In this document: positions 1-64,000 of the stretch, one piece after another | Layout of the letters: every line of letters begins with the position of its first letter | How positions within the stretch are numbered: the stretch's first letter is position 1 | IMG/VR virus record: IMGVR_UViG_2162886007_000107 | Location: 124,001-188,000 of that record | Length of the DNA stretch: 64,000 nt | Strand: one strand, 5' to 3' | Translations under genes and position numbers: made by a program | Notes under the pieces: generated by a model | Databases searched by the model: none | The model's input: the letters and a program-made list of their open reading frames with translations, nothing else | What the model was told of the DNA's origin: nothing

Positions 1-1
1 G

Positions 2-1111
2 ATCCAACCCTTTCGCGACGACCTCATGATTGAGATTGTAGAGCGTCAGGGTTTCGGTCAAGTCATGAAGAAGTATCGGGCCATTCCAATGAGTGGCAGC
101 GACCCTGAACTGGAAGGTAACCACACTGCATTGGCTAACCTCATGGCCAATGACCACTTGAACATGGTTAGTGTGGACTTTCAGTTGTTTGAAATGGGCT
201 TTGCCAAATTCCGTAACGCCCCAGCAAGTGACATCTTCTTGATGGCTAAGCTGGAAGACGTATTCCACGACAAGCTGTCTGAATTCGGCGAGACTCTAAA
301 CCTTACCGGACCAGACTCTTGGAAAGGAGTTGATGTAGAGCAACCTGTAGACAACGACCGCATATTTAAGCAGGTGGTAATCCCGGCTAGTGTGCGTCTT
401 ATTGATTTGGGGGACTACCTTCAGAACGATGAGAAGTTTGGTGTGTACAACACTGGATTGGGGTTGTATTACAGGAAGGGCTTGTGGCGCATCTATCCCC
501 TCTACAGGGACGGACGTTATGAAAAGGCACGTAGGGTACTAAACATCTACAGACTGCCTGAGAACGCGTTTCCAACGCTTCACAACACATGGATTGAAGA
601 CGAGAAGAGTATCACTATCTTCTCCACGGGTAAAAGTACCAACAACGACGATACGGACATCGATCGTCAGACTCATGGCGTTGGTCAGCGGGTAATTGCT
701 GCAGATGCTGTGATGGGTGAAACTGGGCGCTACTACAACAAGGGTGTGGCGGTTACTACTCGTGAGGATAGTCTCTCTGAGTTCAAAACAGTTAACCGTA
801 AGTCTGGGGAAGAATGGATTCCATTGGACCCTACTCCAACCAGTAACCTTGGTAAGCGTTTAACCAAGAATGCGGAGAACGATACCTCGGTTACTACAGT
901 GCCTTGGCATAACTCCGATGCACTGAAGATCGATCCTGGGATGCCCCTGCGTTTCTTCTACATGCGTGGTGACATTCTTGTTTACAAGGAGGGTAGTGTG
1001 GCCGGTCTGTTGAGTAAGTACCAAATGGATACTGAAAGTGTTCAACCAGTATTCAGGGAACACTCGGTTATTACCTTGACCATCAACAGTCAGGAGTACG
1101 TCGTCAAGTAA
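2..1111 (+). CDS. 5'-truncated conserved jumbo-phage protein, probably virion structural (baseplate/tail)
   Basis: Frame is open from position 2 (IQPFRDDLM...), so the gene begins left of the window. Product guessed from style and context only. Confidence 0.5.
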   Translation: MQPFRDDLMIEIVERQGFGQVMKKYRAIPMSGSDPELEGNHTALANLMANDHLNMVSVDFQLFEMGFAKFRNAPASDIFLMAKLEDVFHDKLSEFGETLNLTGPDSWKGVDVEQPVDNDRIFKQVVIPASVRLIDLGDYLQNDEKFGVYNTGLGLYYRKGLWRIYPLYRDGRYEKARRVLNIYRLPENAFPTLHNTWIEDEKSITIFSTGKSTNNDDTDIDRQTHGVGQRVIAADAVMGETGRYYNKGVAVTTREDSLSEFKTVNRKSGEEWIPLDPTPTSNLGKRLTKNAENDTSVTTVPWHNSDALKIDPGMPLRFFYMRGDILVYKEGSVAGLLSKYQMDTESVQPVFREHSVITLTINSQEYVVK

Positions 1112-1243
1112 AAGTCCACTGGAGGTTTGCTCTTATACACTACTAGAAAACTGTCTGCGGAAGCGGGTGGGGAGATCCCTTCCTTATTTCTGCAACCTAG
1201 TGGAGCGTAAGCGACCTCCTTCTTCTTGTATCGAGTAATCACA

Positions 1244-1549
1244 ATGGAAAAGCCAGATCTTCAAACCATGTTGAACCTTGCTTCTAAAGCTTATACCGAA
1301 GCTTTGCAGGAAGGCATTATCTCTACTGTTGAGGTTGGCGACCGTGTCAACAAATCTCTGGAAGACTACATCAAAGGCGGAGACTTTCCTCCAACCACCG
1401 CCTACAAGTTTTCTATTCAGGGTGATGGTGAAGGGAACGTTATCAAGAATGGTGTGGTGAAGGCTCACTTCCTTGGTGGTGGCTTGAACATTGAAATTGT
1501 TGAAGAACATATTACCTTTCGTAACACCCAACCATCTTTAACTAATTAA
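1244..1549 (+). CDS. hypothetical protein (~101 aa)
   Basis: ORF track 1226..1549; ATG at 1244 (MEKPDLQ) preferred; tightly coupled to the next gene. Confidence 0.7.
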   Translation: MEKPDLQTMLNLASKAYTEALQEGIISTVEVGDRVNKSLEDYIKGGDFPPTTAYKFSIQGDGEGNVIKNGVVKAHFLGGGLNIEIVEEHITFRNTQPSLTN

Positions 1550-1561
1550 TGGAATATCCCG

Positions 1562-2356
1562 ATGCAACAAGACAACGTTAAAGAAGCACTGTGCCAAGAA
1601 CTTTGTGGTTATGCGATGCTCGGCCTGCACAAGTGCCATGAGAAGAATTGGCAGTCGTCCAAATACGCAGCCAAAGTTATCAAGCACGAAGTAAAGACTC
1701 AGGCTATTCTCAACAACTCCCAGCTCAAAGGAGTGCAGTTGGGGATTGCTATTGAAGAGATGTCTCCAGGCATCATGGCCCCTGCTTGTGAAGTTACTGT
1801 AAAGTGCGTTAGCAAAGATAATTTCATCATCTACCTGGTATCGAAAGCCCCAACGGCAACCACTCATGTGGAAGATACGATCGTGGATGAACCAGAACCT
1901 CTGGAACCTTACGAAGGAACTCCAAAGGCTGCTCCACAAATGCGCATGCTGCGTAGCCACATTCCTTTCCAAACCAATCCGGCTGAAGACAAACTCATCG
2001 AGACCTGGGCAAAGGGATTGGGGCAAAGTCTGGAAGACGATATGCGTTCGAAGTTCGAGCATATCAAGAAAGTGGTTATGGACGAGCTGGGGTATACGGA
2101 AGATCGTCAGCTCATGCCATTGGGTCTGAAGACTCACCTGGAGCGCTTGGCTGGCCATCGTTTCAATTACCTTGAGATGTTCAAGGATGACATCAAGTAC
2201 CAGGATGAAGCGTCCCTACGTCGTCAACTGTACTTCTTCAACCTACTGGCAGCTTTGAACACAGTAGGAAGCTACCTCAAAGGCGAATGGGCTGGTCACG
2301 AAGAAGTCATGGTTGAAGGTAAGGCTACCGACGAGATCCCTCACGTCCAGGTTTGA
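1562..2356 (+). CDS. hypothetical protein, paralog of 2427..3401
   Basis: 264-aa ORF; AGHRFNYLEMFKDDI matches AGDVYDYLDMYTKDI in the next gene. Confidence 0.8.
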   Translation: MQQDNVKEALCQELCGYAMLGLHKCHEKNWQSSKYAAKVIKHEVKTQAILNNSQLKGVQLGIAIEEMSPGIMAPACEVTVKCVSKDNFIIYLVSKAPTATTHVEDTIVDEPEPLEPYEGTPKAAPQMRMLRSHIPFQTNPAEDKLIETWAKGLGQSLEDDMRSKFEHIKKVVMDELGYTEDRQLMPLGLKTHLERLAGHRFNYLEMFKDDIKYQDEASLRRQLYFFNLLAALNTVGSYLKGEWAGHEEVMVEGKATDEIPHVQV

Positions 2357-2373
2357 CCATCTTATCTATTTGA

Positions 2374-2400
2374 CGCTGTGGTCCCTTGTGGGCCACAGTG
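2374..2400 (+). terminator. intergenic hairpin
   Basis: CGCTGTGGTCCC-TTGT-GGGCCACAGTG; one bulge and G-U pairs; no strong U tract. Confidence 0.45.
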
Positions 2401-2426
2401 GCTTAACTATCTGAAGAGGAACTATC

Positions 2427-3401
2427 ATGAGAGACCGCGAACTTTATCGAGCCGCAGTTGAAGCCAACAATACTTTCCTGCGCACTCAAGAGAAACAAAT
2501 TTTTGATACGTTTCTTGTTACCAATTACATTAAAGATGCCATCTATGCACATCTTCAACAACTCAACGTTATTGGTGTTAAAGATGTTGCAGTTGTTTTT
2601 ACAAAAGACTTTACAAAGGGAAGGAGAAGCCCTGGCTATCAAAAAGCAGACGCTTCTTATGAAGATGGTGTACTAACCATTACTATTTATTCAAAGAGAT
2701 TTCTCATGGAACAGAACAATCTTAAAAATGCTCAAGCTGAAGAACTTGCATTGGGTCAGCCTTCTAATACCGCCACAGTTCTGGACGAACTTCGTAAACT
2801 TGATCCCGACACTCCTTTATCCCCATTGGCTGAAAAGTTTAATAGTTTGACTGAAGCGGTTGAAGAAATCATTCATCACCCTTTGGGCGACCTTGGTGCA
2901 CCCCCAACAGCCGTCAGAATAGGTGAAGCGCTTAAAGTCGATCAGAAGTATGCTTGGGCTGGTGATGTCTACGACTACCTGGACATGTACACAAAAGACA
3001 TCGAAGACGTTTTGGGTGTAACTGATATACGCCTGTACAAAGACGGTATCCGTATGGCGGTTGGGTTGTTGTTCGACGCTGCCGACAAGTACGAAGACAA
3101 AGAACGGAAGAAAAGCTTCAAGGCTTACGTTGTTCACAAAATGCTTTCCCACATTGATGACCTTACCAGACAGGTTGCTAAAGCCGAAGAGATGTTTACC
3201 GGTGTTAACCAAGGTCTACAGATGTTGAGCCAATCAACCAAAGGTTACCGCGAACCAATACCGCCCCATGGATTTACCGGACAGGTCATGCCAGAGATCC
3301 GTCAGCCAGATGCTTATGAACGAGCATTGACCAAACAGCGCCAGACTAGCATCATGGATGCAGCATTGTCAGCCGGTAAACCAGGTCCCTATATGGGCTG
3401 A
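2427..3401 (+). CDS. hypothetical protein, paralog of 1562..2356
   Basis: 324-aa ORF with RBS GAGGA upstream. Confidence 0.8.
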   Translation: MRDRELYRAAVEANNTFLRTQEKQIFDTFLVTNYIKDAIYAHLQQLNVIGVKDVAVVFTKDFTKGRRSPGYQKADASYEDGVLTITIYSKRFLMEQNNLKNAQAEELALGQPSNTATVLDELRKLDPDTPLSPLAEKFNSLTEAVEEIIHHPLGDLGAPPTAVRIGEALKVDQKYAWAGDVYDYLDMYTKDIEDVLGVTDIRLYKDGIRMAVGLLFDAADKYEDKERKKSFKAYVVHKMLSHIDDLTRQVAKAEEMFTGVNQGLQMLSQSTKGYREPIPPHGFTGQVMPEIRQPDAYERALTKQRQTSIMDAALSAGKPGPYMG

Positions 3402-3430
3402 AAGCTCCTATAACGCAAAATAGAGCCTTA

Positions 3431-3465
3431 TATACCCCCTACCCCATTGTGGGGTAGGGGGTATA
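3431..3465. terminator. bidirectional intrinsic terminator
   Basis: Perfect 16-bp stem TATACCCCCTACCCCA-TTG-TGGGGTAGGGGGTATA between convergent genes. Confidence 0.85.
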
Positions 3466-3498
3466 GGTTATTTCTCTTGCACGCCTATTTAGAGGTCG

Positions 3499-5031
3499 TC
3501 ATATCGAGTCAAAGTCTTTCAGGATATTCCCGTCAGCATCGAGACTAGTTTGTAAGCTTCTTCTGAAACGTGGTTTACCGTTGACGTCATGCTTCAACCC
3601 GTGGATTGGGTCAATGTCGTAGATCGCAAACCGATGTTCCGGTAGGCAACCTTCACCGCGCTGTTTACCAATGCAGAATGTCCAGTAAGACTTGTAAGAA
3701 GTCTTAGCAACGTGGAACGTAATCTCGACATCCACTTCGTTGGTAATCTTGGTAGAAGTTTCGGTGTATGATTTACCAGCTACTTCCTTGGCGAAATAAA
3801 CTTCCGACTCTTCATCAGCCTCCTGCAACCGTTTCTTGGCATCAGGAGATAATTGGTGAGGAGTAAGGAAGCATATACCACGACCAATAATAAACGCTCG
3901 AATCTTTCGAATGTGTAGCTGTAACTTGTCAGACTTGGAATCGCCTGGCAACATATCAAAGTTTTGCAGTGCGCAGTAGTCGTAAGCGTACCAAATGATC
4001 TCGTGACCTTTCAGCTCCAGCTTACGAACACGATCGAACATAGCTTGAGCGCTATCCTTGTTCGAATCGATTACTTTCATCAGCAGTACCCAGCCGTTGT
4101 CAGCAAAGCACTTGCAGATAGCATCGATGATTTCTTCACGACCAGCCATAGCGAAGTCTGGTTCAGCATCACTGGTGGAAGTGATAGCCAACTTGTACAT
4201 TCGCATGATGATCAAGTCCATGGTATCTTCCGCAGATTCCATGAGAACAGTTGGGATCTTCGAAGCATTACGCAACATGGGCTTGTTATACAAACCGACA
4301 GAGGCCGTGAGATGCGCTACAGTCAACGACTTACCACGGTTGGTCAGTGCGTTAAGCAGATAGAACTTACCACGTCGGAAACCACCATCAGGACTTAGAG
4401 CCAGGTTCAATGCCTGGATGCCGCTCTTGATGATGCCTTCCTTACTGTTCTCCATCTTGGCTTGTTCAATAACAGCGTGGAAACTGAGTCGATCAGCAGT
4501 GCTAATCTCAGACAGTACTTCACTCTGCTTCTCTTCGTACAAAGCACCCATGCGATCGTTGATCATGTCGCTGAGCATCACCCACTCATCTTTTGAGATG
4601 TCGGTGTGTTCTTTGAAGAAGAATTGCTTTACTGCTTTCTTCCACTTGTCAGCAAAACCTTTGTCTTCAAAAGACAAACGAACTTCACTCAAGTGTTTGT
4701 AGATGAGCTTGCGAGTAGCTTCATCATTCGGGCAATCTTCTAGGCCGTCCTCAATGGCTAATTTTATAGCCTCATCGTTCTTCGCGAAGATGCGGACTCT
4801 CTGCATCAAGACTGGTTTCATAACCGGTTCGTCGTCGGACTGTTTAAGTAGCCAGGCGATGGTGGATTTGATACCTTCTCGGATTTCCTTGTCTTGGGAG
4901 AAAACATCTGGAGGTGGAGGAGGAAGCTCTTCAAGAGTTTCTTCCAGTTCCTTCATCAGATTCGCGTCATTGAGTTTCTTGGCCTGGTACAGAGCCGAGA
5001 GCAGCTTAACCAAAACCAGTAAGTCATTCAT
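3499..5031 (-). CDS. dnaB: DnaB-like replicative helicase (phiKZ gp118-like)
   Basis: Walker A ALTNRGKS, MESAE (catalytic E), Walker B YAYDY, H3 motif TPHQLS; lies just upstream of the capsid gene as in phiKZ-like phages. Confidence 0.85.
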   Translation of the reverse strand: MNDLLVLVKLLSALYQAKKLNDANLMKELEETLEELPPPPPDVFSQDKEIREGIKSTIAWLLKQSDDEPVMKPVLMQRVRIFAKNDEAIKLAIEDGLEDCPNDEATRKLIYKHLSEVRLSFEDKGFADKWKKAVKQFFFKEHTDISKDEWVMLSDMINDRMGALYEEKQSEVLSEISTADRLSFHAVIEQAKMENSKEGIIKSGIQALNLALSPDGGFRRGKFYLLNALTNRGKSLTVAHLTASVGLYNKPMLRNASKIPTVLMESAEDTMDLIIMRMYKLAITSTSDAEPDFAMAGREEIIDAICKCFADNGWVLLMKVIDSNKDSAQAMFDRVRKLELKGHEIIWYAYDYCALQNFDMLPGDSKSDKLQLHIRKIRAFIIGRGICFLTPHQLSPDAKKRLQEADEESEVYFAKEVAGKSYTETSTKITNEVDVEITFHVAKTSYKSYWTFCIGKQRGEGCLPEHRFAIYDIDPIHGLKHDVNGKPRFRRSLQTSLDADGNILKDFDSI

Positions 5032-5056
5032 TCCCGCTACCTCGGAGTTTTAAAAG

Positions 5057-5605
5057 ATGATTCTTAGAACCCCCAATGGGAACCCATTGAAGGTGTTTTT
5101 TCTGACCAATGCGATGGCCAGAGTTCTGAAACGAACCGGTGTTCCTTTCAGCGAAATGAGTTCGGTAGAGACATACCATGACAAGCTCACTCATGGAGAG
5201 ATCGCCGGTATTCTCAAAATGGAATTCTGTGCGGCTAAGGTATTGGGCACCCAAATGTCCAACCCTGATCTGCACTTCAAGAATGATTATCAAGGCGGGA
5301 TGTTAAAAGACGCATTTAATAAGGTTGATGGTGAAACCTTATCGGCTGCATTTTTTAACTGCTCCAAATTCAGCTTCTTGAATGCGGGCAACAACACCTT
5401 GCTGATCAGTTTGGACGACCAGGAGGATGAAACAATTCCTGGTTGGTCCAATGCTAAGGGAACAACGTTCTCCGAAGCTTTGCTGGAAACCATCTATGCG
5501 GTCCATGGTTACATGGAATGTCATCATGGTCCCATCGTTGATCCAAAGGTTGGTGAGTTCACGCTCGCATATGTGTTTAAACTGCTTGGCGACCAGAGTT
5601 CGTAA
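5057..5605 (+). CDS. conserved jumbo-phage protein between DnaB and capsid (phiKZ gp119 position), probably virion
   Basis: 182-aa ORF, RBS GGAG; product by synteny only. Confidence 0.6.
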   Translation: MILRTPNGNPLKVFFLTNAMARVLKRTGVPFSEMSSVETYHDKLTHGEIAGILKMEFCAAKVLGTQMSNPDLHFKNDYQGGMLKDAFNKVDGETLSAAFFNCSKFSFLNAGNNTLLISLDDQEDETIPGWSNAKGTTFSEALLETIYAVHGYMECHHGPIVDPKVGEFTLAYVFKLLGDQSS

Positions 5606-5635
5606 GAGTTCTGTCGACACGCAATAAAACAATCA

Positions 5636-5673
5636 TATGTGTAGCAACATATACACGAACAAACATGTTTGTT
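5636..5673 (+). promoter_or_regulatory. capsid leader: TATG late-promoter candidate plus a perfect 16-bp palindrome
   Basis: TATG at 5636-5639 (phiKZ late consensus); AACAAACATGTTTGTT at 5658-5673. Confidence 0.45.
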
Positions 5674-5703
5674 TAAAAGTTTTATCAAAAAGGATATCCT
5701 TCC

Positions 5704-7899
5704 ATGGCATACCGCGAGATGGGCTTTGGTCTGCGTAACCAAGGCAATATGTTCAGCATGATCCGCGACCAGATCGCGGCCTCCGCTTTCAGCGCAGTAC
5801 AAGGTAACGAACAGTTCGGCGACTTCGCTTCGCAATTCGAGCTGAACCAGGTGCAAGGCGTTGAAAGCATGACCCTCAAAGGCATGTTGCACGAACGCCT
5901 CAGCACCCGTAACTACAACGCCTTCCACGGCGCCATGAACCGCGCAAGCGTTTCTCAGAGCGACATGGAAGACATCGTTGCTCGTACCGAAGACTTCTAC
6001 AAGACCGTTGGCGGTCTGGAAGGCTTCTCGATGCAGAACTTCAAGGGTTCGGAAGCCGACATCAAAGCGGCCAACATGACCCTGAACGCACAGTCTCACC
6101 TGCAGACCGCTGCTGCTGAAGCACTGTTCGCCACCGTCACCGTGAAGTACGAAGACGAAGGCGCCTCCCTGACCGTACGTGCTGCCGGCCTGGGTACTTA
6201 TGCCTACGGTAACACCGCCTGGCAACAAGCCTCCGATCTGAAGCCAATCTTCGGTCAACTGCGTACCGGCGAAATGTTCAAGGACGAAGTCCTGGCCATC
6301 TACCCTGTGTACCCTGATGACGCGAACGACGACACTCGTGAGCTGTTCGTCGACGCCGGTGTGGTTTCGCCATGGGGTGCTACCTACCCTGAAAACGACG
6401 CCTACGGTCGTGAAAACCACGACACCAGCTACCTGAAGGTTCCGGGCAACATCCCGAACTTCCTGGGTCTCTGCCAGGCTCCTGGTCAGCGTGCATGGAC
6501 TGCTACCGACGAAATCGAGTCCAACTCGATCATGGTCGAAGCCATCCAGGTTAGCGGTAAACTCGGTACTACCGACGTTACCTTCTTCATCAACACCCGT
6601 TCGATCTCGAACAACACCTTCATCACCTCGACCAACATCCAGTCTTCGGATGACCGTCGTCTGAACATCTACCTGAACCGCTTCAAAGGCTTCTCGGTTC
6701 TGGACAAGGATGGCAAGAACATCGGTGATACCCTGTTCAAGACCTTCAAGGACGCAGGCTTCGAACCGCTGCTGGACATTACCCTGACCGGTAACTTCCA
6801 ACGCCAGAAGAACACCCTGACTCTGAACGCTGGTCAGGTCGGTGTGATCGCTCTGGAAGAAATCACCACTGGTAACACCATCGACCGTGGCCGTGCAAAC
6901 GACCAACAGAAAGCGCTGCTGAAGTCGCTGACTGGCGGTATGGTTAACGGCGCTCGCGTTCGCGCGAATGTGAACAACATCTCGCGTGGTAACTTCGGCT
7001 ACCGCATCGAAGTGTTCGACACCATCAAGCACCTGCCGATCCATCGCGGTTCGCCGGTTTCGGTCAAGTACCCAATCTCGAAAGACGACGTTAACCAGGG
7101 TTCCCTGGACTACGCCATCAGCCAGATGTCGGTCGCGATCAACAACCAGTGCTCGAAGAAAGCGTTCGACATGGCTCAAGAGCACCTCCAGTACATCACC
7201 TCGATCGACGGCTACCCTGTTGTGTCCAACAACCAGGGCTCCAACGTTCTTCCTGGTATGCACTACGTGCAGGCTTCGGCCATCAACCGCAAGATCTCGC
7301 TGAAAGAATCCGTCTCCACTGTGGATTCCACCGGCATCTTCGAAGCGGTATCGGCCGTGTTCACCAACGAACTGAGCGACATCACTGCTGCCCTGGCTAC
7401 CAAGTCCGGCATCATGGCGATCGCTGAGTACGGCGGTACCGTAGCACCGAAGTGGAACATCATCGTGCACCAGAACCTGGCGCGCTTCCTGATGCACCTC
7501 GGCGATGCTCGTACCCTGGGTGCTGGCGTTGGCATGAAGGCGGTGGAAACCAACTTCACCAGCCAGATCGGTCAGATCCTGATCGTGACTGAGAACGACT
7601 CGACTTCCGACTACATCAACCCTCTGGGTGGTATCGGCGTCATGGTCTCGAAAGAGAACATCGTTGTTCAAGGTAACGTGACTCGTGATCAGCAAGACTT
7701 CGGTGTTGTCATGACCATGCCTACCTACAAGCACTGGGCGCTGAACCCAATCATCGGCTCGCTGGTGATCGAAGACGCGCACGAGTTCCTGGGCGACGAA
7801 GGTCTGCTGACCAAACTCGGCAAACAGAAAGTCGAGGTGCTGGGTCTGGCTGAAGGCCTGAAGGCAATCGCTGACGCACAGGCGCCAGTAACCCCGTAA
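5704..7899 (+). CDS. major capsid protein (phiKZ gp120-like)
   Basis: 731 aa (phiKZ-type capsid size), strongest codon bias in the window, position between DnaB and an RNAP subunit, strong terminator downstream. Confidence 0.85.
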   Translation: MAYREMGFGLRNQGNMFSMIRDQIAASAFSAVQGNEQFGDFASQFELNQVQGVESMTLKGMLHERLSTRNYNAFHGAMNRASVSQSDMEDIVARTEDFYKTVGGLEGFSMQNFKGSEADIKAANMTLNAQSHLQTAAAEALFATVTVKYEDEGASLTVRAAGLGTYAYGNTAWQQASDLKPIFGQLRTGEMFKDEVLAIYPVYPDDANDDTRELFVDAGVVSPWGATYPENDAYGRENHDTSYLKVPGNIPNFLGLCQAPGQRAWTATDEIESNSIMVEAIQVSGKLGTTDVTFFINTRSISNNTFITSTNIQSSDDRRLNIYLNRFKGFSVLDKDGKNIGDTLFKTFKDAGFEPLLDITLTGNFQRQKNTLTLNAGQVGVIALEEITTGNTIDRGRANDQQKALLKSLTGGMVNGARVRANVNNISRGNFGYRIEVFDTIKHLPIHRGSPVSVKYPISKDDVNQGSLDYAISQMSVAINNQCSKKAFDMAQEHLQYITSIDGYPVVSNNQGSNVLPGMHYVQASAINRKISLKESVSTVDSTGIFEAVSAVFTNELSDITAALATKSGIMAIAEYGGTVAPKWNIIVHQNLARFLMHLGDARTLGAGVGMKAVETNFTSQIGQILIVTENDSTSDYINPLGGIGVMVSKENIVVQGNVTRDQQDFGVVMTMPTYKHWALNPIIGSLVIEDAHEFLGDEGLLTKLGKQKVEVLGLAEGLKAIADAQAPVTP

Positions 7900-7993
7900 T
7901 GAGCCTGCCCGATACGTACTACGGGGTACTCTCCCCGAAGTAAAGAAACGATCAGGTAGGCAGTAACGCGGTTGTAGAGTAAATCCCCTCCTG

Positions 7994-8040
7994 CCCTACT
8001 CCCTTCACGGGGAGTAGGGTGGGTGGAGGTTTATTTTTTT
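7994..8040 (+). terminator. intrinsic terminator (CCCTAC family)
   Basis: CCCTACTCCC-TTCACG-GGGAGTAGGG followed by TTTATTTTTTT. Confidence 0.85.
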
Positions 8041-8057
8041 GCATGTCCAAGAGTTTT

Positions 8058-8075
8058 TCAAACCTAAATTATTAG
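8058..8075 (+). promoter_or_regulatory. phage promoter candidate (middle type)
   Basis: TCAAACCTAAATTATTAG matches TCAAGCCTAAATTATTAC at 54843 in 16 of 18 positions; both follow a terminator and precede an operon. Confidence 0.55.
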
Positions 8076-8105
8076 GACAGATGAACTTATAATGGTATTC
8101 CTAAA

Positions 8106-9185
8106 ATGCATACCTTCCGTTTTAGTTATGAGTTGGTTAACGACTCTAAAGAGAACTGCATCACAGCCGTCTTCAAAGGGGGCCTTCGCTACACAGTACC
8201 CCATAGCAGACGTTCTGATTACTGTGATGAAAGGACTCACTTGAAGGTATCTTTGGAATCCGTCCATTTGGATCGGCTGGGTATTTTCGTAGAAGAAGCA
8301 ATGTCCAAGTTGGATGAGCGGATCCTTCTTTATTTGAAGAACGCTAAACGTGTTATTGAGGCAGAGCCTTATTACAACAAGGACAACGCAGTTCGTTTGA
8401 GCGTAGAGGTAGATTTGGGGGATCTGTTCGAGAACTCCAATGACCACAGTCTACATTCCGAACTGTTAGGTGTTACATGGTATATCGGCGAACCTCGGCT
8501 CAGAGTAAGAGCCAAGAACTCGATGAAGCGGCTCACTGAACAAGAAATGGTTAGAGCTTTTAATCATTGCGGCATGAGCATGAATATTTTCCTGGTAGAT
8601 CCAGGGCGAATCACTAACCCAATGTACGTGAACGTGCTGGGCAAGAGTGTGCAGGTACCGATTGCAGACTTCGAGGAAATCGATTGTGCTAGCCCGGGCC
8701 TGTTTATTACAAGGGGAGACCATAAAAATATACCAGAGAATGAATCTTACACTCTGGACGAATTAAAGGACAGTAAGCTACTAGAACGGCTGGGGGTTTT
8801 CTTGACCAAAGCAGAGTGTGACGCGAACGGTAACACCGAACGTTTCATACAGGCTGAGAAAAATGCCAAAGACCTTTCAAGAAGTCTGGAGGATCGTGAT
8901 AAACAACTGAAAGAGGCCCGCGAGAAACTGAAGAAGGCCGATAAGGAAATCGAAGATCTTCAGAAAACGATCGCCGAAGTCAAGTCTGACTATAAGAGCG
9001 ATATGCGTGAAATGAAGAATGAGTTGAAGCAAGCGGCTAGGGAAGCTAAACTTGATTCAAAGAAATCAGAATACAAGTTCGAGCAATCGAAATCCAAGAA
9101 TGAAATCTTGGCCTGGAGCGACATCCTCAAAGCAGGGGTCAACCTGGTTGGTTCTGTAGTGGGCCTTGGTAAGTTATTCAGTTAA
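8106..9185 (+). CDS. conserved hypothetical protein with C-terminal coiled coil
   Basis: 359 aa; K/E-rich heptads over roughly residues 245-330, then an amphipathic tail. Confidence 0.8.
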   Translation: MHTFRFSYELVNDSKENCITAVFKGGLRYTVPHSRRSDYCDERTHLKVSLESVHLDRLGIFVEEAMSKLDERILLYLKNAKRVIEAEPYYNKDNAVRLSVEVDLGDLFENSNDHSLHSELLGVTWYIGEPRLRVRAKNSMKRLTEQEMVRAFNHCGMSMNIFLVDPGRITNPMYVNVLGKSVQVPIADFEEIDCASPGLFITRGDHKNIPENESYTLDELKDSKLLERLGVFLTKAECDANGNTERFIQAEKNAKDLSRSLEDRDKQLKEAREKLKKADKEIEDLQKTIAEVKSDYKSDMREMKNELKQAAREAKLDSKKSEYKFEQSKSKNEILAWSDILKAGVNLVGSVVGLGKLFS

Positions 9186-9210
9186 CTATAAGCGCGCGTT
9201 AGGAGCATGT

Positions 9211-10869
9211 ATGTATCCCTTATTGGCCAAGCGCATAAAAGAAGACTACCCCGCATTCAATCAGACCATCATGGATGGGTTTCATATGAGAGAATTCGAG
9301 GGGGCTTTGCGTTACTATGACAATGCGCTGAGGATTATTTTCAAGAGTATTGAAAAGCGAGGGGTATTTTTCATCCGAGTGGACCGGGTTAGTCCCCGCG
9401 AATATATCGAGTACGTCTCGCAGAGCAGTACAAAGATTTACGATATCCACAAGGAAACTATTTATCCTGTGAAGCTGGAGTTTCAGTACCAGGATAAATC
9501 GGGGGCCAGGATACCAATGTCGGCTTACACCATGTTGCCTTACTGTGATAAGTACGGTGATATCTGGTTACGTGGAGTTCACTACAGCTTGCAGATCGTG
9601 CTTGCTGAACAGGGACTTCCAGTCACAAAGGAAAACTCCTTGTTCGTCAAGGTCCTGGGATTCAAGTTCAAAATTGGTATCGAGCATTTCAACTTCGACT
9701 TTATCTTCAACGAGACTGGTCGGGTTACTACTCGTACTGAAAGTATCAACTTGGCTTGTAACCGTTTTTACAGTCCTACTGACTCCAGAAAAATTACCAG
9801 CAAGAACGTACCGATTCCTTTGTTGGCTTGGTATGTGTTTGCTGATATGGGCTTTAGCAAGGCCATGGATAAGTATGCTGAATGTGAGTATGAGGTTGGT
9901 CCAGTAGACGCACTCGTGGACGAGTGTAAGGCGTCTGAAGGCTGGTTAATCATCACACGATCAAGTAGTGCCAACAGTAAAGCGTTGGGTGACTACGTTC
10001 CATTGGATCTCGGGATTGCTGTACGTAATCGAAGCCGTAAGCGAGCGGCGCTGAGTACTCTGGGACTTCAGTATGTGACTGCTATGCAGTTTGTTATTGA
10101 TTGCATGTCGAGTTATTTTGACATCAGTCGTATTGACGATCCTGACTATTGGAAACTGTTGATCGGACGCACTTCTGTAAAGCAGGGCGATACCGACGAC
10201 TATGTCATGCGTTTGATGAATGATCACTTCGATTCGATCAATGATTACTTGGACGAGGATTCCATCAAGAAGTTTGCGTCGCAAAGCATCATGGCGGCAA
10301 ACATCTTCGATTTGTTCAACTTCATCATCAACAACCGTAGTGAGATTGTTCAGACTACTGACCGGGCAACCATGTTCCGTAAAGTGCTCTCCAGTCTTGA
10401 ATTCACGATGGACAAGTTGATTACAGCTGCGAACAACTTCAAGCACGATATAAAGAACAACTCTGAGTTGAGCCAGAAGAAAGTAAGTCGTTTCTTGAAC
10501 GGTCGTTTCCACATCAAGGAAATTGATAACGCACGTACCACTAACCTGATCCAAGAAGCCACTCCGACGGACGTGCCTTTTGTGGATTACATGTTGGGAT
10601 GTATACCCCAAGACAAAGTCTTTACGAGTTCTTCCAAGAACCGTAAGAAGGGGGACTTCGACGTGAATGATAGCGCCACGCACATTCACACCTCACAGCT
10701 GCTGATCAACAGTCACCTGCGAGTTTCGGGTCCTTGTCCAGACGGTCGAGGATGGTTACTCCCAAGTGTTTATCTTGTTGATGGTAAAGTAACTGCGCTT
10801 GATCCAAAGTACGCAGAGAAATATCAGCAGTGGGATAACCGCTTACGATATAGAGAAGAGAGAAAATGA
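9211..10869 (+). CDS. non-virion RNA polymerase beta-subunit, N-terminal part (phiKZ gp123-like)
   Basis: AGGAG RBS then ATG 9211 (MYPLLAK); MLPYCDKYGDIWLRGVHYSLQIVL resembles the RpoB motif 'lP.mT..GtFiinG.ervivsql'; canonical position two genes after the capsid. Confidence 0.75.
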   Translation: MYPLLAKRIKEDYPAFNQTIMDGFHMREFEGALRYYDNALRIIFKSIEKRGVFFIRVDRVSPREYIEYVSQSSTKIYDIHKETIYPVKLEFQYQDKSGARIPMSAYTMLPYCDKYGDIWLRGVHYSLQIVLAEQGLPVTKENSLFVKVLGFKFKIGIEHFNFDFIFNETGRVTTRTESINLACNRFYSPTDSRKITSKNVPIPLLAWYVFADMGFSKAMDKYAECEYEVGPVDALVDECKASEGWLIITRSSSANSKALGDYVPLDLGIAVRNRSRKRAALSTLGLQYVTAMQFVIDCMSSYFDISRIDDPDYWKLLIGRTSVKQGDTDDYVMRLMNDHFDSINDYLDEDSIKKFASQSIMAANIFDLFNFIINNRSEIVQTTDRATMFRKVLSSLEFTMDKLITAANNFKHDIKNNSELSQKKVSRFLNGRFHIKEIDNARTTNLIQEATPTDVPFVDYMLGCIPQDKVFTSSSKNRKKGDFDVNDSATHIHTSQLLINSHLRVSGPCPDGRGWLLPSVYLVDGKVTALDPKYAEKYQQWDNRLRYREERK

Positions 10870-13217
10870 CAGACTCCCTTATTCCACGCAGGAATAGTCT
10901 TGGAGCAGCCGGTGTTTCTGTAAATACCGGCGGTGGGCATCCGGGATTCGGGGCCACCAACGCACCAGGCACGCAACAACAATCGTTTACCACCCCAGGC
11001 GCCATGCTCAGGCAGTATCTGAGCGGCCAGGGTGGCGGTGGCGGCGCTACGTCGTCATTCAACTGGAAGTCACACAATGGCGGGTTAGAGTCTAGCGAAG
11101 CATTGGGCAAGATGCTCAATGGCGCAGAGGTCGATGATAAGTCCACGAAAGAGTACTACATCGACAAAGTGGCGCAGTTTATGTTCCACTTCTCTGACTC
11201 GATCATGCGTAACAAACACCAGACTTACTTCTATCAGCACTTCATTGAGGTGCGTGATAACTTCGTCGTAGACCAGCAGCTTCAAACTGTCTGTGCTGTG
11301 AAGAAGGATTTTGTTGAATCCATCATTAAGGTGCATGATTTCAAGCGCGTTGTGGGATTCAACGGATCGATCGTGTTCGGCTACATGCTGATTGATCAAC
11401 TGAAGAAAACTGGTGCTGACGACTGGACGGAGCGTGAGGTGCATTCTGCTTGCCAATTGGCAGTCAGTCACATTATGTCTTTCGAATTCGTCAACTGGTT
11501 AGTGAACACCAAGAAAGGTCGTACGTGGCATAACAGGCTACCGCCTAACGTAGATCGTTCGCTCGGCAATCTGGAGGGTTTGAAAGACCAGTTTGCTGAG
11601 ATGTGGGAAATGTTTGATGTTCCCTTTCCATATGCTAACTTGTCGTTCGCTAAGACGACCAGCGCGCCTATGGAGTATCACCGTGTATTTAACCCAAATG
11701 AATACGGCGATACATTCGGTCGGATCCCTGGGGATTATAACCCAGCGCCCCGCACTGATAATGACAGTGTACTTGCATTAGTAGCTCGAAATGCGCAATT
11801 ACGTAAACGGGTTGTCGAAGAACCCAGGCAAGACGTAGCCGCCGCTCAATACCAGGACATTTATAACGAGGTTGGAATAACTGTGAATACCATTCGCTAC
11901 GATTTCCCCAATATCAATCCGCAGAACATGGATCAATTCGATTGGCGCAAAGAGTTCCGCCCGATCGGTAAAGAAAACCACTACTGGGTCTGTGAAAGTT
12001 CCTGGCTGCACCTCCAGAAGCTTTTCCAACGCCACCCCGAGCAGCGTCAGGAAGAAGCCGTCGGTTCTGGCGTATTCCGCGTAATCGTCATCGATCTGGA
12101 TGGTGCTCGGTCGTGGAACTCCTTCACTGTCCGTAACGAGAAACTCACCGTGCAATATGTGATGAGCAATCCGGAACGACTGCTGCCTCTGCTGGAGAAG
12201 AGTCCAGACGAAGACGCGGTCTATGCTGTACAAGTGACGCCGGTAGAAATTGTCGACGTCAACAACAAGCTGGAAGTTCCAGTTGAAATGGTCAAGGAAC
12301 TGGGCGATGGTATCCCGGTCATTGCTGTAAACCAAACTTTGGTTGCCACCTCTACTCAAGAGCTGCTGACCAACGTTGACCTGACCACCATCAGCCTGAC
12401 CAAAAATCTGAAAGGCACCTCGGCCGTTTCATTCAACCTGGGTGAGTGGGATACCTACTCTCTGAAACCAGATCAGCAGAATGTCAAAGTCCGCATGCTC
12501 CAGGACCTGCCATTCTTGTTCAACGACTCTGGCGATAAAGGCAAGAACGTAAGTATGTATCAGGCTGGTCGTAAGCTGATCAACTACTTCAACGAAAACA
12601 TCCTGCCTGAAGGTCTGTCCAAGTTCATCAACGCTCGTCTGATGAACATTGTTAACGAATGGCTCGTTAACGAAATGGGTTACAACGTGCTGGCCAACAA
12701 AGGTGGTGGCGGTAAGCTGCAAATCTCCAACTTTGTGGGCGACCTGGAAGATCTCAACGGCTACCTGAAAGCCAAAGACCCAATGGCTTACGAACTGTTC
12801 CACGATGGTTCGAAAGACAACTACCTCACCAAGGGTCTGAAGGTTTTCTACTACAACAATCCATTCGGGGTAGACCCGGAAGAAATGGAAGCACTGGATC
12901 GTCTGAAGTCGGAAATCACCTTGTACGTTGTCCGCGACATCTTCATGGTGAACGTGGTTGGCGACAAAGGTCCGTTGTACTCCGAAGAAAATGCTCCTGT
13001 GTACATTCGTCGTAGTGTGTGGCCGGAAATCTTCCGGATGATCGAAGATGCTTTCGACAAGACCACCGAAAACAATTTCGACACCACTGACAAGGTGATT
13101 CGTTACGGTGAGTCGGGTAACTTGTGGCTGTTCAGTTACACCAACGAAGATCGCAACGTTGCAACTCTGCGTCACATCTCGAATGGTAAGCCTCTGGTTC
13201 TGATGGCTCAGAACTAA
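10866..13217 (+). CDS. conserved jumbo-phage hypothetical protein
   Basis: 783 aa, ATGA overlap with the RNAP gene, Gly-rich N-terminus. Confidence 0.8.
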   Translation: MTDSLIPRRNSLGAAGVSVNTGGGHPGFGATNAPGTQQQSFTTPGAMLRQYLSGQGGGGGATSSFNWKSHNGGLESSEALGKMLNGAEVDDKSTKEYYIDKVAQFMFHFSDSIMRNKHQTYFYQHFIEVRDNFVVDQQLQTVCAVKKDFVESIIKVHDFKRVVGFNGSIVFGYMLIDQLKKTGADDWTEREVHSACQLAVSHIMSFEFVNWLVNTKKGRTWHNRLPPNVDRSLGNLEGLKDQFAEMWEMFDVPFPYANLSFAKTTSAPMEYHRVFNPNEYGDTFGRIPGDYNPAPRTDNDSVLALVARNAQLRKRVVEEPRQDVAAAQYQDIYNEVGITVNTIRYDFPNINPQNMDQFDWRKEFRPIGKENHYWVCESSWLHLQKLFQRHPEQRQEEAVGSGVFRVIVIDLDGARSWNSFTVRNEKLTVQYVMSNPERLLPLLEKSPDEDAVYAVQVTPVEIVDVNNKLEVPVEMVKELGDGIPVIAVNQTLVATSTQELLTNVDLTTISLTKNLKGTSAVSFNLGEWDTYSLKPDQQNVKVRMLQDLPFLFNDSGDKGKNVSMYQAGRKLINYFNENILPEGLSKFINARLMNIVNEWLVNEMGYNVLANKGGGGKLQISNFVGDLEDLNGYLKAKDPMAYELFHDGSKDNYLTKGLKVFYYNNPFGVDPEEMEALDRLKSEITLYVVRDIFMVNVVGDKGPLYSEENAPVYIRRSVWPEIFRMIEDAFDKTTENNFDTTDKVIRYGESGNLWLFSYTNEDRNVATLRHISNGKPLVLMAQN

Positions 13218-13243
13218 GGCGAATTGACCCCAGGTTAATTCTG

Positions 13244-13290
13244 CTCCCTACCCCTTAAGTGGGGTAGGGAGTATTACCGTTCTTTTTTTT
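13244..13290 (+). terminator. intrinsic terminator (CCCTAC family)
   Basis: CTCCCTACCCC-TTAAGT-GGGGTAGGGAG, then a T8 run. Confidence 0.8.
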
Positions 13291-13292
13291 GC

Positions 13293-13325
13293 TTTAACTT
13301 CTGGGGGTTCTCAAGTCTATATTAC
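13293..13325 (+). promoter_or_regulatory. phiKZ-type early promoter
   Basis: TATATTAC at 13318-13325; full element TTTAACTTCT-N12-GTCTATATTAC is repeated at 51618. Confidence 0.7.
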
Positions 13326-13382
13326 TTGGGTAGAATGAATGACAGTAATCAATTTCCGATTACTAAATTTAGGAGATTTCAA

Positions 13383-13847
13383 ATGCTTGATTATACCGTC
13401 CAGCAGATCGCTCATGTTGATCGCGCCCTCTTGAAAAATAAGGGTAAGGCTTTTGACATGAATGACAAGCCTGTCACTATTGTGGTGACAGCTATTCTGA
13501 ACAAAGCTGAAGGAGAAGGCATTGTTGGATACTCGGCTGAGCGTCCTGGCAAGCTTCACTTCATCTATGTGGATGAATATAGTGTGCTTCGTTGGTCCGA
13601 GGTTGATACGGTCGATAACATCAACCTCGAAGGCCGTCCCAGCAATGACCTAGGAAACTTCTTTGCTGAACGTAATCGGATAACAGCCGATCAAGCGTTT
13701 GGCGCGAGTTTCTTGAGCCATGTAAAGCTGGTGACCAATGATGGTCGGTCATGGTCGGCAGGCGGTGTGTTTAAAATGGGAGAGTATGAAAAACTACTTG
13801 CCCAGATTAAACGCAAGGCTGATACTTGGCACCCTACTGCAACTTAA
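13383..13847 (+). CDS. hypothetical early protein
   Basis: AGGAG RBS then ATG 13383 (MLDYTV); in frame with track ORF 13326. Confidence 0.75.
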   Translation: MLDYTVQQIAHVDRALLKNKGKAFDMNDKPVTIVVTAILNKAEGEGIVGYSAERPGKLHFIYVDEYSVLRWSEVDTVDNINLEGRPSNDLGNFFAERNRITADQAFGASFLSHVKLVTNDGRSWSAGGVFKMGEYEKLLAQIKRKADTWHPTAT

Positions 13848-13927
13848 GTTAGTTGCAGTAGTCTCACCGTTAATATATTTACCCCAACTGCCATTCTGGC
13901 AAACAAATAGTTATTAGGAGATACACC

Positions 13928-14404
13928 ATGACTCAAGTAAACAATTTCGCTGCTCTGGTTGCTGCTGTTAATGCTACTGAAGGTAAAGTGATGGATGATC
14001 ATCGCGGCGCTGGCTGGATGACTGCTGGCGGCATTGCCAACCTGGTACGCGATGACAAAACCGTTCCGGTGCTGTTGCTCCGTGGCACCGCTTACTTCTC
14101 CCTGAACCTGCTGTACATCGGTGAGAATGGTGAAGCTCGTGTATCCCGTGACAGCGTCGGTGGCTGCGTGAAACTGCTGGGCGCTTCTCTGGAAGACGGC
14201 ATTCTGGCCTATAACGAAAGCCAGAAAGAAAACCTGTTCACCGCTTCTTTCCTGACCGACATCCATTTCCTGGTTGACGGCCAACTGGTTGCCAGCGACA
14301 TGGTAACTATGGAACAAGTTGTCGAAATGCAGACCGCAGCTAAAGCAGCTGCCGAAGCATGGAAGAAAGATTACGACGCACGCCAAGCAGCTAAAACTGC
14401 ATAA
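13928..14404 (+). CDS. hypothetical protein, highly expressed codon usage
   Basis: AGGAG RBS, 158 aa, Ala/Lys helical tail. Confidence 0.85.
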   Translation: MTQVNNFAALVAAVNATEGKVMDDHRGAGWMTAGGIANLVRDDKTVPVLLLRGTAYFSLNLLYIGENGEARVSRDSVGGCVKLLGASLEDGILAYNESQKENLFTASFLTDIHFLVDGQLVASDMVTMEQVVEMQTAAKAAAEAWKKDYDARQAAKTA

Positions 14405-14478
14405 GCTTTATGGGAAACCTAACAAACGGAATGGAAGGGCCAACCTCCAAACTGTTTGTTAGGCTACCCGCCAAATAT

Positions 14479-14508
14479 AAGAAAAGGCCTTAGGGTCTTT
14501 TCTTTTTT
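14479..14508 (+). terminator. intrinsic terminator
   Basis: AAGAAAAGGCC-TTAG-GGTCTTTTCTT followed by T run. Confidence 0.7.
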
Positions 14509-14557
14509 GTCTGGATACACCATCTTGTGGTATAACTCACTAATTGGAGAACACCGA

Positions 14558-15214
14558 ATGAGCCGATTGAACGATGGCGATCTGTTTCGTGACGAGATGA
14601 TCCGCCTGGATAAACTGATCAAAGAAAAACCAGAAGGGGAGTTCAAGAAGTTTCCAATTTTCTTCCCTCTGTCCGGCATCTATCTGCCTAAAGAAGGCAA
14701 TCCCGAAAAGACTGTTGTCCAAGTGGGTGCTGTCAGCGAAGCACTGAAGAATATTGAAAAGGAAGGTAACCGTCCGCAGGAGTTCATGAAGAACGTCCAT
14801 TGGAACCAACTCCTGTCACGTATCGCTACTTACCTGTGCGGCATTCTGGACGCAGAGCAACTCAAGGGCAAAGATCTCACCCAGGTCTATCTGTTCGTGG
14901 ACATCCCAGAAAACTCTGAGCTGATCAAAGAGCTGCGTGATTTCTACGTTAGCAAAGGTCGTACTCCGATCTACTGGGCAGTACTGACTCCTATCGATCC
15001 GGCTAAAAAGACGACGGTTGTTGAGCAGCCACCGGTTAAGGAAGAAAGCCCTGATGTTGAAGACGACGCCCTCGTTATCGGCAATGAAATGGTCCAAGTA
15101 CCAGAAGAACCAGTTGTCGAGCCAGAAGCTCCTGAGCCGGTGCCTGAAGAGCCTGCCGAAGAACTGGTAGCTGAGCAGGAAGAACAGACTGAAGAACCTC
15201 CAAAAGACGCATAA
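14558..15214 (+). CDS. hypothetical protein with acidic, Pro/Glu-rich C-terminus (probably virion)
   Basis: GGAG RBS then ATG 14558 (MSRLNDG); EP/EE-rich tail. Confidence 0.75.
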   Translation: MSRLNDGDLFRDEMIRLDKLIKEKPEGEFKKFPIFFPLSGIYLPKEGNPEKTVVQVGAVSEALKNIEKEGNRPQEFMKNVHWNQLLSRIATYLCGILDAEQLKGKDLTQVYLFVDIPENSELIKELRDFYVSKGRTPIYWAVLTPIDPAKKTTVVEQPPVKEESPDVEDDALVIGNEMVQVPEEPVVEPEAPEPVPEEPAEELVAEQEEQTEEPPKDA

Positions 15215-15225
15215 GCGGCCATAAA

Positions 15226-15254
15226 CCTACTACCTCCCATTGGGAGGTAGTAGG
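15226..15254. terminator. bidirectional terminator
   Basis: CCTACTACCTCCC-ATT-GGGAGGTAGTAGG between convergent genes. Confidence 0.8.
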
Positions 15255-15278
15255 GATAGGGTTTATTTCTTTTTTGCT

Positions 15279-18200
15279 TTAGAACGGGTTGTAATGAGGG
15301 GAACTCGGATCATTTTTACCAGCAGCTTTCTCTTCTGCGGTAGCCGTGTCTTCTTCCTCTTCCTGCCCGGTGGCCTCAGACTTTTCGCCTTCTTCCTTAG
15401 GACCGGCCTCATCCTCTAACTCATCCTTGACTTCTTCACCCTCTACGACTGGCTCATCTTCAGCCGATGGCAATGCACCGTCTTCCAAAGGAGGTTCGTC
15501 AACTAAAGGAGCGTTTTCGTCAACAGGAAGTTGAGTACCATCACTACCATCCAGACCATCTTCCAAGCCACCTTCTTCGCCTTCACCCAACAGCTTGAGG
15601 AGTTTCTTAACTTCCTTGCTATCTTTGAACGAACTTTCCGTTTCTTTGAGAGCAGTGAGGTATTGAACAAGGAACTCTTGAGCGTTGAGTTTCTGGTGAA
15701 CGATGCCTTGAACCAGGGAAGCAATACCGCCACCTTTACCATCGTTGACAATGTCGTCGAATGGCATCGGGATGTTGTAACGACGGAATGCTTCTGCCAA
15801 GAAGTAAGCTTTAACGTGAGCGGTGATTTCTTCTGGGCTAGCCAGAGTAGTCTGAAGACCAAGAGATGCAGCAACGTGCTTCATGGACTCTTGGGTAGAC
15901 GCGATCTCCATCCACTTAGCAACCAGCTGATCAATTGCATCCAGTTGGTTACGCAGCTTATCTGTGGTCTCAATACTGCTACGCTCAGGGAACGAGCAAT
16001 ACACAGCCGTCAAGAAGTCCGACAGGAGGGTTTTGATAATTACATCATCTTCACCTTCCAATGGAGTCTTACTATCAGTTTTCCACAGCTTCTTGTTATC
16101 ACGGATGCAGTTAGCCATTTCAGTAAGCACCGGAGCATTCACACGAATGTGCTTACGCTGGTGATCAGTGATTTGGATTGCCAGACTACTTTGCCAGTTG
16201 GCCGCCTGGTTACTTACCATCTCGTGTTCAGTAACTGCTTCAATCTTGAAGTTGTTACTGTCGTCCTGTACATCCAACCAGCTCCGTGGAGTGGAGAAGT
16301 AGTTGGAGATATCGTTCAGAACTTTGGTGCGACTTGCTTCATCAACCGGCTGGAAGAAGTTCTTCTCCATACGTTCCAGGCTAATCTCAGGCATTGCTAC
16401 CAGAGGGTTCTCACCTGGGTTAACCCGAACAGTAAGTGCCGAGTTACGCATGGACTCCACAATCATCGGAACAGATAGTTGAGCTGTGTTCATCAGACTG
16501 TGAATCTTCGGGTTCTGGTCAAAGAACGCAGCACGAGCAATTTCTGCCGTGTTGGTTGGATCGCCATCATCCTTACCGTGGGTAATAGTCATCAGCGTAT
16601 GAGGCTGAGCACGTTCCAGGTTAGCCAGGGTATCTGCAATGTCGAATGCAGCCAGACGAGCAATGTGCATTTTGGCCAACTGAGTAAGGGACTGACCAGT
16701 GCCCAAACGGTTGTACTTCAATGCAATGTAGGTAACTGCCTCACCTGGTACATAAAGGCAACGCACACCTTGACGACGGAAGATGCGAGAAAGCCAAATC
16801 TTGTTGGTCTCTTCGTCGAGAGTAATGCTGATGTTTTCAGCTTTGTCACTCAGGATAGAAGAAGTCCAGCGCTTGATCAAACTGGCCTCGGCCAGCTGAG
16901 CAAACTCAGACATGTCAAACTCACACTCCTTACCTTCCTGGATAGTCCGCAGGCTACTGATCAAACCGTTCTCACTACCGGACTTAGGCTTGTTAGCAAC
17001 ACCGCCTTTGGTCTTGGAGATCGATTGGTAATACTCGGGGTCAACAGTGTTCTTGAGGAACGTACCGTCTTCTGGGTCAACCAGGAAGATGTAGTCACAC
17101 TTGGCCTTGTTCTGCCCGTTGTAGTGAATTGGGATTACCGCCTCACTAGGAATGTGCCACACCAGACCACGACCATAAGGAGGAACCGACAAGGTGTCCA
17201 AAGGCTTAACGAACTGCATGGATTGGTGACGAATGTTGCGACTACGATAGATTTCGTAGGCTGCATCAATCACTGCCTTTTCATCCAGGTTCTCAGTGGT
17301 CGCTTCAGGACCAGCTGCCTTCTTCTGTTTCTTGTTGGTTTCGCCGTCTTTGATCGGATCACGACTGCGTTCTGGATCTTTACGACCAGCACCGCCTTTC
17401 ATGGAGGTGTCGACAATGAAGTCAAGATCTTCCACACCCATTACAGTGTTGATCGAACGAAGACGATCATTCTCTTTCAACTTAGGCTGGTACAAGCAGG
17501 CCGGGTTGTCAGTGAAGGTAATGTTGAAAAGGTTTTCCGAATCCAGGTCACCAAACAGGTTGAACTCCAGCTCGTCTTCAACAGCTCTGCTGGTGAACAA
17601 TTGCTCCAAACCACTAACACGACCATTGCTGACCTTCTTGGCATTAGGGTTACGAATCAGACCAAGGTTCTTCAGACGAACTTCTTTGTTGTCTACCAAA
17701 CCGTACTCATGACTCAGAGCATCAATCGCCTTACGACGATAGTCCTCGTAATTCTCGTTACCAGTCCGTTGGTGACGTGGGTCGATTTCACTACCATTGA
17801 TCAAGTAATCAAGACCAGGACGACTCAAGTTGAACAGGCAATAACTACCAGTGTTCCACAGGACATCGTTGATAATAGTGCTTAAATCCTGCTCGATCTT
17901 ATAGTTGTTGGTGAAGTATTCTTCCCAAATCTTGAGCAGTTCAGTGTGTAGCGCGGTATTCTTGAACTTGCTCGGAATCGTATCGTAAGTAAGAATCTTG
18001 TCCTGCTTCCCGTTGGGGTAGAGCAGGATCGTGTTCCAGATAAGCTCCGCCTTATCAATGTAAGGAGTAATCGCTCGAAGGTCAGTAACCGCATTGATGT
18101 TGTTACTGATAATGTCGCTGAGTCGCTGTAGCTTATACGGGTTAACTACGTCAGTCCCACCGATGTCTCCTTTGTCTGGAGTAACACCGTTACGAGGAAC

Positions 18201-18314
18201 TGCGTTACGCAAAGTGGCTTGCGCAAATGCGGGCAAGTTGCTGAAATCCTTTCGCACTTTGGTGTAATCTGCGCGATTATTGCCCAGCGTAGTCCCTCTT
18301 GATCTAAGAGTCAT
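15279..18314 (-). CDS. portal protein (phiKZ gp129 / SPN3US gp81-like)
   Basis: 1011 aa on the reverse strand, head-to-head with a baseplate gene, at the syntenic portal position; long acidic C-tail. Confidence 0.7.
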   Translation of the reverse strand: MTLRSRGTTLGNNRADYTKVRKDFSNLPAFAQATLRNAVPRNGVTPDKGDIGGTDVVNPYKLQRLSDIISNNINAVTDLRAITPYIDKAELIWNTILLYPNGKQDKILTYDTIPSKFKNTALHTELLKIWEEYFTNNYKIEQDLSTIINDVLWNTGSYCLFNLSRPGLDYLINGSEIDPRHQRTGNENYEDYRRKAIDALSHEYGLVDNKEVRLKNLGLIRNPNAKKVSNGRVSGLEQLFTSRAVEDELEFNLFGDLDSENLFNITFTDNPACLYQPKLKENDRLRSINTVMGVEDLDFIVDTSMKGGAGRKDPERSRDPIKDGETNKKQKKAAGPEATTENLDEKAVIDAAYEIYRSRNIRHQSMQFVKPLDTLSVPPYGRGLVWHIPSEAVIPIHYNGQNKAKCDYIFLVDPEDGTFLKNTVDPEYYQSISKTKGGVANKPKSGSENGLISSLRTIQEGKECEFDMSEFAQLAEASLIKRWTSSILSDKAENISITLDEETNKIWLSRIFRRQGVRCLYVPGEAVTYIALKYNRLGTGQSLTQLAKMHIARLAAFDIADTLANLERAQPHTLMTITHGKDDGDPTNTAEIARAAFFDQNPKIHSLMNTAQLSVPMIVESMRNSALTVRVNPGENPLVAMPEISLERMEKNFFQPVDEASRTKVLNDISNYFSTPRSWLDVQDDSNNFKIEAVTEHEMVSNQAANWQSSLAIQITDHQRKHIRVNAPVLTEMANCIRDNKKLWKTDSKTPLEGEDDVIIKTLLSDFLTAVYCSFPERSSIETTDKLRNQLDAIDQLVAKWMEIASTQESMKHVAASLGLQTTLASPEEITAHVKAYFLAEAFRRYNIPMPFDDIVNDGKGGGIASLVQGIVHQKLNAQEFLVQYLTALKETESSFKDSKEVKKLLKLLGEGEEGGLEDGLDGSDGTQLPVDENAPLVDEPPLEDGALPSAEDEPVVEGEEVKDELEDEAGPKEEGEKSEATGQEEEEDTATAEEKAAGKNDPSSPHYNPF

Positions 18315-18339
18315 ATGAATTCCTTCATTGGGTCAACTT

Positions 18340-20661
18340 ATGAATAATGCCGATAAAGATAAGTTCTATCGGGATACCTTTGCATTAGCCCGGACAATGA
18401 TCGTAAAGATCGAGCCCTTGGCTAACAGGTATAACCAGGCTTTAGAACGAACAGGGCATGTTGTTTCGCAGGACAAACGTACCTGGCGTTATTACATGAA
18501 CCTTAATGGGGACTATCACGAAACTGATGAACCCATGATGATCCGTTCTTTGGATACGGATGATGAGATTCTCTTCAGTAAAGAAAACCTCAAAACTCAC
18601 ATTAATACCTTCCGAGAGTACTCTCGGGGGGAGTACTGGTTTAAACGTCTGTCTGAGCGTTACCCAGCTCAGCCCGTACTCATCCGCGGTATTCTGTCGC
18701 CCATCCCGTTTGACGAGACAATAGGCGCCGAAGACTATAAGATCCTCCGGTACAACGAGAAATTGGTGCTCCCCAACGAGACCCAACTGATCCCTAATCT
18801 TCAGACTTTCATCAAGTCAGAAGTGGAGCAGACGTTCAATACCGAATACATGATCACTGATGACTTGTTCCTGTCGTTGATGGTCAAACTGCTTTACGCG
18901 GATATCATTAAAGGTATCCATGTGATTCGTATCGAGAACATGTACACTCGACACAGTCACGATTTTTATATTTGGAGTCACATTGATTCCTTCGGGGAGT
19001 TTTCCCAATATAAGAATAGTCTCAGCTTTGAACAAACGATGTGGCTTTTCCGCAACATCGCCTGGATCAAAAACAACCCAGGTCAACAGTTCACCTTTGA
19101 CAAGTTGATGCACAACCTGTTGAGCAAGGCCAGAATTCCTTTGGCTAAGTTTGACATGGTAGAAGGTACCGAAACCCAGCTGGAGGACTTAACCCCCACC
19201 CCGCTGTATCGTCACCTCAACCTCAACTTGCTTGACGACTATGGTCTTGAACCGACCTACATCGACACAGCCGCCCTGATCCTTAAGCAGCAACCTCTGG
19301 CTAAGGACAACCTTTCCCAGATGGCTATTTATCAGGATGATGCGCTGGCTAAAGGTAAACGTAGTCTGCACTCCGAGTTGCCTACCAAGGTGCTCGAATC
19401 CAGCATGAAGGATTACACCAACCGACACGCAGACACATTGATGTCTGTTCTGTTGAACGAGTGGATCTATCTGGCTGGTAAAGGTAAGTTCCAGGGTCGC
19501 GTTATTGTTGCTGATCCAAAGACTGGTCGACAAGTACGTTTGCCAGTGGCTGATGCATACAACATCTGGAAATACCTGGTCGATTATGCAAGTGGTAATG
19601 AGCCGGTCAAAATCTGCCCTGCTTACTACCAGAACGTCATGAAGATCACTCCTCCGAGTATTGGGGAGATCATCCATGTTGGCGGTAAGGATTTCATCTA
19701 CCCGCTTTACTTGGCTTACGACATCCGCAACATCTGGTTCCCTGTGGCTAACTTTGTTGCTCCAGATTACCTCGTGCAGTACGCTATCGAAGTGTACGAC
19801 GCGATGTGGAAACACAAGAAGTTGTACAGTCAGTTCTATGATCTCAACAAACGTGCTCGCGTCAAAAACGCTTGTAAGACGTTGTATGACTCAGGGGTAG
19901 TTCAGCTCGGGACGTTCACCAATTACGCTGATTTGATTTCCAGTTACAAGTTCGATTTCTCTGATTACACTGCTGCTGAGTGTAGAGACTTTGCTTGGGA
20001 CATCTTCAAACGTGTCACTGGTTGGGATACCAATCAGCAACCAACCATGCGAGTCAAGCAGAGTGATTTGCTCGACATCATGATGAAGCTGTCGTCTTAC
20101 AGCATTCACGTTATCAAGGAAATGGATGACGGGGCTACTGTAGACGAACTCATTAATGAGAACTTGGTAGGTGATAGCCGTTGGGTTGGTTTGGGTAACA
20201 AACTCGAAGCCGACTTCTCCAACGTTAAACCTACACTGCATCCAACGATTGATGGGATCTATGCCCAGAAGTCTCTGACCAAACTCCTGTCATCGCCTCA
20301 CCCTACGGTTGAAGCGGTAATGGAACTGAAGTTAAGACTTGAGGACAACCGTCACATTAAACGTGTGCAGCTGGAGACAGACCCAGTTAAGTACGCATTG
20401 CGTCTTACCCCACGTCGTTACTTGCGTCGGGTTTATGGTGATGAGCCAGTACCAGAGATCGATACTCTCCCAGATACCTACTACGGGGATCTGAGCGACC
20501 CTATCGTTATCGATGATCTGCCTGACACCTATTACGGAGAACTCGGGGAAACTGTTACTCTTGATGATTTGCCGGCCACTTACTACGGTGACCTGAGTGA
20601 TGAAATCATTATTGACGAACTCCCTGCTACGTACTACGGTCGATTGGAGCCCAAGAAATGA
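18340..20661 (+). CDS. virion structural (baseplate wedge-like) protein with C-terminal tandem repeats
   Basis: ~773 aa, divergent from the portal as in phiKZ-like phages. Confidence 0.6.
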   Translation: MNNADKDKFYRDTFALARTMIVKIEPLANRYNQALERTGHVVSQDKRTWRYYMNLNGDYHETDEPMMIRSLDTDDEILFSKENLKTHINTFREYSRGEYWFKRLSERYPAQPVLIRGILSPIPFDETIGAEDYKILRYNEKLVLPNETQLIPNLQTFIKSEVEQTFNTEYMITDDLFLSLMVKLLYADIIKGIHVIRIENMYTRHSHDFYIWSHIDSFGEFSQYKNSLSFEQTMWLFRNIAWIKNNPGQQFTFDKLMHNLLSKARIPLAKFDMVEGTETQLEDLTPTPLYRHLNLNLLDDYGLEPTYIDTAALILKQQPLAKDNLSQMAIYQDDALAKGKRSLHSELPTKVLESSMKDYTNRHADTLMSVLLNEWIYLAGKGKFQGRVIVADPKTGRQVRLPVADAYNIWKYLVDYASGNEPVKICPAYYQNVMKITPPSIGEIIHVGGKDFIYPLYLAYDIRNIWFPVANFVAPDYLVQYAIEVYDAMWKHKKLYSQFYDLNKRARVKNACKTLYDSGVVQLGTFTNYADLISSYKFDFSDYTAAECRDFAWDIFKRVTGWDTNQQPTMRVKQSDLLDIMMKLSSYSIHVIKEMDDGATVDELINENLVGDSRWVGLGNKLEADFSNVKPTLHPTIDGIYAQKSLTKLLSSPHPTVEAVMELKLRLEDNRHIKRVQLETDPVKYALRLTPRRYLRRVYGDEPVPEIDTLPDTYYGDLSDPIVIDDLPDTYYGELGETVTLDDLPATYYGDLSDEIIIDELPATYYGRLEPKK
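20458..20649 (+). repeat. four 51-nt (17-aa) coding repeats, consensus [IL]D[DET]LP[DA]TYYG[DER]L
   Basis: Units begin at 20458, 20509, 20560 and 20611. Confidence 0.9.
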
Positions 20662-21065
20662 CCCCCAAAGAACTAAGCTTAATCAAGCAGAAATACTGCG
20701 AGGATCATTTCATTCGGGACAACATCTCCAAGGTTGAATTCGAGTTGGTCAGGACGACTGTTAAAGGACAGGGAGTCTTTTTGGTCACAGTACCTGGTAA
20801 ACAGTCAGTGCATTTTGAGTTGCACAAACAGGACCTCTCAGGGTTAAGTGAAAACAAAACCCTGAGTATCCCCAAGCAATACCGGAATGATTTCGATGCA
20901 GCCCACAACAAAGCTATGATAGCAGAGTGGATAAATCGAGGAACCGGAATCAATCTGCTTGAGACTGACATCGCCAATCTCTCCACCACCAAAACCCATT
21001 TGATAGTTGGTATAGCAGCAGATTCTATGCGCTTTAAATCCGACTTCCGGCTTATTCGGCTATAA
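20658..21065 (+). CDS. putative virion protein
   Basis: 135 aa, ATGA overlap within the structural operon. Confidence 0.65.
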   Translation: MTPKELSLIKQKYCEDHFIRDNISKVEFELVRTTVKGQGVFLVTVPGKQSVHFELHKQDLSGLSENKTLSIPKQYRNDFDAAHNKAMIAEWINRGTGINLLETDIANLSTTKTHLIVGIAADSMRFKSDFRLIRL

Positions 21066-21074
21066 GGAATTCCC

Positions 21075-22007
21075 ATGTCCCTGTCTGCAACAGAAATTCA
21101 AGATCAGAATCGTTCGGAAGTTCCCGTACAAACTACGACCAATACTGGTTTCGGCAACATCATCATGGATTGCGTGGCTACTCGCCAGCCATTCACCCTG
21201 CCACAGTTCACGACTCTCAACGAACGCTACAACGTTCTGCCAGCAGAGTCGATCGGTCCAAAGCACGGCAAAGACTTCGAACTCAAATACTTCGGTGTTG
21301 GTATCCGTGGTGCCAACTGTGTTGGTACTGACCCTCTGACCGGCGTAAGCCGCATGAAGGTTAACCAACACCAACCAACTGACGGTAACCTGTTTACCCA
21401 CATCCCAATGGCCTGCCGTCCTCTGGACAACGACTTCGATAACGTTGCTCGTGCGCAGTTCCGTTTGCGTGTGGTTGAAAACGGTTACGACGGTCAACCG
21501 TATGCCTTCTACTACCTGCGCCTGATCAACTTCGATCATTACAACCCGCAGGTTCTGAAGATCATCCGCGACAAAGATCAGAACGAGACTCCAGTTCCAT
21601 GGGTGCCTACTCGTGACGATCTGTTCAACCCACAGCCACGCCAGTTCACCAGCGAAGGTTCTGTACCGGTTTCCGATACCTACCTCAACGCTTCGGCTAT
21701 CCTGGGCTGCTCGTTGGATCAAGGTGCTTTGCAAGAAATTGCAAACGCCTGCCGTGTAAAGTACAACGATGCCAGCTACGGTGCTATCAACGAGACCATG
21801 ATCTGCTGGGGTTACGACACCAAGACCGACGGTTCCATTGGTAACGGTGCAACCATTCGTTACGACGAGATCCTGAGCGCTGTTGCTGCTCATTTCATCA
21901 CTGAACGTGATGCTCGTAACGTCCTGGCGAACACCTTCCTCACCATGGACTACGACCACGGCTCCAGCGAACCGATGTTGCTGGGTGATGCCACCTCTGC
22001 CCCATAA
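21075..22007 (+). CDS. putative virion structural (baseplate) protein
   Basis: 310 aa, AAGGA RBS, biased codons, structural operon. Confidence 0.65.
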   Translation: MSLSATEIQDQNRSEVPVQTTTNTGFGNIIMDCVATRQPFTLPQFTTLNERYNVLPAESIGPKHGKDFELKYFGVGIRGANCVGTDPLTGVSRMKVNQHQPTDGNLFTHIPMACRPLDNDFDNVARAQFRLRVVENGYDGQPYAFYYLRLINFDHYNPQVLKIIRDKDQNETPVPWVPTRDDLFNPQPRQFTSEGSVPVSDTYLNASAILGCSLDQGALQEIANACRVKYNDASYGAINETMICWGYDTKTDGSIGNGATIRYDEILSAVAAHFITERDARNVLANTFLTMDYDHGSSEPMLLGDATSAP

Positions 22008-22018
22008 GGAACCCGGCA

Positions 22019-22630
22019 ATGGATCTTTTCGTAGCACTGGCTGATAGCCTCGGGGTAACCACTCCACACCTCCCTCTCAAGGAAGGCATGGTTACTGATG
22101 ATGCTTTCAACCTGATCAACATGCTGTACCTGGACAACAATCCCCAGGATCCTGCGAACTATGCAGAGAGCCAAGCGTACTACAACCGGGATGGTCGTCT
22201 GGAGTTTGAAGTAATCGACAAGGAAACTGGTTGTGTGCTCATGACCTTTGTCAATAAGTCGATGACTCCAATCGTTACTGCACATGCTGAACTGATCGAC
22301 AACTCTCAGCTGATGGATGACCCTCTGGTGTTGGCACAAGATGATGCTCATCTGCTGGATAATCTGGTCACTGGGTTGAAGTATCCGATCGACAGTCCAG
22401 CATGGGATGACTTTCCTTTTACTCTGGCACAGTATCTTACTGACCGTGAGTACATTGGCGTATGGGTTGCTGGTACTTTCGGTAATCTGTGCACTGGTGG
22501 CTTGGAAGTCATCTACAAGGGTCCTGGCAAGGAAACTCCGGATGGGTTCCCTAAACCAAATTCTCCTATGGTTGCGATCATTGCATTCAACCAAGGTCAG
22601 CAGAAAGGGCGCATATGCTTGGTGACTTGA
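22019..22630 (+). CDS. hypothetical protein
   Basis: 203 aa, AAGGA RBS. Confidence 0.75.
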   Translation: MDLFVALADSLGVTTPHLPLKEGMVTDDAFNLINMLYLDNNPQDPANYAESQAYYNRDGRLEFEVIDKETGCVLMTFVNKSMTPIVTAHAELIDNSQLMDDPLVLAQDDAHLLDNLVTGLKYPIDSPAWDDFPFTLAQYLTDREYIGVWVAGTFGNLCTGGLEVIYKGPGKETPDGFPKPNSPMVAIIAFNQGQQKGRICLVT

Positions 22631-23259
22631 TAAAAGTCCCCCACGTAGTAAGGGTCATGGGAATTGACCCTTCTACCACCAACATGGGGGTAACGGTAAT
22701 TGACGTCGATATCTCCGAGCGCAAACCGTTTAAGTTGGTCTACTGCAACACCATCTACGGTGAGAAGGTGACCTATGACGTACCCGAACAGTATGACGAT
22801 ACAGCAGCAACCGGCGTAGCAGCTCGTAGCTTTTGTCTTGCTCGTGCTTTAGGTGCCTTGATCGATATTTACATGGTGGACTGGCTTAACCGGGAAGATG
22901 AAGTGTTCGGGCTGTTATTGAGTAAAAGTGTGACAGGTATTACCGAAGATAACTTCCTCGGCATGTCCGCTCTTACTTATAAACAGTTGGTGCAGTTCGT
23001 CTCCCTGTCCCACCAAGAATTCATCAATCGGGGGATTCATGTGTCTAACGTTCTCCCTAACCAGGCAAAGGATATTGTCGGTGCAAACTTCCGTGGTACT
23101 ACCAAGGATGACGTGCGCAAAGGTTTGTTAGCCTATGACTGGCTAGATTGGGGGGATGTGGATTTGGAAGTAACAGACGAACACGCTAACGACTCTAACG
23201 CCGTTACTTTGTATCGTTGTGAAGTCCTTGCAAAACAATGGGGGGTGTTCCGTGACTGA
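22615..23259 (+). CDS. ruvC: RuvC-like Holliday junction resolvase
   Basis: VMGIDPSTTNMGV (D), ITEDNF (E), DEHANDSNAV (H..D). Confidence 0.85.
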   Translation: MLGDLIKVPHVVRVMGIDPSTTNMGVTVIDVDISERKPFKLVYCNTIYGEKVTYDVPEQYDDTAATGVAARSFCLARALGALIDIYMVDWLNREDEVFGLLLSKSVTGITEDNFLGMSALTYKQLVQFVSLSHQEFINRGIHVSNVLPNQAKDIVGANFRGTTKDDVRKGLLAYDWLDWGDVDLEVTDEHANDSNAVTLYRCEVLAKQWGVFRD

Positions 23260-23635
23260 CAATACTGAACCGCCTGCCCAGTTTCACGATGCATTGGAAA
23301 AGAACGTTTACGGTGAACAGAGTGTAAAGCTGCGCAATACCGGTGGGATACTCGCCGTTATTACCGTGTGCGTAACCGCTCTGGTCAACTCGTACACAAT
23401 CTACTTGTCAGTGAATGACAAAGGGATCTGGCCAAGTGAAACCAGCATGTTCATCATGATGGTTGGTCCAGTGATTGCCGCGTGGAGTTGGATGGCGGTG
23501 AACAAAACGCTTCAGACGCTTTTGTCTGGAGAGTCTGGGTTTACGAAGATTCGTGCCAAGTTGGCAGACGCTATTGCCCCGAGCCCACCAAAGGCTCCGC
23601 CAGTAGCTCCTGACAACAGTAACAACAACGGTTGA
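23252..23635 (+). CDS. two-TM membrane protein, holin/antiholin candidate
   Basis: GTG start 23252; hydrophobic GGILAVITVCVTALVNSYTIYL and MFIMMVGPVIAAWSWMAV; converges on the spanin pair. Confidence 0.45.
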   Translation: MTDNTEPPAQFHDALEKNVYGEQSVKLRNTGGILAVITVCVTALVNSYTIYLSVNDKGIWPSETSMFIMMVGPVIAAWSWMAVNKTLQTLLSGESGFTKIRAKLADAIAPSPPKAPPVAPDNSNNNG

Positions 23636-23663
23636 AGCCGATGTACTGCTATGCAGCTATAAC

Positions 23664-23695
23664 CCCCTAGGAGCCCCGTCAAGGGCTCCTAGGGG
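23664..23695. terminator. bidirectional terminator
   Basis: CCCCTAGGAGCCC-CGTCAA-GGGCTCCTAGGGG. Confidence 0.8.
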
Positions 23696-23724
23696 TATAT
23701 GGTTGTTACTGTACTTTTGCCTAT

Positions 23725-24213
23725 TCAGGGAGGCTTGGTATCACTGTTGCTCATTTTCGGGGCGTTTTCAACAATCGTCTTGATGTTCTCACTCAGACGC
23801 TGAACTGTTTTCTTAGCCACCCATAATTCCATTTCGATGCCGTCGAGCTTTTCAGTGGACTGAATCAGTACCACTCTGGTAAGTCGATAGCACCCAACCC
23901 GTTCGGTGTCGGTGAGGTCTGGCTTGAGACAGTTATTCGTTTCAAGGAATGTTGCCAGCTGCCCCACCCTACTCTGAGGGGGCGTTGGAGCTACCTCCCG
24001 AAGCTCCGGTATTACTTCGGCCATTTGCTTCTCCGCTATGCGGAGCTGGGTGTTGTAACTGTTGAACTCCGCCTGGGTGGTCTTTACCTGGAGGTAAAGC
24101 TCCGCTTCGTTCAAGGTCGGTTTCTGGCTGCAACCCGAAACCAAGATCAGTAATAGGCCCGCTAGTAGGGCTTGGTAAACTACCGATACCATATTGCTCA
24201 TAGAGCGTTGCAT
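23725..24213 (-). CDS. o-spanin-like outer-membrane lipoprotein (Rz1-like)
   Basis: Signal peptide ending in lipobox VSG-C; GAGGA RBS; starts in the +1 frame inside the upstream TM gene. Confidence 0.7.
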   Translation of the reverse strand: MQRSMSNMVSVVYQALLAGLLLILVSGCSQKPTLNEAELYLQVKTTQAEFNSYNTQLRIAEKQMAEVIPELREVAPTPPQSRVGQLATFLETNNCLKPDLTDTERVGCYRLTRVVLIQSTEKLDGIEMELWVAKKTVQRLSENIKTIVENAPKMSNSDTKPP

Positions 24214-24484
24214 AGTTCGACTTCCTCAATTGGGCCTGAACCGATAACTCATGTTGCATGGATGTTCGAAACTGAACGTTATCCTGAGCCGTCTGTTCCA
24301 TCGCTGTAGCTGCTTTACGCATTACGTCAGCAGCGTTAACGAACGTCTCGGTGGTTTTCTCGTCCAGCTTAACCGGTTTAGGAAAGAAGTGAGACATTGC
24401 CAAAAGTCCTGCAATGATCACTAGTACGATGAGAGTTGCGAACCCTCGAAGCTTATCGAAAAACAAGGCATTAATTACTGCCAT
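23969..24484 (-). CDS. i-spanin-like protein (Rz-like)
   Basis: N-terminal TM FATLIVLVIIAGLLAMSHFF, helical periplasmic part, Pro/Gly tail over the 245-nt overlap. Confidence 0.7.
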   Translation of the reverse strand: MAVINALFFDKLRGFATLIVLVIIAGLLAMSHFFPKPVKLDEKTTETFVNAADVMRKAATAMEQTAQDNVQFRTSMQHELSVQAQLRKSNYATLYEQYGIGSLPSPTSGPITDLGFGLQPETDLERSGALPPGKDHPGGVQQLQHPAPHSGEANGRSNTGASGGSSNAPSE

Positions 24485-24485
24485 G

Positions 24486-25733
24486 TTAGTCTCCCTGAAT
24501 TACACCACGAATGTACAAGTGGTATCCTGTGTGAAGTTTACTGGGTTTCCATCGATTAGTATGCACGTGGTGCACTGCATCCTGATCATAGATCCCAGCC
24601 GTTTTACCTACGTAGAGCCGTTGAATACCGATATCAATGTCCAGGAGTCTCCTGTTGATGATGCTTCTGGTGAAGTATTTAGGAAGCAAGCCGTTCCCCG
24701 TGAGGAGAGGTATGTTTCGCTTTTCTTCCGTGTGGAAAGTGAACGGGTAGCTGTAATGAACCAGCGGTACGGTGTAAGCATAAACATGTGGGTTGTCGAG
24801 AACGATCAGGAAAGAAGAAACCTCCAACAACAAGTTGGTGAAGAACTCTTCAGTCTCGAAGAAGCCAGCCGGCACTTCCTCACGATCTTTCTTGATTACT
24901 TTACCCAGATCAATAAGACGCTTGGAGTCGAAGATAGCCCGAGCCCAATCAACCTTTTCGATATTGATGGCGATGCCTTTATTAGCACGCACATGGATGA
25001 TATCTTCGCGATACAGACGACCACCCAAAGAAGCCCATACTGTTTTACCTAGCAGATCGAAGTCCGTTTTGACATGCAGGTAGATGGAGCCATTACGACT
25101 TTCGAACTTGATATCCTCCAACTTGAAAGGATAGGTCGAAAGCTTACTGACTGTGTTGAAGTTCAGCGAGCAGACATGGGCAGTGTCGTCTACCCGGAAG
25201 TGCTTACCTGCACCACGCAGATAGAAGCAACGCTCATCAGTTTCGCCTTTAGTAGCACGAACCATGTGACCATTGATAGTCCACAAGCAACGATCAACCA
25301 AAGCACCATAATCAACATCAGAGTTGTTGGTCTTGGTAATTCGCATGTCTGGAGCTTCGCCAACTCGCAGCAGTTCTTGTTGTTCCCGACCGAGCCGTAC
25401 ATCACCTGGCAACTTACTGAAAGCCCTGTATTCGATATCGTCGATCAGAACGTAACGGTAACGATCCCCAGGCAAAGTGTTTGAAGTCTGGAGCGGAGTA
25501 TTTTTCTTGGTATCGAGCCAAGCTTGGATGTTGCCAGTGAAGCTACCCAAGTCACCCAGGTAAAAACTGAGGTCAATAGCCACGTCACGATTGGCGTAAG
25601 CATCGGCAACAACGATGGTCAATCTGGTGTAACTGGTAAACAGCGTATTGCAGGGAACACCGCTGATATCCAAAAGCTCCTCTCCCTTAGGGGAAAGGCG
25701 GCTGTTACCAACAGCCCTTTTGTAAGTATACAT
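24486..25733 (-). CDS. putative virion structural protein
   Basis: 415 aa beside the tail genes; product from context. Confidence 0.55.
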   Translation of the reverse strand: MYTYKRAVGNSRLSPKGEELLDISGVPCNTLFTSYTRLTIVVADAYANRDVAIDLSFYLGDLGSFTGNIQAWLDTKKNTPLQTSNTLPGDRYRYVLIDDIEYRAFSKLPGDVRLGREQQELLRVGEAPDMRITKTNNSDVDYGALVDRCLWTINGHMVRATKGETDERCFYLRGAGKHFRVDDTAHVCSLNFNTVSKLSTYPFKLEDIKFESRNGSIYLHVKTDFDLLGKTVWASLGGRLYREDIIHVRANKGIAINIEKVDWARAIFDSKRLIDLGKVIKKDREEVPAGFFETEEFFTNLLLEVSSFLIVLDNPHVYAYTVPLVHYSYPFTFHTEEKRNIPLLTGNGLLPKYFTRSIINRRLLDIDIGIQRLYVGKTAGIYDQDAVHHVHTNRWKPSKLHTGYHLYIRGVIQGD

Positions 25734-25851
25734 AAGGGGGAGACTCCCATGGATTCTATGTCAAAATGGGGGCCATATCACCTATAGCGCCCAGGTTCTC
25801 TGTATATGGCAGGTCATAAAATGCTCGTTGAGCCCCATGGAGTTAATGCTA

Positions 25852-26595
25852 ATGGCTAACATCACTTTTCCTTGGAACCCCTTCCAGGATCAGATTCTTT
25901 GCCGGGTTAAAGGAGAGGTAATCAAAACCTCCACCGATGGCAAGCGACGTATCTTTGTTCCACGAGCAGCTCCCTTCTTCATGAAGAACGTTGTGCTCCG
26001 TAAACAGGGTAGTGTTACTCCCCTGAATCCTGGTAGCGACTTCTTGTACGCCCACACTTTCGACCGCTTCATTGTCGATAAACGTCGTAACGTTGCTGGT
26101 GCAATTGTTCTGCGTAAGGACTTCGAAAACGAAATCCTGGTCATGGATTACGACACCATTGGTGGTCCGTTCATTCTGGATGAAGTTGCCTTCGTTCAGC
26201 TGGTTGCAAACATCGTCAATGCTCCTCGTGAAGCTGATTGGAGTGACTTGGTTGGCGTACCTGAAGAATGGCCTGCTGATCCACACGATCACCCGCCAGT
26301 TCAAGGCTACGACTACGAAGACATGTACCTGGCCCTGAAGCACCTTATCCTCATTATGAGCGATTCGGAAACCAACGGTGCTAACCTCATGTCTCTTCTG
26401 GAAGATCACCTCAAGAAACCGATCCTGCAAGCCCACACCGGTAACAAGGCAGACCTCGGTCTCCCGGACACCGCTAACTTGCGTCCTTCTGTTGTTGCGG
26501 ACATCGCTGGTGGCGAGCCAGGTGTCGCTCTGACCATGGACGTGGCTCTGGAGATGTTCCGCCGAGCTGCTAAGGGTACGCTTAACCTCAATTAA
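25852..26595 (+). CDS. tail/baseplate protein, short paralog of the following tail proteins
   Basis: GGAG RBS; shares VP..APFF, W..v.gvP...p...H.H and H..K..LGL motifs with 26606 and 30241. Confidence 0.7.
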   Translation: MANITFPWNPFQDQILCRVKGEVIKTSTDGKRRIFVPRAAPFFMKNVVLRKQGSVTPLNPGSDFLYAHTFDRFIVDKRRNVAGAIVLRKDFENEILVMDYDTIGGPFILDEVAFVQLVANIVNAPREADWSDLVGVPEEWPADPHDHPPVQGYDYEDMYLALKHLILIMSDSETNGANLMSLLEDHLKKPILQAHTGNKADLGLPDTANLRPSVVADIAGGEPGVALTMDVALEMFRRAAKGTLNLN

Positions 26596-26605
26596 GGAAT
26601 GTTGC

Positions 26606-29600
26606 ATGAACTTCCCCATAGTTCCCGAATATCGGAAAGACATTCTCAATACCAACATTGAGAACAAGATTAAGGGTGAGCCGTTCGAGCTTCCTGCCAA
26701 ATCTAAAAAGGGTTACATCCTTGTTCCGGTACACGCTCCATTTTTCGTAAAAAGTTTGAAAGTTTACAACGGTAACGGCGAGCCACTCACTCCTGGTGAC
26801 AAAGGCGATTACCGTATCTACAGGATTATGGGGGGTTTGACTGATCTGACCGCTAAGTCTGTGTCGTGCATGATTGAATTCCTTAACCCGGATATTCGTT
26901 CAGGCTTCATCGACTATGATGTTGTTGGTCACTTCAGTCTGTTCGACGCCGCCTTCCTGAAGATGGTTGAAGAAGCAGCCAACGACGAACGCCCGGTTTG
27001 GTGGGAGAATGTCCACAACAAACCTACCCATTTCCGTCCGAAGCTTCACGGTCACAGCTTGTTGTATGAAACTGTGGCAATGATGGATATGGTTGGTCTC
27101 ATTGACGACTTGCTTGCTTTGCTTAAGAGCCGCGGTCGTACTCCTTTGGAGATCAAGTTCGAGCATTACCTGCGACTGCTCATCCACTACATCAAGACTT
27201 ACAAGACTGAGCTACTGCTTGCCCTGGAGAGACACAAAGGGGCTTACAACCCACACGGTTGGAACAAAGCACAGTCTGGTCTGGAGTTGGTGGATAACTT
27301 CCCTACTGCTCGTGGTGCTGAACTCCTGCAACCACGCAACGATCGTCACCTGACTCCTGATGGCATCAAAACCATTATGGATGTCTACGGCTTTAACAGC
27401 TCTGAGTTGTTGGAGCAAATGAAGTTGCCTATTAGCCAGTTCGGTAACAGTAACTTCATTCCTGCAAACATCGACGGTTCGTTTGAAGGCTTGGGCGGGA
27501 CGATTGAAACTGGCGGGATGTGCTTGGAGAGTGATGGTACTATCACTTACCTGGCTAGCCGGATGGATGGTCGTACGCGTGGTCTGTATTTCTCTGTAAT
27601 GGAGAACACGACCGATCAAAATAAAGCATCTTTGGATTTCACAGGCTACAAATACGAACACGCCAAGTTTAATGCAAGCAACGCAAACGTTGACCGCATT
27701 GTTCAGGGTAGTGGTAGTGAATGTATCCTGGTTTCCGATAGTGTCACGGACCTTTGCTTTATTGGTGTGACTAACGGGTCTAACGATCCTGCTCGTCACG
27801 TTTACTCCAAGATCAATATGCGTCCTTTGGTCGAAGCCATCTTTAGCAACCCTGGTTCTTACCGCGCTCAAGATGTTTGGAATTACTTGAGTATTGCCAT
27901 GATGGGGGATTGGGTTTACATTTTCCTAACTGCCTCCACTCCTGTACCAATTGCTAGCAATAACGTGGGCTCTAACTGGAACTATAAGCATATTTTCCGT
28001 GTGCCGATTGCTTCCATTAAAGCAACTGTTGACGTGACTCCGGTTCGTCAGAACGTTAGCTTTGTCGATGCCGATGGCGTGCAGGTTAACAACAGTCCAT
28101 GGTGGCGCTGGTTCAGCATTACCCGAGATAGTAACGGCTATGTAACAAAGGCTTTGCACACCTTTGCTCCTTACCCTTCTAACGGATGGATTGGTCCGTA
28201 CCGTTCGGCAGTGACCGTAGTGGCGCAGGATCCTAGCCGTCCTGGTATCTACGCACTGAAGTTCATGACGGCCTACTACGCAGCGTACACGTCGCCTAGC
28301 GTTAACGGTCAGATGAACGTAACCCCTGAGATCAACTACGATTTCAACCCGTACACAGGGGTGTTTACATTAAAGTCGCAGTCCCCAAGCTTTAACGTAA
28401 ACTTTGGTGCAAACCCAATTGTTCCACCACAGTACACAGACGTTTCTCTGAAATATCTGTGTGTGTTCTTCTATCAAGCGCAAGGTATGAACATCTTTGA
28501 AGATGGCCGTATTTCGTCTTGCGGAGCATACGGGTTCAGTGGGTTCCCTCGTGGAGCTTTGATCATCAACTTGCGAGGGTCGTCAACTCGTTACGCTACA
28601 GTATCCAGGTTCTGGAATCGTGGTGAAGATTTTGGTCTTAGTGGGGTTACACGGGTTGTTCCGGAAAACATGATCAGTCCGGTAGAGAGCAGTGTTTGTC
28701 CACGAGCCTTCCTGTATGTTCCAGGTGGTGAGTATTACGTGGCCGGTCGGAAGAACGATGCTAATGCTCTTGGACTGTTTTTCAAAACAGTATCGGGTAA
28801 GTTTGCACCTCGACCTGAAATCAATAACCTCTACATGTCGAACGTCGTGGCTCGTCCATTGACTAACAACATTCGCAGGGTTAACTCATTGCCTGGTTTG
28901 GGTGGGGCTACCATCTCTGTCCCTTCTGCCAATTTGGACTTTGCAGGGATTGAAGTAGGTGAATCGGCCTTTTGTGTCAGCTACCAGAAAAAGAACTTCG
29001 ACCGAGATCGGATGGGCACTGCATGGCCAGGAGGTGTTGCTGATGGCGACGTAGTGTTGATTCAAACACACACTCGTCGTCTTGAAGCAGATGGAACTTT
29101 AACAATAGTTCCTACTCTGGAAGTTCTTTATCCAGAATGGATTGTTAACGTTATCAAAGCACAGGTACAGTTCCCTGCGCTGCTTCCTGGTAGCCGCAAT
29201 GTAATTGTTACTGTCAATGATCCGACATTCTCCCCTCTCGCAAGATTTGGGTGGTTGCCGGTCACGGTTTCGGTTCAATATTGCGGTGGTCTTGGTACTG
29301 CTGATGCGAACACCTTGTTTGCGACCATTCTCAGTATTCAACCGACTTATGTAGACAGTGGTGGCCGAAAAGTTGTAAACGGTCTTACTGTGGTTAACGT
29401 GCATCATGGTCGTTTTGAAAGTACCGCAATGAACACTCCGTATCCTTGGGGTAATCAGGAATACTCCGACACTCCGTTGTCAACAATGGACCCGGCTCGT
29501 ATTCAGTATTACCTTGATGGTAACAAGTTGTCTGTTTTCCATGGGTGCGGTGTAATGGCGCAAACCCCTGGCGACTCTTGGGGCGTTGATGCAACATTTG

Positions 29601-30181
29601 TCTACAACGACAGAACAGCATCTCATGCCTGGAGTTCGGTTGACTGGAGGGCGCGTTCTAGCCGTGGTACGGGGATCATCATGACTCCGGACAACGGTAT
29701 TCAAGTAATGCGTGGTTGGGATCAGTCCACTGGTAGTGCCGCTACTATCTCTGAAGGCCCGGTTAACCATCCATTGGTTGGTTCAGTGTATCCGGAGATT
29801 GGTTGGGTTGTCTTCTTTAAGACACCGATTAAAGCAACCTTTAACGGGAAGCTCTACATCATCCCAGCCGGCAACATTGACTTGCGCAATGTTGTTCCTA
29901 ACCCGGCAAACAAAACGTTCTACATCTACGCCATCCTCCGTAACGGTATCCCTGTTTACGAGGTGGCTGAAGATAAACGCCTGGAGACTCCGTTCCAAGT
30001 GTGGGTAGGTAAGGTGATTACAAATACCTTGCAAATCCTGACAGTGGAGCGGTTCAACGTGGTTACCATTAACAGTAACCGAGTGTCCGAAATCAAACGG
30101 GGTAACTGTATCCCGGCTACTTCTGGTCTTGCTATTGAAGAAGGTCAGTTGCCTTGGTTGCGGGCTGACGAACTCTCTTAA
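26606..30181 (+). CDS. large tail (fibre/baseplate) protein
   Basis: 1191 aa; NPHGWNKAQSGLELVDNFPTA motif; paralog of 30241. Confidence 0.75.
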   Translation: MNFPIVPEYRKDILNTNIENKIKGEPFELPAKSKKGYILVPVHAPFFVKSLKVYNGNGEPLTPGDKGDYRIYRIMGGLTDLTAKSVSCMIEFLNPDIRSGFIDYDVVGHFSLFDAAFLKMVEEAANDERPVWWENVHNKPTHFRPKLHGHSLLYETVAMMDMVGLIDDLLALLKSRGRTPLEIKFEHYLRLLIHYIKTYKTELLLALERHKGAYNPHGWNKAQSGLELVDNFPTARGAELLQPRNDRHLTPDGIKTIMDVYGFNSSELLEQMKLPISQFGNSNFIPANIDGSFEGLGGTIETGGMCLESDGTITYLASRMDGRTRGLYFSVMENTTDQNKASLDFTGYKYEHAKFNASNANVDRIVQGSGSECILVSDSVTDLCFIGVTNGSNDPARHVYSKINMRPLVEAIFSNPGSYRAQDVWNYLSIAMMGDWVYIFLTASTPVPIASNNVGSNWNYKHIFRVPIASIKATVDVTPVRQNVSFVDADGVQVNNSPWWRWFSITRDSNGYVTKALHTFAPYPSNGWIGPYRSAVTVVAQDPSRPGIYALKFMTAYYAAYTSPSVNGQMNVTPEINYDFNPYTGVFTLKSQSPSFNVNFGANPIVPPQYTDVSLKYLCVFFYQAQGMNIFEDGRISSCGAYGFSGFPRGALIINLRGSSTRYATVSRFWNRGEDFGLSGVTRVVPENMISPVESSVCPRAFLYVPGGEYYVAGRKNDANALGLFFKTVSGKFAPRPEINNLYMSNVVARPLTNNIRRVNSLPGLGGATISVPSANLDFAGIEVGESAFCVSYQKKNFDRDRMGTAWPGGVADGDVVLIQTHTRRLEADGTLTIVPTLEVLYPEWIVNVIKAQVQFPALLPGSRNVIVTVNDPTFSPLARFGWLPVTVSVQYCGGLGTADANTLFATILSIQPTYVDSGGRKVVNGLTVVNVHHGRFESTAMNTPYPWGNQEYSDTPLSTMDPARIQYYLDGNKLSVFHGCGVMAQTPGDSWGVDATFVYNDRTASHAWSSVDWRARSSRGTGIIMTPDNGIQVMRGWDQSTGSAATISEGPVNHPLVGSVYPEIGWVVFFKTPIKATFNGKLYIIPAGNIDLRNVVPNPANKTFYIYAILRNGIPVYEVAEDKRLETPFQVWVGKVITNTLQILTVERFNVVTINSNRVSEIKRGNCIPATSGLAIEEGQLPWLRADELS

Positions 30182-30240
30182 GCCTTAGGAAGAGTGGGGG
30201 GATCTCCCCTCACTCTCTCCATTGTTAACAGGTATTTTAA

Positions 30241-33200
30241 ATGAATCCGTTGCGAGTTGTTGAATTCGACATCCACGGTAAGAATCCCAAGAACAAGATC
30301 TCTGGGGAAATCATTCCTATCTTGGATAAGACCTGTCAATGGGTCATTCCTGATGGTTCGCCTTTCTTTGGCGATTACCCTGATCCTGGTCAATTCCCTA
30401 TTACTGTAGTTTACGATCAAGCTGGTCGTGAACTTGTGCGTGACCGCGACTACTGGCTTGAAGAAGAATTCATGCCACTGGTTGAAGTAACCGGTCGTCC
30501 TGTTGTTTGTTTTATCCGTCTTTCCGAGGCGGTGCTCGCTGCTAACAAATTCATCAAGGTCAACTACATCTCTGTAGGGGCTTACTTCATTCCTCGTAAC
30601 AGCATCGAAGAGTGGCTTAAGACTATTCAGAAAGGCCACGTCCCAGTTCCTTGGGAAAAGGTATTCGGTGTTCCTCCTACTGTACCTTCCGAATGGCACA
30701 GTCACAGCATCAAGACTGAGATTGGCGATTGGTTCGAGTTTACCCTGTTCTACACCTACGTAGCCGAGAACCTTTCGACTCGTCATGGTGGTGAACTCAA
30801 CCGTCAATTGGAAGCTGCTGCTACTGCTGCTTTTGCCCGTCTGGTTAGCGAACGCGATCTGAACTACAATCGCATGCGCACTCACACCAGCAACTACAAT
30901 CGTCCGCACGGCATCTTGCCTAAAGACGTGAACATGGGTAACCACCCTAACTACCCTACTGCCACTCTGGAAGAAGACCGTGCAGGTACAGCAGCTAACC
31001 GCCTGAGTACTCCTCAGGGTGTGCAAGAGCTGCTTAAAGACCTCACTCCTGATACCAGCGGTGCAATGCGTAACGGTATGGTTCCATTGAGCAAGCATTC
31101 CAATGGTACTTATATTCCGCCAAACATTACCGGGTCGTTTGAAGGTCTGGGTTCTCGTAGTGAGTGCATGGGGATTTGTCTGGAAGAAGACGGTCGGATG
31201 GTAATCATCCAGAACCACTTCGATGGTCGGAATGAAGGTTTGTACTACTCCACTCTGACCCAGTACAACAAATCGTTTGATCCGAAGAACCCGTACGAGT
31301 TTGTTTACACGAACTACAAATACGAGCCTCCGGTTCTGATCAACCAGGGCATTGTTCCTGATTCGATCATCATGGGCAGCAGCAACGAAGTTATCATGGT
31401 GGGTAAAACCACTACTGGTAACCCAGGTGCTAATGACCAATGGTTTGTTGCTCTAACCAACAACAGTTTTGACCCAAGTGGTCACCGTTATATCAAGACT
31501 GATATTTCGGACATTGTTGCGCAGACCGGGCCGTTCAACCCTGACAGCAAACTGGTTGCCGAGCCCTATCACGGTCGCTGGGCTATTTCGTTGATTGACG
31601 ATTGGATTCTCTTGATTGTCAACTCGTCGGAAGGTGGTGGTAACTTTGAATGGCAAACTGGTCGAATCTCCTATTGGCGAATCCCTAAAGCTAGTGTGAT
31701 TTCGGGTACTCCTGCTAAATGGCAGTTGATCCGTATCAACTATGTGAACGGTGATGGTGTTCAACTGAACAACCAGGCTTGGTGGGAATACGCTACCCGC
31801 GTGAAGGACGGGAACGGGGCCACGACTAAATGGGGTCGGTACACCTTTAGTCCTATTCCAAATGTGGGAGCCACGTATTTTGGTCGTCGTGCTTTGACGC
31901 TGACTGCTAAAAAGACAGGGTTCCAAAACGTCTGTTATTACAACCTGATGATGTACACCTTCTTGGAGTACACTCCTCCTGGTCGTGGCCTTAACCCAGT
32001 GGCCTTGTACACCAACATGGTGTATGAACTCAACGTGGCTACAGGGAACATGACGTTGTTGTTTGCTCAGCCGACTTACAACGTCGATTACTCTAGTCAG
32101 GCCTGGAATACTGAGAACGCCAAACTCGCCAATTTCTACAACTTCCTAGTTCGTTATACCAAGCAGGCAACAATCGTAACTGCTAAAGGTGAGTTTGTTA
32201 CCGGGGTCACAGACTGGGCGGCGGAGATGATCCCGCTTAACACTTTGATCCAAATGTCTCACTTCAAGTTCAAATCCAATAACCAGCCAATGGCTAACCC
32301 TGAGCAACTGCTGAGTGGGGATTTGAGTACCGATCGCATTATCCCTTACAACTTTGAAAACAAGTTCCGGGATATTCTCACACCGATTCCTGTTGGTTTG
32401 AGTCAGCGATGCTTGGCGTATGAGGCTGACGGTGAAAACTTTGTCACGACGTCCACACGTACGGATAAAGTGACCAATGCTTCTGTAGGGGCTAAAATTG
32501 GTTTCCGTACGGTGACCGGTGATTATGCTGTGCGTCCTCAAGTGACAAACTTGACGTACGCTAACCTGAAAAGCCGTCCCTTGGTTAACACCGCTTACGA
32601 AACCAACATGACCACTCTGGAGACGGTCATCAACGCTACTGGTACTGCTGCCGATTTGGCTGCCAGAGGAGTTGAGATGGGGACAATGGCATTAAGTGGC
32701 TGTTCTTGGTCTAACCTTAGTCGTTATGGCAACCGTAACTTGGTTTCTCCTAGTGCGGCTTTCCGGGCCAAGAATGAGGCGGGGGCTTTCCTCTCCTTCC
32801 CTAAAACTCATCGTCGGGAATTTGATGCGGCAGCCAGAAAGATGAACTACATCCCTAATGACTATTATGGTCTGGCGGAGTCGTTCAAGAATCAGGTTCG
32901 TGCATTGATCCCTGCTGGTAAGTTGGGTGCTTTGTGGTGCTTCTCACTGTACGTGTTGGATGGTGCTAACGGAGGCATGTTTGCTGGGATGAACAGTGCT
33001 TTGCTTCACGTAAAGTATTCGCGAGTTCCAGATGGACAAACTCCATTTGTTGACGCACAGTTCTTGCATGTGACGTTAAACGTGGAAGCTCCAAATGCTA
33101 ACCATCCCGGGTGCTACTTGATCACTGGCTTTAATGCGGCTAGTGGTACTGGCGAGTACGTACAGCATCGGGACATTGTTCCTGAACGTGCTGGTTTTGG

Positions 33201-33951
33201 TACGGACAACATCAACCGTGCAGCAATGCAGATCTATCGCAATGGCGGGATGCTTCGAGTAGCAGTGATGGGCAATCAGATTTGTGTGGGCGGTACTCAG
33301 TACTTTGACACGACGATCTTTGATATCAACACTGCCAACGGAGCTATTAGTCTTGTGGGTGCTAACCATATCGGTTGGGAGGCTGGCGATACTGTCACTG
33401 CTATTCCAAGAATTGGTCTTACCCATTTCACTGCGGACGGAAGTAAATGGCTGACGGACGTTGCCAGCATCGCCGAGACGGTTTATCCATCTGGTGGTTC
33501 TGCGCGGATATTCCCAACTCAGGGAAGGGTTGACCGCTACGCAACCCTCACGGCTTATCCAGAAGTGGCTTGGGCTTTGTTCATCCTGGAAGAAGTAGAG
33601 GTATTGTTCTCTGGTACTTTGTATCGCATGCCAACCGGTACTATCGATTTGCGTGATATCGATGCAGACCCACGGAACAAAGTGTTCTACCTTTACTCCA
33701 CCATGGAAGGCCAAAAGCCTCAGTACATCCTCACGGATATCAAACTGCGTCAAACCGCCAAGATCCTGCATGCGGCTACGATCACCACTGGTCCTAACCA
33801 GATCCTGTTGATCGAACGTCGTCAGCCGTTCCTTGTTGGTAACCTGGAGTTGAGCTATAACCGCAAAGGTGGTTCCATTCCGGTCAGTTCAGGCTTCCCT
33901 CAGGATCAAGGTAACTTTAATTTCCTGAAGGCTTCTGAGCTGTTGCCTTAA
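30241..33951 (+). CDS. large tail (fibre/baseplate) protein
   Basis: 1236 aa; YIPPNITGSFEGLG..GICLEEDG matches FIPANIDGSFEGLG..GMCLESDG in 26606. Confidence 0.75.
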   Translation: MNPLRVVEFDIHGKNPKNKISGEIIPILDKTCQWVIPDGSPFFGDYPDPGQFPITVVYDQAGRELVRDRDYWLEEEFMPLVEVTGRPVVCFIRLSEAVLAANKFIKVNYISVGAYFIPRNSIEEWLKTIQKGHVPVPWEKVFGVPPTVPSEWHSHSIKTEIGDWFEFTLFYTYVAENLSTRHGGELNRQLEAAATAAFARLVSERDLNYNRMRTHTSNYNRPHGILPKDVNMGNHPNYPTATLEEDRAGTAANRLSTPQGVQELLKDLTPDTSGAMRNGMVPLSKHSNGTYIPPNITGSFEGLGSRSECMGICLEEDGRMVIIQNHFDGRNEGLYYSTLTQYNKSFDPKNPYEFVYTNYKYEPPVLINQGIVPDSIIMGSSNEVIMVGKTTTGNPGANDQWFVALTNNSFDPSGHRYIKTDISDIVAQTGPFNPDSKLVAEPYHGRWAISLIDDWILLIVNSSEGGGNFEWQTGRISYWRIPKASVISGTPAKWQLIRINYVNGDGVQLNNQAWWEYATRVKDGNGATTKWGRYTFSPIPNVGATYFGRRALTLTAKKTGFQNVCYYNLMMYTFLEYTPPGRGLNPVALYTNMVYELNVATGNMTLLFAQPTYNVDYSSQAWNTENAKLANFYNFLVRYTKQATIVTAKGEFVTGVTDWAAEMIPLNTLIQMSHFKFKSNNQPMANPEQLLSGDLSTDRIIPYNFENKFRDILTPIPVGLSQRCLAYEADGENFVTTSTRTDKVTNASVGAKIGFRTVTGDYAVRPQVTNLTYANLKSRPLVNTAYETNMTTLETVINATGTAADLAARGVEMGTMALSGCSWSNLSRYGNRNLVSPSAAFRAKNEAGAFLSFPKTHRREFDAAARKMNYIPNDYYGLAESFKNQVRALIPAGKLGALWCFSLYVLDGANGGMFAGMNSALLHVKYSRVPDGQTPFVDAQFLHVTLNVEAPNANHPGCYLITGFNAASGTGEYVQHRDIVPERAGFGTDNINRAAMQIYRNGGMLRVAVMGNQICVGGTQYFDTTIFDINTANGAISLVGANHIGWEAGDTVTAIPRIGLTHFTADGSKWLTDVASIAETVYPSGGSARIFPTQGRVDRYATLTAYPEVAWALFILEEVEVLFSGTLYRMPTGTIDLRDIDADPRNKVFYLYSTMEGQKPQYILTDIKLRQTAKILHAATITTGPNQILLIERRQPFLVGNLELSYNRKGGSIPVSSGFPQDQGNFNFLKASELLP

Positions 33952-34002
33952 TTGGTGTTGGGGGAGAACTTCTCCCCCAATTCTTTTCACTAGGAGACAC
34001 CT

Positions 34003-36891
34003 ATGATTGTTCACGGTGGACCACCGCCCTTTATTGAAGAACCGAATCCTCGGTTTGGCGGAGTAATCAAAGCTCTCAATGAGTTTGCGACATTTGTTGC
34101 TGAGCGCACTGAGAACTTCAGTTCCTCCACGCAGGAACGGCTTATCGAGTTCACCCAAGAACTGGACGGGTTTGTTCGTGATGTAGCAATCCCTATCACC
34201 GATCACATCAGTGCAACTGGTGCGGTACACGGTGAAACCAAAGGAACCATCGGTCTGTCTCTCAAGGATAACTTCCGAGCGGCTACTTTGGCTGAACAGA
34301 TTGCTTTGGCTCGCGTTGACGCTTTTGTTACCTCCCAAGGCGCAAAGGCCGCTATCCAGGGTAATGCTGCCTCGTATGTGGCAAACAACTATCAGCAGAA
34401 TGACGTTATTCAAATGGCGTCGTACTTCTTCCCTGATGAATACCCCACCTTGGTTCCGACTGCTCCAGAGCCGGTACGTTTCTTCAATGGTGACGGTAAG
34501 AACAACACAGTATCGATGTTGCTTAACGGTGACCGTCTGGTACTGTCGGCTTTTCAACCTGCTGGTCGTTATCAGAGACAGAGTCTGTTCGTTTCTGGTC
34601 CAACTAACCAGATCGGTAAAACGCTGTTGCAGGAAGTGCAGAACGTTACCAGTTCTTATTCGGTAAATGGTTGGAACAACATTGCCGGACAGGGAGCAAA
34701 TGGTAAGGTTACTTTCTTCCACCCAATTGCTGACAAGAACATTTACGAGTTCGCTGACAACACCGGTCTTCCAGCAGTTGCCTCTAAAGCTCACCTGATT
34801 TATCAGAGCTTTGGTGGTGTTGTCTATAAAGGCATTGGTGCATCGGCTCAATATGTGGGTGACACCGAGCTGGCGATCGTTCAACGGTTCTTTAGCGTTA
34901 CAGCCTTGGCTACCAACCCTACCATGTCTAACGTGGTGGATACGAGCTATCAGGCAACGTACAAGACCCCAAGTGAAACTCGTACTGGTGCAATCCAGTC
35001 CACTCACAACTATCGTTTGGCGGACTTCTTCCAACTGCCTGCTGGTGCTACAGTTAAAGCAGTGACCAGTGTACCGATCAGTGTAAGCTTGTTCTGGCAT
35101 GCTCAGGATATTGAGGCTTATCTGTTTGTTGCCTGTCCTGTGATTGTTACCTTGGCAGATGGCAAATCTCGCCGGTTCATCCTGCGCTTTGTGGAATCGA
35201 TTCGCCCTGGTACTTTGCGTGCTGGTAGTAGTGGTGCGATTCAAACTCTTGGTCTGGGTGCTAAAGACATCATTGGTGCAGATCTGGCTATCCCTGCTGG
35301 TGCTACTTGGATTGAGCAAGATGATCCAAGCAACTTTAACTCCCCACTCTACAGTCCTGGTGCGGTATTGGCCAACGGCGAAGTAGTGAAGTCGCGGAGT
35401 GGTAAGTATGGGATCACAGTCAAGCGCTATAAGTCCAACTTTGCTGGGCTGCATGATTGGGTTCTGGGCAACCGTCCAGTGGTGCCGCTGTATGAAGCAC
35501 TTACTGAAACCAACGTCCCAGCCCGACACCTTACGTTTGGTCCTTTGCCAGAACGGATCATCCCTGTGCAACATTCGGGTGGTGACACGACGTTCCTGGC
35601 TTATGGTTTGGATATCGCCACCGGCCGTTACAACTGGCAGGAAGTTCGTTGGTCCATGACATCCATGGTTGGCGCTACTACCGGTAACAAGTTTGGTATC
35701 CGTAGTCCAGATTCTGTGACCGTGCAGAAGAACCTGTCGAAGATCCCTAACGGCGTTGTGTCGGTGTCTAACCTGAACGTAGACGGCATTACCGTAACCG
35801 GCTTGGCTTTCAACAAAGAAAACCAGTACAAGGCCTACACTACCTTCACCTACTCTAGTGGTGTGTTGGTGTTGGGTACTCCGGTTACCTTGTCTCCGTT
35901 GACGTTGTTTAGCCTGCAGGCTTCTGCTGCAATGGTAGTTACTCGTGCCAAAACAGTAAGTCCGTTGCCAGCAGTCGATGCTCAACGTGAAGCACAGATC
36001 CAGGTGTTCGCTATTAACGGAACCCGCGCTGTGTTCTTGTTGTCTGATGGTTTGTGCTATGCCGAAGTAGGCGTTGCTCCGTACACCATTACTAACGGTG
36101 TTCTTCTGCTTGACTTTGCCCCAAGTAACGGTGTGAGAACTGTTCCGGTAACTCCGGCAGTTGCTAGCCTTCCTGGTGTGAGTCGTGAGTCGAAGTCCAA
36201 CGATGGTGTGGAAATGGAGTTCAGTGACCTGCTGGCTAGCCAGGATGGTGTTGGATACTCGATGGTGGTGACTCGTCCATTTGGTAACCTGTATGGCGAT
36301 GTCTCGTTCACCATTCAAGACGTATCTGTTCCCGCCCCTGTCATTACTGGAGTCAAGGCCAACAACGCTAAGCTCTACCGCAATGATCAGGCAATTGACA
36401 TGGTAGATCAACCCTACCCACCTTTTGCAATTCCTCGTAAAGGACTGTTCCAATATGACCCGACTAACTCGGAGGTTACAACAAACTGCTTTAACGTCGC
36501 TACTCCTGCTCAAACCGTTGACCCGTTCGACGTTAACGAAGCAGGGTGGGTTCGAGTCCCGGCCGGCGCCAAAGTCATCCTCAATGGCCGTGGGTATTAC
36601 CTCAACCGTGATTACCCTGTAAAGGTTAATCCGACTGGTGTGACGTATTGCTATCTGTCCCGTCAAGGCGACACGTTGCAAGCAATCGGTTCTCCGATTA
36701 TTCGGGAAACCAGTAACAACGAAGTATTGTTTGGTATCTCTACCAATGGCGTGCTGAGTGTTAGCAATAACTACTTGGTACTGGACCGTCACCTGGTTAG
36801 TAGTACTCGCCGTGGTTCGGCTGTCCCTTACTTTGAAGATGATGGTGGTAACGGACCTAACAAGTTCTTTACCAATCGAGACCGCATCTAA
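34003..36891 (+). CDS. large tail protein, third long paralog
   Basis: 962 aa; HISATGAVHGETKGTIGLSLKDNF motif; C-terminal domain resembles those of 26606 and 30241. Confidence 0.7.
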   Translation: MIVHGGPPPFIEEPNPRFGGVIKALNEFATFVAERTENFSSSTQERLIEFTQELDGFVRDVAIPITDHISATGAVHGETKGTIGLSLKDNFRAATLAEQIALARVDAFVTSQGAKAAIQGNAASYVANNYQQNDVIQMASYFFPDEYPTLVPTAPEPVRFFNGDGKNNTVSMLLNGDRLVLSAFQPAGRYQRQSLFVSGPTNQIGKTLLQEVQNVTSSYSVNGWNNIAGQGANGKVTFFHPIADKNIYEFADNTGLPAVASKAHLIYQSFGGVVYKGIGASAQYVGDTELAIVQRFFSVTALATNPTMSNVVDTSYQATYKTPSETRTGAIQSTHNYRLADFFQLPAGATVKAVTSVPISVSLFWHAQDIEAYLFVACPVIVTLADGKSRRFILRFVESIRPGTLRAGSSGAIQTLGLGAKDIIGADLAIPAGATWIEQDDPSNFNSPLYSPGAVLANGEVVKSRSGKYGITVKRYKSNFAGLHDWVLGNRPVVPLYEALTETNVPARHLTFGPLPERIIPVQHSGGDTTFLAYGLDIATGRYNWQEVRWSMTSMVGATTGNKFGIRSPDSVTVQKNLSKIPNGVVSVSNLNVDGITVTGLAFNKENQYKAYTTFTYSSGVLVLGTPVTLSPLTLFSLQASAAMVVTRAKTVSPLPAVDAQREAQIQVFAINGTRAVFLLSDGLCYAEVGVAPYTITNGVLLLDFAPSNGVRTVPVTPAVASLPGVSRESKSNDGVEMEFSDLLASQDGVGYSMVVTRPFGNLYGDVSFTIQDVSVPAPVITGVKANNAKLYRNDQAIDMVDQPYPPFAIPRKGLFQYDPTNSEVTTNCFNVATPAQTVDPFDVNEAGWVRVPAGAKVILNGRGYYLNRDYPVKVNPTGVTYCYLSRQGDTLQAIGSPIIRETSNNEVLFGISTNGVLSVSNNYLVLDRHLVSSTRRGSAVPYFEDDGGNGPNKFFTNRDRI

Positions 36892-36905
36892 AGCAGTTAT
36901 AACCC

Positions 36906-36938
36906 CTACCCCTACTCCCACTGAGGGAGTAGGGGTAG
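36906..36938. terminator. bidirectional terminator (CCCTAC family)
   Basis: CTACCCCTACTCCC-ACTGA-GGGAGTAGGGGTAG. Confidence 0.85.
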
Positions 36939-36947
36939 TAAGGTTAC

Positions 36948-37943
36948 TTATGGAAGTGGCGTTGACGTAACTCCGTTGCCGCCTTGCACACCGCCGTGAA
37001 TATGTAGATTGAGACTGATAATAGCAGTCCGTACATCAGTAAGGCCAATAACAGTCCCAGTACTAACAGTGTTGCCAGTCCGGTCAACATCGCCCGTATG
37101 CGTGTACATCCCCGTTTGATCAAAGTTACCTTCCTGTTTATAGTTACCAACTTGTTCGGTGTTGCCGGTGTGTTCTTTGTTGCCCTTCCATTTGGTAAGA
37201 AGAATATCGATGAAAGCTTCTTGAGCTTGTATTCTAAGAGTCTTTGTTTTGAGGTTGACTTCATTGTCAGCAAACAAATTGAACTTGTCCGGAAGGTACA
37301 GGTTGCAAATCTGTTTGATGATGTTGAAAACAGCACCGTCTCGGTTGGTGTAAGTGAATGACCGTTCAATGTCATCGAACTTGAGATAACTGCCTTCGTT
37401 ACCCGCCCAACTGATGGTCCCGTTCTGTCCATCAAGAATGACGTCAAAGCGAGTAGGCTCACCGTTAGCCATACTGGTACGAGCAGTCATGATGCCGGTA
37501 CGAGTGTCAACCTTCATCACGTAGAAGTTATCCACGTTGAAGTCAGCGTTGGCATCCAGGGTAGGGTTAGCACTCCAACCCCACATGACCGACTCCATAC
37601 GGAACGTGTTGGGGTTTACGCCGTCTAGAGTCCAGTAGTAGGTGTTACCCCCTTGTACTGTGTAGATCGCTACAGGAGTGCCTTCCCGTACGTCAGGAGA
37701 GGTAATCCGGTTGCTGTCATCCATTCGCTTCCAAGTAGCTGGAATAGCGTTACTCTTTAACGTGTTACTCGATACATCCTCGCCAAAAGCGTTTTTACTC
37801 TTACGTTCAACCTGTTCAACTTTAGCAGCTACCCGTCCTTCAGCATGAGGAAACATACTGGGTAGATAGACCATAATGTCGTTGGTATTGGTGTCCTTGG
37901 TAGCAGCTACCTGACCCACACCTAAAAACTGCAATAAACTCAT
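36948..37943 (-). CDS. baseplate central spike (P2 gpV / T4 gp5-type)
   Basis: beta-helix-like repeats (GNKEHTGNTEQVGNYKQEGNFDQTGMYTHTG) ending in LHIHGGVQGGNGVTSTP, the HxH metal-binding apex. Confidence 0.85.
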   Translation of the reverse strand: MSLLQFLGVGQVAATKDTNTNDIMVYLPSMFPHAEGRVAAKVEQVERKSKNAFGEDVSSNTLKSNAIPATWKRMDDSNRITSPDVREGTPVAIYTVQGGNTYYWTLDGVNPNTFRMESVMWGWSANPTLDANADFNVDNFYVMKVDTRTGIMTARTSMANGEPTRFDVILDGQNGTISWAGNEGSYLKFDDIERSFTYTNRDGAVFNIIKQICNLYLPDKFNLFADNEVNLKTKTLRIQAQEAFIDILLTKWKGNKEHTGNTEQVGNYKQEGNFDQTGMYTHTGDVDRTGNTVSTGTVIGLTDVRTAIISLNLHIHGGVQGGNGVTSTPLP

Positions 37944-38000
37944 ACAACGGACCCCATACTTTAGAGTGGGATGAATACGTGGGATTAGGGAATCTATACC

Positions 38001-40469
38001 ATGCTTAAAAAGCTTATACTGGAAAATTACATTCCACTGTTATCCAGCGGTATCACTTCTGTCGAATTAGACATTAAGGGGATGGTGAACCTTTTCATCG
38101 CTCCCTCGGGGACTGGTAAAACAAGTATTCTGAAAGAACTCCATGCATTGCCACCTGAGAACGGTAATTACAAACAAGGTCGCAAGTATGTTGAGATCCA
38201 GCATCAAGGTAAGTTGTTTAAGTTGGATTCCAGAACCGGAGTAGGTAACGGACACAGTTTCAAGATTGGGGATGGTCCTGAACTGAACACTGGAGGAACT
38301 TTCAGTGCGCAGAAGGAACTGGTCTTCAACTACCTTGGTCGTATGAACTCTGATATTGTTAAAGTACTCAACGGATTGAAGATTCTTGATCGCTTATCAG
38401 CAATGTCGCCTAACCGTCGTAAAGATATCATCATGGCTGTGTATCCGAATGATACCAGTGAAGCACTTGATGTGTATCAAAAGCTCAAGACCGAACGTAA
38501 TGAGCTTAAGGCGACTATTAAAAATCAGGTAGCACGATTCACCGCGGAGAATGCAAAGCTTCAGCAGATCACCGCGACTGGTACAGCAGAACTGGAAGCA
38601 CGTATTAAACTCATTGACGAAGATGTAGCGAAGTCGTTGATGATGCGTGGTGAGTTGGCTAACATCAAAGCCAATCCAGAACTGCGGGTCAAGATGGAAC
38701 GATTCAACTTCCTTACAGACAAACTCTTGGTTAACAAACTGGGTGGTGGCCTGCATACGGAAGAAGAGTTGGTTAATGCATTGGGTACAGCTCAGAGTCT
38801 GATGGAAACTCATCAAGACCAGATGAATGTACTTAAGGGCATCATTGCTGAACACAGTGAGTTCTTGGATGGACTGGAGGATCTGTTAAAAGATCCAGAA
38901 GCCTTCCGTGAGCAAGCCAGGCATTTAGAAGAAGACATGGTGCGGACCAATCTTGGTTTGAGCCAGTATGATCAACTTCTTTTGCGAGCAGACGTATTTA
39001 ACGATCCAGATACACCTTTAGACGGCCTACAGCACATCGTAGAAGCGTTTAAAACTTACTTGAATGACGTTGTCATGGCCAGCAGTGAAGACCTCACTAG
39101 AGCCACTTACAGGAAGTATCTGACTGATGATGAAGAACTGGGTAACCTTATCCGGAACCGCACTAATCAGTTAGAAGACTTGCGTCATAAGCTCAAGCAT
39201 TATCAGTCGATGGATCATGTTGAGTGTCCAGACTGTAACAGTAAGTTCAAGGTGGGTGTAACTCAGCAGGATATTGAGCGTCTGCAAGGTGACATTGTTC
39301 TAGCCACAGAGTTCTTGGAGACTTGTAAAGCGCGGAAAGAAAAGCTTCGTGCCAAGATCGACAATGATGCTGAGTGGTATCGTGGGATGAACAACTTGTA
39401 CGACTTCGTAAGAAGTAACGCGCAGGTTCGTTGCTTGCCGGAACTGGTCAAGGCTTACAACATCGGCAAAGCACCTTCTAATGTACTGTGTAACGTCCTT
39501 AGTGCTTACGTAGAGAGCGTTGAGCTTAAGCGTTACAAAGCAGTACTGGCCGAAGAAGAAAAGATCGTTAAGAGCCGTTTGGACTTAATCAACCGAGAAG
39601 GTCTGACAGACACTGCCGAATACGTAACCCGTAAAGAAGCAGAGTTGTCCAAGTCGACTGGGTTGATGCAGTACTATCAAGGTAAGGTAACTACTCTTAC
39701 TGCGGAACTTAATAACGTCAGGTTCTACCAGCGTGATCTGGAAGAGCTGCGTTCACTGCGTCGTGAGATCTTTGCAGACTTTGCTAACCAGGCTAACGTC
39801 AAGCTGCGTGGTGCATTGGATGAACACGTCAGCCAGCTTCAAAGCGAAAAGAAAGAAGCCATGATGGGGTTGATTAGCGCCAGCAGTCTAACTGCGGTAG
39901 TACAATCCATCTCAGCCGACATTGAAATGAAGAAACGTCGGTTGGCTATCGTTGAAGTATGGATGGACGGCATTTGTCCTAATAAAGGTTTGATCGGTAA
40001 GCTGATGGGCGATTTCATTAATTCCCTCTGTGGGAACATTAATGCGACCATCAAACGTTTCTGGAACACTACTTTGTACATCAAGCCATGTGCAAAAGAG
40101 AACGGTGACCTGAACTACAAATTCCCGGTAGTAACTGGGGATAAGGAACCAACTCCAGACGTCAGCGATTGCAGTGGTGGTGAAACCGATGCAGTTGACT
40201 GGGCTTTCCGATTTGTTCTTATGGATTACGTGGGCTTCCCTTTCCCGTTGGTATTGGATGAGGTGGGTATCACGTTCGATGAAATCAAAAGGGGTCGATT
40301 CTTGGACTTCCTCAAAGATTACACCATGGGCAAGAACCCGCGTCAGCTCTTTATGGCTTCGCACTACTTCGCTCAATACGGTGTTTTCAACAAGCCGAAC
40401 ATCATTGGTTTACGACACGAGGGACTCACCTTACCAGGCCAGGCCAACACGAATACTGTGATTGCGTAG
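38001..40469 (+). CDS. sbcC: SbcC/Rad50-like SMC ATPase
   Basis: Walker A APSGTGKTS, coiled coils, zinc hook CPDC, signature CSGGE, Walker B LVLDE. Confidence 0.9.
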   Translation: MLKKLILENYIPLLSSGITSVELDIKGMVNLFIAPSGTGKTSILKELHALPPENGNYKQGRKYVEIQHQGKLFKLDSRTGVGNGHSFKIGDGPELNTGGTFSAQKELVFNYLGRMNSDIVKVLNGLKILDRLSAMSPNRRKDIIMAVYPNDTSEALDVYQKLKTERNELKATIKNQVARFTAENAKLQQITATGTAELEARIKLIDEDVAKSLMMRGELANIKANPELRVKMERFNFLTDKLLVNKLGGGLHTEEELVNALGTAQSLMETHQDQMNVLKGIIAEHSEFLDGLEDLLKDPEAFREQARHLEEDMVRTNLGLSQYDQLLLRADVFNDPDTPLDGLQHIVEAFKTYLNDVVMASSEDLTRATYRKYLTDDEELGNLIRNRTNQLEDLRHKLKHYQSMDHVECPDCNSKFKVGVTQQDIERLQGDIVLATEFLETCKARKEKLRAKIDNDAEWYRGMNNLYDFVRSNAQVRCLPELVKAYNIGKAPSNVLCNVLSAYVESVELKRYKAVLAEEEKIVKSRLDLINREGLTDTAEYVTRKEAELSKSTGLMQYYQGKVTTLTAELNNVRFYQRDLEELRSLRREIFADFANQANVKLRGALDEHVSQLQSEKKEAMMGLISASSLTAVVQSISADIEMKKRRLAIVEVWMDGICPNKGLIGKLMGDFINSLCGNINATIKRFWNTTLYIKPCAKENGDLNYKFPVVTGDKEPTPDVSDCSGGETDAVDWAFRFVLMDYVGFPFPLVLDEVGITFDEIKRGRFLDFLKDYTMGKNPRQLFMASHYFAQYGVFNKPNIIGLRHEGLTLPGQANTNTVIA

Positions 40470-40504
40470 GAAAATAACAGACCTACATTATCTGGTTAGT
40501 GTTA

Positions 40505-40528
40505 GGAGAACGGATTCGTCTGTTCTCC
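40505..40528 (+). promoter_or_regulatory. UUCG-capped hairpin in operon leader
   Basis: GGAGAACGGA-TTCG-TCTGTTCTCC, no U tract. Confidence 0.55.
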
Positions 40529-40592
40529 GGTAAGGTTAGTCAAAACTCTATGGGTCTTAAGCCAATTCCTAACTATTCCGGAGTATCTCCTA

Positions 40593-40865
40593 ATGCAACT
40601 CTCAGTATCCGTAACGCAAGATGATGTGGGGGCTCTGGTTCCCTCACCGATGGGGCATGGCGTTGCTTACGTCACCATCAACCACAACGATTCGCCGAAG
40701 AGTGCAATCATCAGTTTTGCTGGCATTAACCAGGCGGTCGCTACATTCGATGACTTCGGTACTCGTGCGCTGACCTACAACCTGCTTAACCCAGGCGCCT
40801 GTATGGTCATTCAGCGGTCTGTGGAAAACATCATCGAACACATGAATAACAACATGTTGGGGTGA
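40593..40865 (+). CDS. hypothetical protein
   Basis: 90 aa, GGAG RBS, first gene of the accessory region. Confidence 0.75.
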   Translation: MQLSVSVTQDDVGALVPSPMGHGVAYVTINHNDSPKSAIISFAGINQAVATFDDFGTRALTYNLLNPGACMVIQRSVENIIEHMNNNMLG

Positions 40866-40869
40866 GTCT

Positions 40870-41307
40870 ATGTCTCTGGATCGCGCTGCTGTAATTCGTA
40901 ATGCTAAACAACTGGCTGTTAGTCTTGGTCTTGACCCCAAGAATGTAGTACTTTCTGCCGGTTCCGCTTTGGTGTTGATGGGGCTTCGAAAAACTACCAG
41001 TGACTTGGATGTTGACGTTCCTAAAGAGTTCTTTGAAAAGCAGAAAGCACGGAAAGGAGCCAAACAAGGCATTATCGGTGAATACGTTGAATGGGATGGG
41101 ATCACTGATCTTCACCCTATCCTGTCAGAGTCAACTGTGGGGAAGGTAACAGTTGACTATGAAGGTGTGCGTGTTTACCACCCGGAATACCTTCTTGCTG
41201 TAAAAGAAGTAATGGTTGCTCACCCTGATCGCCAGCAGGATAAGGCTGCTCAGGATCGTAAAGACATCAAAGCGCTCAAAGAACTTTTGGAGCGTGTAGA
41301 AGCATAA
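40870..41307 (+). CDS. small Pol-beta-superfamily nucleotidyltransferase (intact GS...DxD)
   Basis: GSALVLMGLRKTTSDLDV motif; C-terminal K..QD..D..L helix. Confidence 0.75.
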   Translation: MSLDRAAVIRNAKQLAVSLGLDPKNVVLSAGSALVLMGLRKTTSDLDVDVPKEFFEKQKARKGAKQGIIGEYVEWDGITDLHPILSESTVGKVTVDYEGVRVYHPEYLLAVKEVMVAHPDRQQDKAAQDRKDIKALKELLERVEA

Positions 41308-41333
41308 CGTAAACCTCTGCCAAGGCATCTTAA

Positions 41334-41789
41334 ATGTCCAAGAAAATCACTTCCGTCAACCACGTGAACGAACTTGTTTACTCTTTCGCCAATGTCCATC
41401 AGGTTCCTGTTACGGATATGGTAGTGGGAGGCGGCGCTGCCCTCATGGCGCATGGATTGCGTGATGAGACTGATGACATCAACGTATGGATCGAAGAAGG
41501 TTATTTCGCTCGCCTGGCTGAACGTGAGAAGGTTATCTGTCACCCAATGACTGATACTGCTTTCAAGATCGATCATGCCGGTATCGAATTCTGGATTCGC
41601 AAGCTCAACCCGTATCACCAGTATGAACGCCTGGGGGTTCTGGAGGTTTACGGAGTGCTTGCACTGATCGTTCAGAAGCGTGGCGGTATTCTCCGTCCTG
41701 AACGACCAAAGGTCAAACGAGATCAAGATCGGGAAGACCTGATCAAACTCGACGTGATCTATCGCGAACGTAACAAAGTTTACGCTTGA
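41334..41789 (+). CDS. nucleotidyltransferase paralog with degenerate active site (DxN)
   Basis: GAALMAHGLRDETDDINV aligns without gaps to the previous gene; KRDQDREDL tail. Confidence 0.7.
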   Translation: MSKKITSVNHVNELVYSFANVHQVPVTDMVVGGGAALMAHGLRDETDDINVWIEEGYFARLAEREKVICHPMTDTAFKIDHAGIEFWIRKLNPYHQYERLGVLEVYGVLALIVQKRGGILRPERPKVKRDQDREDLIKLDVIYRERNKVYA

Positions 41790-41795
41790 GTATTA

Positions 41796-41824
41796 CCTGG
41801 CAGCCCTCATAAGGGGCTGCCAGG
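41796..41824 (+). terminator. hairpin, terminator candidate
   Basis: CCTGGCAGCCC-TCATAAG-GGGCTGCCAGG. Confidence 0.6.
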
Positions 41825-41862
41825 CTACCCTTATAGCTGCTATTTCAAATTTCGAGGTTCCT

Positions 41863-43815
41863 ATGCAGCACGAGGCCGATATCTTTAAGCGGATGGAAGA
41901 CCTGAGTAATCAAATTTCCAAACACGCTTATTTGTACTTTTACAAAGACAAATCTATCATCTCCGACTTTGCTTACGACGAGCTGACCAAGCAATTTAAA
42001 CAACTGTGCAAGGATCACCCTAAACTAGCCGAACTGTTTGAGATCAGAAACAAACCAGTCCCTATTCGGGAACCTGGCGGTCAAGGTCTGAAGGTTATTA
42101 CCTTTAATGAGCCGATGCTTAGTCTGGATAAGGTTTATACCCTAGACGAAATCGAACGGTTTAAAGCCAAGTTCCCTAAAGACACAGCTTTCTTTTACGA
42201 GCTGAAGTTGGACGGTTTGGCGCTGGAGATTGAATACAAGGACTGGAAGCTGTTTCGGATCACAACTCGTGGTAGTGGGCTGAGTGGTGAGGACGTTACT
42301 CACTCGCTGCCTTTGTTTGATAATTTACTGATGGACCTTCCACCTCATTTCCCACCTGACTTTAAAGTGCGCGGTGAAGCGATAGTTAGTTACGAGAACT
42401 ATCACATCTATAACGAAGCAGCCGCTAAGCCAGCCAAGAGTCCGCGTAATGCGGTTAGTGGTTGGGTACGAGCCCTTAAGAAGAACCAAAATAAGCAAGC
42501 CTTTGGTTTAGTTTACTTCTACGTTTACTGGGTAAATGATTCCCTTGGGTGCAAAACCTACGAGGATCTGCGTAATCAGTTGTTTAACGCTGGGTTCAAT
42601 GCTCCTCCACAGGCTTCCATGGAAGCGATCCGTGATGAAGTCGATAGTCAAGATTGGCCTGCTGACGGTATTGTCATTAAGGTCAATGACCTGGAGCTGC
42701 GTAAAGCAACAGGAGAAAACAATCAGTTCCCATTGTGGGCTACTGCTTGGAAGTATCCAAACAAAGAACTGACCACTCCTATCGAAGACGTTGAATGGAA
42801 TACAGGTATGACTGGCCGGGTAACACCAGTTGGTATTTATAACCCGGTTCATTTCGGTAGCGTGGAATGTAGTCGTGCTTCTATCGACAACTACTTCCAG
42901 TTCATGAAGCTCGGTCTACGCAAAGGCAGCGTCGTTACTGTTAGTAGAAACGGCGATGTTATCCCGCGTATTGTTGAGATGGTTGAGGAGGGAGATGGCG
43001 AACACTTCCAGGCTCCAGAGACCTGCCCAAGCTGCGGTAGTCTCTTGGAAGTACGTAAGGGCAAAACCAGTGCTGATCTCATCTGTAACAACGTTGTAGA
43101 GTGTCCTGAGCAGCTCATGCGTCGTTGTGAAGAGATGGTTAGCAAGAAGTGCTTGGACATTGAAGGTTTAGGCCCTGTGAAGATTGCAGAGCTTATTGAA
43201 GGTGGCCATGTTACTCGTACCGCCGACATTTTTAAGACGATGATTCCGATGCCTCCTAAAGCTTTAATCCAACTGCTTAGTTGTCAGGAGCAGCCGGCGC
43301 ACATCATCATCAAGGCATTGGGTCTACCAAAGATCGACTTGACTCGTGCTAAGAAGTTGGCAAGCGCTTGGCCTAGAGATACCAGTTTGATCGAGTTCCT
43401 CAAGGACACTGATCAACTCATGGCTATTGACGGTATTTCTGCGGGGATTGCTTTCCCTATTGCCAAGATCATGAAGAACGCGGACTTTGTAGCCAATGCT
43501 GAGGCTATCCTTGCTGTCCTTAAAGAAGATAGTTCCAAGGATAAGCAAGAGTACTGGATCAAAGGTTGCATCACAGGTTCTCTGGGGCAGTCTAGAGACG
43601 AACTAAAGGAGGTGTTTGGTGAACACGGCATTGAGCTAGTAGAAGACCTGACTAAGGACTGTCAGTTCCTTATTGTGGGCGAGCGTCCGGGGTTAAGTAA
43701 GAAATTAAAAGCAACTGAGCTGGGCATCGCTATAGTCGAAGGATCTAACGCGACCAGTATCGAAAAACTCATTGAAGAAATCAAATCAAGGGTACCGGGT
43801 AATGTCAACTCCTAA
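41863..43815 (+). CDS. ligA: NAD-dependent DNA ligase
   Basis: ISDFAYD (domain Ia), ELKLDG (adenylated K), RGEA, DGIVIK, AWKY, TG.VTP, CPSC..C..C zinc finger, C-terminal BRCT. Confidence 0.95.
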   Translation: MQHEADIFKRMEDLSNQISKHAYLYFYKDKSIISDFAYDELTKQFKQLCKDHPKLAELFEIRNKPVPIREPGGQGLKVITFNEPMLSLDKVYTLDEIERFKAKFPKDTAFFYELKLDGLALEIEYKDWKLFRITTRGSGLSGEDVTHSLPLFDNLLMDLPPHFPPDFKVRGEAIVSYENYHIYNEAAAKPAKSPRNAVSGWVRALKKNQNKQAFGLVYFYVYWVNDSLGCKTYEDLRNQLFNAGFNAPPQASMEAIRDEVDSQDWPADGIVIKVNDLELRKATGENNQFPLWATAWKYPNKELTTPIEDVEWNTGMTGRVTPVGIYNPVHFGSVECSRASIDNYFQFMKLGLRKGSVVTVSRNGDVIPRIVEMVEEGDGEHFQAPETCPSCGSLLEVRKGKTSADLICNNVVECPEQLMRRCEEMVSKKCLDIEGLGPVKIAELIEGGHVTRTADIFKTMIPMPPKALIQLLSCQEQPAHIIIKALGLPKIDLTRAKKLASAWPRDTSLIEFLKDTDQLMAIDGISAGIAFPIAKIMKNADFVANAEAILAVLKEDSSKDKQEYWIKGCITGSLGQSRDELKEVFGEHGIELVEDLTKDCQFLIVGERPGLSKKLKATELGIAIVEGSNATSIEKLIEEIKSRVPGNVNS

Positions 43816-45334
43816 AGCAAAAGACATCATCAAAGATATGACCGCTGTGATCAATAACGCCAAGGCTACTCCCAAAGATGTGGAGTTGGCTACCAAAATC
43901 GTCAACGGCGCAGTTAGTGGGAAACCAGGTGCCGGCCTCAAGCCTAGCCTCAAACTGGTCGATGTCAAACTCAAGCCAGTCGAAAAAGCGGCAGATAAGC
44001 CGGATGCGGCCGTAAAGGGTCCTTCTCCGGTCTTCAAGCAAGAGCATCGTTACGGTCGTAAAGTCACCACCAAGGTTGCTCTTTCCCAAGTGGGTGAAGA
44101 AATCGTCAGCATTGAAGATTTCGATCGCATGACTACTGGTGTAGTGGTGATGGGTCGTCTGCTGCAGCCGGTAGAAACCCGCGAGGCTAACAACCTGCGT
44201 GGTGGTTTCAGCAGTGGTTTCCGTCGCATGGACCATGAGGACGATCTGGATGATCCGTTCCTCATCAATACCTATCAGCATACTCGCGGCGCTGACTTCC
44301 TGAACGTTAATGGTGAAGACAAAACTCCGTTCAACGTTTATCGCTTTACCTTGAACAATCGAGCCACTACTGTCCTGATGGATGAAACGTCCAAACTGCG
44401 GCTCGGCGAAAACCAAGGCGATGGCGTTGAATGGGATCTGCGCGATGAGCACATCAACCGTGATGGTCCCGTTATCATCATCATGAAGAACTCTATCGCG
44501 GTCGATTGCCACTTCTACGATCAGGTTACCCTGGTTGGTGTTATAGCCAAGGAAAGCACCTTCCAGTCTTCGGCTGTTGCCAATTACGAACAGCCTCCTG
44601 TGATGATGAATCGTCTTCCTTGGAGTTCGCGTCGTCGTTACCACTACAGCTTCAAGAAAGAACAGCGTACGCAAATCACTGGTACTACCTTGACCAACAT
44701 GGTTATCGACAACTCCGATATCCCTGCCGGTGGTAGTTACTACAACGGTAACATTCGCGATTCGATCATCGAATGCCCTGGCCAGGTCACCTTCCGTGAT
44801 GCTTCGGTTTACGAGTCCACTGTGAAAGCAGTAAATCGTCTGTTCCTGGGCAAGGTAACCATGAAGGCTTGCAGCATTGAAGCCAAAGGCGAAATCCGTC
44901 TGCACATGCCATCATTGACCGACATGTGGCTGCGCGCTGACAGTATCTATGCTCGCAACAAGTTCGCGATCACCAAGATCGAAGTACCTAACCCAGCACA
45001 CACGGATGACTACACCCTCATCCGCACCAGCAGCCAGGAAATGATCCTGCAACTCGGTCGCAACGGTGAGTTCACCATCAAGCTGGGTGCCGAACCTTGG
45101 TCGTTGGCTCACGAACTGCGTGAATGGTTGCGCAAGAATGACCTGCCGGAAGAGAACGAAGCCAAGGGTACCCCTGACGCCCCGTACTCGCCGATCACTG
45201 AGTCGGTTCACACTTACGTGATCGACACTGTCATCTCGCGTATTAAAGTCATCAACATGTTGGATGACACGGTCGAAACCGCTCGCAACTTGGAATCCAA
45301 GGATATGAGCCGTTACTTCCACCGTTACTTCTAA
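43802..45334 (+). CDS. hypothetical protein with basic N-terminus and central beta-solenoid-like region
   Basis: ATG 43802 (MSTPKAK); repeated short beta units (LTNMVIDNSDI...IRDSII...VYESTV). Confidence 0.7.
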   Translation: MSTPKAKDIIKDMTAVINNAKATPKDVELATKIVNGAVSGKPGAGLKPSLKLVDVKLKPVEKAADKPDAAVKGPSPVFKQEHRYGRKVTTKVALSQVGEEIVSIEDFDRMTTGVVVMGRLLQPVETREANNLRGGFSSGFRRMDHEDDLDDPFLINTYQHTRGADFLNVNGEDKTPFNVYRFTLNNRATTVLMDETSKLRLGENQGDGVEWDLRDEHINRDGPVIIIMKNSIAVDCHFYDQVTLVGVIAKESTFQSSAVANYEQPPVMMNRLPWSSRRRYHYSFKKEQRTQITGTTLTNMVIDNSDIPAGGSYYNGNIRDSIIECPGQVTFRDASVYESTVKAVNRLFLGKVTMKACSIEAKGEIRLHMPSLTDMWLRADSIYARNKFAITKIEVPNPAHTDDYTLIRTSSQEMILQLGRNGEFTIKLGAEPWSLAHELREWLRKNDLPEENEAKGTPDAPYSPITESVHTYVIDTVISRIKVINMLDDTVETARNLESKDMSRYFHRYF

Positions 45335-45344
45335 CAGCAACATG

Positions 45345-45373
45345 TAGGGTATGGGGTCTGACCCCATACCCTA
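45345..45373 (+). terminator. hairpin, terminator candidate
   Basis: TAGGGTATGGGGT-CTG-ACCCCATACCCTA. Confidence 0.65.
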
Positions 45374-45386
45374 TTAGGAGCCTATT

Positions 45387-45938
45387 GTGTCAAAGCCGTG
45401 GAAACACTTTAAGAAAGCTCCAAAGGTACCAGTTTTACAGGATCCCCATATCGTCTATACGGACGGTAGTTCTTTGGGGAATCCTGGTCCAGGTGGGTAT
45501 GGTGTAGTTGCCATCCACGGAACCACAGTAGTGAAGATGTCTAAAGGTTACAAGCACACTACTAATAACCGCATGGAGATCATGGCGGTCATTGCAGCGC
45601 TTGAAGAATTTGGACCGAACCAGCAATTTATCATTGCTACTGATTCGCAGTATGTGATTAACGGTTCTACTATCTGGATGAAAGGTTGGGTTCGTAATGA
45701 CTGGATCGGTACCATGTCAGGTGAGCCTATTAAAAATGGTGATCTATGGAAGATCATGAACGAGTTGCTCAAAGTCAACAAAGTCGTGTTCTTCAAAGTG
45801 AAGGGTCACTCAGGCGATCCTTTGAACGACGCTGCGGATGCACTTGCAGTTGCAGCAGCCAAAGACAACCCGGAAACTATCGATGAAGGGTACATTGCAT
45901 CGCTTTCTCATAGTGAGGACACCAATGGAAGAGTTTAG
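45387..45938 (+). CDS. rnhA: ribonuclease HI
   Basis: VYTDGSSLGNPGPGGYG, TTNNRMEIMA, TDSQYVING, KNGDLW, VKGHSG...N..ADALA. Confidence 0.95.
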   Translation: MSKPWKHFKKAPKVPVLQDPHIVYTDGSSLGNPGPGGYGVVAIHGTTVVKMSKGYKHTTNNRMEIMAVIAALEEFGPNQQFIIATDSQYVINGSTIWMKGWVRNDWIGTMSGEPIKNGDLWKIMNELLKVNKVVFFKVKGHSGDPLNDAADALAVAAAKDNPETIDEGYIASLSHSEDTNGRV

Positions 45939-46257
45939 CATTCTGCAAGTAATCGTCACTTCTGAATTGGAAGAGACGTATCACAAGTACCTCAACTTCA
46001 GCAAGTTCCCGGAAATCCGTGTTGTAGACAAACTGTCGGCCAGTACTCTGTTGCCTCGTAAAAGTGACGCCCATAATCACGGCAAAGTCTTCTTGGAACA
46101 GCTCCTGGTTGGCGGGCCTTTGGGTCGGGGCTTTCTCAAGCAACACGATGCAGTAGGTGTCGGGGTTCGTCTTATTCACTATAGCGGTGAGTTTGCAACC
46201 TCGATGGTGTCTGAGATCGAGCATGTAGGCAGTGTGACTATTAGCAAGGGGAAGTAA
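45925..46257 (+). CDS. hypothetical protein
   Basis: GAGGA RBS, ATG 45925 (MEEFSIL). Confidence 0.7.
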   Translation: MEEFSILQVIVTSELEETYHKYLNFSKFPEIRVVDKLSASTLLPRKSDAHNHGKVFLEQLLVGGPLGRGFLKQHDAVGVGVRLIHYSGEFATSMVSEIEHVGSVTISKGK

Positions 46258-46577
46258 TGAACAAGCTTATTGTGGGTCTGGTCTGTTCCATTGTTCTCCT
46301 TGCTGGCTGCAAGGTAGAAGGTGTCGAAAGCACTGGAACTATGGACATGATAGTAAACAAAGTTGATATGTTCAGCCAGTACAACAGCACCGTCGATTTG
46401 GCGGATCTGAATACCGGTAAAGTTTATACCAAACAACGTCTAGAATGTTCTACTGAACGAGCATTCAAGATTGAAGTTGGTACCGTGTGGGATGTGCAAT
46501 ACAAAGACATCAAGAAAGACGGGGTGGTAACTCGTAAGCTGGTGGACGTTCGCAGGATCTGCGATCGAAGTCAATAG
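46257..46577 (+). CDS. putative lipoprotein
   Basis: MNK + hydrophobic core + lipobox LAG-C. Confidence 0.75.
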   Translation: MNKLIVGLVCSIVLLAGCKVEGVESTGTMDMIVNKVDMFSQYNSTVDLADLNTGKVYTKQRLECSTERAFKIEVGTVWDVQYKDIKKDGVVTRKLVDVRRICDRSQ

Positions 46578-46588
46578 GGGAGGGGGTC

Positions 46589-46939
46589 ATGAAACACGAC
46601 AGTTATCAATTAGAGCAGCACTTTGGATTATTGTGTGACAAAGCTGAAACGACTCAACGTTTCTACACATTCGATGATCCTCGTTATTGCGTGTTGTTCC
46701 GTTGTATTCAGGAGCCAGCTACACCGGTCTACAAAGGGGCTGTTCAGACCATTGGTACGCAGCCTCGCTACCTGCTGTACATTTACGATTCGCAGAACTA
46801 TAACGGTTCTGTTGCTTACAAGGTTACCAAAGAAGGTATCCTAGGGTTGAATGGTCGACCTGAACAAGTTGCAGAACAAAAGCTTTTGATTGGCGACATC
46901 GTAGCGCGGGTTGTTAATCAAGTATTAGGTAGACCTTAA
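46589..46939 (+). CDS. hypothetical protein
   Basis: 116 aa, GGAGG RBS. Confidence 0.75.
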   Translation: MKHDSYQLEQHFGLLCDKAETTQRFYTFDDPRYCVLFRCIQEPATPVYKGAVQTIGTQPRYLLYIYDSQNYNGSVAYKVTKEGILGLNGRPEQVAEQKLLIGDIVARVVNQVLGRP

Positions 46940-47259
46940 TGTGGCTGGTCTACTTGGCCAGCTTTGGGGTGGCGTTCTTGTCTGTGTTTCTCAAGGGGTT
47001 CCAGACCAAGAACGTTATTAAAGACCTAGAACGTTCAGCGTTCATTACAAGCTTCTTGCAAGGCGCCTCACAGATCCTCACAACCGCTTTAGTTGTATAC
47101 GCGGGGATCAACTCAGGTATTACGGCAAGTGTCTCTATGGCGCTTACAGCTGGTCTGGGTAGTGCCTTCGGAATTGTTGCATCAATGCGACTTCATAATT
47201 ACATCTTCAAAGAAGGAAAAGAAAAAGATGGAAAGTCAATACCTGCTGGAACTGAGTGA
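46939..47259 (+). CDS. small multi-pass membrane protein
   Basis: Three hydrophobic segments, Gly/Ser/Ala-rich. Confidence 0.7.
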   Translation: MWLVYLASFGVAFLSVFLKGFQTKNVIKDLERSAFITSFLQGASQILTTALVVYAGINSGITASVSMALTAGLGSAFGIVASMRLHNYIFKEGKEKDGKSIPAGTE

Positions 47260-47485
47260 ATTTATCTGGGGCTGTGGTAACGGGTTCCGTTGCCCTGATG
47301 CAATGAAGCGTGCTGAAGAAGCGGCTCGTCGTCTGCAAAAGAAATGCCGTGAGCAACGTCCACTGGTTTCGATCACCATCCTGAACCCACGTTGCTCGCT
47401 GAACAAGAAAGCCGAAGATATTCCGGCTACCATTCAGATTACCGACCTGGGCGATCAAATCCAATTGCCAGTGGAAGCGGTCTGA
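47228..47485 (+). CDS. hypothetical protein
   Basis: ATG 47228 (MESQYLL) after AAGGA. Confidence 0.6.
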   Translation: MESQYLLELSEFIWGCGNGFRCPDAMKRAEEAARRLQKKCREQRPLVSITILNPRCSLNKKAEDIPATIQITDLGDQIQLPVEAV

Positions 47486-47802
47486 TGTCTCGTTATCGTT
47501 TCTTCAAACATGGTAACGAATGGCGTTGCATTGAAAAGGGTAGCGACAAAGCTGAAAACATCACCACCTCCATTCTGGAATGTGTACTTGGTGTGGTCGG
47601 CGGTCCTGAAGTAATTGTAGTCTCCAAACAGCCAAATGGTGATACGTACCACATCAATATCAAGAACGGTTTCATTACCGCTGTCGATAAAGTGTGGGAG
47701 ACCAACCATTTGGTTGGCGGCGGTCACGGCGAAGGGTACTATCAAGTCACCGCGCTTGAACGTAAATCACAGACAGAGTTCTACATCGAGAACGGAGTTT
47801 AA
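47485..47802 (+). CDS. hypothetical protein
   Basis: TGATG coupling, ATG 47485 (MSRYRFF). Confidence 0.7.
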   Translation: MSRYRFFKHGNEWRCIEKGSDKAENITTSILECVLGVVGGPEVIVVSKQPNGDTYHINIKNGFITAVDKVWETNHLVGGGHGEGYYQVTALERKSQTEFYIENGV

Positions 47803-47805
47803 GTA

Positions 47806-48831
47806 ATGGAAGACAGATTCCAACATGATGTAGTGTGTCTCTACCACAAGAACTGCCTGGATGGTTTAGCGGCAGGTTGGGTGGTCTGGAGTTTCTTCGG
47901 TGGCTTCCTTGACATGGTTGCCATCCAGTATGGCGATGATTACGAAGCAATGTTTGGTGAGGGCTTCCAGAGCCTCGTGGGTAAAAAGGTCATCTGCGTT
48001 GATTTTGCATTTGATCTGAAAACCACCAAGTTTCTGAGTGAGATCTGTGATCTGTTGGTACTGGATCATCATGATACCGCTCAGCGTGATTTGGGCGAGA
48101 TCGCGTACAAGTCCTTTGTACAAGCTCGTAATGAGTTCACCCCACGTGGCTTAATGTACAACATTCCTAATGAGCCAAACATGACGGTGGTTGTTGATAA
48201 CCGTCATTCCGGTGCTCGTCTGGCCTGGGAATGGTTTTACGCCACTGCCCTTGTTCCTACACCGATCAAGTTTGTTGAAGACTACGATCTGTGGAAGTTC
48301 CACTATGCCAATACCAAGGCTTTTGTTGCAGCGGCTTTCAGCGGTGAAATGACCCCTGAACAGTTCAACAAGTATGTGTCCAATGATCCTGATGAACAAA
48401 GCAAGATCATTGACCGCATGGTCTTGGAAGGCAACGCCATCCAGCGCCATATCGACAAGACTGTTAAAGGTCTGTCGAGAAGCGCACGGCGCTTTAAGCT
48501 GGATGGCTACGACGTACCTATTGTCAATGGCAATTCCGTGTTCCGTAACGAACTGGGTGCGATCTTGGCAGTAGATGAGCCGTTCTCTGTGACGTACACC
48601 GATCACCGTGACGGACGGCAGTATTCACTGCGTAGCAAAAAGGATGGTTTGCATGTAGGTGACATTGCCAAGCGCTTCGGTGGCGGTGGTCATGCTAACA
48701 GTGCGGCTTTCCGTATCCACATGGATGATGACCAATTCCATAACTCTCATCTGGAACTCTCTTCTACTCGGCACGTCAAGAACGGCAACGAGTGGGTCGA
48801 AGTTCCACGTTATGCAAAGAAGGATAGTTAA
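47806..48831 (+). CDS. DHH-DHHA1 family phosphoesterase
   Basis: YHKNCLDG (motif I), VICVDF (II), LVLDHH (III), YSLRS and GGGGHANSAAF (DHHA1). Confidence 0.9.
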   Translation: MEDRFQHDVVCLYHKNCLDGLAAGWVVWSFFGGFLDMVAIQYGDDYEAMFGEGFQSLVGKKVICVDFAFDLKTTKFLSEICDLLVLDHHDTAQRDLGEIAYKSFVQARNEFTPRGLMYNIPNEPNMTVVVDNRHSGARLAWEWFYATALVPTPIKFVEDYDLWKFHYANTKAFVAAAFSGEMTPEQFNKYVSNDPDEQSKIIDRMVLEGNAIQRHIDKTVKGLSRSARRFKLDGYDVPIVNGNSVFRNELGAILAVDEPFSVTYTDHRDGRQYSLRSKKDGLHVGDIAKRFGGGGHANSAAFRIHMDDDQFHNSHLELSSTRHVKNGNEWVEVPRYAKKDS

Positions 48832-48833
48832 TA

Positions 48834-49298
48834 GTGAGAATGCGCTCCCCACGGTTAAATAAATCCTTGGAACTCGGGCGTAGTCGTATGCGAGAAGCCT
48901 TTGTTACGGAGGAAATGCAACTCCTTCGTACCAAGGCTTTTGAAAATCTGGAGACCCTCGGGTATTTTGACAAAGCCAACAAAGAGCTTCAAGGCTTTGA
49001 AGTAAGTATCCGTAATGAAATGTATGGGTTTGATAACCCTACTGCTCCAGAGTTCATCAAGATTCGCGTTACTACTACCCAAGAACCATACCCGATGTTT
49101 GTAATCACGCGCGACGTGAAAATTACTGGTAAACGCTTTGATCCAAACAAAGCACGCTTCCGGTTTTGCGCGGGTACCAAGAAGTGGTCGATCTTCAGCG
49201 AAAGCGCTGGGTATCCACTCCATGTGTCTGTTTACAAGAAAGTATTGGAAACTCTCGTTGCCCACGATAAGGCACCTGTCAGGAGACCTGTTAAATGA
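48834..49298 (+). CDS. hypothetical protein
   Basis: 154-aa ORF in a coupled operon. Confidence 0.7.
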   Translation: MRMRSPRLNKSLELGRSRMREAFVTEEMQLLRTKAFENLETLGYFDKANKELQGFEVSIRNEMYGFDNPTAPEFIKIRVTTTQEPYPMFVITRDVKITGKRFDPNKARFRFCAGTKKWSIFSESAGYPLHVSVYKKVLETLVAHDKAPVRRPVK

Positions 49299-49672
49299 CT
49301 TGCAATAACTGCGGCAATTGCAAATGTGAGCCACAACCAACCCAGTACGAACTCGCCATGAACAAAGCTGGCGACGTCCTGGAGTACGCTCTGGATCATG
49401 TGGACCATCCACAGTTCGATCGTATCAAGTACCCTAACCGTGTTTCGGTTGGTGGCTACTTCGCCGGTATCCACGAAGACGAGTTCTTCGGTCCCCGCAT
49501 TTATCTGTGGGAAAGCGACAAGCCTGATGAAGATCCGATCGTGTACATCAACCGTACTGCGATGGGTCTGCACAACGTGGATGCTACTCCTCCAATGATC
49601 ACCTCCAAGGAAATGAATGATCTGATGGCGCAGTTCAAAGACCTGCTCAACAAACACTTCTTCCAGGGGTGA
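49295..49672 (+). CDS. hypothetical protein with N-terminal CNNCGNCKC
   Basis: 125 aa, ATGA overlap. Confidence 0.75.
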   Translation: MTCNNCGNCKCEPQPTQYELAMNKAGDVLEYALDHVDHPQFDRIKYPNRVSVGGYFAGIHEDEFFGPRIYLWESDKPDEDPIVYINRTAMGLHNVDATPPMITSKEMNDLMAQFKDLLNKHFFQG

Positions 49673-49676
49673 TATC

Positions 49677-50396
49677 ATGAATCAGACTTCTCAAAACCTT
49701 TTTGATCGGATTGTTAACGTACTCGAATATGCCTGGGTAGCTGCTCCAGGTATGGTACAAAAGACTTCCGTTACTAGTGCTACTTTTGTTTTCAAGAAAG
49801 ATGGGGAATGGACGATCCACTATTACGAGTACCCGCTTGTTATTGGCGCGCCCTTGTTCAGCATTTCCAAGAACGGCCTTCAAGCTGACTTGAATACGAC
49901 TGACGCCATTGTCGAAAGTAAGCTTCGTAATTTGCTACATCTTCTGCGCACCGAATACGGTAACCCGTTACAAGCTAAAATGGTGACGATCGATAATTTC
50001 GAAGCCCGAGGTATGGTATTACCACCGGGGGTTGAAAGTTCTATCCAACCAAACGAAATTCTCAGTGCGGTAAGTGAGCTGTATCACCGGATGTTGGAAT
50101 CCCTTCGTGTTGCCAATGACTACTATGGCTTCACTGGTCGACTGGCTACTGTCAACGGAGTAATTGTAACTACTGGACAGAATCGTACTTATGGTAAGGA
50201 GTTCACTTTTGAATTTCCTGCCAAAGACGGGGTTCGATCATCCACGGTTAACCTCTATTCCACTGGGTTCACGTTCTACTCCGGTGAACAAAGAAACATA
50301 CCGGATTGTGAAGCCATGTTGGTTAACCTCCGTGTTATCAGTAAGGCGGTAATCGAATCCCTCACTCCATCCGGCATCAGCCATTTGGCTAGCTAA
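49677..50396 (+). CDS. hypothetical protein
   Basis: 239 aa. Confidence 0.75.
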   Translation: MNQTSQNLFDRIVNVLEYAWVAAPGMVQKTSVTSATFVFKKDGEWTIHYYEYPLVIGAPLFSISKNGLQADLNTTDAIVESKLRNLLHLLRTEYGNPLQAKMVTIDNFEARGMVLPPGVESSIQPNEILSAVSELYHRMLESLRVANDYYGFTGRLATVNGVIVTTGQNRTYGKEFTFEFPAKDGVRSSTVNLYSTGFTFYSGEQRNIPDCEAMLVNLRVISKAVIESLTPSGISHLAS

Positions 50397-50405
50397 GGAA
50401 TAAAC

Positions 50406-51089
50406 ATGAGTTCCATCCGTGACTGTATGACTATAGCTGCTGATGTGGTATCGGTCTACAAGAAAATTCTGGATGTCAGTATAGGGGACGTACCTATTGG
50501 TTGCGTTTACGTAGCTGATGGTATCTACGCTTCCGTGCTGACCGATACCGAGCCGTATCGTGTTGCGTTCTATGACTTTACTGTTTCTCACGAACCGTTC
50601 TTTATTGTAGGTGAAAAGACCTACGATCCTCGTGCAGATGGTAAGGATGGGGTTTACTTCTATCCTTTTGTTGTAGAAGCTCTGTATGCGTTCCTACGTC
50701 TGTTCGTTTCACGCGATCAGGTCAGGCCAGTACAGAACCCTGACATCTGGGATTGGGATCGTTCTCCACGAGTGTTGGTTGCATTCCACCACATGTGGCG
50801 TCTCATGAAGAAGAGTTATCCGAAAAGCCAGGAGATTACCACGCGCGCTGATTACTTCGTTAAAGGCGAGTCAAGCATGTGTGTCTGGATATGGAACGAC
50901 GAACTTCAAACGGTAACGGCCTTTTGGGGCGGTATTGATTTGAATGGTCAAACCCGCGGCTTGGGTATTACCTATGACGGTAAAGCTCTAAGCAATGTCC
51001 GTGCAGACTGGGGAATCCACCTTGACGGTAATGACACTTTGTTCTGTAAGGCTATTGCACATATCCCGTTCAATCCAGCGTTGCAGTAA
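50406..51089 (+). CDS. hypothetical protein
   Basis: 227 aa, AAGGA RBS. Confidence 0.75.
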   Translation: MSSIRDCMTIAADVVSVYKKILDVSIGDVPIGCVYVADGIYASVLTDTEPYRVAFYDFTVSHEPFFIVGEKTYDPRADGKDGVYFYPFVVEALYAFLRLFVSRDQVRPVQNPDIWDWDRSPRVLVAFHHMWRLMKKSYPKSQEITTRADYFVKGESSMCVWIWNDELQTVTAFWGGIDLNGQTRGLGITYDGKALSNVRADWGIHLDGNDTLFCKAIAHIPFNPALQ

Positions 51090-51105
51090 TTTGTAAATCG
51101 TATAG

Positions 51106-51152
51106 CCTACCAGGGGTAATTCCCTGGTAGGTACACCCTTCTTTATTTTTTT
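51106..51152 (+). terminator. intrinsic terminator
   Basis: CCTACCAGGG-GTAATT-CCCTGGTAGG, T-rich tail. Confidence 0.75.
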
Positions 51153-51167
51153 GTTCAAGGCCTCTTT

Positions 51168-51608
51168 ATGGATCGTGATTACAGCTACATACAGGTGTCT
51201 CTAAGAGACGATCTCGTACAGGACGTATATAGCCAGCTCATTGAGATTGGCGTTGCTCCTAACGACAAGTACGACCTCCACACAACCATCATGTTTGATG
51301 AGCGTGATCTGGTTGCTCCTTTCTGTGAATTGGAACCTAACAAGGAATTCGTTGCCAAGATCAACGGTATGGGTAAATTGGGGGATGCTTACGTATTCCA
51401 CCTTTATAGTCCGCAACTGCACGAGGCTTTTACCAAGCTTACTGAAGCCGGCTACGAGCATTCGTACGGTACTCCGTTGTGGCATCTGTCTTTGGCATAC
51501 AAGCTGGATGATTTCCAATACCTATCCATTGACCATGCATTTGCTCATTGGATGGGTCGTGAGATCGTGTTGCGCAATATGGCGTTTGGTTTTAAGAAGA
51601 ATAAGTGA
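51168..51608 (+). CDS. acb1: 2H phosphodiesterase, T4 gp57B / anti-CBASS Acb1-like
   Basis: Two HxT/S motifs: LHTTIMF (H38) and HSYGTPLWHLSLAY (H106), paralleling T4 57B IHSTICY and HDFDDYTPHITLSY as recalled; 146 aa. Confidence 0.7.
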   Translation: MDRDYSYIQVSLRDDLVQDVYSQLIEIGVAPNDKYDLHTTIMFDERDLVAPFCELEPNKEFVAKINGMGKLGDAYVFHLYSPQLHEAFTKLTEAGYEHSYGTPLWHLSLAYKLDDFQYLSIDHAFAHWMGREIVLRNMAFGFKKNK

Positions 51609-51617
51609 GGCTGGAAA

Positions 51618-51650
51618 TTTAACTTCTAGGATTAGACACGTCTATATTAC
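51618..51650 (+). promoter_or_regulatory. phiKZ-type early promoter
   Basis: TTTAACTTCT-N12-GTCTATATTAC, same boxes and spacing as 13293. Confidence 0.75.
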
Positions 51651-51717
51651 TCCCGTGTATGAATGACAAAGGTTTTTAATAATTGCCTTGTCTCAACTGA
51701 TAGCCGCGGGAGGCTCC

Positions 51718-52833
51718 ATGTTTCAAATAGACACGATCGTAGAAGCGGTAACCAAGCACTCCAAGGTCGAGGACGATCTGGCTGCGGCTATCGTTGGGTT
51801 CTATCTGCTGGACATCAAGTTCATTGCAGTAAACCAACGCAAGAAAGTTCTGGATGCGCTGAAAGAACGTTTGGGTAAAACCTGGACTATCAGCAAGATC
51901 CGTGGTGTCAATCCAAAGATCTTGGGTGATCTGCAATTGCCATCGAAAGAACAACCGGTAACTGGCGATAACGTCAGCCCGACTCACAAAGTCGAGGTCA
52001 CCCCAAATGCCGCTCTGCAATACGAGTGGCCAGAAGGGCAAGGTCCGACAGCCGTCCAACACCAAACCAACACCAACACCATTTCGCACTCCGAGGAAAC
52101 CAGCATGACCAACACCGCCATCACTCTGACCTCCGCCCCTGAAGTTATCCTGGCGCACGTCAAAGAAAACAAGAAGGCCATCAAGGCCCAGGTCGAAGAT
52201 TTCAAAGAGCTGGTCGAATCCGACAAGAAGCGCAGCAAGGCCGTCCACAAGTGGATCGAAGCCGACGAAGATCGTGAAGAAGCCTGGAAAGCTTTCAACG
52301 CTCACCTCGACGGCGCGATCAAGGACAAAGACACCCTGCTGATCACCTTCGTTCGTCTGAGCGAAAAGCCGAAGAAAGAATTCCGCAGCCTGGAAAAAGC
52401 CATGAAGTCCAAAGCGAAAGAAATCGCTGAAGCCTCGGGTGAAGGTCGCAAAGACGTCGCAACCAGCTTCGGCCTGGGCGCAATCGTCGGTGGTCTCGGC
52501 AACATGTTCATGAACGGTTTCACGCCTGGTGCGGCAGTGGGTACCGCAGTGGCCGCTGGCGGCTGCTACTACCTCGGCACCAAGATCGACGAGCAAGGCG
52601 ACGACGACGGCATCGACAAGCGCGCTGGCGCCTTCCTGCTGGGCGGTGGTCTGGGCTACGGCGGTGCAGCTCTCGGCCGCATGGCTGAAGTGCATGTCAT
52701 CGAACAATACGCCGAATGGTTCGGCGGCAAGGAAGACGGCGAAGTTTCCGACAGCGTGTCGGTAGTCATCCACAACAACAACCTTCCGGCCGATAGCACT
52801 CAGAACTCTCTGCGTGCTCTGGGTCTGATCTAA
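51718..52833 (+). CDS. early coiled-coil / glycine-zipper membrane protein; possible internal start at 52105
   Basis: GGAGG RBS + ATG 51718; second GAGGA + ATG 52105; two Gly-rich hydrophobic helices near the C-terminus. Confidence 0.75.
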   Translation: MFQIDTIVEAVTKHSKVEDDLAAAIVGFYLLDIKFIAVNQRKKVLDALKERLGKTWTISKIRGVNPKILGDLQLPSKEQPVTGDNVSPTHKVEVTPNAALQYEWPEGQGPTAVQHQTNTNTISHSEETSMTNTAITLTSAPEVILAHVKENKKAIKAQVEDFKELVESDKKRSKAVHKWIEADEDREEAWKAFNAHLDGAIKDKDTLLITFVRLSEKPKKEFRSLEKAMKSKAKEIAEASGEGRKDVATSFGLGAIVGGLGNMFMNGFTPGAAVGTAVAAGGCYYLGTKIDEQGDDDGIDKRAGAFLLGGGLGYGGAALGRMAEVHVIEQYAEWFGGKEDGEVSDSVSVVIHNNNLPADSTQNSLRALGLI

Positions 52834-52840
52834 CCAGGTA

Positions 52841-52887
52841 TAGCAGAGTACCCCGTGGGGTACTCTGCTAGCACCCTTTTCTTTTTT
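52841..52887 (+). terminator. intrinsic terminator
   Basis: TAGCAGAGTACCC-CGTG-GGGTACTCTGCTA then T-rich tail. Confidence 0.8.
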
Positions 52888-52903
52888 GCTGCGAGGTCTA
52901 TTT

Positions 52904-53113
52904 ATGCAACATGTCGTTTTTGCAGTTCTCACTGTTCTCGGTAGTGCAGCACCGCAAGCGCCACAAGTTACAACCTTCAGAACGGATGACTGTAAGGCAG
53001 GCATGGAACAAGTAGTTCGTAGCTACAGCCTGCAACAGTTTGTTCGTTCTTGGTCCGTTAAAAGCATGACTGCCGATAACGGTAAACTTCATTTGAAAGT
53101 CACTTGTAATTAG
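52904..53113 (+). CDS. small exported protein
   Basis: GAGG RBS; hydrophobic N-terminus; two Cys. Confidence 0.65.
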   Translation: MQHVVFAVLTVLGSAAPQAPQVTTFRTDDCKAGMEQVVRSYSLQQFVRSWSVKSMTADNGKLHLKVTCN

Positions 53114-53123
53114 AGGGTATCCA

Positions 53124-53774
53124 ATGGATCTGTTTAATGTTTTGACTGACGAGGATAAATGCAAATCCATCGTCAAGTACTTCATGCTCAACTTCCTGAA
53201 ACAACCGTTCAACTATCGCCAAACAATCGCGCACAACAAATACCAGTTGGTGTTGGAATATTCCTGCACGTCGCGCGGTCCTAACTACGTCGTCGAGATT
53301 CTCAAGATGACTAGCGGCATGTTCACGCCTGGTCAGTTCAGTCCTGCTACTCAGCAGCGCATGGGCTTCCGTTACTTCCAGGATCGCGATGGTGTTCTGT
53401 CTTTGGGTCATGCCGAATGGCCAGAAGTTCTCGACGTTCTGGAAGACTTCCTGGTTAAGCAGTGCTGTGTCGTAGGTCCTTTGCAAGAGATCATTGCAGA
53501 GAAGACCAAAGACGCTACAGAAGCATCACAAGAGATCATCATCGGTGATGCGACCCTCTACGGAACTGTCGAGTACAATTCCAAAGAAGGCTACAGTCTT
53601 TATCTTGCAGGCGGAGATCCTTCTCGTCCAAGTGAAAAGATCATCATGAAAAGCATGGATACCAGTAAAGACGGTGTGCAATCAGGACTTGTGCGCGGTA
53701 ACCTCAAGGAGCTGGCAGGGAAGATTTTCGATATCCATAAGGACATCTGTAAACAACCCAAACGCGTGGAGTAA
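53124..53774 (+). CDS. hypothetical protein
   Basis: 216 aa, GAGGG RBS. Confidence 0.8.
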   Translation: MDLFNVLTDEDKCKSIVKYFMLNFLKQPFNYRQTIAHNKYQLVLEYSCTSRGPNYVVEILKMTSGMFTPGQFSPATQQRMGFRYFQDRDGVLSLGHAEWPEVLDVLEDFLVKQCCVVGPLQEIIAEKTKDATEASQEIIIGDATLYGTVEYNSKEGYSLYLAGGDPSRPSEKIIMKSMDTSKDGVQSGLVRGNLKELAGKIFDIHKDICKQPKRVE

Positions 53775-53777
53775 ATC

Positions 53778-54080
53778 ATGCCAGAAAGATCTCAATCCTT
53801 TCGTCGCCCCTGGATCTTCAAATCAATCGACGAGCCAGACATTAACTACGTCTGGTTAGCCGAATACATGGCTCAGCACAACCTGACAATGGAAGTTGCT
53901 TTGGAACACCTTTCGCACAAAATGCGAGAGTTCCTGGAGAAGGGTAAGGAAGTCCTGGAGCAACTGGACGGTAGTAATCCAGACCTGCTCAAGAACTGCG
54001 AGGTCTTTGTTGGTAGTTATCAACACGCTGTAGACTTCTACAGTCCCATTCCGTTGGTGCCGATTATAAAGGAAGAGTAA
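53778..54080 (+). CDS. hypothetical protein, W-x-x-Y helical family
   Basis: WLAEYMAQHNLTMEVA. Confidence 0.8.
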   Translation: MPERSQSFRRPWIFKSIDEPDINYVWLAEYMAQHNLTMEVALEHLSHKMREFLEKGKEVLEQLDGSNPDLLKNCEVFVGSYQHAVDFYSPIPLVPIIKEE

Positions 54081-54508
54081 TGTCGGATAAAGACAACAGC
54101 CTAGGCTTAGACGACTTTGGTGAGGACCCTCTTACCAAGCCGGAATTTCTTCGCAAGAAGACTGGTCCTCGTCCAATGCCATGGCTGACGTGGGATAACC
54201 CCAAAGTAAACCCCATGTGGTTGGCCGAGTATATGCATCAACACGATCTCTCTTTAGAGGTGGCGATGGAGCATTGGGCTGTTCACATGGGGCGCTTCAT
54301 AAAGCAGCTTACTAAAACGGTAGAGCTGGTTGAAAGTAGCGACGATAAAACCGTTAACGCCATAAAGGTATTTATCAAAGACCACAAACAAGTCGATGGC
54401 TTTTATGGTGAAATGCCTTTGGTTAATGTTCTCGTTAAGGGTAGCGAATGTCCTGTCCCGTTGAAAAAGAGCTTGCTGCCAGGTTCGAAAAACTCTTCAG
54501 AGACTTAG
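54080..54508 (+). CDS. hypothetical protein, tandem paralog of 53778
   Basis: WLAEYMHQHDLSLEVA; similarity extends to FY..MPLV near the C-terminus. Confidence 0.8.
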   Translation: MSDKDNSLGLDDFGEDPLTKPEFLRKKTGPRPMPWLTWDNPKVNPMWLAEYMHQHDLSLEVAMEHWAVHMGRFIKQLTKTVELVESSDDKTVNAIKVFIKDHKQVDGFYGEMPLVNVLVKGSECPVPLKKSLLPGSKNSSET

Positions 54509-54777
54509 ACCCCAAAAAGGTCGAAGACTTGATGGAAGAGTTGATTGATCACTACACCTACGGGAAGTATGGGTTGTCTGTGATCAGTGAGGTACGCAAA
54601 GTTAAGAAGTTCCAATCTTGCGTATCTATTCAACCTGTTGCTGAAAAGGCGATCCTCGTAAGCCCCTACGGATTCGAGATCACTTCCGTAACCCAACATC
54701 CAAAAGGTGGGGTCCAAGTTATCATGAAGGAGACTACTCGGAACGAACACATCCGTGAACAAAGCAGTCGAGGTTGA
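54448..54777 (+). CDS. hypothetical protein
   Basis: 109 aa, overlaps the previous gene by 61 nt. Confidence 0.6.
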   Translation: MSCPVEKELAARFEKLFRDLDPKKVEDLMEELIDHYTYGKYGLSVISEVRKVKKFQSCVSIQPVAEKAILVSPYGFEITSVTQHPKGGVQVIMKETTRNEHIREQSSRG

Positions 54778-54789
54778 GAGCAAGAACTA

Positions 54790-54819
54790 CTCCCTACTCC
54801 CCGCTAAGGGAGTAGGGAG
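54790..54819 (+). terminator. intrinsic terminator (CCCTAC family)
   Basis: CTCCCTACTCCC-CGCTAA-GGGAGTAGGGAG. Confidence 0.8.
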
Positions 54820-54842
54820 GACTATTTGCTTTTAAAAGAAAC

Positions 54843-54860
54843 TCAAGCCTAAATTATTAC
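54843..54860 (+). promoter_or_regulatory. phage promoter candidate (AAATTATTAC, phiKZ middle-like)
   Basis: Fits the AAanntTAC consensus; near-copy at 8058. Confidence 0.6.
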
Positions 54861-54886
54861 GGTAAGAACATAACGGAATTTTAATA

Positions 54887-55327
54887 ATGACCATGAGTAA
54901 GCGGGACCAGTTATTCAATCAGGTGCTCGGTGATTTCAAAGAGTTTTTCAAAGTTCCTGTTCGTGATGGCATGGCTGACGCTCCTGTATTGAACGTTAGC
55001 AATAACAAGAAGTTTCCTAATCTTAACGGTCGTCATTTCCTGGCTGGTTATTCCACGCCCAATGATGTGAAGAACCGTGCAGAAGGCATTGCGTTTGTAG
55101 AGTACTTCCCTGACAGAATAGGGGTGCTCAATGTGCAGTGCATTATTCATATCTCTCCAACATCCGTACCGTCTGATGTATTAGGCTGTGAGGCAGGGGA
55201 AGATTCGGATCTTACCATTGGTGAGTGTGTGGAGTTATTCCGCATCCTGGGGGATTTCCTCACCAATTGGAAAATGGAACGTGAGTTCCTTACATCGGCA
55301 ATCCCTCCCACTACTACTAAACACTAA
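54887..55327 (+). CDS. hypothetical protein, LxG[RK]xF family
   Basis: PNLNGRHFLAG...GIAFVE. Confidence 0.75.
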   Translation: MTMSKRDQLFNQVLGDFKEFFKVPVRDGMADAPVLNVSNNKKFPNLNGRHFLAGYSTPNDVKNRAEGIAFVEYFPDRIGVLNVQCIIHISPTSVPSDVLGCEAGEDSDLTIGECVELFRILGDFLTNWKMEREFLTSAIPPTTTKH

Positions 55328-55338
55328 GAGAGTTAATC

Positions 55339-55761
55339 ATGCAAAAGTCTATCGAAGTAACCCAAGAATTCACCTTCGCAGAAGTTTACCGCGACCTGGT
55401 CTGGTTCGGTAATGAGTTTCAAAAATGTGCGGCAGTGAAGTTCGAAGCGAGTGGTGATCCATCCATTCCCGCCGATCTGAGCGGCCGTCAGTTCGTGTTC
55501 GAAACCCGCGTCGGTACCAACCGTGCTACTGGTAAATCTCTTGCCGGCATCCTGATCTACGAGGTCAAAGTCGACGGTCAGGAAGGCGAATACTTTGCCA
55601 GTGTTTCTCGCGACCTGGATCTGACAGAAGATCCTGAAGTTATCTTCGCTGATCCAGAGAATATGCTGACAGTAGAAAGTGTCGAAATGCTGCTGCTGGT
55701 GGTTCAGAAATCGGTAATCGAATTCCGCGGTGAACTCGACCAACCTAAGGTTGTTCATTAA
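55339..55761 (+). CDS. hypothetical protein, LxG[RK]xF family
   Basis: ADLSGRQFVFET...AGILIYE. Confidence 0.8.
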   Translation: MQKSIEVTQEFTFAEVYRDLVWFGNEFQKCAAVKFEASGDPSIPADLSGRQFVFETRVGTNRATGKSLAGILIYEVKVDGQEGEYFASVSRDLDLTEDPEVIFADPENMLTVESVEMLLLVVQKSVIEFRGELDQPKVVH

Positions 55762-55773
55762 GGAGGGGTAGTC

Positions 55774-56187
55774 GTGACTACTTCTGAACCTTTCATCGTG
55801 AAATACGCCAAGGACTTCAAACTTTGGCGTATCCACAAAACGTTCCTGAATTTCGGCTTGGCTACTCGTACCAAGCCCGAGGTTCGCTTCATGAAGAACA
55901 ATCAGACTCCAGCTATTCTTCAGGGTCGTGATTTTGTCTTCAGTACTGCTGAGGGTCTTGACTCTCAGAATAATAATCGCCCAGTGATCGGTGTACAAAT
56001 TACAGAACGTATCATGGGCATGGAAGTTGATTTGTGCAAGGTTGTGCAGTTCAAAGACGACAGATCGTCACCTGCGGTTGTAATGTTACTCGGTGGTAAC
56101 GTGTTGGAAGAAGCGTTCATTAAGGACGTTCTCAAAATTGCTGAAGCAGTTATCCGTAACCATCCGGACTACTTCGACCCTAATTAA
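55774..56187 (+). CDS. hypothetical protein, LxG[RK]xF family
   Basis: AILQGRDFVFST...IGVQITE; GGAGG RBS, GTG start. Confidence 0.8.
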   Translation: MTTSEPFIVKYAKDFKLWRIHKTFLNFGLATRTKPEVRFMKNNQTPAILQGRDFVFSTAEGLDSQNNNRPVIGVQITERIMGMEVDLCKVVQFKDDRSSPAVVMLLGGNVLEEAFIKDVLKIAEAVIRNHPDYFDPN

Positions 56188-56198
56188 GGAAGTCACCC

Positions 56199-56633
56199 AT
56201 GAAAACCCCTTTCTACGTTATTCAAGCGGAATCGCGTGCTCCTGGTGAAAGTGTTACCAAAGTCGGCTATCTGTACGTCGACTCCGAATGCGGTATCGTG
56301 TTTGCCGATCGTTTCAACAGCGGTGGTTGGTTCTACACCACCGAAGCCGCCATGCAGCGCTGGGATTTCATCATGAATGAAGAACCCACCAAGTACACCG
56401 CCGGCAGCCTCCCTGGCTATCAGTACGCCATCCCTCACGTGTTGCGCAGCGCTGTTGGTGGTCGGATCGATGTAGACGGCCGCTACGAGTTCACGTTCAA
56501 GCTGATCGAAGTCATCGGTCCTAGCCTGGACAAGATCGAAGTTACCGTGGTTCGTGAGGTGGAAGTTATCGCCATCCAGTTCCACAATGAGTACGACAAG
56601 AAACCGATCATCACCATCAACAACATCAAGTAA
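56199..56633 (+). CDS. hypothetical protein
   Basis: 144 aa, biased codons. Confidence 0.8.
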   Translation: MKTPFYVIQAESRAPGESVTKVGYLYVDSECGIVFADRFNSGGWFYTTEAAMQRWDFIMNEEPTKYTAGSLPGYQYAIPHVLRSAVGGRIDVDGRYEFTFKLIEVIGPSLDKIEVTVVREVEVIAIQFHNEYDKKPIITINNIK

Positions 56634-56641
56634 GGCTTGTC

Positions 56642-57049
56642 ATGGCTAAGGTATCGTTTAAAGAGATCCACACCAATCTGTCTACTTACATGGAAGCTCG
56701 TAAGGAATACCCTGTAGTTACTTTCGAAGACAACGAAACTGTTCTTCGTCAGCTGCGTGGTAAAAGTTTCATGTTCGCTGCCATGAAAGGTGAGGACAAG
56801 CACAAGAAACCACAACTGGGGATCATGGTCGTAGAAAAGACCCCAGTTGGTGGTAATCCAGTCTGTGCACTCACTGCGGCCGATAAAGCCAAAGATCGTC
56901 GATTCAAAGTGCAGTTCCAAGGCAAACTGCTGCTGCTGGACGAGGAAGTCAACGTCCTTCTCCAGCAACTGGGTAACCGTATGAAGGCTGCGGCTCTTAC
57001 CAGTAATCTGGCACAAGGAGCTTCTGATGGCTCGCAAACAACGCAATAA
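56642..57049 (+). CDS. hypothetical protein, LxG[RK]xF family
   Basis: RQLRGKSFMFAA...LGIMVVE. Confidence 0.75.
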   Translation: MAKVSFKEIHTNLSTYMEARKEYPVVTFEDNETVLRQLRGKSFMFAAMKGEDKHKKPQLGIMVVEKTPVGGNPVCALTAADKAKDRRFKVQFQGKLLLLDEEVNVLLQQLGNRMKAAALTSNLAQGASDGSQTTQ

Positions 57050-57287
57050 AGAACCGGCTATTACTCGTACTTGCCCAGACGGTACTCTCATTATTTCTCG
57101 TGAGTGGATTGGCTGGGTTGTTATCTCTGGGACTATTGGTCAGTATTCGGGTATTGAAAGTATCCTGGCCTACGCCACTCGTCGTCTCAATGAAGACGGC
57201 ATTGCCCCAGAAGGCAAGTATGCTTTGGTTTCTTACGACGGTCGTGCGATCGTTACCTACGTAGATAAAGAGGGAGTTACACCGTGA
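57027..57287 (+). CDS. hypothetical protein
   Basis: AGGAG RBS, 86 aa. Confidence 0.7.
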   Translation: MARKQRNKEPAITRTCPDGTLIISREWIGWVVISGTIGQYSGIESILAYATRRLNEDGIAPEGKYALVSYDGRAIVTYVDKEGVTP

Positions 57288-58369
57288 CCGCCAAAAAAGC
57301 TGCTCGTCGTAATGCTGCAAAAACCCTGGATCAGATCAAAGAAGTTTTGTTTATGACTGGGTCTTCTGACGAACAAGTGTTGGAACACATTCGTCAGTTA
57401 GAGCATTACCATTTTTACTTGAAAGAACTTGGTACTGCTGTTGCCACAGATTTGTTTAACGAAAGTACTGTCGTAGGCCGCGCAGAGCTGTTGTTTGGTG
57501 ACCAAGGTCCATTTAAAGCAATGGCATCTGGCAATGGTCGTAACCTGAGAATCACCGGCGGTATTCACGGAACTCGTGAACTGGTTAAGGGCTTTGTTCA
57601 AATTCTGTCTGAGCATGCGCTGGCAGAGGCTGAGAAGCCAAAAGACCTTTTCTACGATGCAGCGGATTTCATGATTCGCAACACGCCGTCTGATGATGCA
57701 AAGCCTCAGACACTCGGACAAAGGCTTTGGCTGCTTAATCAAAGCCAAGGAATGTTTGCGCTCATGCACAAGCATCCGTCCATCAGCAGTAATGGTCATG
57801 CTGTACTGCGCTTCATTCAAAATGTTGTGGAGCAGCAGGTCGAAGAAAACAAACAGCTGACCGGACAAATTGCCACGGCTTGTTTGGCATTGGGCCTCAA
57901 CCCATCAGAACCCAACCGCCTACCAACGGCATTGTCGAACCTCACCACTGCGTTGCGGTTACTCAAGCCATTTACTGGAGATCTGACTGCAGCAACAGCA
58001 ACTTTGAAACCTGCTGAAAGGGTTCTTCCTGCTGAGCCTGCTGTAATGATGGAACCTTTGAGCGCTGGCTCTCATGGTGTGTTCAAGATCACCCAAGAGT
58101 GGTACGACTGGTTCTGGGCTATCGATGATCTGGATGAAAGCCTCAGCTCCAAGATTCTCGAACGCCAAGGTCGCATGCGTCAAGCCATCGACAAACGTGT
58201 CATTGAAAGAATGACGAGCAACAAAGATGGGTGGCCACGTAACCTTTCCTTGATGGTTAACTTCGAAAGCGAAAAAGCAATGGGTCGTCCTGTTGTTCTT
58301 TTCACCGCTCAGGTTAACGACCAGGTCAATAAGAACTTTGGTCCGGCCGCTCTGCAACAACAATTTTAA
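57284..58369 (+). CDS. hypothetical protein
   Basis: 361 aa, GTGA overlap. Confidence 0.8.
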   Translation: MTAKKAARRNAAKTLDQIKEVLFMTGSSDEQVLEHIRQLEHYHFYLKELGTAVATDLFNESTVVGRAELLFGDQGPFKAMASGNGRNLRITGGIHGTRELVKGFVQILSEHALAEAEKPKDLFYDAADFMIRNTPSDDAKPQTLGQRLWLLNQSQGMFALMHKHPSISSNGHAVLRFIQNVVEQQVEENKQLTGQIATACLALGLNPSEPNRLPTALSNLTTALRLLKPFTGDLTAATATLKPAERVLPAEPAVMMEPLSAGSHGVFKITQEWYDWFWAIDDLDESLSSKILERQGRMRQAIDKRVIERMTSNKDGWPRNLSLMVNFESEKAMGRPVVLFTAQVNDQVNKNFGPAALQQQF

Positions 58370-58385
58370 TCATTAGGAGAATGAT

Positions 58386-58961
58386 GTGGATACCGTAACT
58401 CAAGAACTGCAAGCGATGTTGGCTAAGCCGAAAAAGAAATATGGCTTTCCTCCGTTCGTGCTGGATGAGTCCCTGTACCCTATCGAGCAAGAAAACCAGG
58501 TTATCGATTACTTCCGCGACAACTGGGTAGATAACGATAAAAAGATTATCAAGATGGTGAAGCACGTTTACAACTCTGTGCCTCGCTTTATCCAGAAGTC
58601 TTTCCTGGACGTCATCTTGAAGGTAGCTGACCCGAAAAAGATGTTGGTCTTCTACTTTACAGAGAAAGAGCGTTGGACAGAAATCATCAACCAGATGGTT
58701 GCTGAAGGTAACCACGGGGTTATCTACGACGACCACAACGTTTACGGGTTTGTTGTAGAGACTCGTGAGAACTGGTTGAAGGAAGGCGACAAGTGGCACA
58801 AGGATGACGAACGTGAAATCATCAAGCGCTCCTACTACAAGTGGGCTCGTGAAAAAGGTCTTACTCATTTCAAGGGTAAGGTCATGATGTTTCACCACTT
58901 TGGTTTCTCGGGGATGTCTTACTTCTTCGACCACAAAATCGACGATAGCGAAGGCTACTAA
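58386..58961 (+). CDS. hypothetical protein
   Basis: AGGAG RBS, GTG start, 191 aa. Confidence 0.8.
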   Translation: MDTVTQELQAMLAKPKKKYGFPPFVLDESLYPIEQENQVIDYFRDNWVDNDKKIIKMVKHVYNSVPRFIQKSFLDVILKVADPKKMLVFYFTEKERWTEIINQMVAEGNHGVIYDDHNVYGFVVETRENWLKEGDKWHKDDEREIIKRSYYKWAREKGLTHFKGKVMMFHHFGFSGMSYFFDHKIDDSEGY

Positions 58962-58972
58962 GGAGAGCTTCT

Positions 58973-59566
58973 GTGACGTTCTATAAAGGTGGCGAGTTGT
59001 TACCCCTAACGTTGTATCGGGGAGAAGTAGATCACCCCAGTGTCAGCAAGCCACACAGCTTCCCGCGTGCTTTGTACTTCGGTGACTTGGAAACAGCTCA
59101 TGCTTATTCCGATTACCTGGAAAACTCGGGCGATTACAAGACCAGTCGTATCTATCCGGTACACATTGTTCTTAAACGCCCATTTATCAATCAACCGGAA
59201 GATCCGTTTCTGGATATGCCAGAGATTGTTAGTCGTCTTGGTCTGGAAGAAGCTCGTCGTATTGCTAAGCGCTTTGCTAAGTACATCGAAGAGACGGATC
59301 AATGGCGGTATCGTGTCAATTCAGAAGGTCGGTATGATGGGGTAGAACATTACCTTGCCTGTCCGCGTTCTGATGTAAACAATCTGTGTTTCCAGGCGTA
59401 TCGATTCTTCGATAGCCAAATGGAAGTAAATCGTTTGAGAAGGTTAGGGTATGACGGTGCGATCCATGCTGGTAGTGGAAGTGGAAGTGCCGGTAAACCC
59501 GAGTACTGCGTGTTCAACATCGAACAAGTCTTTTCCATACCCGGTCAGTCTTTTCTGAGTAAATGA
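58973..59566 (+). CDS. ADP-ribosyltransferase-fold protein (ART-PolyVal-like, stand-alone)
   Basis: LYRG...LYFG..ETAHAY...IYPVHIVLKRPF...GYDGAIH...EYCVFNIEQV. Confidence 0.65.
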   Translation: MTFYKGGELLPLTLYRGEVDHPSVSKPHSFPRALYFGDLETAHAYSDYLENSGDYKTSRIYPVHIVLKRPFINQPEDPFLDMPEIVSRLGLEEARRIAKRFAKYIEETDQWRYRVNSEGRYDGVEHYLACPRSDVNNLCFQAYRFFDSQMEVNRLRRLGYDGAIHAGSGSGSAGKPEYCVFNIEQVFSIPGQSFLSK

Positions 59567-59925
59567 AAATGGCTAATGATGAGGTATATAAAGCGGGGCT
59601 TGACGAACCTTCCGTCTTTAGTGGTGATGGGGAGCAACCAGTCAGTATCCACTGGCTGGCCTGGTACGTCCGTAACAACCATGGGGCTAGCCTCATGGTA
59701 GCAATGATCGCTGGCAACAATCTGATCCGTCAGCTGTGTAGCGAGGGGCTTCGTGCAGTCTGTACCAATAGCGAACCTATCATGTTTGTAGAAGTGTTCA
59801 TCAATGAGACAGCATTTAGTGTGCCTCGGATGGAATGGGTTATCTGGTACGCCAATCTACACAAGGTTGGTTATACCAGCGCTAACTGGGCAGGAAAGCT
59901 TCAAAACTATATCACTAACAGGTAA
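59563..59925 (+). CDS. hypothetical protein, W-x-x-Y helical family
   Basis: EPSVF...SIHWLAWYVRNNHGASLMVA. Confidence 0.75.
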   Translation: MKMANDEVYKAGLDEPSVFSGDGEQPVSIHWLAWYVRNNHGASLMVAMIAGNNLIRQLCSEGLRAVCTNSEPIMFVEVFINETAFSVPRMEWVIWYANLHKVGYTSANWAGKLQNYITNR

Positions 59926-59944
59926 TCAATAGGAGGTATCCAGG

Positions 59945-60421
59945 ATGGCTGGCTTTAGTTACATTCCTTTGATCAACGAACCGTGCATGTTTACCGGAGT
60001 ACGTTTCCGCTTAAACAGGGATTGGGTTTTCTTCGTTAAACGGTTGGCGGCTGGTATCGCTGTAAACAAAGGTCAGGAAAAGTTTAATGAGAGTGTGAAA
60101 GCATTTGAAGAATTCTTTTCGCCAACCATCCTGGGCTTCAATCAAGACAAATCCCTGCGGTCTCAACACAACTTGCAACACCAACGGGATATGGCTCTCT
60201 TTGTGAACAACATGGAGCTGGTTAAGTCGGGGATGAATGTGATGCACAACATCCATCAAGAGTTGAAAGATGATTTGGATGAAGACGGGTTTGCACAACC
60301 AACTTCAATCCTGACCATGGACAAACTCATCAGTATGCGTTGGGTGATGCATACTGCTCGCGTAGATCGCATGCTTCCTGAAGAAGCCTATGTGCTTGCT
60401 CAGGCTTTAACTAAATCTTAA
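59945..60421 (+). CDS. hypothetical protein
   Basis: GGAGG RBS; EPCMF...NRDWVFF is a weak family match. Confidence 0.75.
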   Translation: MAGFSYIPLINEPCMFTGVRFRLNRDWVFFVKRLAAGIAVNKGQEKFNESVKAFEEFFSPTILGFNQDKSLRSQHNLQHQRDMALFVNNMELVKSGMNVMHNIHQELKDDLDEDGFAQPTSILTMDKLISMRWVMHTARVDRMLPEEAYVLAQALTKS

Positions 60422-60436
60422 TTAGGGGTAACAACC

Positions 60437-61735
60437 GTGTCTGATAAGAATGTAACGAATTCGAACGACCCTGTTGAAAAGATCGAATATTTCGAGGACA
60501 AGCTCCACAGTGAGCATCATGTCCACACTGGATTCGCCAGCATTGCCAAAGCAGCGGATAACTCGCTGTGTGAGCGTGAAGAACTCGCTCTGGGCGATAT
60601 GTCCGACAACGACCTGGCAAAGGAAGTGCTCAAGCTGCAAGAGTACCTGCAACTTCCTAGCGGTATTTATTACGGTGAGCTGCTCAAGGCCATTGTTCAC
60701 CGGCTGCGTTTCCTGAGCGGTCGTCTGCGCCACTATGAAGGCAAAGAAGTCTTCGACATGGAAGACCCAACTCCAAATTTGGATGCTGCAAGGAAACGAG
60801 TTCAGGATTACCTATCGGGCCTTCCCCCAACAAACCTCAACGATATTCTTACTCACCCCGGTGGTGGTGATCCACAGCATTTGGTGGACACTGAAGTTGT
60901 TTTCAGCTCTCCTGCAATGGAAGCCTTTGTTCGTGACAATCCTCAGTTGTTGGAGGTTCGTCTTGGCAAGCTGCGGCCACAAGGTACTTTCCATGGTGGA
61001 CTGTATTACGCGATAGGGAAACCTAATCTCGATTTCAATGGCGATGGTGAATTCACCATGCCTAAAGCCGGGGAGGATATTGGTCCTGAGTATAAATACG
61101 TTTCTGCTCAGTCCACGCTAAACATGTCTCCTGAATTGCAGAAACTGATTGCCGACTCAGCGCCAAAGTTTGATGGTTCTACTTTGCGTGATATCGGCAC
61201 GTCACAGACTGTTCATGTTGAAGTCAGCGGCCCTGGCGCCGACGATCTGGTTCAGTCGGCTAACCTCAAAGACCAGCCTTATCTAGTAAAGGTTGGCACC
61301 ATGTTGGCGTACACCCATCCAGTAGGCGGTCTTCTCGTGAGCGACAATTTCGAGAGGACTCGTCGTGACATTCGTAATACACTGGATGCGCAAGCCGACG
61401 TATACCGTCGCACCAAAACCATGTTTGATCGTCTGTGCTTCTTCCTGGGAATTCAGGATAAAGAAAACCTAGGGGCAATTGCTCACAAGTTAGTCGAGAA
61501 ACACAACGCCACTGGTGAAGGAGTGTTCGTAGTACTTCGTGCGGCTGCGCTCATGGACGGTAAAGCATCTCTCGAAGAAGCTGATAAATGCTACTTTGAG
61601 TTGCGCGATCTGGTACTGGCTATCAATCCAGGTTACGGCAAAGAGCCTAAGTACGACGCCAAGAATAGCCACGAGAGTTTCTTCAAAACAATCGTGCTCC
61701 CTTTTCCTGAAACTGGTAACGAGGAGAAGCCATAA
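60437..61735 (+). CDS. hypothetical multidomain protein
   Basis: 432 aa. Confidence 0.8.
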   Translation: MSDKNVTNSNDPVEKIEYFEDKLHSEHHVHTGFASIAKAADNSLCEREELALGDMSDNDLAKEVLKLQEYLQLPSGIYYGELLKAIVHRLRFLSGRLRHYEGKEVFDMEDPTPNLDAARKRVQDYLSGLPPTNLNDILTHPGGGDPQHLVDTEVVFSSPAMEAFVRDNPQLLEVRLGKLRPQGTFHGGLYYAIGKPNLDFNGDGEFTMPKAGEDIGPEYKYVSAQSTLNMSPELQKLIADSAPKFDGSTLRDIGTSQTVHVEVSGPGADDLVQSANLKDQPYLVKVGTMLAYTHPVGGLLVSDNFERTRRDIRNTLDAQADVYRRTKTMFDRLCFFLGIQDKENLGAIAHKLVEKHNATGEGVFVVLRAAALMDGKASLEEADKCYFELRDLVLAINPGYGKEPKYDAKNSHESFFKTIVLPFPETGNEEKP

Positions 61736-62085
61736 TGGCTGATATCAACCCTGCTGCTGAACTGCCAAAACGCAATGCGGTTGTTTATCCTGTGGGTCGT
61801 GATCCAGAAGGTAAGCAGATCTGGTCTGTAAGTGTTCTCGGTCATTGCACTCTCAACCGTGCTCTGATGACCGAGATCTCGGCAGACGCCTGCGGAGAAG
61901 TAGAAAACGTTGTTTGGGCTACCGAACCTCCTCTTGTTGATGGGACAACTCTCAACAAGGATTGGTTGGTATGGTGTATGTCTACTCACCACATTGGTGA
62001 AGACGAAGCCAGGCACGAAGGCCATCGTCGATTGCAGTTCTTTCAGTTCTGCGCCATTGCACGAGAAAGAAGCAATGGACAGTAA
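61735..62085 (+). CDS. hypothetical protein
   Basis: TAATG coupling, GAGGAG RBS. Confidence 0.75.
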   Translation: MADINPAAELPKRNAVVYPVGRDPEGKQIWSVSVLGHCTLNRALMTEISADACGEVENVVWATEPPLVDGTTLNKDWLVWCMSTHHIGEDEARHEGHRRLQFFQFCAIARERSNGQ

Positions 62086-62380
62086 AGAACCCACCTTGGA
62101 AGGTAGCCTTCGCGGTGGAATGAGTAAGTCCTGGGTGGAGTGGTATCGTGCTCAAGGCTACTCGTTATTGGAAGCTCGTGAAGAAGCCTTACGTCGCCTT
62201 GAACTTAAACGCGATAAAGCGGCTGAATTGGCTTCTAACAAACCGGAACCTTCCCTGCTCAATATTCATGGAAGAAAAAATCCGGAATGGGTGCGGTGGT
62301 ATCGCGATAAAAATGGGGTAACTTTACTTGAGGCTTTGAATGCTCAGGTTAGTCGTATTTCTCAACTGAACAAGCAATAA
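62075..62380 (+). CDS. two-repeat small helical protein (W-x-x-Y family; L7/L12-CTD or EF-Ts-UBA-like motif)
   Basis: ATG 62075; WVEWYRAQGYSLLEA and WVRWYRDKNGVTLLEA. Confidence 0.7.
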   Translation: MDSKEPTLEGSLRGGMSKSWVEWYRAQGYSLLEAREEALRRLELKRDKAAELASNKPEPSLLNIHGRKNPEWVRWYRDKNGVTLLEALNAQVSRISQLNKQ

Positions 62381-62388
62381 ATATGCTG

Positions 62389-62423
62389 CTGTCAGGCTCC
62401 TCCGGGGGCCTGGCAGTCTTTTC
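62389..62423 (+). terminator. intrinsic terminator
   Basis: CTGTCAGGCTCC-TCCG-GGGGCCTGGCAG (G-U pairs) then TCTTTTCT. Confidence 0.7.
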
Positions 62424-62443
62424 TGTCAAATGGGGGAATTGTT

Positions 62444-63004
62444 ATGCCGGATATGGTTAAAGGTGGGTTAATTGTTGCGTTTGCTGTTGGTCTGTTTTTC
62501 TTTTTCCGTTGGCTGATGAAACCGGAACCAGCGCTCAAGAAACGCGCTGAAGAATTCAATCGTCAATATGAGGAAGCCCAAGGCTACCCAACTGACGAAC
62601 AACAACAACCGATCTACGACGAGCGTAAAGAAAAGGTTCGAGATCCAGTACCTGCTTTCCGTGAAGGTTATCCGCAACACCGTACTCGTTCCAACCCTCC
62701 TCCTCGCCCTAGTACTCCACCGCCACCTCCAGGTATGCGTGAAGGCAGTGGTCGTGAAGTACCTCTGACTTCTTCGCGTGATCGTGCTCGTGGTCTGCAC
62801 CATCATCAACATTCTCGCGTATCCCATGATGACAACATGGGTACCGGCGTAATGATGGGTATGATGTTATCCAGTAACAACCACAGCTCTCCTAGCCAGA
62901 GTGCGTGCTCTCCTTCACCTTCCTACGACCGCGACAGTCGTGCGGATGACAATCGTTGCGACGACAATAACAGCAGCTCTTCCAGCAACGATTCGAGTGA
63001 TTAA
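62444..63004 (+). CDS. membrane-anchored, largely disordered protein
   Basis: N-terminal TM; Pro/Arg, His and Ser/Asp low-complexity tail. Confidence 0.75.
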   Translation: MPDMVKGGLIVAFAVGLFFFFRWLMKPEPALKKRAEEFNRQYEEAQGYPTDEQQQPIYDERKEKVRDPVPAFREGYPQHRTRSNPPPRPSTPPPPPGMREGSGREVPLTSSRDRARGLHHHQHSRVSHDDNMGTGVMMGMMLSSNNHSSPSQSACSPSPSYDRDSRADDNRCDDNNSSSSSNDSSD

Positions 63005-63009
63005 CCGTC

Positions 63010-63279
63010 ATGGAAAACGATGAAGAGATTGAAAAGCTCCCGACTGCTGCTAAAGTAATTTTGTGGGTACTGTTTCTTTGTTTGTGCGTGGCTTTGCGTA
63101 GTTGTTACGTTGATGCCAGGAAAGTAGCCGACGATCCCAATGTTGGGGTGGCTGCCGATCTGAAGCGTTTGAAGATGAGTACTTGTTCTAATGAGTACGA
63201 CACTCCTCAATGCCGTGAAGATCAGGCTGCTCGTAGAGCCGAAGCTTACGAAAAAGACAAGCACTTAATGGATAAGTAA
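63010..63279 (+). CDS. single-TM protein with CxxxYxTxxC motif
   Basis: TM VILWVLFLCLCVAL; CSNEYDTPQC. Confidence 0.75.
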   Translation: MENDEEIEKLPTAAKVILWVLFLCLCVALRSCYVDARKVADDPNVGVAADLKRLKMSTCSNEYDTPQCREDQAARRAEAYEKDKHLMDK

Positions 63280-63281
63280 TT

Positions 63282-63539
63282 ATGTGGGACAGCAGTGGAG
63301 GTGGTGGGGTGAGCAATTCAAGTAGGTTGAACTGTAAAGAAGGACTCGGCCTTTTGGGTGTGTTTTCCTTTATCGGTGCAATAATTTATGGTGCCTGTTA
63401 TTTGCAGGATATAGAAAACCAAGATCGTTGCATGGGTAAATACAACACCTCCGCTTGCTTTGAGCTTAAAGCTAAAGAAGCTAAAGCCAAAGAAGAATAC
63501 CTGTTAAAGGTTGAGGGACTTCGTAATGGAAGTAGTTAA
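63282..63539 (+). CDS. single-TM protein with CxxxYxTxxC motif
   Basis: TM LGLLGVFSFIGAIIYGACYL; CMGKYNTSAC. Confidence 0.75.
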   Translation: MWDSSGGGGVSNSSRLNCKEGLGLLGVFSFIGAIIYGACYLQDIENQDRCMGKYNTSACFELKAKEAKAKEEYLLKVEGLRNGSS

Positions 63540-63633
63540 AATTGTTTTTGCTGTGCTTCTGGTAGTTATGTTTGTGGACCTGGCAGTTGATAGTTTCCGG
63601 GAACATCCCACTTGTTGCGAAGAAGATGATTAA
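63526..63633 (+). CDS. 35-aa membrane microprotein (below ORF-track cutoff)
   Basis: GAGGG RBS; MEVVKIVFAVLLVVMFVDLAVDSFREHPTCCEEDD fills the gap between neighbours. Confidence 0.6.
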   Translation: MEVVKIVFAVLLVVMFVDLAVDSFREHPTCCEEDD

Positions 63634-63642
63634 GGGGTAGCA

Positions 63643-63882
63643 ATGAAATCTCTGACTCAAGCATCGTTAAAAGACGGTGTGGTCGTATGTTTGAAAATGG
63701 TCGTTATGATTACAGCGGCTTTTGCAATTGTTTTTGGTGCCGAGCATCTGCGTGACCGTATCAAGGATCAACGCGGCGGGTTTAACGACCAGAACTGCGT
63801 GGGTAGTTTCAACACTATCCCTTGCCACCAGATGAAGATCAACCAGCTCCTCAAAGAGCGGGATCTAAAAGGAGTCCAGTAA
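63643..63882 (+). CDS. single-TM protein with CxxxFxTxxC motif
   Basis: TM VVVCLKMVVMITAAFAIVFGA; CVGSFNTIPC. Confidence 0.75.
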   Translation: MKSLTQASLKDGVVVCLKMVVMITAAFAIVFGAEHLRDRIKDQRGGFNDQNCVGSFNTIPCHQMKINQLLKERDLKGVQ

Positions 63883-64000
63883 TGGGCGATTGGTTTAAAA
63901 ACTGGTGTGGTATAAACAAACCTGTCGTAGTCGGCATTATTTGTGTCGTCGTGATCGGGGCACCCATTATGTATTGGGTATCTAAAGCAGTGGATAATTT
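63882..64000 (+). CDS. 3'-truncated single-TM protein
   Basis: TAATG coupling, GGAG RBS; MGDWFKNWCGINKPVVVGIICVVVIGAPIMYW. Confidence 0.65.
   Translation, partial: MGDWFKNWCGINKPVVVGIICVVVIGAPIMYWVSKAVDN

What the first reader, a model, noticed from the sequence alone, without database searches (positions are those of the whole stretch)
40870..41789. Tandem nucleotidyltransferase pair: one intact enzyme and one catalytically degenerate twin
Seen: two adjacent ~150-aa genes align without gaps across the Pol-beta motif (GSALVLMGLRKTTSDLDV vs GAALMAHGLRDETDDINV) and share a C-terminal K..QD..D..L helix. Copy 2 has S>A in the GS motif and DxD>DxN. They form a short unit with a 90-aa gene, closed by a hairpin at 41796, just before the NAD ligase. 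Established: small GG/GS-x-R-x-T-x-DxD NTases of this architecture include AbiEii/MenT-type toxins that nucleotidylate tRNA ends and antibiotic/protein AMPylases. Inference: a phage-encoded active/inactive heterodimer, either a host-takeover NTase with a built-in regulator, a tRNA-end repair enzyme, or a decoy against NTase-based defences. I know of no characterised phage system with this design.
Basis: partly seen in the sequence, partly recalled or inferred. Interest (0 to 1): 0.75.

Follow-up and report, generated by a model that had tools for sequence, protein, structure and literature searches.

The report
Paired MenT-like nucleotidyltransferase genes, jumbo phage
A giant phage related to Pseudomonas phage EL carries a small, separately transcribed three-gene unit with two anciently duplicated relatives of bacterial tRNA-modifying toxin enzymes; one has lost a metal-binding residue yet is conserved at least as tightly as its intact neighbour, so it is a working partner or a repurposed protein, not a dying copy.

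Summary

Copy 1 has the MenT/AbiEii-type residues T-x-D-x-D, K and D-x-x-D. Copy 2 reads T-x-D-x-N-x-W.

Copy 2 is not decaying:
- Its clade is monophyletic (support 99) across 19 clusters cut at 50% identity.
- N50 and W52 are nearly invariant, and the clade has its own conserved polar residues.
- Its dN/dS (0.11-0.15) was lower than copy 1's in 5 of 5 comparisons.
- In all 17 loci examined it lies directly after a copy-1 gene.

The unit (conserved promoter motif, 90-aa gene, copy 1, copy 2, covarying hairpin) sits between an SMC-like ATPase gene and the NAD ligase gene, as in phage EL (ORF119-121).

Unexpectedly, it is copy 1 that has lost its catalytic residues in some lineages.

Heterodimer formation is untested, since the co-fold gave no verdict, and the substrate is unknown. 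My best reading is a MenT-like enzyme plus a non-canonical paralogue acting together. No characterised counterpart was found. Interest is moderate.

The parts
40477..40493 (+). Conserved promoter-like motif AACAGACCTACATTATC (core ACCTAYATTA at 40481-40490), just after the SMC-like gene and about 100 nt before the 90-aa gene
   Evidence: The core is invariant in 7 related phages (A7). It occurs once in the 64-kb window. It matches the 'putative phage promoter' annotated at the same place in phage EL. Promoter activity is inferred, not shown.
40593..40865 (+). First gene of the unit: an acidic 90-aa protein of unknown fold (phrog_16812), the counterpart of EL ORF119
   Evidence: It is present ahead of copy 1 in the nine loci tabulated. 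dN/dS is 0.16 against the closest relative. There are no Pfam, NCBIfam, PADLOC or Atlas leads.
40870..41307 (+). Copy 1: a 145-aa minimal Pol-beta-fold nucleotidyltransferase with an intact MenT/AbiEii-type residue set (G31, R40, T43, D45-x-D47, D49, K112, R121, K125, D129-x-x-D132)
41334..41789 (+). Copy 2: a 151-aa paralogue with T46-x-D48-x-N50-x-W52 instead of T-x-D-x-D-x-D. It retains K115, R124 and D132-x-x-D135, and has gained clade-specific conserved residues (P71, D74, R89, N92, Y94)
41796..41824 (+). 12-bp GC-rich hairpin that closes the unit (terminator-like, with no T-run)
   Evidence: The consensus fold in 7 relatives has 6 of 11 pairs kept through changes on both sides.
41829..41840 (+). 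Invariant motif CCTTATAGCTGC between the hairpin and the ligase gene; possibly the ligase gene's own promoter
   Evidence: A8. It occurs once in the window. The function is inferred.
41863..43815 (+). Context: NAD-dependent DNA ligase gene, the next transcription unit
   Evidence: The orthologues carry DNA_ligase_aden and OB_DNA_ligase domains, and EL ORF122 is annotated as an NAD-dependent ligase.
38001..40469 (+). Context: 822-aa SMC_N/Rad50-like ATPase gene, the counterpart of EL ORF118
   Evidence: SMC_N at E 1.3e-4, below Pfam's cut-off.

Best explanation
The unit encodes an enzyme plus a non-canonical paralogue from one ancient duplication, and the two act together.

Copy 1 is a magnesium-dependent nucleotidyltransferase of the MenT/AbiEii structural type. 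It most likely adds nucleotides to a 3'-OH of an RNA end, with tRNA acceptor ends as the leading candidate.

Copy 2 keeps the nucleotide-binding half of the site (Thr, first Asp, Lys, D-x-x-D) but lacks the second metal-binding Asp. It therefore cannot do canonical two-metal transfer. It serves as a regulatory or substrate-binding partner of copy 1, in the way the NTase-like C-terminal domain of AbiEi binds and controls the AbiEii toxin.

Shown here:
- The fold, the motifs and the paralogy.
- The obligate adjacency of copy 2 to copy 1.
- Purifying selection on both genes.
- A separate promoter-to-hairpin unit.

Inferred:
- Catalytic activity of copy 1.
- Loss of canonical activity in copy 2.
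- Physical association of the two proteins.
- The RNA or tRNA substrate.
- The role in infection (host takeover or counter-defence).
For: Fold and motifs:
- The family profile aligns to the NTase JHP933 (DUF1814/AbiEii family by my recollection) with the R-x-S-x-D-L-D and K...R.K..D..D motifs in register.
- Copy 1 residues T43, D45, D47, K112, D129 and D132 match by spacing MenT1 T39, D41-x-D43, K137, D149 and D152, which are described as catalytic or nucleotide-binding (PMC11375011).

Copy 2 is conserved and linked to copy 1:
- The copy-2 clade is monophyletic, and N50 and W52 are nearly invariant.
- Copy-2 dN/dS is 0.13 against 0.17 for copy 1 at dS 0.27-0.45, and it is lower in 5 of 5 comparisons.
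- All 17 distinct copy-2 loci have a copy-1-type gene immediately upstream. The gaps run from an 8-nt overlap to about 100 nt.
- Family members outside this clade are single-copy.

Transcription unit:
- The promoter motif and the covarying hairpin bracket exactly these three genes.
- Contigs from three RNA libraries cover parts of the unit. This is weak, because DNA carry-over is not excluded.

Against: - There is no evidence of contact between the two proteins.
- One lineage (L007/L026) and three further clusters have copy-1 orthologues with no catalytic residues, while in L007/L026 (the one lineage whose locus I could read) copy 2 is unchanged. So copy-1 catalysis is dispensable at least there, and copy 2 may be the primary actor.
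- Neither protein matches Pfam AbiEii, and 0 of 150 family members do.
- There is no AbiEi- or MenA-type antitoxin gene next to the pair.
- Both proteins are near neutral, which does not particularly suggest tRNA binding.
- The window encodes no tRNA.
- Family fusions to GNAT, NUDIX and ITPase-like domains fit small-molecule or nucleotide substrates as well as RNA.
Confidence: 0.38

Rival explanations
1. The two proteins have independent functions. Copy 2 has been repurposed: it uses the old nucleotide pocket plus its new conserved residues (N50, W52, D74, R89, N92, Y94) to bind, sequester or chemically alter a nucleotide-derived ligand. It does not need copy 1, and adjacency reflects shared regulation only.
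For: - Copy 2 has a clade-specific set of invariant polar residues.
- It has lower dN/dS than copy 1.
- It persists unchanged where copy 1 is motif-dead.
- A related motif-altered member (P0087, A-L-N-I-D) stands alone in another jumbo phage.
- A family member lies near Acb1 and a DHH phosphoesterase in L011.
Against: Copy-2-clade genes were never found without a copy-1-type gene directly upstream (17 of 17). They are often overlapping or abutting, which suggests coupled expression. No ligand is indicated by any search.
Confidence: 0.25
2. The pair is a counter-defence decoy or antitoxin mimic. One or both proteins bind host AbiEii/MenT-type NTase toxins or their partners, imitating the NTase-like antitoxic domain of AbiEi, and so neutralise abortive-infection systems. 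Catalysis is secondary.
For: [quoted passage not shown]
- Catalytic residues are dispensable in several copy-1 lineages.
- AbiE is described as a very common defence system.
- Phage antitoxin mimics are an established strategy.
Against: - True NTases match as well as or better than AbiEi.
- Most copy-1 orthologues keep a complete catalytic set, and family-wide conservation of D45, D47, K112 and D129 is 84-99%.
- No phage anti-AbiE protein is reported in the literature searched.
- There is no host information.
Confidence: 0.12
3. The pair is a DNA-end processing accessory of the replication and repair neighbourhood. A minimal terminal or gap-filling transferase works with the adjacent NAD ligase, RNase H and SMC/Rad50-like ATPase, comparable in logic to the small ASFV Pol X acting with its ligase.
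Against: - The unit has its own promoter motif and hairpin, so it is not co-transcribed with the ligase gene.
- In other jumbo phages the family member is not next to a ligase gene.
- Synteny within one phage lineage may be inherited rather than functional.
- The Pol X match is much weaker than the MenT, ANT and TM1012 matches.
Confidence: 0.12
4. The proteins are small-molecule nucleotidyltransferases in the manner of ANT(2'') or Lnu. They modify an antibiotic-like or signalling small molecule that the phage meets during infection.
Against: There is no sequence match to Pfam Aminoglyc_resit. The T-x-D-x-D / K / D-x-x-D pattern is the MenT/AbiEii one. There is no obvious benefit to a lytic phage.
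Confidence: 0.06
5. Copy 2 is a decaying duplicate with no function.
For: It has lost the second metal-binding Asp.
Against: - dN/dS is 0.11-0.15.
- The clade is deep and monophyletic, spanning 19 clusters at 50% identity, with nearly invariant N50, W52 and other residues.
- The reading frame is intact in every locus.
Confidence: 0.01

Closest known systems
MenT toxins of Mycobacterium tuberculosis (MenT1 Rv0078A, MenT3 Rv1045) and AbiEii (DUF1814 NTases; type IV/VII toxin-antitoxin systems)
   Same: - The same residue pattern: Ser/Thr-x-Asp-x-Asp, a Lys, and a C-terminal Asp-x-x-Asp.
- Operon logic of a small upstream gene plus the NTase gene, as with MenA1-MenT1.
   Different: - There is no detectable Pfam AbiEii match.
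- The proteins are 145-151 aa, against about 190-290 aa.
- They are encoded by lytic-type jumbo phages, not bacterial TA loci.
- There is no COG5340 (AbiEi) or known MenA antitoxin gene.
- Toxicity and tRNA modification are untested.
AbiEi / MenA3 antitoxins (NTase-like C-terminal antitoxic domain paired with an NTase toxin)
   Different: - AbiEi has an N-terminal winged-helix DNA-binding domain and no recognisable NTase motifs.
- Copy 2 is a clear sequence paralogue of its neighbour and keeps most pocket residues.
- Binding between copy 1 and copy 2 is not shown.
TM1012 (Thermotoga maritima, PDB 2EWR/2FCL) and the DUF2204/DUF6036 minimal NTases
   Different: TM1012 has no known function. The window's proteins do not reach any Pfam threshold.
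LnuA and ANT(2'')-Ia antibiotic nucleotidyltransferases
   Different: There is no sequence-family match, and nothing in the context suggests antibiotic resistance.
Enzyme/pseudoenzyme NTase pairs in other viruses and in cells (the Mimivirus/Megavirus poly(A) synthase, which I recall as having tandem active and inactive NTase domains; the NF45-NF90 dimer)
   Same: A duplicated NTase fold of which one copy lacks catalytic residues. The giant-virus poly(A) synthases are among the Foldseek hits.
   Different: Those are fused domains or eukaryotic dimers with extra domains. There is no sequence relationship, and the statement about their active and inactive halves rests on my own knowledge; it was not tested here.

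Membership tests
Pol-beta-like nucleotidyltransferase fold superfamily | Alpha/beta NTase core fold | tested here: met
   [not shown]
Pol-beta-like nucleotidyltransferase fold superfamily | G-[GSA] followed 9-13 residues later by the acidic pair D-h-[DE]-h | tested here: met
   Copy 1: G31-S32 ... D45-L-D47-V. For copy 2 this feature is NOT met: it reads D48-I-N50-V, and N is conserved clade-wide.
Pol-beta-like nucleotidyltransferase fold superfamily | A third catalytic carboxylate on a later strand | tested here: inconclusive
   D80 of copy 1 is D in only 55% of the family and S in 20%. Its equivalent in copy 2 is W87 or D74/D73 depending on the alignment (A1 against A2).
DUF1814 / AbiEii / MenT (Pfam PF08843) | Match to the Pfam AbiEii model | tested here: not met
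   No Pfam hit even at E 10. None of the 150 family members hit AbiEii at E 0.01.
DUF1814 / AbiEii / MenT (Pfam PF08843) | The four conserved motifs: [ST]-x-D-x-D, metal site II, the Lys of motif III, the D-x-x-D of motif IV | tested here: met
   Copy 1 has T43-x-D45-x-D47, K112 and D129-x-x-D132. The profile alignment to JHP933 keeps these in register. The spacing compares with MenT1 T39, D41xD43, K137, D149 and D152. Copy 2 lacks the second Asp. Motif II is unresolved.
DUF1814 / AbiEii / MenT (Pfam PF08843) | An adjacent cognate antitoxin gene (COG5340 AbiEi, MenA1, etc.) | tested here: not met
   The neighbours are a 90-aa protein of unknown family and the paralogue. There is no wHTH or AbiEi match in Pfam, NCBIfam or PADLOC.
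DUF1814 / AbiEii / MenT (Pfam PF08843) | Growth-inhibiting nucleotidylation of tRNA acceptor ends | not testable with these tools
   Needs expression and biochemical assays.
ANT(2'')/Lnu antibiotic NTases (Pfam PF10706) | Match to the family model | tested here: not met
   No Pfam hit. Only fold-level similarity.
DUF6036 (Pfam PF19502) | Match to the family model above the gathering score | tested here: not met
   No hit for the window's proteins. 3 of 150 relatives hit weakly (best E 0.0013); the one with a listed score, P0097, has 18.4 bits against a cut-off of 23.6.
RlaP, the RNA-ligase-associated Pol-beta NTases of jumbo phages | Match to the RlaP family model, and association with RNA ligases | tested here: not met
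   No Pfam match of any kind. The neighbouring ligase is an NAD-dependent DNA ligase in a separate unit. The RlaP concept is from PMC7824862.
phrog_12854 (phage protein family of unknown function) | Match to the PHROG profile over its full length | tested here: met
   Copy 1: 8.1e-21 over profile positions 2-133 of 137. Copy 2: 1.2e-14 over positions 8-132 of 137.

The most novel reading that the evidence does not exclude
EL-like jumbo phages carry a phage-borne offshoot of the MenT/AbiE nucleotidyltransferase systems in which the regulator is a paralogue of the enzyme itself. It would be an obligate enzyme/pseudoenzyme pair, possibly with the 90-aa protein as a third component, that modifies host or phage RNA ends to take over translation or to undo a host defence. 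Copy 2 may even be the main actor, using a new D-x-N-x-W pocket for a chemistry or ligand not yet described for this fold.
Probability: 0.2. Interest if true: 0.75.

Novelty: new variant of a known kind. Interest (0 to 1): 0.55.

Why it matters
MenT/AbiEii nucleotidyltransferases are known as bacterial toxins and abortive-infection effectors that block translation by extending tRNA ends.

This work finds a compact relative family with no Pfam model: about 690 clusters at 50% identity. Every sampled context is a large-phage contig or genome, and the Atlas also shows related clusters in Bacillota. In one phage lineage the family is fixed as an intact-plus-altered pair. That suggests phages use the same chemistry for their own ends.

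It offers a small (145 and 151 aa), well-folded and easily expressed system for three questions:
- How a pseudoenzyme paralogue is retained and what it does.
- Whether control of an NTase by an NTase-like partner, as in AbiEi-AbiEii, arose independently in phages.
- What substrates such minimal NTases act on.

It also gives EL ORF119-121 and their relatives a first structural annotation.

Tried and rejected
- Co-folding of copy 1 with copy 2 (complex prediction) gave no verdict (score 0.00, controls not run). It is not evidence for or against binding.
- Pfam, NCBIfam and PADLOC scans of the three proteins found nothing useful.
- Profile searches of PDB sequences with the wide family alignment (A2), a subfamily alignment (A4) and the copy-2 clade (A6) found only chance-level hits. 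Only the 21-sequence profile A1 reached JHP933, at E 0.004.
- A megablast of the locus against GenBank phages found nothing.
How far the family extends into bacteria rests only on the Atlas summaries.
- Looking in IMG/VR for the loci of the motif-dead copy-1 clusters (P0069, P0074, P0085) found nothing. Their pairing with copy 2 is therefore known only for L007/L026.
- A search for tandem two-domain fusions among longer relatives found only single domains.
- The Atlas search for the 90-aa protein gave no lead.
- Decaying duplicate: rejected on dN/dS and clade conservation.
- Membership of RlaP, ANT(2'')/Lnu and DUF6036: rejected on sequence.
- The simple terminator scan did not list the 41796 hairpin because no T-run follows it.

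Full report
**What is in the sequence**

On the + strand, an 822-aa ORF (38001-40469) is followed by four genes:
- a 90-aa gene at 40593-40865;
- a 145-aa gene at 40870-41307, called copy 1 here (P0001);
- a 151-aa gene at 41334-41789, called copy 2 here (P0002);
- a 650-aa NAD-dependent ligase gene at 41863-43815.

The two ~150-aa proteins are paralogues. BLASTP gives E 1e-6 at 24% identity, with an ungapped match across VVLSAGSALVLMGLRKTTSDLDVDV / MVVGGGAALMAHGLRDETDDINVWI and across the C-terminal K..QD..D..L segment. Both hit the same phage family of unknown function, phrog_12854, at 8e-21 and 1e-14. Pfam, NCBIfam and PADLOC give nothing for any of the three small proteins.

**Where the window comes from**

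The window is bases 124001-188000 of a 236,430-bp IMG/VR virus record that holds only these two family members. The same gene order appears in Pseudomonas phage EL, where ORF118 (822 aa), ORF119, ORF120, ORF121 and ORF122 (NAD ligase) are followed by RNase HI two genes on. It also appears in eight metagenomic relatives of about 150-240 kb.

In GenBank phages the family occurs only in jumbo phages of Pseudomonas and Ralstonia: EL-like phages, 201phi2-1, D6, RVTF4, RP12/RP31 and FLC. It is always annotated as hypothetical. BFVD adds structural relatives in PhiEaH1, Phabio, Noxifer and RSF1.

**Fold**

With a 150-sequence alignment, AlphaFold2 models both proteins with high confidence: pLDDT 96.4 and 96.2, pTM 0.89 and 0.90. 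Foldseek and VIA-align place both in the Pol-beta nucleotidyltransferase fold.

|---|---|---|
| TM1012 | 10.8 | 10.5 |
| MenT1 | 9.4 | 10.8 |
| LnuA | 10.3 | 9.3 |
| ANT(2'')-Ia | 9.8 | 9.9 |
| MenT3/TglT | 9.5 | 9.5 |
| AbiEi C-terminal domain | 9.3 | 8.2 |
| JHP933 | 8.5 | 8.3 |

These matches stand clearly above the unrelated rows and cover nearly the whole protein. A 21-sequence profile also reaches JHP933 by sequence at E 0.004, with G..AL..GL.R.S.DLDFD and K...R.K..D..D..L aligned in register.

**Residues**

Across 150 family representatives, conservation at copy-1 positions is:

| Position | Conservation |
|---|---|
| G31 | 95% |
| R40 | 98% |
| T43 | 84% |
| D45 | 93% |
| D47 | 84% D, 13% N |
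| D49 | 60% |
| K112 | 86% |
| D129 | 99% |
| D132 | 81% |

The S>A difference therefore means nothing.

The pattern T-x-D-x-D ... K ... D-x-x-D has the spacing of MenT1 T39, D41-x-D43, K137 and D149/D152. For MenT1 the paper names these roles (PMC11375011):
- T39 is the phospho-acceptor.
- D41-x-D43 coordinates Mg2+.
- K137 stabilises the alpha-phosphate.
- D149 is predicted to contact the ribose.

Copy 1 has the full set. Copy 2 reads T46-D-D48-I-N50-V-W52, so it keeps the Thr, the first Asp, the Lys (K115) and D132-x-x-D135 but lacks the second metal-binding Asp.

Whether a third carboxylate exists is unresolved. D80 of copy 1 is only 55% conserved, and its partner in copy 2 depends on which alignment is used.

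**Copy 2 is not a decaying duplicate**

- A profile search of 1.84 billion representatives found 693 clusters at E<=1e-3. In a maximum-likelihood tree of 150 of them, the D-x-N sequences form one clade of 19 clusters cut at 50% identity, with SH-aLRT 99.
- Within that clade the following are invariant or nearly so: G32-G34, R43, D48, N50, W52, F58, P71, D74, R89, N92, Y94, K115, R124, R129, D132 and D135. Several of these are clade-specific: the HPMTD stretch, W-x-R-K-x-N-x-Y and QKRGG.
- Nei-Gojobori dN/dS against the closest relative (L015) is 0.13 for copy 2 at dS 0.27 and 0.17 for copy 1 at dS 0.45. The 90-aa gene gives 0.16 and the ligase gene 0.075.
- Copy 2 was lower than copy 1 in all five comparisons where dS could be estimated.

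**Obligate pairing**

All 17 distinct loci that hold a copy-2-clade gene have a copy-1-type gene immediately upstream. They comprise the window itself, EL, nine metagenomic contigs found by identity (eight carrying the full module plus the short contig L005), and six further IMG/VR contigs. The spacing runs from an 8-nt overlap to about 100 nt. Family members in other jumbo phages are single.

**An unexpected twist**

The 'intact' twin is the one that loses its catalytic residues.
- In the L007/L008/L026 phage, copy 1 reads GVEQEVENILAGI and lacks R40, T43, all three Asp residues and the C-terminal motif. Its copy 2 is unchanged.
- Three further clusters of copy-1-type proteins (P0069, P0074, P0085) are also motif-dead.
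- Two more (P0042, P0101) have D45>S.

So at least in some lineages the pair works without canonical catalysis by either member.

**A transcription unit of its own**

- Just after the SMC-like gene lies AACAGACCTACATTATC. Its core, ACCTAYATTA, is at 40481-40490 and occurs once in the window.
- The core is invariant in seven relatives. It equals the 'putative phage promoter' annotated at the same spot in EL.
- After copy 2, the 12-bp hairpin at 41796-41824 is conserved, with compensatory changes in 6 of 11 pairs.
- The hairpin is followed by an invariant CCTTAT.GCTGC before the ligase gene.
- Contigs from three RNA libraries cover parts of the unit: 40525-40781, 40633-40853, 40353-40654, 40720-41080 and 41454-41686. 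This is only weak support for transcription, because DNA carry-over is not excluded.

**Mechanism**

The best-supported reading has two parts.
- Copy 1 is a MenT/AbiEii-like Mg-dependent nucleotidyltransferase.
- Copy 2 is a non-canonical paralogue that still binds nucleotide and acts with copy 1.

A known precedent exists at the system level. The antitoxic C-terminal domain of AbiEi is itself NTase-like (PMC7319586). AbiEi forms a stable heterodimer with the NTase toxin AbiEii and induces its auto-phosphorylation (bioRxiv 10.64898/2026.01.19.700257; MenT1 and MenT3).

A physical association here is inference only, because the single co-fold job gave no verdict. The substrate is unknown:
- RNA or tRNA 3' ends are favoured by the MenT-type motifs.
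- Near-neutral charge, and fusions of relatives to GNAT, NUDIX, ITPase-like, PLD, RNase HII and RNase III domains, leave nucleotide or small-molecule substrates open.

The rivals are listed separately with their confidences: independent repurposing of copy 2, an anti-AbiE/MenT decoy, a DNA-end accessory of the ligase/RNase H/SMC-like neighbourhood, and small-molecule modification.

**Comparison and novelty**

The proteins work like, and look like, miniature MenT/AbiEii enzymes. They fail the sequence test for Pfam AbiEii, DUF6036, ANT(2'')/Lnu and RlaP, and they have no known antitoxin gene next to them. I therefore do not file them as members of those families. They belong to the NTase fold superfamily and to phrog_12854.

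Literature searches found no study of this family or of EL ORF119-121. I rate the finding as a new variant of a known kind: an uncharacterised minimal NTase family, found here on large-phage contigs and genomes, and fixed in one lineage as an intact-plus-altered tandem pair under purifying selection.

Noticed in passing
window 40477-40493 and L001 5179-5197: A promoter-like motif (core ACCTAYATTA) is shared with the annotated 'putative phage promoter' of phage EL. It is invariant in seven relatives and occurs only once in this 64-kb window, so it may mark a rare promoter class.
   Followed up: partly
window 41829-41840: An invariant CCTTAT.GCTGC motif lies directly after the hairpin and about 25 nt before the NAD ligase start codon. 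It may be a second promoter type.
   Followed up: partly
window 43772-45334: The mechanical ORF start for the ~500-aa gene after the ligase gene (TTG at 43772) is probably too early. In relatives this gene starts 4 nt before, or right at, the ligase stop codon, and an ATG at 43802 is a likelier start. The protein has no Pfam match and evolves fast (dN/dS 0.16-0.40).
   Followed up: partly
window 38001-40469: An 822-aa protein has a Walker-A-like motif (PSGTGKTS) and a sub-threshold SMC_N match. It is highly conserved: 87-90% identity where the NTases are 65-72%, with dN/dS about 0.05. It is possibly a Rad50/SbcC-like ATPase. No nuclease partner was looked for.
   Followed up: partly
L007 4564-4992 (same phage as L008 and L026): The copy-1 orthologue has every catalytic and nucleotide-binding motif replaced but an intact reading frame, next to an unchanged copy 2. 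This would be a natural 'double pseudoenzyme' pair.
   Followed up: partly
L011 2805-4097 and 6001-6414: In a different large phage, a single-copy family member lies a few genes from an Acb1-family protein (anti-CBASS phosphodiesterase family) and a DHH/DHHA1 phosphoesterase. This hints at a counter-defence neighbourhood.
   Followed up: no
proteins P0097 and P0159 (metagenomic relatives): Family domains are fused to GNAT acetyltransferase (P0097) and to GNAT plus NUDIX (P0159). By structure, Atlas and AFDB clusters also show fusions to RNase HII, RNase III (29% of that cluster's members also carry CARD), PLD and an ITPase-like domain.
   Followed up: partly
window 40593-40865: The 90-aa protein has a strongly conserved C-terminal motif, (S/I)-(V/I)-E-N-I-(I/V)-x-H-M-N-x-N-M-(L/V)-G, in most relatives. 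The motif is absent from EL ORF119. Its fold and role are unknown.
   Followed up: partly
window 39000-44500 (sequencing runs X1-X4, X12, X17): Near-identical sequence is present in rhizosphere, soil, indoor, plant and wastewater samples, so the phage or close kin is environmentally widespread.
   Followed up: no

What the first reader, a model, noticed from the sequence alone, without database searches (positions are those of the whole stretch)
51168..51608. Acb1-like 2H phosphodiesterase in a nucleus-type jumbo phage
Seen: H38-T-T and H106-L-S motifs with T4 gp57B-like spacing and flanks (LHTTIMF; HSYGTPLWHLSLAY). Established: T4 Acb1 is a 2H phosphoesterase that cleaves cyclic di- and trinucleotides to block CBASS. 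Nucleus-forming phages evade DNA-targeting systems but remain exposed to signalling-based immunity (CBASS, type III CRISPR). Inference: a divergent anti-CBASS or ring nuclease. The second motif is HxS rather than HxT and the C-terminal lid differs, so substrate range may differ. The gene sits alone between a terminator and an early promoter with a weak RBS, so its timing is unclear.
Basis: partly seen in the sequence, partly recalled or inferred. Interest (0 to 1): 0.7.

Follow-up and report, generated by a model that had tools for sequence, protein, structure and literature searches.

The report
Lidless Acb1-family phosphodiesterase in a chimallivirus
The gene encodes a small, catalytically intact enzyme of the Acb1 family, which phages use to destroy bacterial cyclic-nucleotide alarm signals, in a nucleus-forming jumbo phage; it is a correct but largely expected identification, and this minimal version lacks several substrate-gripping parts, so its exact target is untested.

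Summary
Its AlphaFold model (pLDDT 88) is closest to the two solved phage Acb1-type enzymes (Z 14.8 and 13.3). E. coli LigT scores Z of about 10, and no LigT-type Pfam model matches.

The genome is a complete 236-kb chimallivirus of the EL/RisingSun lineage, with chimallin, the divergent PolB and split RNA polymerase. The gene is the last in a conserved block: NAD-ligase, RNase H, DHH phosphoesterase, 2H. It lies between a recurrent hairpin/T-run terminator and a recurrent TTAACTT-N17-TATATTAC early-type promoter.

Compared with T4 Acb1, the catalytic tetrad, Y12 and F107 are kept. W74 is Leu, E141 is Gly, and the protein ends before the W147 lid. There is also no N-terminal lid. It is therefore a minimal, lidless subtype.

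Relatives are already auto-named Acb1 in UniProt and listed in a 2025 catalogue of phage 2H phosphodiesterases. I found no report that any member of this clade has been assayed. It is most likely a cyclic-oligonucleotide signal phosphodiesterase, at about 0.55 confidence. It is a new member of a known kind, of moderate interest.

The parts
51168..51608 (+). 146-aa 2H phosphoesterase of the Pfam Acb1 family. Catalytic H38-x-T40 and H106-x-S108. Retained ligand-site residues Y7 (T4 Y12) and H98-S99-Y100 (T4 H105-D-F107). No N- or C-terminal lid.
51105..51153 (+). Terminator-like element directly upstream: 12-bp hairpin (51105-51132) then CTTTATTTTTTTG. It is one of 6 copies of this T-run motif in the genome, all on the + strand. 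The same arrangement lies upstream of the orthologue in EL and two metagenomic relatives.
51157..51160 (+). Weak Shine-Dalgarno-like AAGG, 7 nt before the ATG. AAGG/AAGGA is kept at the same place in relatives.
51619..51650 (+). Promoter for the next gene: TTAACT-N18-TATATTAC. It is one of 12 TATATTAC sites in the genome, all on the + strand, most of which share the extended form. It matches the predicted phiKZ / 201phi2-1 promoter consensus. The 2H gene has no such site of its own.
   Evidence: RNA contigs start at 51690
47806..48831 (+). DHH/DHHA1 phosphoesterase (DHHD and GGGGH motifs, 341 aa, NrnA-like size). It is the syntenic upstream neighbour of the 2H gene in EL and in 9 of 10 related loci. 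A functional link is not shown.

Best explanation
The ORF encodes a catalytically competent, minimal (lidless) member of the Acb1 family of viral 2H phosphodiesterases, in an EL/RisingSun-lineage chimallivirus. SHOWN: family membership by HMM and fold; intact H-x-T / H-x-S tetrad; retention of two Acb1 base-stacking positions; vertical conservation in this phage lineage; position as the last gene of a transcription unit. INFERRED: like T4 and FBB1 Acb1 it would act in the host cytoplasm. There H38 and H106 would carry out metal-independent acid-base cleavage of a 3'-5' phosphodiester in cyclic di- or trinucleotide immune signals (3'3'-cGAMP, cUA, cAAA/cA3). The reaction would go through a 2',3'-cyclic phosphate to a linear 3'-phosphate product, silencing CBASS effectors and cA3-activated effectors of type III CRISPR. 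Nucleotide-signalling and RNA-guided systems of this kind still reach nucleus-forming phages. Because L71 replaces W74, G141 replaces E141 and no lid exists, its substrate range and rate probably differ from T4 Acb1. Expression is probably low and by read-through of the upstream terminator. It does not come from an early TATATTAC promoter.
For: Pfam Acb1 32.6 bits against GA 27, and the only family reported at E<=10. All 116 aligned representatives of the 281 found by the profile hit PF23474. The profile against PDB sequences finds only Acb1-type chains: 9q2g E 8.6e-5, 7t26 E 0.88. The model has pLDDT 88.3 and pTM 0.82. Foldseek: 9q2g/9q2y about 5e-7, 7t26 8.5e-6, LigT 1.6e-3. VIA Z: 14.8 and 13.3 for the phage enzymes at rmsd 2.7-2.8, against about 10 at rmsd above 4 for LigT. 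The catalytic residues are invariant. Y7=Y12 and H98/Y100=H105/F107. The Acb1 mechanism and its defining residues come from PMC9117128. PDE-9, the closest solved structure, cleaves 3'3'-cGAMP and still does so slowly without its lid. The genome has a chimallin homologue. Nucleus-forming phages remain exposed to type III CRISPR/NucC, and hosts use nucleotide second-messenger defences including CBASS (PMC13282480). The complete genome has no RNA ligase or RtcB to pair with an RNA-healing enzyme. phiKZ, which uses the sponge Tad1, lacks the gene.
Against: No activity data were found for this clade. Three of the six described Acb1 ligand contacts are missing: W74 to Leu, E141 to Gly, W147 lid absent. 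T4 Acb1 without its lid fails to trigger Panoptes cell death in vivo, which the authors read as the lid being needed for catalysis, and two structural groups of viral 2H PDEs cut none of 18 messengers. The gene sits in a replication/repair block (NAD-ligase, RNase H, DHH), not in an obvious anti-defence island. It appears near-universal in the EL, RisingSun, Miami, pTD1 and OBP lineages, which is more typical of a housekeeping gene. Single-sequence similarity to solved Acb1 chains is weak (E 0.59). The tree places the clade apart from T4 and PDE-9, with weak deep nodes.
Confidence: 0.55

Rival explanations
1. It is a 2H phosphodiesterase for a different small messenger than the classical Acb1 set. 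Candidates are larger cyclic oligoadenylates (cA4/cA6), 2'-5'-linked species, 2'3'-c-di-AMP, or an unknown signal. The open, lidless, tryptophan-less pocket would set this different specificity.
For: Loss of W74, E141 and W147. In T4 and FBB1 the closed pocket is what excludes rings larger than three bases. Viral 2H PDE groups differ sharply in substrate, the core governs specificity, and some groups cut none of 18 messengers. The clade is separate from T4 and PDE-9 in the tree.
Against: There is no positive evidence for any particular alternative substrate. Y7 and the H98-S-Y100 block are kept as in Acb1. The closest solved structure is a 3'3'-cGAMP-cleaving enzyme.
Confidence: 0.2
2. It is an RNA-end or nucleotide 2',3'-cyclic phosphodiesterase (LigT/ThpR-like housekeeping enzyme). 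It would act in phage nucleic-acid metabolism together with the neighbouring RNase H and DHH phosphoesterase, not in immune evasion.
For: PHROG 755 and many GenBank records label it 'RNA ligase' or 'RNA 2',3'-cyclic phosphodiesterase'. Synteny with NAD-ligase, RNase H and DHH is conserved. Conservation is broad and apparently vertical across several chimallivirus lineages. 31 of 116 relatives also hit 2_5_RNA_ligase2. Acb1's base-specific contacts are lost.
Against: No LigT-type Pfam model matches this protein even at E<=10. LigT-type structures score lower (Z about 10, rmsd above 4) and are about 30 residues longer. No RNA ligase, RtcB or Rnl1 is present to complete a repair pathway. The 'RNA ligase' labels are transferred annotation, not tests.
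Confidence: 0.15
3. It is a virion-packaged protein delivered with the DNA. It would be either an injected enzyme that acts before any phage transcription or a structural component that has lost enzymatic importance.
For: The homologue CBB_118 was found in purified CBB particles by ESI-MS/MS, with 7 unique peptides and 60% coverage. The review says phiKZ Tad1 is injected. The gene has no early promoter, which would suit a late-made, packaged protein.
Against: CBB_118 is only 28% identical over about 110 aligned residues, and its phage gave no chimallin match to this query (not conclusive). RisingSun gp120 is not among the rows of the lysate proteome table that I could see, and its 'structural' label may be transferred annotation, which I did not trace. 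The catalytic residues are invariant, so enzymatic function is selected. Packaging would add to the main explanation rather than exclude it.
Confidence: 0.05

Closest known systems
Burkholderia phage BCSR5 '2H PDE-9' (PDB 9Q2G/9Q2Y; Doherty et al., bioRxiv 10.1101/2025.08.21.671373)
   Same: It is the best sequence-profile hit (E 8.6e-5) and the best structural hit (Z 14.8, rmsd 2.7 over 142 residues). It has the same compact 2H core, comes from a jumbo phage, and cleaves 3'3'-cGAMP.
   Different: Identity is only 18-20%. PDE-9 has a 15-residue N-terminal lid and a Trp at the T4 W74 position. The window protein has 4 residues before strand 1 and Leu at that position. PDE-9's second motif is HLT.
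T4 / Erwinia phage FBB1 Acb1 (PDB 7T26/7T27; Hobbs et al. 2022, PMC9117128)
   Same: They share the 2H fold, the H-x-T...H-x-T/S tetrad with nearly the same spacing, Y12 and F107 equivalents, and about 150 aa length. Both match Pfam PF23474.
   Different: Identity is about 15%. W74 is Leu, E141 is Gly, and the protein ends before W147, so there is no C-terminal lid. It has a clade-specific W128-x-G-R segment that T4 lacks. The genomic setting is a replication block, not next to ipI.
Pseudomonas phage EL gp126, Erwinia phage RisingSun gp120 and other chimallivirus orthologues
   Same: They belong to the same subfamily: 37-38% and 34% identity, and TM 0.92 to the RisingSun model. Synteny is shared. 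They are auto-named 'Anti-CBASS protein Acb1' in UniProt or 'RNA ligase' in RefSeq.
   Different: No activity data were found for any of them. EL keeps the Glu corresponding to T4 E138, where the window's clade has Met.
LigT/ThpR 2'-5' RNA ligase-like 2',3'-cyclic phosphodiesterases (e.g. E. coli LigT 5LDM, 4QAK)
   Same: The 2H superfamily fold and the two H-x-T/S motifs.
   Different: Structural scores are lower (Z about 10, rmsd 4.2-4.6). These enzymes are about 175-185 aa. There is no Pfam LigT_PEase or 2_5_RNA_ligase2 match for this protein, and no hit in the profile search of PDB sequences.

Membership tests
Acb1 (viral anti-CBASS 2H phosphodiesterase; Pfam PF23474) | Match to the family HMM above its curated gathering score | tested here: met
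   32.6 bits against 27, E 8e-8. The genome scan gives 31.8 bits. All 116 relatives match.
Acb1 | Compact 2H fold, closest to solved Acb1 structures | tested here: met
   Model pLDDT 88. 9q2g Z 14.8 and 7t26 Z 13.3 rank above all other 2H structures.
Acb1 | Active-site HxT/HxT tetrad (T4 H44, T46, H113, T115) | tested here: met
   H38, T40, H106 and S108, with Ser for the second Thr. HxS is the majority form in the family.
Acb1 | Four aromatic base-stacking residues (Y12, W74, F107, W147) | tested here: not met
   Y7 and Y100 are present. The W74 position is an invariant Leu (L71). W147 is absent because the chain ends at the preceding position.
Acb1 | E141 contact to adenine N6 | tested here: not met
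   The aligned position is G141, invariant in the clade. This rests on sequence alignment only.
Acb1 | Flexible terminal lid closing over the ligand (C-terminal in T4/FBB1, N-terminal in PDE-9) | tested here: not met
   There are 4 residues before strand 1, and the last strand runs to residue 143 of 146.
Acb1 | [quoted passage not shown] | not testable with these tools
   This needs biochemistry and phage genetics. The ligand co-folding job was not run by the tool.
LigT/ThpR RNA 2',3'-cyclic phosphodiesterase | Match to LigT_PEase (PF02834) or 2_5_RNA_ligase2 (PF13563) | tested here: not met
   Neither is reported for this protein at E<=10.
LigT/ThpR RNA 2',3'-cyclic phosphodiesterase | Closest structural neighbours are LigT-type enzymes | tested here: not met
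   LigT-type chains reach Z 9.7-10.2 at rmsd above 4, below Acb1-type, plant CPDase and poxvirus cGAMP PDE.
Chimalliviridae (nucleus-forming jumbo phages), for the genome | Chimallin (nuclear shell protein) homologue, plus phiKZ-type divergent PolB and split multisubunit RNAP | tested here: met
   G000:72685-74769 is 46% identical to the EL 'nuclear shell protein' and 43% to RisingSun. PF20286 scores 792 bits, and there are Rpb1/Rpb2 fragments. Direct BLAST to phiKZ gp54 failed.

The most novel reading that the evidence does not exclude
The EL-lineage enzyme is a naturally lidless, open-pocket Acb1 relative. Its substrate range would extend to rings that T4 Acb1 cannot take (for example cA4 or cA6 of type III CRISPR, which is known to act against nucleus-forming phages). 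It would work as a pair with the conserved neighbouring NrnA-like DHH/DHHA1 phosphoesterase: the 2H enzyme opens the ring and the DHH enzyme degrades the linear products. That would be a two-enzyme signal-erasing module specific to this branch of Chimalliviridae.
Probability: 0.12. Interest if true: 0.7.

Novelty: new member of a known kind. Interest (0 to 1): 0.4.

Why it matters
Nucleus-forming phages shelter their DNA from restriction and DNA-targeting CRISPR. RNA-guided type III CRISPR still reaches them through their exported transcripts, and hosts widely use nucleotide second messengers (type III CRISPR, CBASS, Thoeris). A 2026 review states that Tad1 is the only anti-defence protein described so far in jumbo phages.

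An Acb1-family enzyme is conserved across the EL, RisingSun, Miami, pTD1 and OBP lineages and absent from phiKZ. If active, it would be an enzymatic counterpart to the phiKZ sponge. It would also be a natural test of how much of the Acb1 pocket (lid, W74, E141) is needed for activity and specificity.

The value is incremental. The family, its mechanism and the diversity of phage 2H phosphodiesterases are already published, and relatives already carry the Acb1 name in databases.

Tried and rejected

(2) Finding chimallin with phiKZ gp54 by BLASTP or a genome search failed. It was resolved by searching the candidate ORF against phage records.

(3) TATATTAC is not enriched within the window alone: 2 sites against 0.9 expected. 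Only the whole-genome count (12 on the + strand, 0 on the - strand) and the shared extended context show it to be a real motif.

(4) Single-sequence phmmer against PDB was nearly empty (E 0.59). The profile was needed.

(5) RNA-seq contigs: none cover the 2H gene, while neighbours are covered. Contigs cannot show absence and depths are low, so this is only weak support for low expression.

(6) An RNA-repair pathway was considered. No RNA ligase (PF09414), RtcB or T4 Rnl1 was found in the complete genome. The Rnl1 control rang nowhere, so that one result is uninformative.

(7) Antisense and overlapping ORFs at 51185-51666 have no support and lie inside the conserved gene. I treat them as spurious.

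(8) The family tree has weak deep nodes (64 of 121 inner forks below 80% support and drawn unresolved). I draw no conclusion from it about the origin of the clade relative to T4 Acb1.

(9) The supplements of Hobbs 2022 do not name EL, RisingSun or OBP homologues. The nine homologues tested there could not be identified from the text.

Full report
**The observation**

window:51168-51608(+) is an ATG-started ORF of 146 codons.

The T4 Acb1 protein was read from the T4 record (L014, 152 aa). It has H44-S-T and H113-I-T, so the His-His spacing is 69 residues against 68 here. A profile alignment pairs the two motif blocks without gaps, and MAFFT agrees (A3).

The overlapping ORFs on both strands are short, unsupported and lie inside a conserved gene. 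I treat them as spurious.

**What the protein is**

- Pfam reports one family at E<=10: Acb1 (PF23474), 32.6 bits against a gathering score of 27.
- PHROGs gives phrog_755, labelled 'RNA ligase' (E 1e-12). This label is carried by many GenBank records of homologues.
- Thirteen near relatives from metagenomes (58-93% identity) all carry a precomputed PF23474 hit.
- In an alignment of these plus EL gp126 (A1), the following are invariant: Y5, Y7, H38, H98, S99, H106, S108, Y111, W128, G130 and G141.
- A profile of A1 searched against all PDB sequences finds only Acb1-type chains. These are 9Q2G/9Q2Y (E 8.6e-5 and 2.6e-3) and 7T26 (E 0.88). No LigT or ThpR chain appears.
- The same profile searched against 1.84 billion representatives finds 281 proteins at E<=1e-3. 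I aligned 114 of them, together with the window protein and T4 Acb1 (116 sequences in all), and every one matches PF23474. Thirty-one also match 2_5_RNA_ligase2.

**Structure**

The AlphaFold2 model built on A1 has mean pLDDT 88.3 and pTM 0.82, with a beta-alpha-beta-beta-beta-alpha-beta-alpha-beta order.

| Target | Foldseek E | VIA-align Z | rmsd |
|---|---|---|---|
| Burkholderia phage BCSR5 PDE (9Q2G/9Q2Y) | 4e-7 to 9e-7 (TM 0.70-0.74) | 14.8 | 2.7 A over 142 residues |
| FBB1 Acb1 (7T26) | 8.5e-6 | 13.3 | 2.8 A |
| Arabidopsis CPDase | 2.5e-4 | 12.1 | 4.0 A |
| Penguinpox cGAMP PDE | 3.0e-3 | 11.1 | 3.0 A |
| E. coli LigT | 1.6e-3 | about 10 | above 4 A |

In the viral model library the best match is the RisingSun orthologue (TM 0.92). 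UniProt already names it, and several other jumbo-phage homologues, 'Anti-CBASS protein Acb1'.

**How it differs from characterised Acb1**

Hobbs et al. (PMC9117128) define these features:

- the HxT/HxT tetrad (H44, T46, H113, T115);
- four stacking aromatics (Y12, W74, F107, W147);
- E141 contacting adenine N6;
- a C-terminal lid (residues 145-152).

They also report a closed pocket that excludes cA4.

Alignment A3 and the family-wide table give these correspondences:

| T4 Acb1 | Window protein |
|---|---|
| Y12 | Y7 |
| H44 / T46 | H38 / T40 |
| H105 / F107 | H98 / Y100 |
| H113 / T115 | H106 / S108 |
| W74 | L71 (invariant Leu) |
| E138 / Y139 / E141 | M138 / A139 / G141 |
| W147 | none; the chain ends one residue before it |

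There are only four residues before strand 1. So there is also no N-terminal lid of the kind seen in PDE-9 (sequence).

The clade has a conserved W128-x-G-R segment that T4 lacks. Its role is unknown.

HxS is the majority second motif in the family. HxT together with a long Trp-bearing C-terminus marks the T4 subgroup.

Doherty et al. (bioRxiv 10.1101/2025.08.21.671373) report three relevant results:

- the core, not the lid, sets specificity;
- PDE-9 without its lid still cleaves 3'3'-cGAMP slowly, whereas lidless T4 Acb1 fails to trigger Panoptes in vivo, which the authors read as the lid being needed for catalysis;
- two structural groups of viral 2H PDEs cut none of 18 messengers.

Their list of 75 phage 2H PDEs includes pTD1 gp030, AH04_67 and EJP2_129. 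The pTD1 and EJP2 records are among my tblastn hits, and AH04 carries a chimallin homologue. None of the three carries a 2H PDE number in that table, i.e. none is marked as selected for purification.

**The genome**

The window is bases 124001-188000 of a 236,430-bp viral record rated 100% complete. The record encodes:

- a phiKZ-type divergent family-B polymerase (PF20286, 792 bits);
- fragments of a split multisubunit RNA polymerase;
- at 72685-74769, a 694-aa protein 46% identical to the EL protein annotated 'nuclear shell protein' in EL-like phage records (43% to RisingSun, 22-32% to others), which some related phage records annotate as 'nuclear shell protein' or chimallin.

It is therefore a chimallivirus of the EL/RisingSun lineage. 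Runs holding the sequence are rhizosphere, soil and plant metagenomes.

The homologue list for the 2H protein and the list for chimallin show the same record counts for Vibrio (13), Pseudomonas (12), Klebsiella (7), Photobacterium, Edwardsiella, Serratia and Kosakonia (2 each). Identities fall in broadly the same order in both lists. This points to long vertical retention in these lineages.

phiKZ has no match to PF23474 or to the 116-sequence profile. According to the 2026 review it carries the sponge Tad1, described there as the only anti-defence protein described in jumbo phages.

**Context and expression**

The upstream genes are:

- NAD-dependent DNA ligase (41863-43815);
- a 520-aa unknown;
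- RNase H (45387-45938);
- small ORFs;
- a DHH/DHHA1 phosphoesterase (47806-48831);
- four ORFs with no family match (48834-51089).

The 2H gene follows.

EL has ligase gp122, gp123, RNase H gp124, DHH gp125 and 2H gp126. Nine of ten related IMG/VR loci keep DHH upstream of 2H, sometimes directly adjacent. The DHH homologue is not found in the RisingSun, Miami or pTD1 lineages.

Directly upstream of the ATG is a 12-bp hairpin followed by CTTTATTTTTTTG. The T-run motif occurs six times in the genome, always on the + strand. The same hairpin and T-run arrangement precedes the orthologue in EL and two other relatives.

Directly downstream of the stop is TTAACT-N18-TATATTAC. TATATTAC occurs 12 times on the + strand and never on the - strand, and most sites share the extended form TTAACTT-N17/18-cTATATTAC-N4-GTG. 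The same motif follows the 2H gene in five relatives. It matches the promoter consensus tabulated for phiKZ and 201phi2-1 in PMC7058600. That phiKZ uses this motif for early genes is my recollection of Ceyssens et al. 2014, not checked here.

The nearest upstream copy is 38 kb away, at window 13318. The 2H gene therefore has no early-type promoter and only 15 nt between the T-run and its ATG. It must be expressed by read-through, or from a promoter type I cannot recognise.

In a plant-metagenome RNA library, contigs cover the upstream ORFs at depth about 2 and the downstream gene from 51690 at depth 9-14. None lies on the 2H gene. This is weak evidence, because contigs show presence and not absence.

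**Interpretation**

Family membership, intact catalytic residues and the Acb1-type fold are shown. The substrate is inferred.

I put about 0.55 on cleavage of cyclic di- or trinucleotide immune signals by the Acb1 mechanism. I put about 0.2 on a different messenger substrate, given the open lidless pocket. I put about 0.15 on a LigT-like RNA or nucleotide 2',3'-cyclic phosphodiesterase role. The replication-block context and broad conservation suggest that role. The HMM and fold ranking argue against it, as does the absence of any RNA ligase or RtcB in the complete genome.

One lead I did not expect: the distant homologue CBB_118 was detected in purified CBB virions with 60% coverage. In that phage it sits between NAMPT and a Sir2-like gene. 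Packaging of this enzyme class is therefore possible, but it is untested for chimalliviruses.

**Verdict**

The item is a new, minimal member of a known and already catalogued family, in a lineage where I found no report of it being assayed. I rate the interest as moderate.

Noticed in passing
window 47806-48831 (+): An intact DHH/DHHA1 phosphoesterase (DHHD and GGGGH motifs, 341 aa, NrnA-like size; weak PDB matches to 'DHH family' 9R7O and SH1221). It keeps its place just upstream of the 2H gene in EL and 9 of 10 related loci. Stand-alone DHH/DHHA1 enzymes are known, from my own knowledge, to degrade c-di-AMP, cGAMP and short linear oligos, so it could be a second signal-degrading enzyme or simply a nanoRNase.
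   Followed up: partly
genome-wide; window 13318-13325 and 51619-51650: A strand-specific promoter family, TTAACTT-N17/18-cTATATTAC-N4-GTG. There are 12 TATATTAC sites on the + strand and none on the - strand. It matches the phiKZ / 201phi2-1 consensus and is conserved downstream of the 2H gene in 5 relatives.
   Followed up: partly
window 51105-51153 and five other genome sites (G000: 42070, 64548, 117566, 132030, 235736): A recurrent T-run motif, TTTATTTTTTTG, found only on the + strand. At the window site it follows a 12-bp hairpin and looks like a terminator. The site at G000:64548 lies about 60 nt before a TATATTAC promoter. I did not check the other sites for hairpins.
   Followed up: partly
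window 51718-52833 (+): The downstream 371-aa ORF matches no Pfam or PHROG family and has a Gly/Ala-rich hydrophobic C-terminal part. It has a GGAGG ribosome-binding site and is the best-covered stretch in two RNA libraries (depth 9-14 in X6).
   Followed up: no
window 48834-51089 (+): Four ORFs (154, 125, 239 and 227 aa) with no family match sit between DHH and the 2H gene. Relatives carry different subsets (the 154- and 125-aa ORFs in some; the 239-aa ORF only here). This is a variable islet inside an otherwise syntenic block.
   Followed up: partly
L027 (Pectobacterium phage CBB, CBB_115-CBB_120): The CBB homologue CBB_118 is a mass-spectrometry-confirmed virion protein. It lies between a nicotinamide phosphoribosyltransferase and a Sir2-like gene, an NAD-metabolism neighbourhood that looks like counter-defence.
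   Followed up: partly
phage records (OBP, pEt-SU, N1M2, Kc263, PS1, ACP1, AVP1, Yubaba, AhC3_1): In these chimallivirus lineages the 2H gene lies only 3-6 kb from the chimallin gene. In EL, RisingSun, Miami and this genome the two are about 100 kb apart.
   Followed up: no
window 51676-53004 (-): A 442-aa antisense ORF fully overlaps the expressed 371-aa gene. It is probably a compositional artefact and was not examined.
   Followed up: no

What the first reader, a model, noticed from the sequence alone, without database searches (positions are those of the whole stretch)
51618..52833. Early-promoter gene with a probable internal second start, encoding a coiled-coil plus glycine-zipper membrane protein
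Seen: a stand-alone unit (early promoter 51618, terminator 52841). The ORF has GGAGG-ATG at 51718 and a second strong GAGGA-N7-ATG at 52105, preceded by an unstructured A/C-rich tract (CAACACCAAACCAACACCAACACC) that looks like a 5' UTR. Codon usage after 52105 appears capsid-like in bias. The C-terminal 242 aa has a K/E coiled coil and two Gly-rich hydrophobic helices (FGLGAIVGGLG..GAAVGTAVAAGG; AGAFLLGGGLGYGGAALG). Inference: two in-frame isoforms, or a recent read-through fusion, producing an abundant early membrane protein. Candidate roles are pore formation, superinfection exclusion, or membrane remodelling for the early infection vesicle described in Chimalliviridae.
Basis: partly seen in the sequence, partly recalled or inferred. 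Interest (0 to 1): 0.7.

Follow-up and report, generated by a model that had tools for sequence, protein, structure and literature searches.

The report
Nested two-start early phage gene
An early, stand-alone gene of a nucleus-forming jumbo phage very probably makes two proteins from one reading frame, a rare 40-kDa form and a very abundant 26-kDa form started at a conserved internal ribosome-binding site; the protein family is uncharacterised, and it is not shown to sit in a membrane.

Summary
Window 51718-52833 (+) is a 371-aa ORF with its own early-promoter motif and a strong terminator. It lies in a 236-kb chimallivirus that encodes chimallin, PhuZ and a phiKZ-type capsid protein.

The internal GAGGA-N7-ATG at 52105 is ordinary on its own: it falls in the top 4% of internal ATGs in this genome. 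Comparison makes it convincing. All 12 other loci, including Pseudomonas phage EL gp127 and Erwinia phage RisingSun gp122 (17-44% identity apart from one 91% copy), keep these features:
- a Met in the otherwise unalignable linker;
- a Shine-Dalgarno-like element 6-10 nt upstream (weak in two loci);
- placement in the least-folded, A/C-rich part of the ORF.

Codon bias rises at that point from ordinary (-0.12) to chimallin/capsid level (+0.33; permutation p<1e-4). The same step is significant in all 10 metagenomic homologues. It follows the Met even where the upstream part is 228-296 codons long.

The N-terminal domain is conserved and under purifying selection, so a recent fusion is rejected.

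Membrane insertion is not established. The Gly-rich helices are only borderline hydrophobic, and no fold, Pfam or PHROG match exists. The family was not found in phiKZ, 201phi2-1 or Goslar, so a core role in the early infection vesicle is unlikely.

The parts
51618..51650 (+). Early-promoter motif: TTTAACTTCTAGG (51618-51630), 10 nt, TCTATATTAC (51641-51650)
   Evidence: TATATTAC occurs 12 times in the genome, all on the + strand; the eight copies that also carry the upstream box were checked and are intergenic. The same bipartite motif lies about 70-90 nt upstream of every homologue that retains upstream DNA. EL's annotated 'putative phage promoter' is the cognate CCTACATTA motif. A conserved AT-rich motif centred near -10 of early operons is the accepted virion-RNAP promoter signature in these phages (PMC7598289).
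51665..51692 (+). Small 5'-UTR hairpin (GACAA(A)GG / CCTTGTC)
   Evidence: A 5-8 bp hairpin sits at the same place in the leader of most family members, with different stem sequences. Each alone is weak (z -0.8 to -2.4; +0.1 in EL). MAFFT/RNAalifold found no consensus.
51708..51720 (+). First ribosome-binding site: GGGAGG, 4 nt, ATG 51718
   Evidence: SD duplex -10.3 kcal/mol, stronger than 98% of called starts. Homologues have AGGAG/GGAGG before their first ATG.
51718..52833 (+). Long-form ORF: 371 aa, 40.1 kDa
   Evidence: Family members of 344-510 aa.
51718..51951 (+). N-terminal helical domain (aa 1-78), present only in the long form
   Evidence: AF2 pLDDT 64-85. Conserved across the family, with M1 and R41 invariant and A24, D32, L45 and L69 nearly so. 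dN/dS 0.15 versus L002. Ordinary codon bias.
51952..52104 (+). Disordered, variable linker (aa 79-129), including the A/C-rich tract at 52057-52080
   Evidence: pLDDT below 30. Unalignable between subfamilies and 40 to about 220 aa long. dN/dS 0.52. The 60 nt upstream of the internal ATG are 78% A+C versus 55% for the ORF.
52093..52107 (+). Internal ribosome-binding site: GAGGA(A), 7 nt after GAGGA, ATG 52105
   Evidence: SD -5.9 kcal/mol. The -30..+30 fold is -5.5 versus an ORF mean of -13.7, within the least-folded 6%. Unpaired probability is 0.70 versus 0.45 at the first ATG. GAGGAA-N6-ATG is identical in L003, L004 and L005; RisingSun has GAGGAT-N6-ATG; EL has GGAG-N6-ATG.
52105..52833 (+). 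Short-form ORF: 242 aa, 25.9 kDa. Inferred to be the abundant product.
   Evidence: Codon bias +0.33, equal to chimallin and the capsid protein. The change point is at codon 112 (interval 109-128).
52138..52434 (+). K/E-rich helical domain (aa 141-239)
   Evidence: Six helices of 10-22 residues, pLDDT mostly 69-83 (last block 59). 25 K+R and 22 D+E in aa 136-245. No fold match above noise.
52456..52722 (+). Three Gly/Ala-rich 'glycine-zipper' helices (aa 247-266, 270-293, 299-335) with an acidic loop between the second and third
   Evidence: G275, G309, G313 and G320 are invariant in all 13 sequences; G259 and G316 are nearly so; G267 is invariant among the 11 metagenomic members. pLDDT 52-69. 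Hydropathy is borderline.
52723..52830 (+). Disordered C-terminal tail with a conserved VV(A/I)-x-(V)P(A) stretch and a hydrophobic last peptide
52841..52887 (+). Intrinsic terminator: 13-bp hairpin at 52841-52870, T-run at 52877-52887
   Evidence: -27.1 kcal/mol. The simple scanner missed it because 6 nt separate the stem from the T-run. Hairpins of -17 to -33 kcal/mol follow the gene in every homologue except EL. An RNA contig ends at 52882.

Best explanation
This is a conserved, monocistronic early gene of the EL/RisingSun branch of nucleus-forming jumbo phages (Chimalliviridae). It works as a nested, gene-in-gene locus.

One mRNA runs from the virion-RNA-polymerase promoter motif at 51618-51650 to the terminator at 52841-52887. 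It is translated from two in-frame starts:
- ATG 51718 gives a 371-aa long form.
- ATG 52105 gives a 242-aa short form. This start is served by GAGGA-N7 in an unstructured A/C-rich stretch of the disordered linker.

The short form is made in far larger amounts, on the scale of chimallin or the capsid protein. Both forms share a K/E-rich helical domain, three glycine-zipper helices and a tail. I infer that this shared module self-assembles, possibly at the inner membrane. The rarer long form would join the same assembly and add a 78-aa helical N-domain on a flexible tether. Lambda C/Nu3 and the full-length/short endolysin isoforms work this way.

Shown: the sequence signals, their conservation, the codon-bias step, purifying selection on both parts, and a bounded, abundant transcript.

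Inferred: use of the internal start, the ratio of the two forms, co-assembly, and membrane association.
For: 1. The internal initiation site is kept in every family member although the linker cannot be aligned.
- GAGGAA-N6-ATG occurs in the window, L002, L003, L004 and L005. GAGGAT-N6-ATG occurs in RisingSun gp122 and GGAG-N6-ATG in EL gp127.
- AAGAGG, CCGAGG, AAGGAA or TGGAG lie at N8-9 in L008-L011.
- Only weak AAGAGA is present in L006 and L007.

2. In all 11 loci tested, the ATG lies in the least-folded 3-10% of 60-nt windows of its ORF. The upstream 60 nt are 58-78% A+C.

3. In all 12 lineages the internal site is more accessible than the first start. Mean unpaired probability is 0.65 versus 0.42, and mean fold energy is -3.7 versus -8.9 kcal/mol.

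4. Codon bias steps from -0.12 to +0.33 (p<1e-4). The same step occurs in all 10 metagenomic homologues (p<=0.0035 each).

5. Its change point follows the Met rather than the end of the N-domain at about codon 80: 112 versus Met130, 155 versus Met166, 220 versus Met230, 278 versus Met298, 113 versus Met119.

6. The bias axis is anchored on chimallin, the major capsid protein, an internal head protein, the tail sheath and PhuZ.

7. The N-domain is truly coding and functional: conserved residues, dN/dS 0.15, and a strong SD.

8. In RNA-Seq run X6, contigs cover 51690-52327 and 52534-52882. Coverage is zero over most of the upstream gene and its intergenic region (51169-51669) and over 53006-53500. 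Depth is 6.6-13.7, against 8-10 on chimallin in the same run, with no excess over the 3' part.

9. Every homologue that retains upstream DNA has its own promoter motif, and all but EL have a terminator hairpin.
Against: - No protein-level data exist. Ribo-seq, N-terminal proteomics and western blots are all missing.
- The SD at 52105 is only median strength, and about 4% of internal ATGs in this genome look as good.
- Two homologues (L006, L007) have a weak SD (-2.9).
- EL shows no codon step when scored with this genome's table.
- The target's step ranks 4th of 134 genes, so it is not unique in the genome.
- The A/C-rich, unfolded context could partly follow from the T/N/Q/A-rich composition of a disordered linker.
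- C-ending codons in that tract may pull the change point 10-20 codons upstream of the ATG.
- RNA evidence is assembler word depth from runs chosen because they hold this gene.
- The tetramer prediction gave no answer.
- The Gly-rich helices are poor transmembrane candidates on the Hessa scale.
Confidence: 0.7

Rival explanations
1. There is a single product from ATG 51718 only. The linker Met and purine run are a conserved peptide motif (E-E-x-x-M-[ST]-N). The codon-bias step reflects different selection on two domains of one polypeptide.
For: The internal SD is of median strength, and about 4% of internal ATGs look as good. EExxM[ST]N is also conserved as a peptide in subfamily 1. Disordered linkers are naturally A/C-rich and unfolded.
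Against: One polypeptide is translated at one rate, so a step from ordinary to chimallin-level bias is unexpected. The N-domain is as constrained as the helical domain (dN/dS 0.15 versus 0.18) yet has ordinary bias, which argues against an accuracy-selection effect. A 5' ramp cannot span 110-296 codons. In subfamily 2 the peptide around the Met differs, but the Met, the upstream purine run and the open structure persist. Glu-Glu is written GAG-GAA in all four independent subfamily-1 lineages, although GAA is preferred 0.71 to 0.29.
Confidence: 0.15
2. Two products are made, but the short one comes from a second, shorter RNA (an internal middle/late promoter or a processed transcript) rather than from internal initiation on the full-length mRNA.
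For: Chimallivirus middle and late promoters have almost no recognisable consensus (PMC7598289), so one cannot be excluded by sequence. A shorter RNA would still use the same SD and ATG.
Against: In RNA run X6, depth over the 5' part (13.7 and 9.3) is not lower than over the 3' part (6.6). The late-promoter TATG motif is absent from the 100 nt before 52105. No DNA motif other than the SD is shared upstream of the linker Met among homologues.
Confidence: 0.1
3. It is a recent read-through fusion of two formerly separate genes. The internal SD and ATG are a decaying relic.
For: The internal start looks like the start of an ordinary gene. The two parts differ in GC3 (0.59 versus 0.71).
Against: The two parts are collinear in one ORF in all 13 family members, including EL and RisingSun at 17% identity. 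No homologue has a stop between them. The signal has not decayed in any lineage. An ancient fusion whose internal start stayed in use is not excluded, and it is compatible with the best explanation.
Confidence: 0.03
4. The protein is a lysis or pore protein of the holin/antiholin type that uses a dual start for timing.
For: It has dual in-frame starts and Gly-rich hydrophobic helices. There is a faint PHROG hit to an Rz-like spanin (E 0.063).
Against: It has an early promoter and no neighbouring lysis genes. The starts are 129 codons apart rather than 2-3. The product is 242-371 aa, mostly soluble and helical. Hydrophobicity is below transmembrane thresholds. The PHROG hit is not significant and falls in the K/E-rich helices.
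Confidence: 0.03

Closest known systems
Lambda C/Nu3 (protease/scaffold) nested genes, and T7 gene 4A/4B (from general knowledge)
   Same: An in-frame internal SD and ATG inside a longer ORF. The short C-terminal product is made in excess, and the long product shares its C-terminal module. The inferred logic is the same: the abundant short form builds the assembly, and the rare long form is carried into it.
   Different: There is no sequence or fold relation. This gene is early rather than a morphogenesis gene. Its products have not been detected, and co-assembly is inferred only.
Endolysin isoforms from internal translational start sites, e.g. phage phi2638A (PMC12203907), and the dual-isoform Fha of Vibrio cholerae (PMC13389060)
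   Same: Gene-in-gene coding gives a full-length and a short C-terminal isoform that act together.
   Different: Those proteins have known activities (cell-wall binding and lysis; a T6SS scaffold). This family has no recognisable domain.
Glycine-zipper proteins (Pfam Gly-zipper_Omp PF13488, Gly-zipper_YMGG PF13441)
   Same: Runs of GxxxG/GxxxA in Gly/Ala-rich helices. The language-model search listed such clusters at low score (0.65).
   Different: No HMM match at E<=0.1 in any of 11 members. There is no signal peptide or lipobox. The helices are preceded by a 100-aa cytoplasmic-type helical domain.
Pseudomonas phage EL gp127 and Erwinia phage RisingSun gp122 (both annotated as hypothetical proteins)
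   Same: They belong to the same family: hhalign probability 99% (E 5e-18) and 97% (E 1e-11), HMM E 9e-21 and 5e-11. They have the same genome position after the Acb1-like gene (one gene intervenes in RisingSun), the same promoter motif and the same linker SD-ATG.
   Different: 17% identity. EL lacks a clear terminator and shows no codon step when scored with this genome's table. Neither has been studied. RisingSun gp122 was not among the proteins detected in a crude lysate (PMC6034870).

Membership tests
Nested in-frame dual-start (gene-in-gene) genes | In-frame internal start codon with a Shine-Dalgarno element at functional spacing | tested here: met
   GAGGA-N7-ATG at 52093-52107, -5.9 kcal/mol.
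Nested in-frame dual-start (gene-in-gene) genes | The internal start signal is conserved among homologues beyond what the protein sequence requires | tested here: met
   It is present in 12 other loci within an unalignable linker, and weak in 2 of them. GAG-GAA codon choice and 6-nt spacing are identical in four independent lineages.
Nested in-frame dual-start (gene-in-gene) genes | Evidence that the downstream part is expressed differently from the upstream part | tested here: met
   The codon-bias step has p<1e-4 here and is significant in 10 of 10 metagenomic homologues. The change point follows the Met. This is indirect evidence.
Nested in-frame dual-start (gene-in-gene) genes | Both polypeptides are detected | not testable with these tools
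   No proteomic or ribosome-profiling data were found for this phage, EL gp127 or RisingSun gp122.
Nested in-frame dual-start (gene-in-gene) genes | The isoforms co-assemble through the shared module | tested here: inconclusive
   The tetramer prediction of aa 136-340 returned 'no answer' (score 0.00).
Chimallivirus early (virion-RNAP) transcription units | A conserved AT-rich motif upstream of early operons, on one strand and intergenic | tested here: met
   There are 12 TATATTAC copies, all on the + strand. The eight with the upstream box are intergenic. Definition from PMC7598289. PhuZ also carries the motif.
Chimallivirus early (virion-RNAP) transcription units | A mapped transcription start and early timing | not testable with these tools
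   There is only a metatranscriptome contig beginning at 51690 and ending at 52882.
Integral membrane protein with glycine-zipper transmembrane helices | At least one segment hydrophobic enough for a transmembrane helix | tested here: inconclusive
   The Kyte-Doolittle 19-residue maximum is 1.39 here and 1.39-1.88 across the family (usual threshold 1.6). Summed Hessa values are +2.4 to +4.6 kcal/mol. Most homologues have D/E inside the first helix.
Integral membrane protein with glycine-zipper transmembrane helices | Match to a curated glycine-zipper family | tested here: not met
   No Pfam Gly-zipper hit at E<=0.1 in 11 members. PDB profile search found nothing relevant.
Holin/antiholin dual-start lysis proteins | A small transmembrane protein with starts a few codons apart, in a late lysis cassette | tested here: not met
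   It has an early promoter, a 129-codon offset, 242-371 aa and no lysis neighbours.
Coiled-coil protein | Long continuous helices with heptad packing | tested here: inconclusive
   The AF2 model has six helices of 10-22 residues in aa 141-239. The model's mean pLDDT is only 59.5. No heptad analysis was run.

The most novel reading that the evidence does not exclude
The short isoform is a previously unrecognised, chimallin-level abundant early structural protein of the EL/RisingSun branch. It would build a self-assembled, possibly membrane-attached layer or channel array early in infection. Sub-stoichiometric long-form subunits would display an adaptor N-domain on a flexible tether. That would be a clade-specific addition to the chimallivirus infection architecture, possibly linked to the neighbouring Acb1-like anti-CBASS gene as a second counter-defence function.
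Probability: 0.2. Interest if true: 0.8.

Novelty: new member of a known kind. Interest (0 to 1): 0.55.

Why it matters
Nucleus-forming jumbo phages are studied intensively, yet most of their early genes have no known function. This family appears to be expressed at the level of the nuclear-shell protein. It has its own promoter and terminator in every relative that retains the flanking DNA (EL lacks a clear terminator). It carries one of the clearer purely computational signatures of gene-in-gene coding: a conserved internal ribosome site plus a codon-bias step that moves with it across relatives. Culturable members exist (Pseudomonas phage EL gp127 and Erwinia phage RisingSun gp122), so the two-isoform prediction and the localisation can be tested directly. 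The codon-bias change-point test could also be used to screen phage genomes for nested genes. The genome's second-largest internal step, at window 10866-13217, is a candidate.

Tried and rejected
**Searches that found nothing**
- megablast and tblastn of the gene against 50,697 phage records: no match. Relatives came only from the HMMER search of 1.8 billion representatives.
- Word-indexed search with the single protein and with the alignment: only self, the 91% copy and P0012.
- The search for related loci: the first alignment was too divergent. Subfamily alignments gave one extra locus (L029) and none.
- Pfam, PHROGs and the PDB sequence profile: nothing significant.

**Structure and complex predictions**
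- AF2 with 11 sequences: mean pLDDT 59.5.
- Fold searches: BFVD best E 0.06, AFDB clusters best E 0.14, PDB Foldseek best E 1.1, ESM Atlas TM by the model <=0.26, VIA-wide Z<=6.1. All are below noise for helical models.
- Several death-fold (PYD/CARD) chains appear at Z 4.6-5.7 for aa 151-249. I treat this as a lead only.
- Protein atlas: best score 0.69, which is uninformative.
- Tetramer prediction: no answer.

**RNA and neighbouring genes**
- RNAalifold on the 5' leaders: no consensus from the MAFFT alignment. Single-sequence folds show a small hairpin at the same position.
- The 69-aa downstream ORF was compared with RisingSun's 'Cor' gene and with EL gp128: unrelated.
- One call used a dummy 3-base reference by mistake.

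**Interpretations rejected**
- The antisense 442-aa ORF as the real gene.
- A recent fusion, a holin, and a core role in the early infection vesicle.
Full report
**What is there**

Window 51718-52833 (+) is a 371-aa ORF.
- TTTAACTTCTAGG at 51618-51630 and TCTATATTAC at 51641-51650;
- GGGAGG, 4 nt, then ATG at 51718;
- an A/C-rich tract at 52057-52080;
- GAGGA, 7 nt, then an in-frame ATG at 52105;
- TAA at 52831-52833;
- a 13-bp hairpin at 52841-52870 (-27 kcal/mol) followed by a T-run.

A longer antisense ORF (51676-53004, 442 aa) is an artefact. Its codon log-odds is 0.07 per codon, against 0.36 for the + strand.

**Genome context**

The window is bases 124001-188000 of a 236,430-bp virus record. 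The record encodes a chimallin nuclear-shell protein, PhuZ tubulin, a phiKZ-type major head protein, an internal head protein and a tail sheath. It is therefore a chimallivirus. By DNA ligase, its nearest named relatives are Pseudomonas phage EL (43%) and Erwinia phages RisingSun and Joad (40%).

**A stand-alone early unit**

TATATTAC occurs 12 times in the genome, always on the + strand. The eight copies with an upstream TTAACTT-type box were checked against the gene calls and are all intergenic. One copy precedes PhuZ.

This fits the published description of virion-RNAP early promoters in these phages: a roughly 10-nt AT-rich conserved motif centred near -10 (PMC7598289). EL's annotated 'putative phage promoter' (CCTACATTA) is the cognate motif, and it also precedes EL gp127.

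Every homologous gene that retains upstream DNA carries the motif about 70-90 nt before its start. A hairpin of -17 to -33 kcal/mol follows its stop in all homologues but EL, with a T-run wherever the contig continues (short in RisingSun).

In a plant-metagenome RNA-Seq run that holds a >=99%-identical strain, contigs cover 51690-52327 and 52534-52882. Nothing covers most of the upstream gene (51169-51669) or 53006-53500. Their word depth (6.6-13.7) is like that on chimallin in the same run (8-10). This is contig depth from a run selected for holding the gene, so it is supportive only.

**The family**

Word-indexed and BLAST searches found only a 91% copy. An exhaustive HMMER search found 13 proteins. 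Ten loci were fetched and one more came from IMG/VR.

Profile comparison added two named phage proteins:
- EL gp127: hhalign probability 99%, E 5e-18; HMM E 9e-21.
- RisingSun gp122: HMM E 5e-11 for the N part and 2e-6 for the C part.

The family was not detected in phiKZ, 201phi2-1 or Goslar.

All members share this architecture:
- a conserved N-terminal domain of about 80 aa;
- a variable linker of 40 to about 220 aa, with an extra inserted region in P0012 and P0014;
- a helical domain;
- three Gly/Ala-rich helices with invariant glycines;
- a tail.

P0013 lacks the N-domain only because its contig is cut. Collinearity down to 17-25% identity rules out a recent fusion, and so does dN/dS of 0.15 for the N-domain.

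**The internal start**

Taken alone, the site at 52105 is unremarkable. It scores -5.9 kcal/mol, in the top 4% of 1,691 internal ATGs and equal to the median annotated start. The comparative picture is what counts.

In every family member a Met sits in the unalignable linker and is preceded by a purine-rich SD-like element:
- GAGGAA-N6-ATG in four independent lineages of subfamily 1;
- GAGGAT-N6-ATG in RisingSun;
- GGAG-N6-ATG in EL;
- AAGAGG, CCGAGG, AAGGAA or TGGAG at 8-9 nt in four others;
- only weak AAGAGA in two.

Glu-Glu is written GAG-GAA in all four subfamily-1 lineages, although highly expressed genes prefer GAA 0.71 to 0.29. By my arithmetic that is about 0.002 by chance.

In all 11 loci tested, the ATG lies in the least-folded 3-10% of the ORF's 60-nt windows, and the upstream 60 nt are 58-78% A+C. 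In all 12 lineages the internal site is more open than the first start. Mean unpaired probability is 0.65 versus 0.42, and mean local fold is -3.7 versus -8.9 kcal/mol. This offsets its weaker SD (-5.4 versus -7.4).

**The codon-bias step**

The first axis of synonymous codon usage (26% of variance) has chimallin, the major capsid protein, an internal head protein, the tail sheath and PhuZ at its top. The target ranks eighth from the top of that axis, among genes of at least about 150 codons.

I scored each codon by a log ratio trained on those five genes against the rest:
- codons 2-129 average -0.12, the 82nd percentile of genes;
- codons 131-371 average +0.33, the 99th percentile, against 0.35-0.36 for chimallin and the capsid protein;
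- none of 10,000 within-amino-acid permutations reached that difference.

All 10 metagenomic homologues show the same step with the same table (p<=0.0035 each).

Least-squares change points follow the linker Met, not the end of the N-domain:

| Locus | Change point (codon) | Linker Met (codon) |
|---|---|---|
| window | 112 | 130 |
| L003 | 155 | 166 |
| L004 | 220 | 230 |
| L005 | 278 | 298 |
| L011 | 113 | 119 |

A 5' ramp cannot span 110-296 codons. Selection for accuracy at conserved sites cannot explain the step either, because the N-domain is as constrained as the helical domain (dN/dS 0.15 versus 0.18).

Caveats:
- The step ranks 4th of 134 genes. Several higher or similar ones break at about codon 45 and probably reflect my over-long start calls. 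One (window 10866-13217) may be another nested gene.
- EL shows no step with this genome's table.
- The C-ending codons of the A/C tract probably pull the change point a little upstream of the ATG.

**One RNA or two**

In the RNA run, depth is not higher over the 3' part than over the 5' part. The 100 nt before 52105 contain no late-promoter TATG. I therefore favour internal initiation on one mRNA, but a second RNA is not excluded.

**The protein**

The AF2 model was built from 11 sequences and has mean pLDDT 59.5:

| Residues | Feature | pLDDT |
|---|---|---|
| 1-78 | helical N-domain | 64-85 |
| 79-138 | disordered linker | below 30 for most of its length |
| 141-239 | six short helices | mostly 69-83 |
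| 247-266, 270-293, 299-335 | Gly/Ala-rich helices | 52-69 |
| 336-371 | disordered tail | below 40 |

So the internal Met lies in the disordered linker, just ahead of the shared module.

No sequence family or fold matches. This holds for Pfam, PHROGs, PDB profiles, BFVD, AFDB, PDB Foldseek, the ESM Atlas and VIA-wide (Z<=6.1).

The Gly-rich helices have glycine-zipper spacing, but their hydrophobicity is borderline. Kyte-Doolittle maxima are 1.39 here and 1.39-1.88 in the family. Summed Hessa values are +2.4 to +4.6 kcal/mol. Most homologues have D/E inside the first helix. Membrane insertion is thus possible but not shown. A tetramer prediction gave no answer.

RisingSun gp122 was not among the proteins seen in a crude lysate dominated by virion proteins (PMC6034870), so the protein is probably non-structural.

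**How it most likely works**

The signals, their conservation, the bias step and the bounded transcript are shown. The rest is inferred.

An early mRNA is read from two starts. The internal one yields a 25.9-kDa product at chimallin-like levels. The first yields a rarer 40.1-kDa product with an added N-domain on a flexible tether.

By analogy with lambda C/Nu3, T7 4A/4B and endolysin isoforms (PMC12203907), the shared helical and glycine-zipper module would self-assemble, perhaps on the inner membrane. It would carry a minority of long subunits into the assembly.

The conserved neighbour is an Acb1-like anti-CBASS phosphoesterase (Pfam E 8e-8). That hints at a counter-defence setting, but the two genes are separate transcription units.

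A core role in the early infection vesicle is unlikely. The family is missing from the model chimalliviruses in which the vesicle was described. The vesicle also receives the injected genome before early proteins exist (10.1101/2023.09.20.558163).

**Verdict**

- The two-isoform reading is well supported by comparison (confidence about 0.7).
- The recent-fusion reading is rejected.
- The abundant-early reading is supported.
- The membrane, pore and vesicle readings are unproven.
- This is a new, uncharacterised protein family that uses a known expression principle.

Noticed in passing
window 51168-51608 (+): The gene directly upstream is an Acb1-like 2H phosphoesterase, of the anti-CBASS cyclic-nucleotide-degrading type. 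Pfam PF23474 gives E 8e-8 and 32.6 bits against a cut-off of 27. PHROG 755 'RNA ligase' gives E 1e-12. It is the conserved upstream neighbour of the family in L002, L003, L006, L008, L010, L011 and EL (gp126), and is one gene away in L005 and RisingSun (gp120).
   Followed up: partly
window 52904-53113 (+): A 69-aa ORF has a signal-peptide-like N-terminus and two invariant cysteines (C30, C68). It is conserved immediately after the target's terminator in L007, L009/L029, L010 and L011, but absent in L003. It is unrelated to RisingSun's 'Cor' gene or to EL gp128.
   Followed up: partly
window 10866-13217 (+) (genome 134866-137217): This 782-aa ORF has the genome's second-largest internal codon-bias step, at about codon 352 (-0.54 to +0.04). 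It may be another nested or fused gene.
   Followed up: no
window 51665-51692 and the equivalent leaders of L003-L011, L029: A small 5-8 bp hairpin sits at a fixed distance after the promoter's TGTAT. The stem sequences differ between relatives, which looks compensatory. Each hairpin alone is weak (z -0.8 to -2.4).
   Followed up: partly
window 51676-53004 (-): An antisense ORF of 442 aa is longer than the real gene and spans the terminator. Its coding score is 0.07 per codon, so it is an artefact of the GC3-rich sense strand.
   Followed up: yes
window 54887-57049 (+): There is a run of five adjacent ORFs of 135-146 aa. They may be a paralogous array and were not examined.
   Followed up: no
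model residues 151-249 (window 52168-52464): Several death-fold chains (NLRP14 and NLRP2 PYD, NOD1 and ARC CARD, cPOP1) recur among the VIA-wide matches at Z 4.6-5.7. This is below the noise level for helical bundles, so it is a lead only.
   Followed up: no
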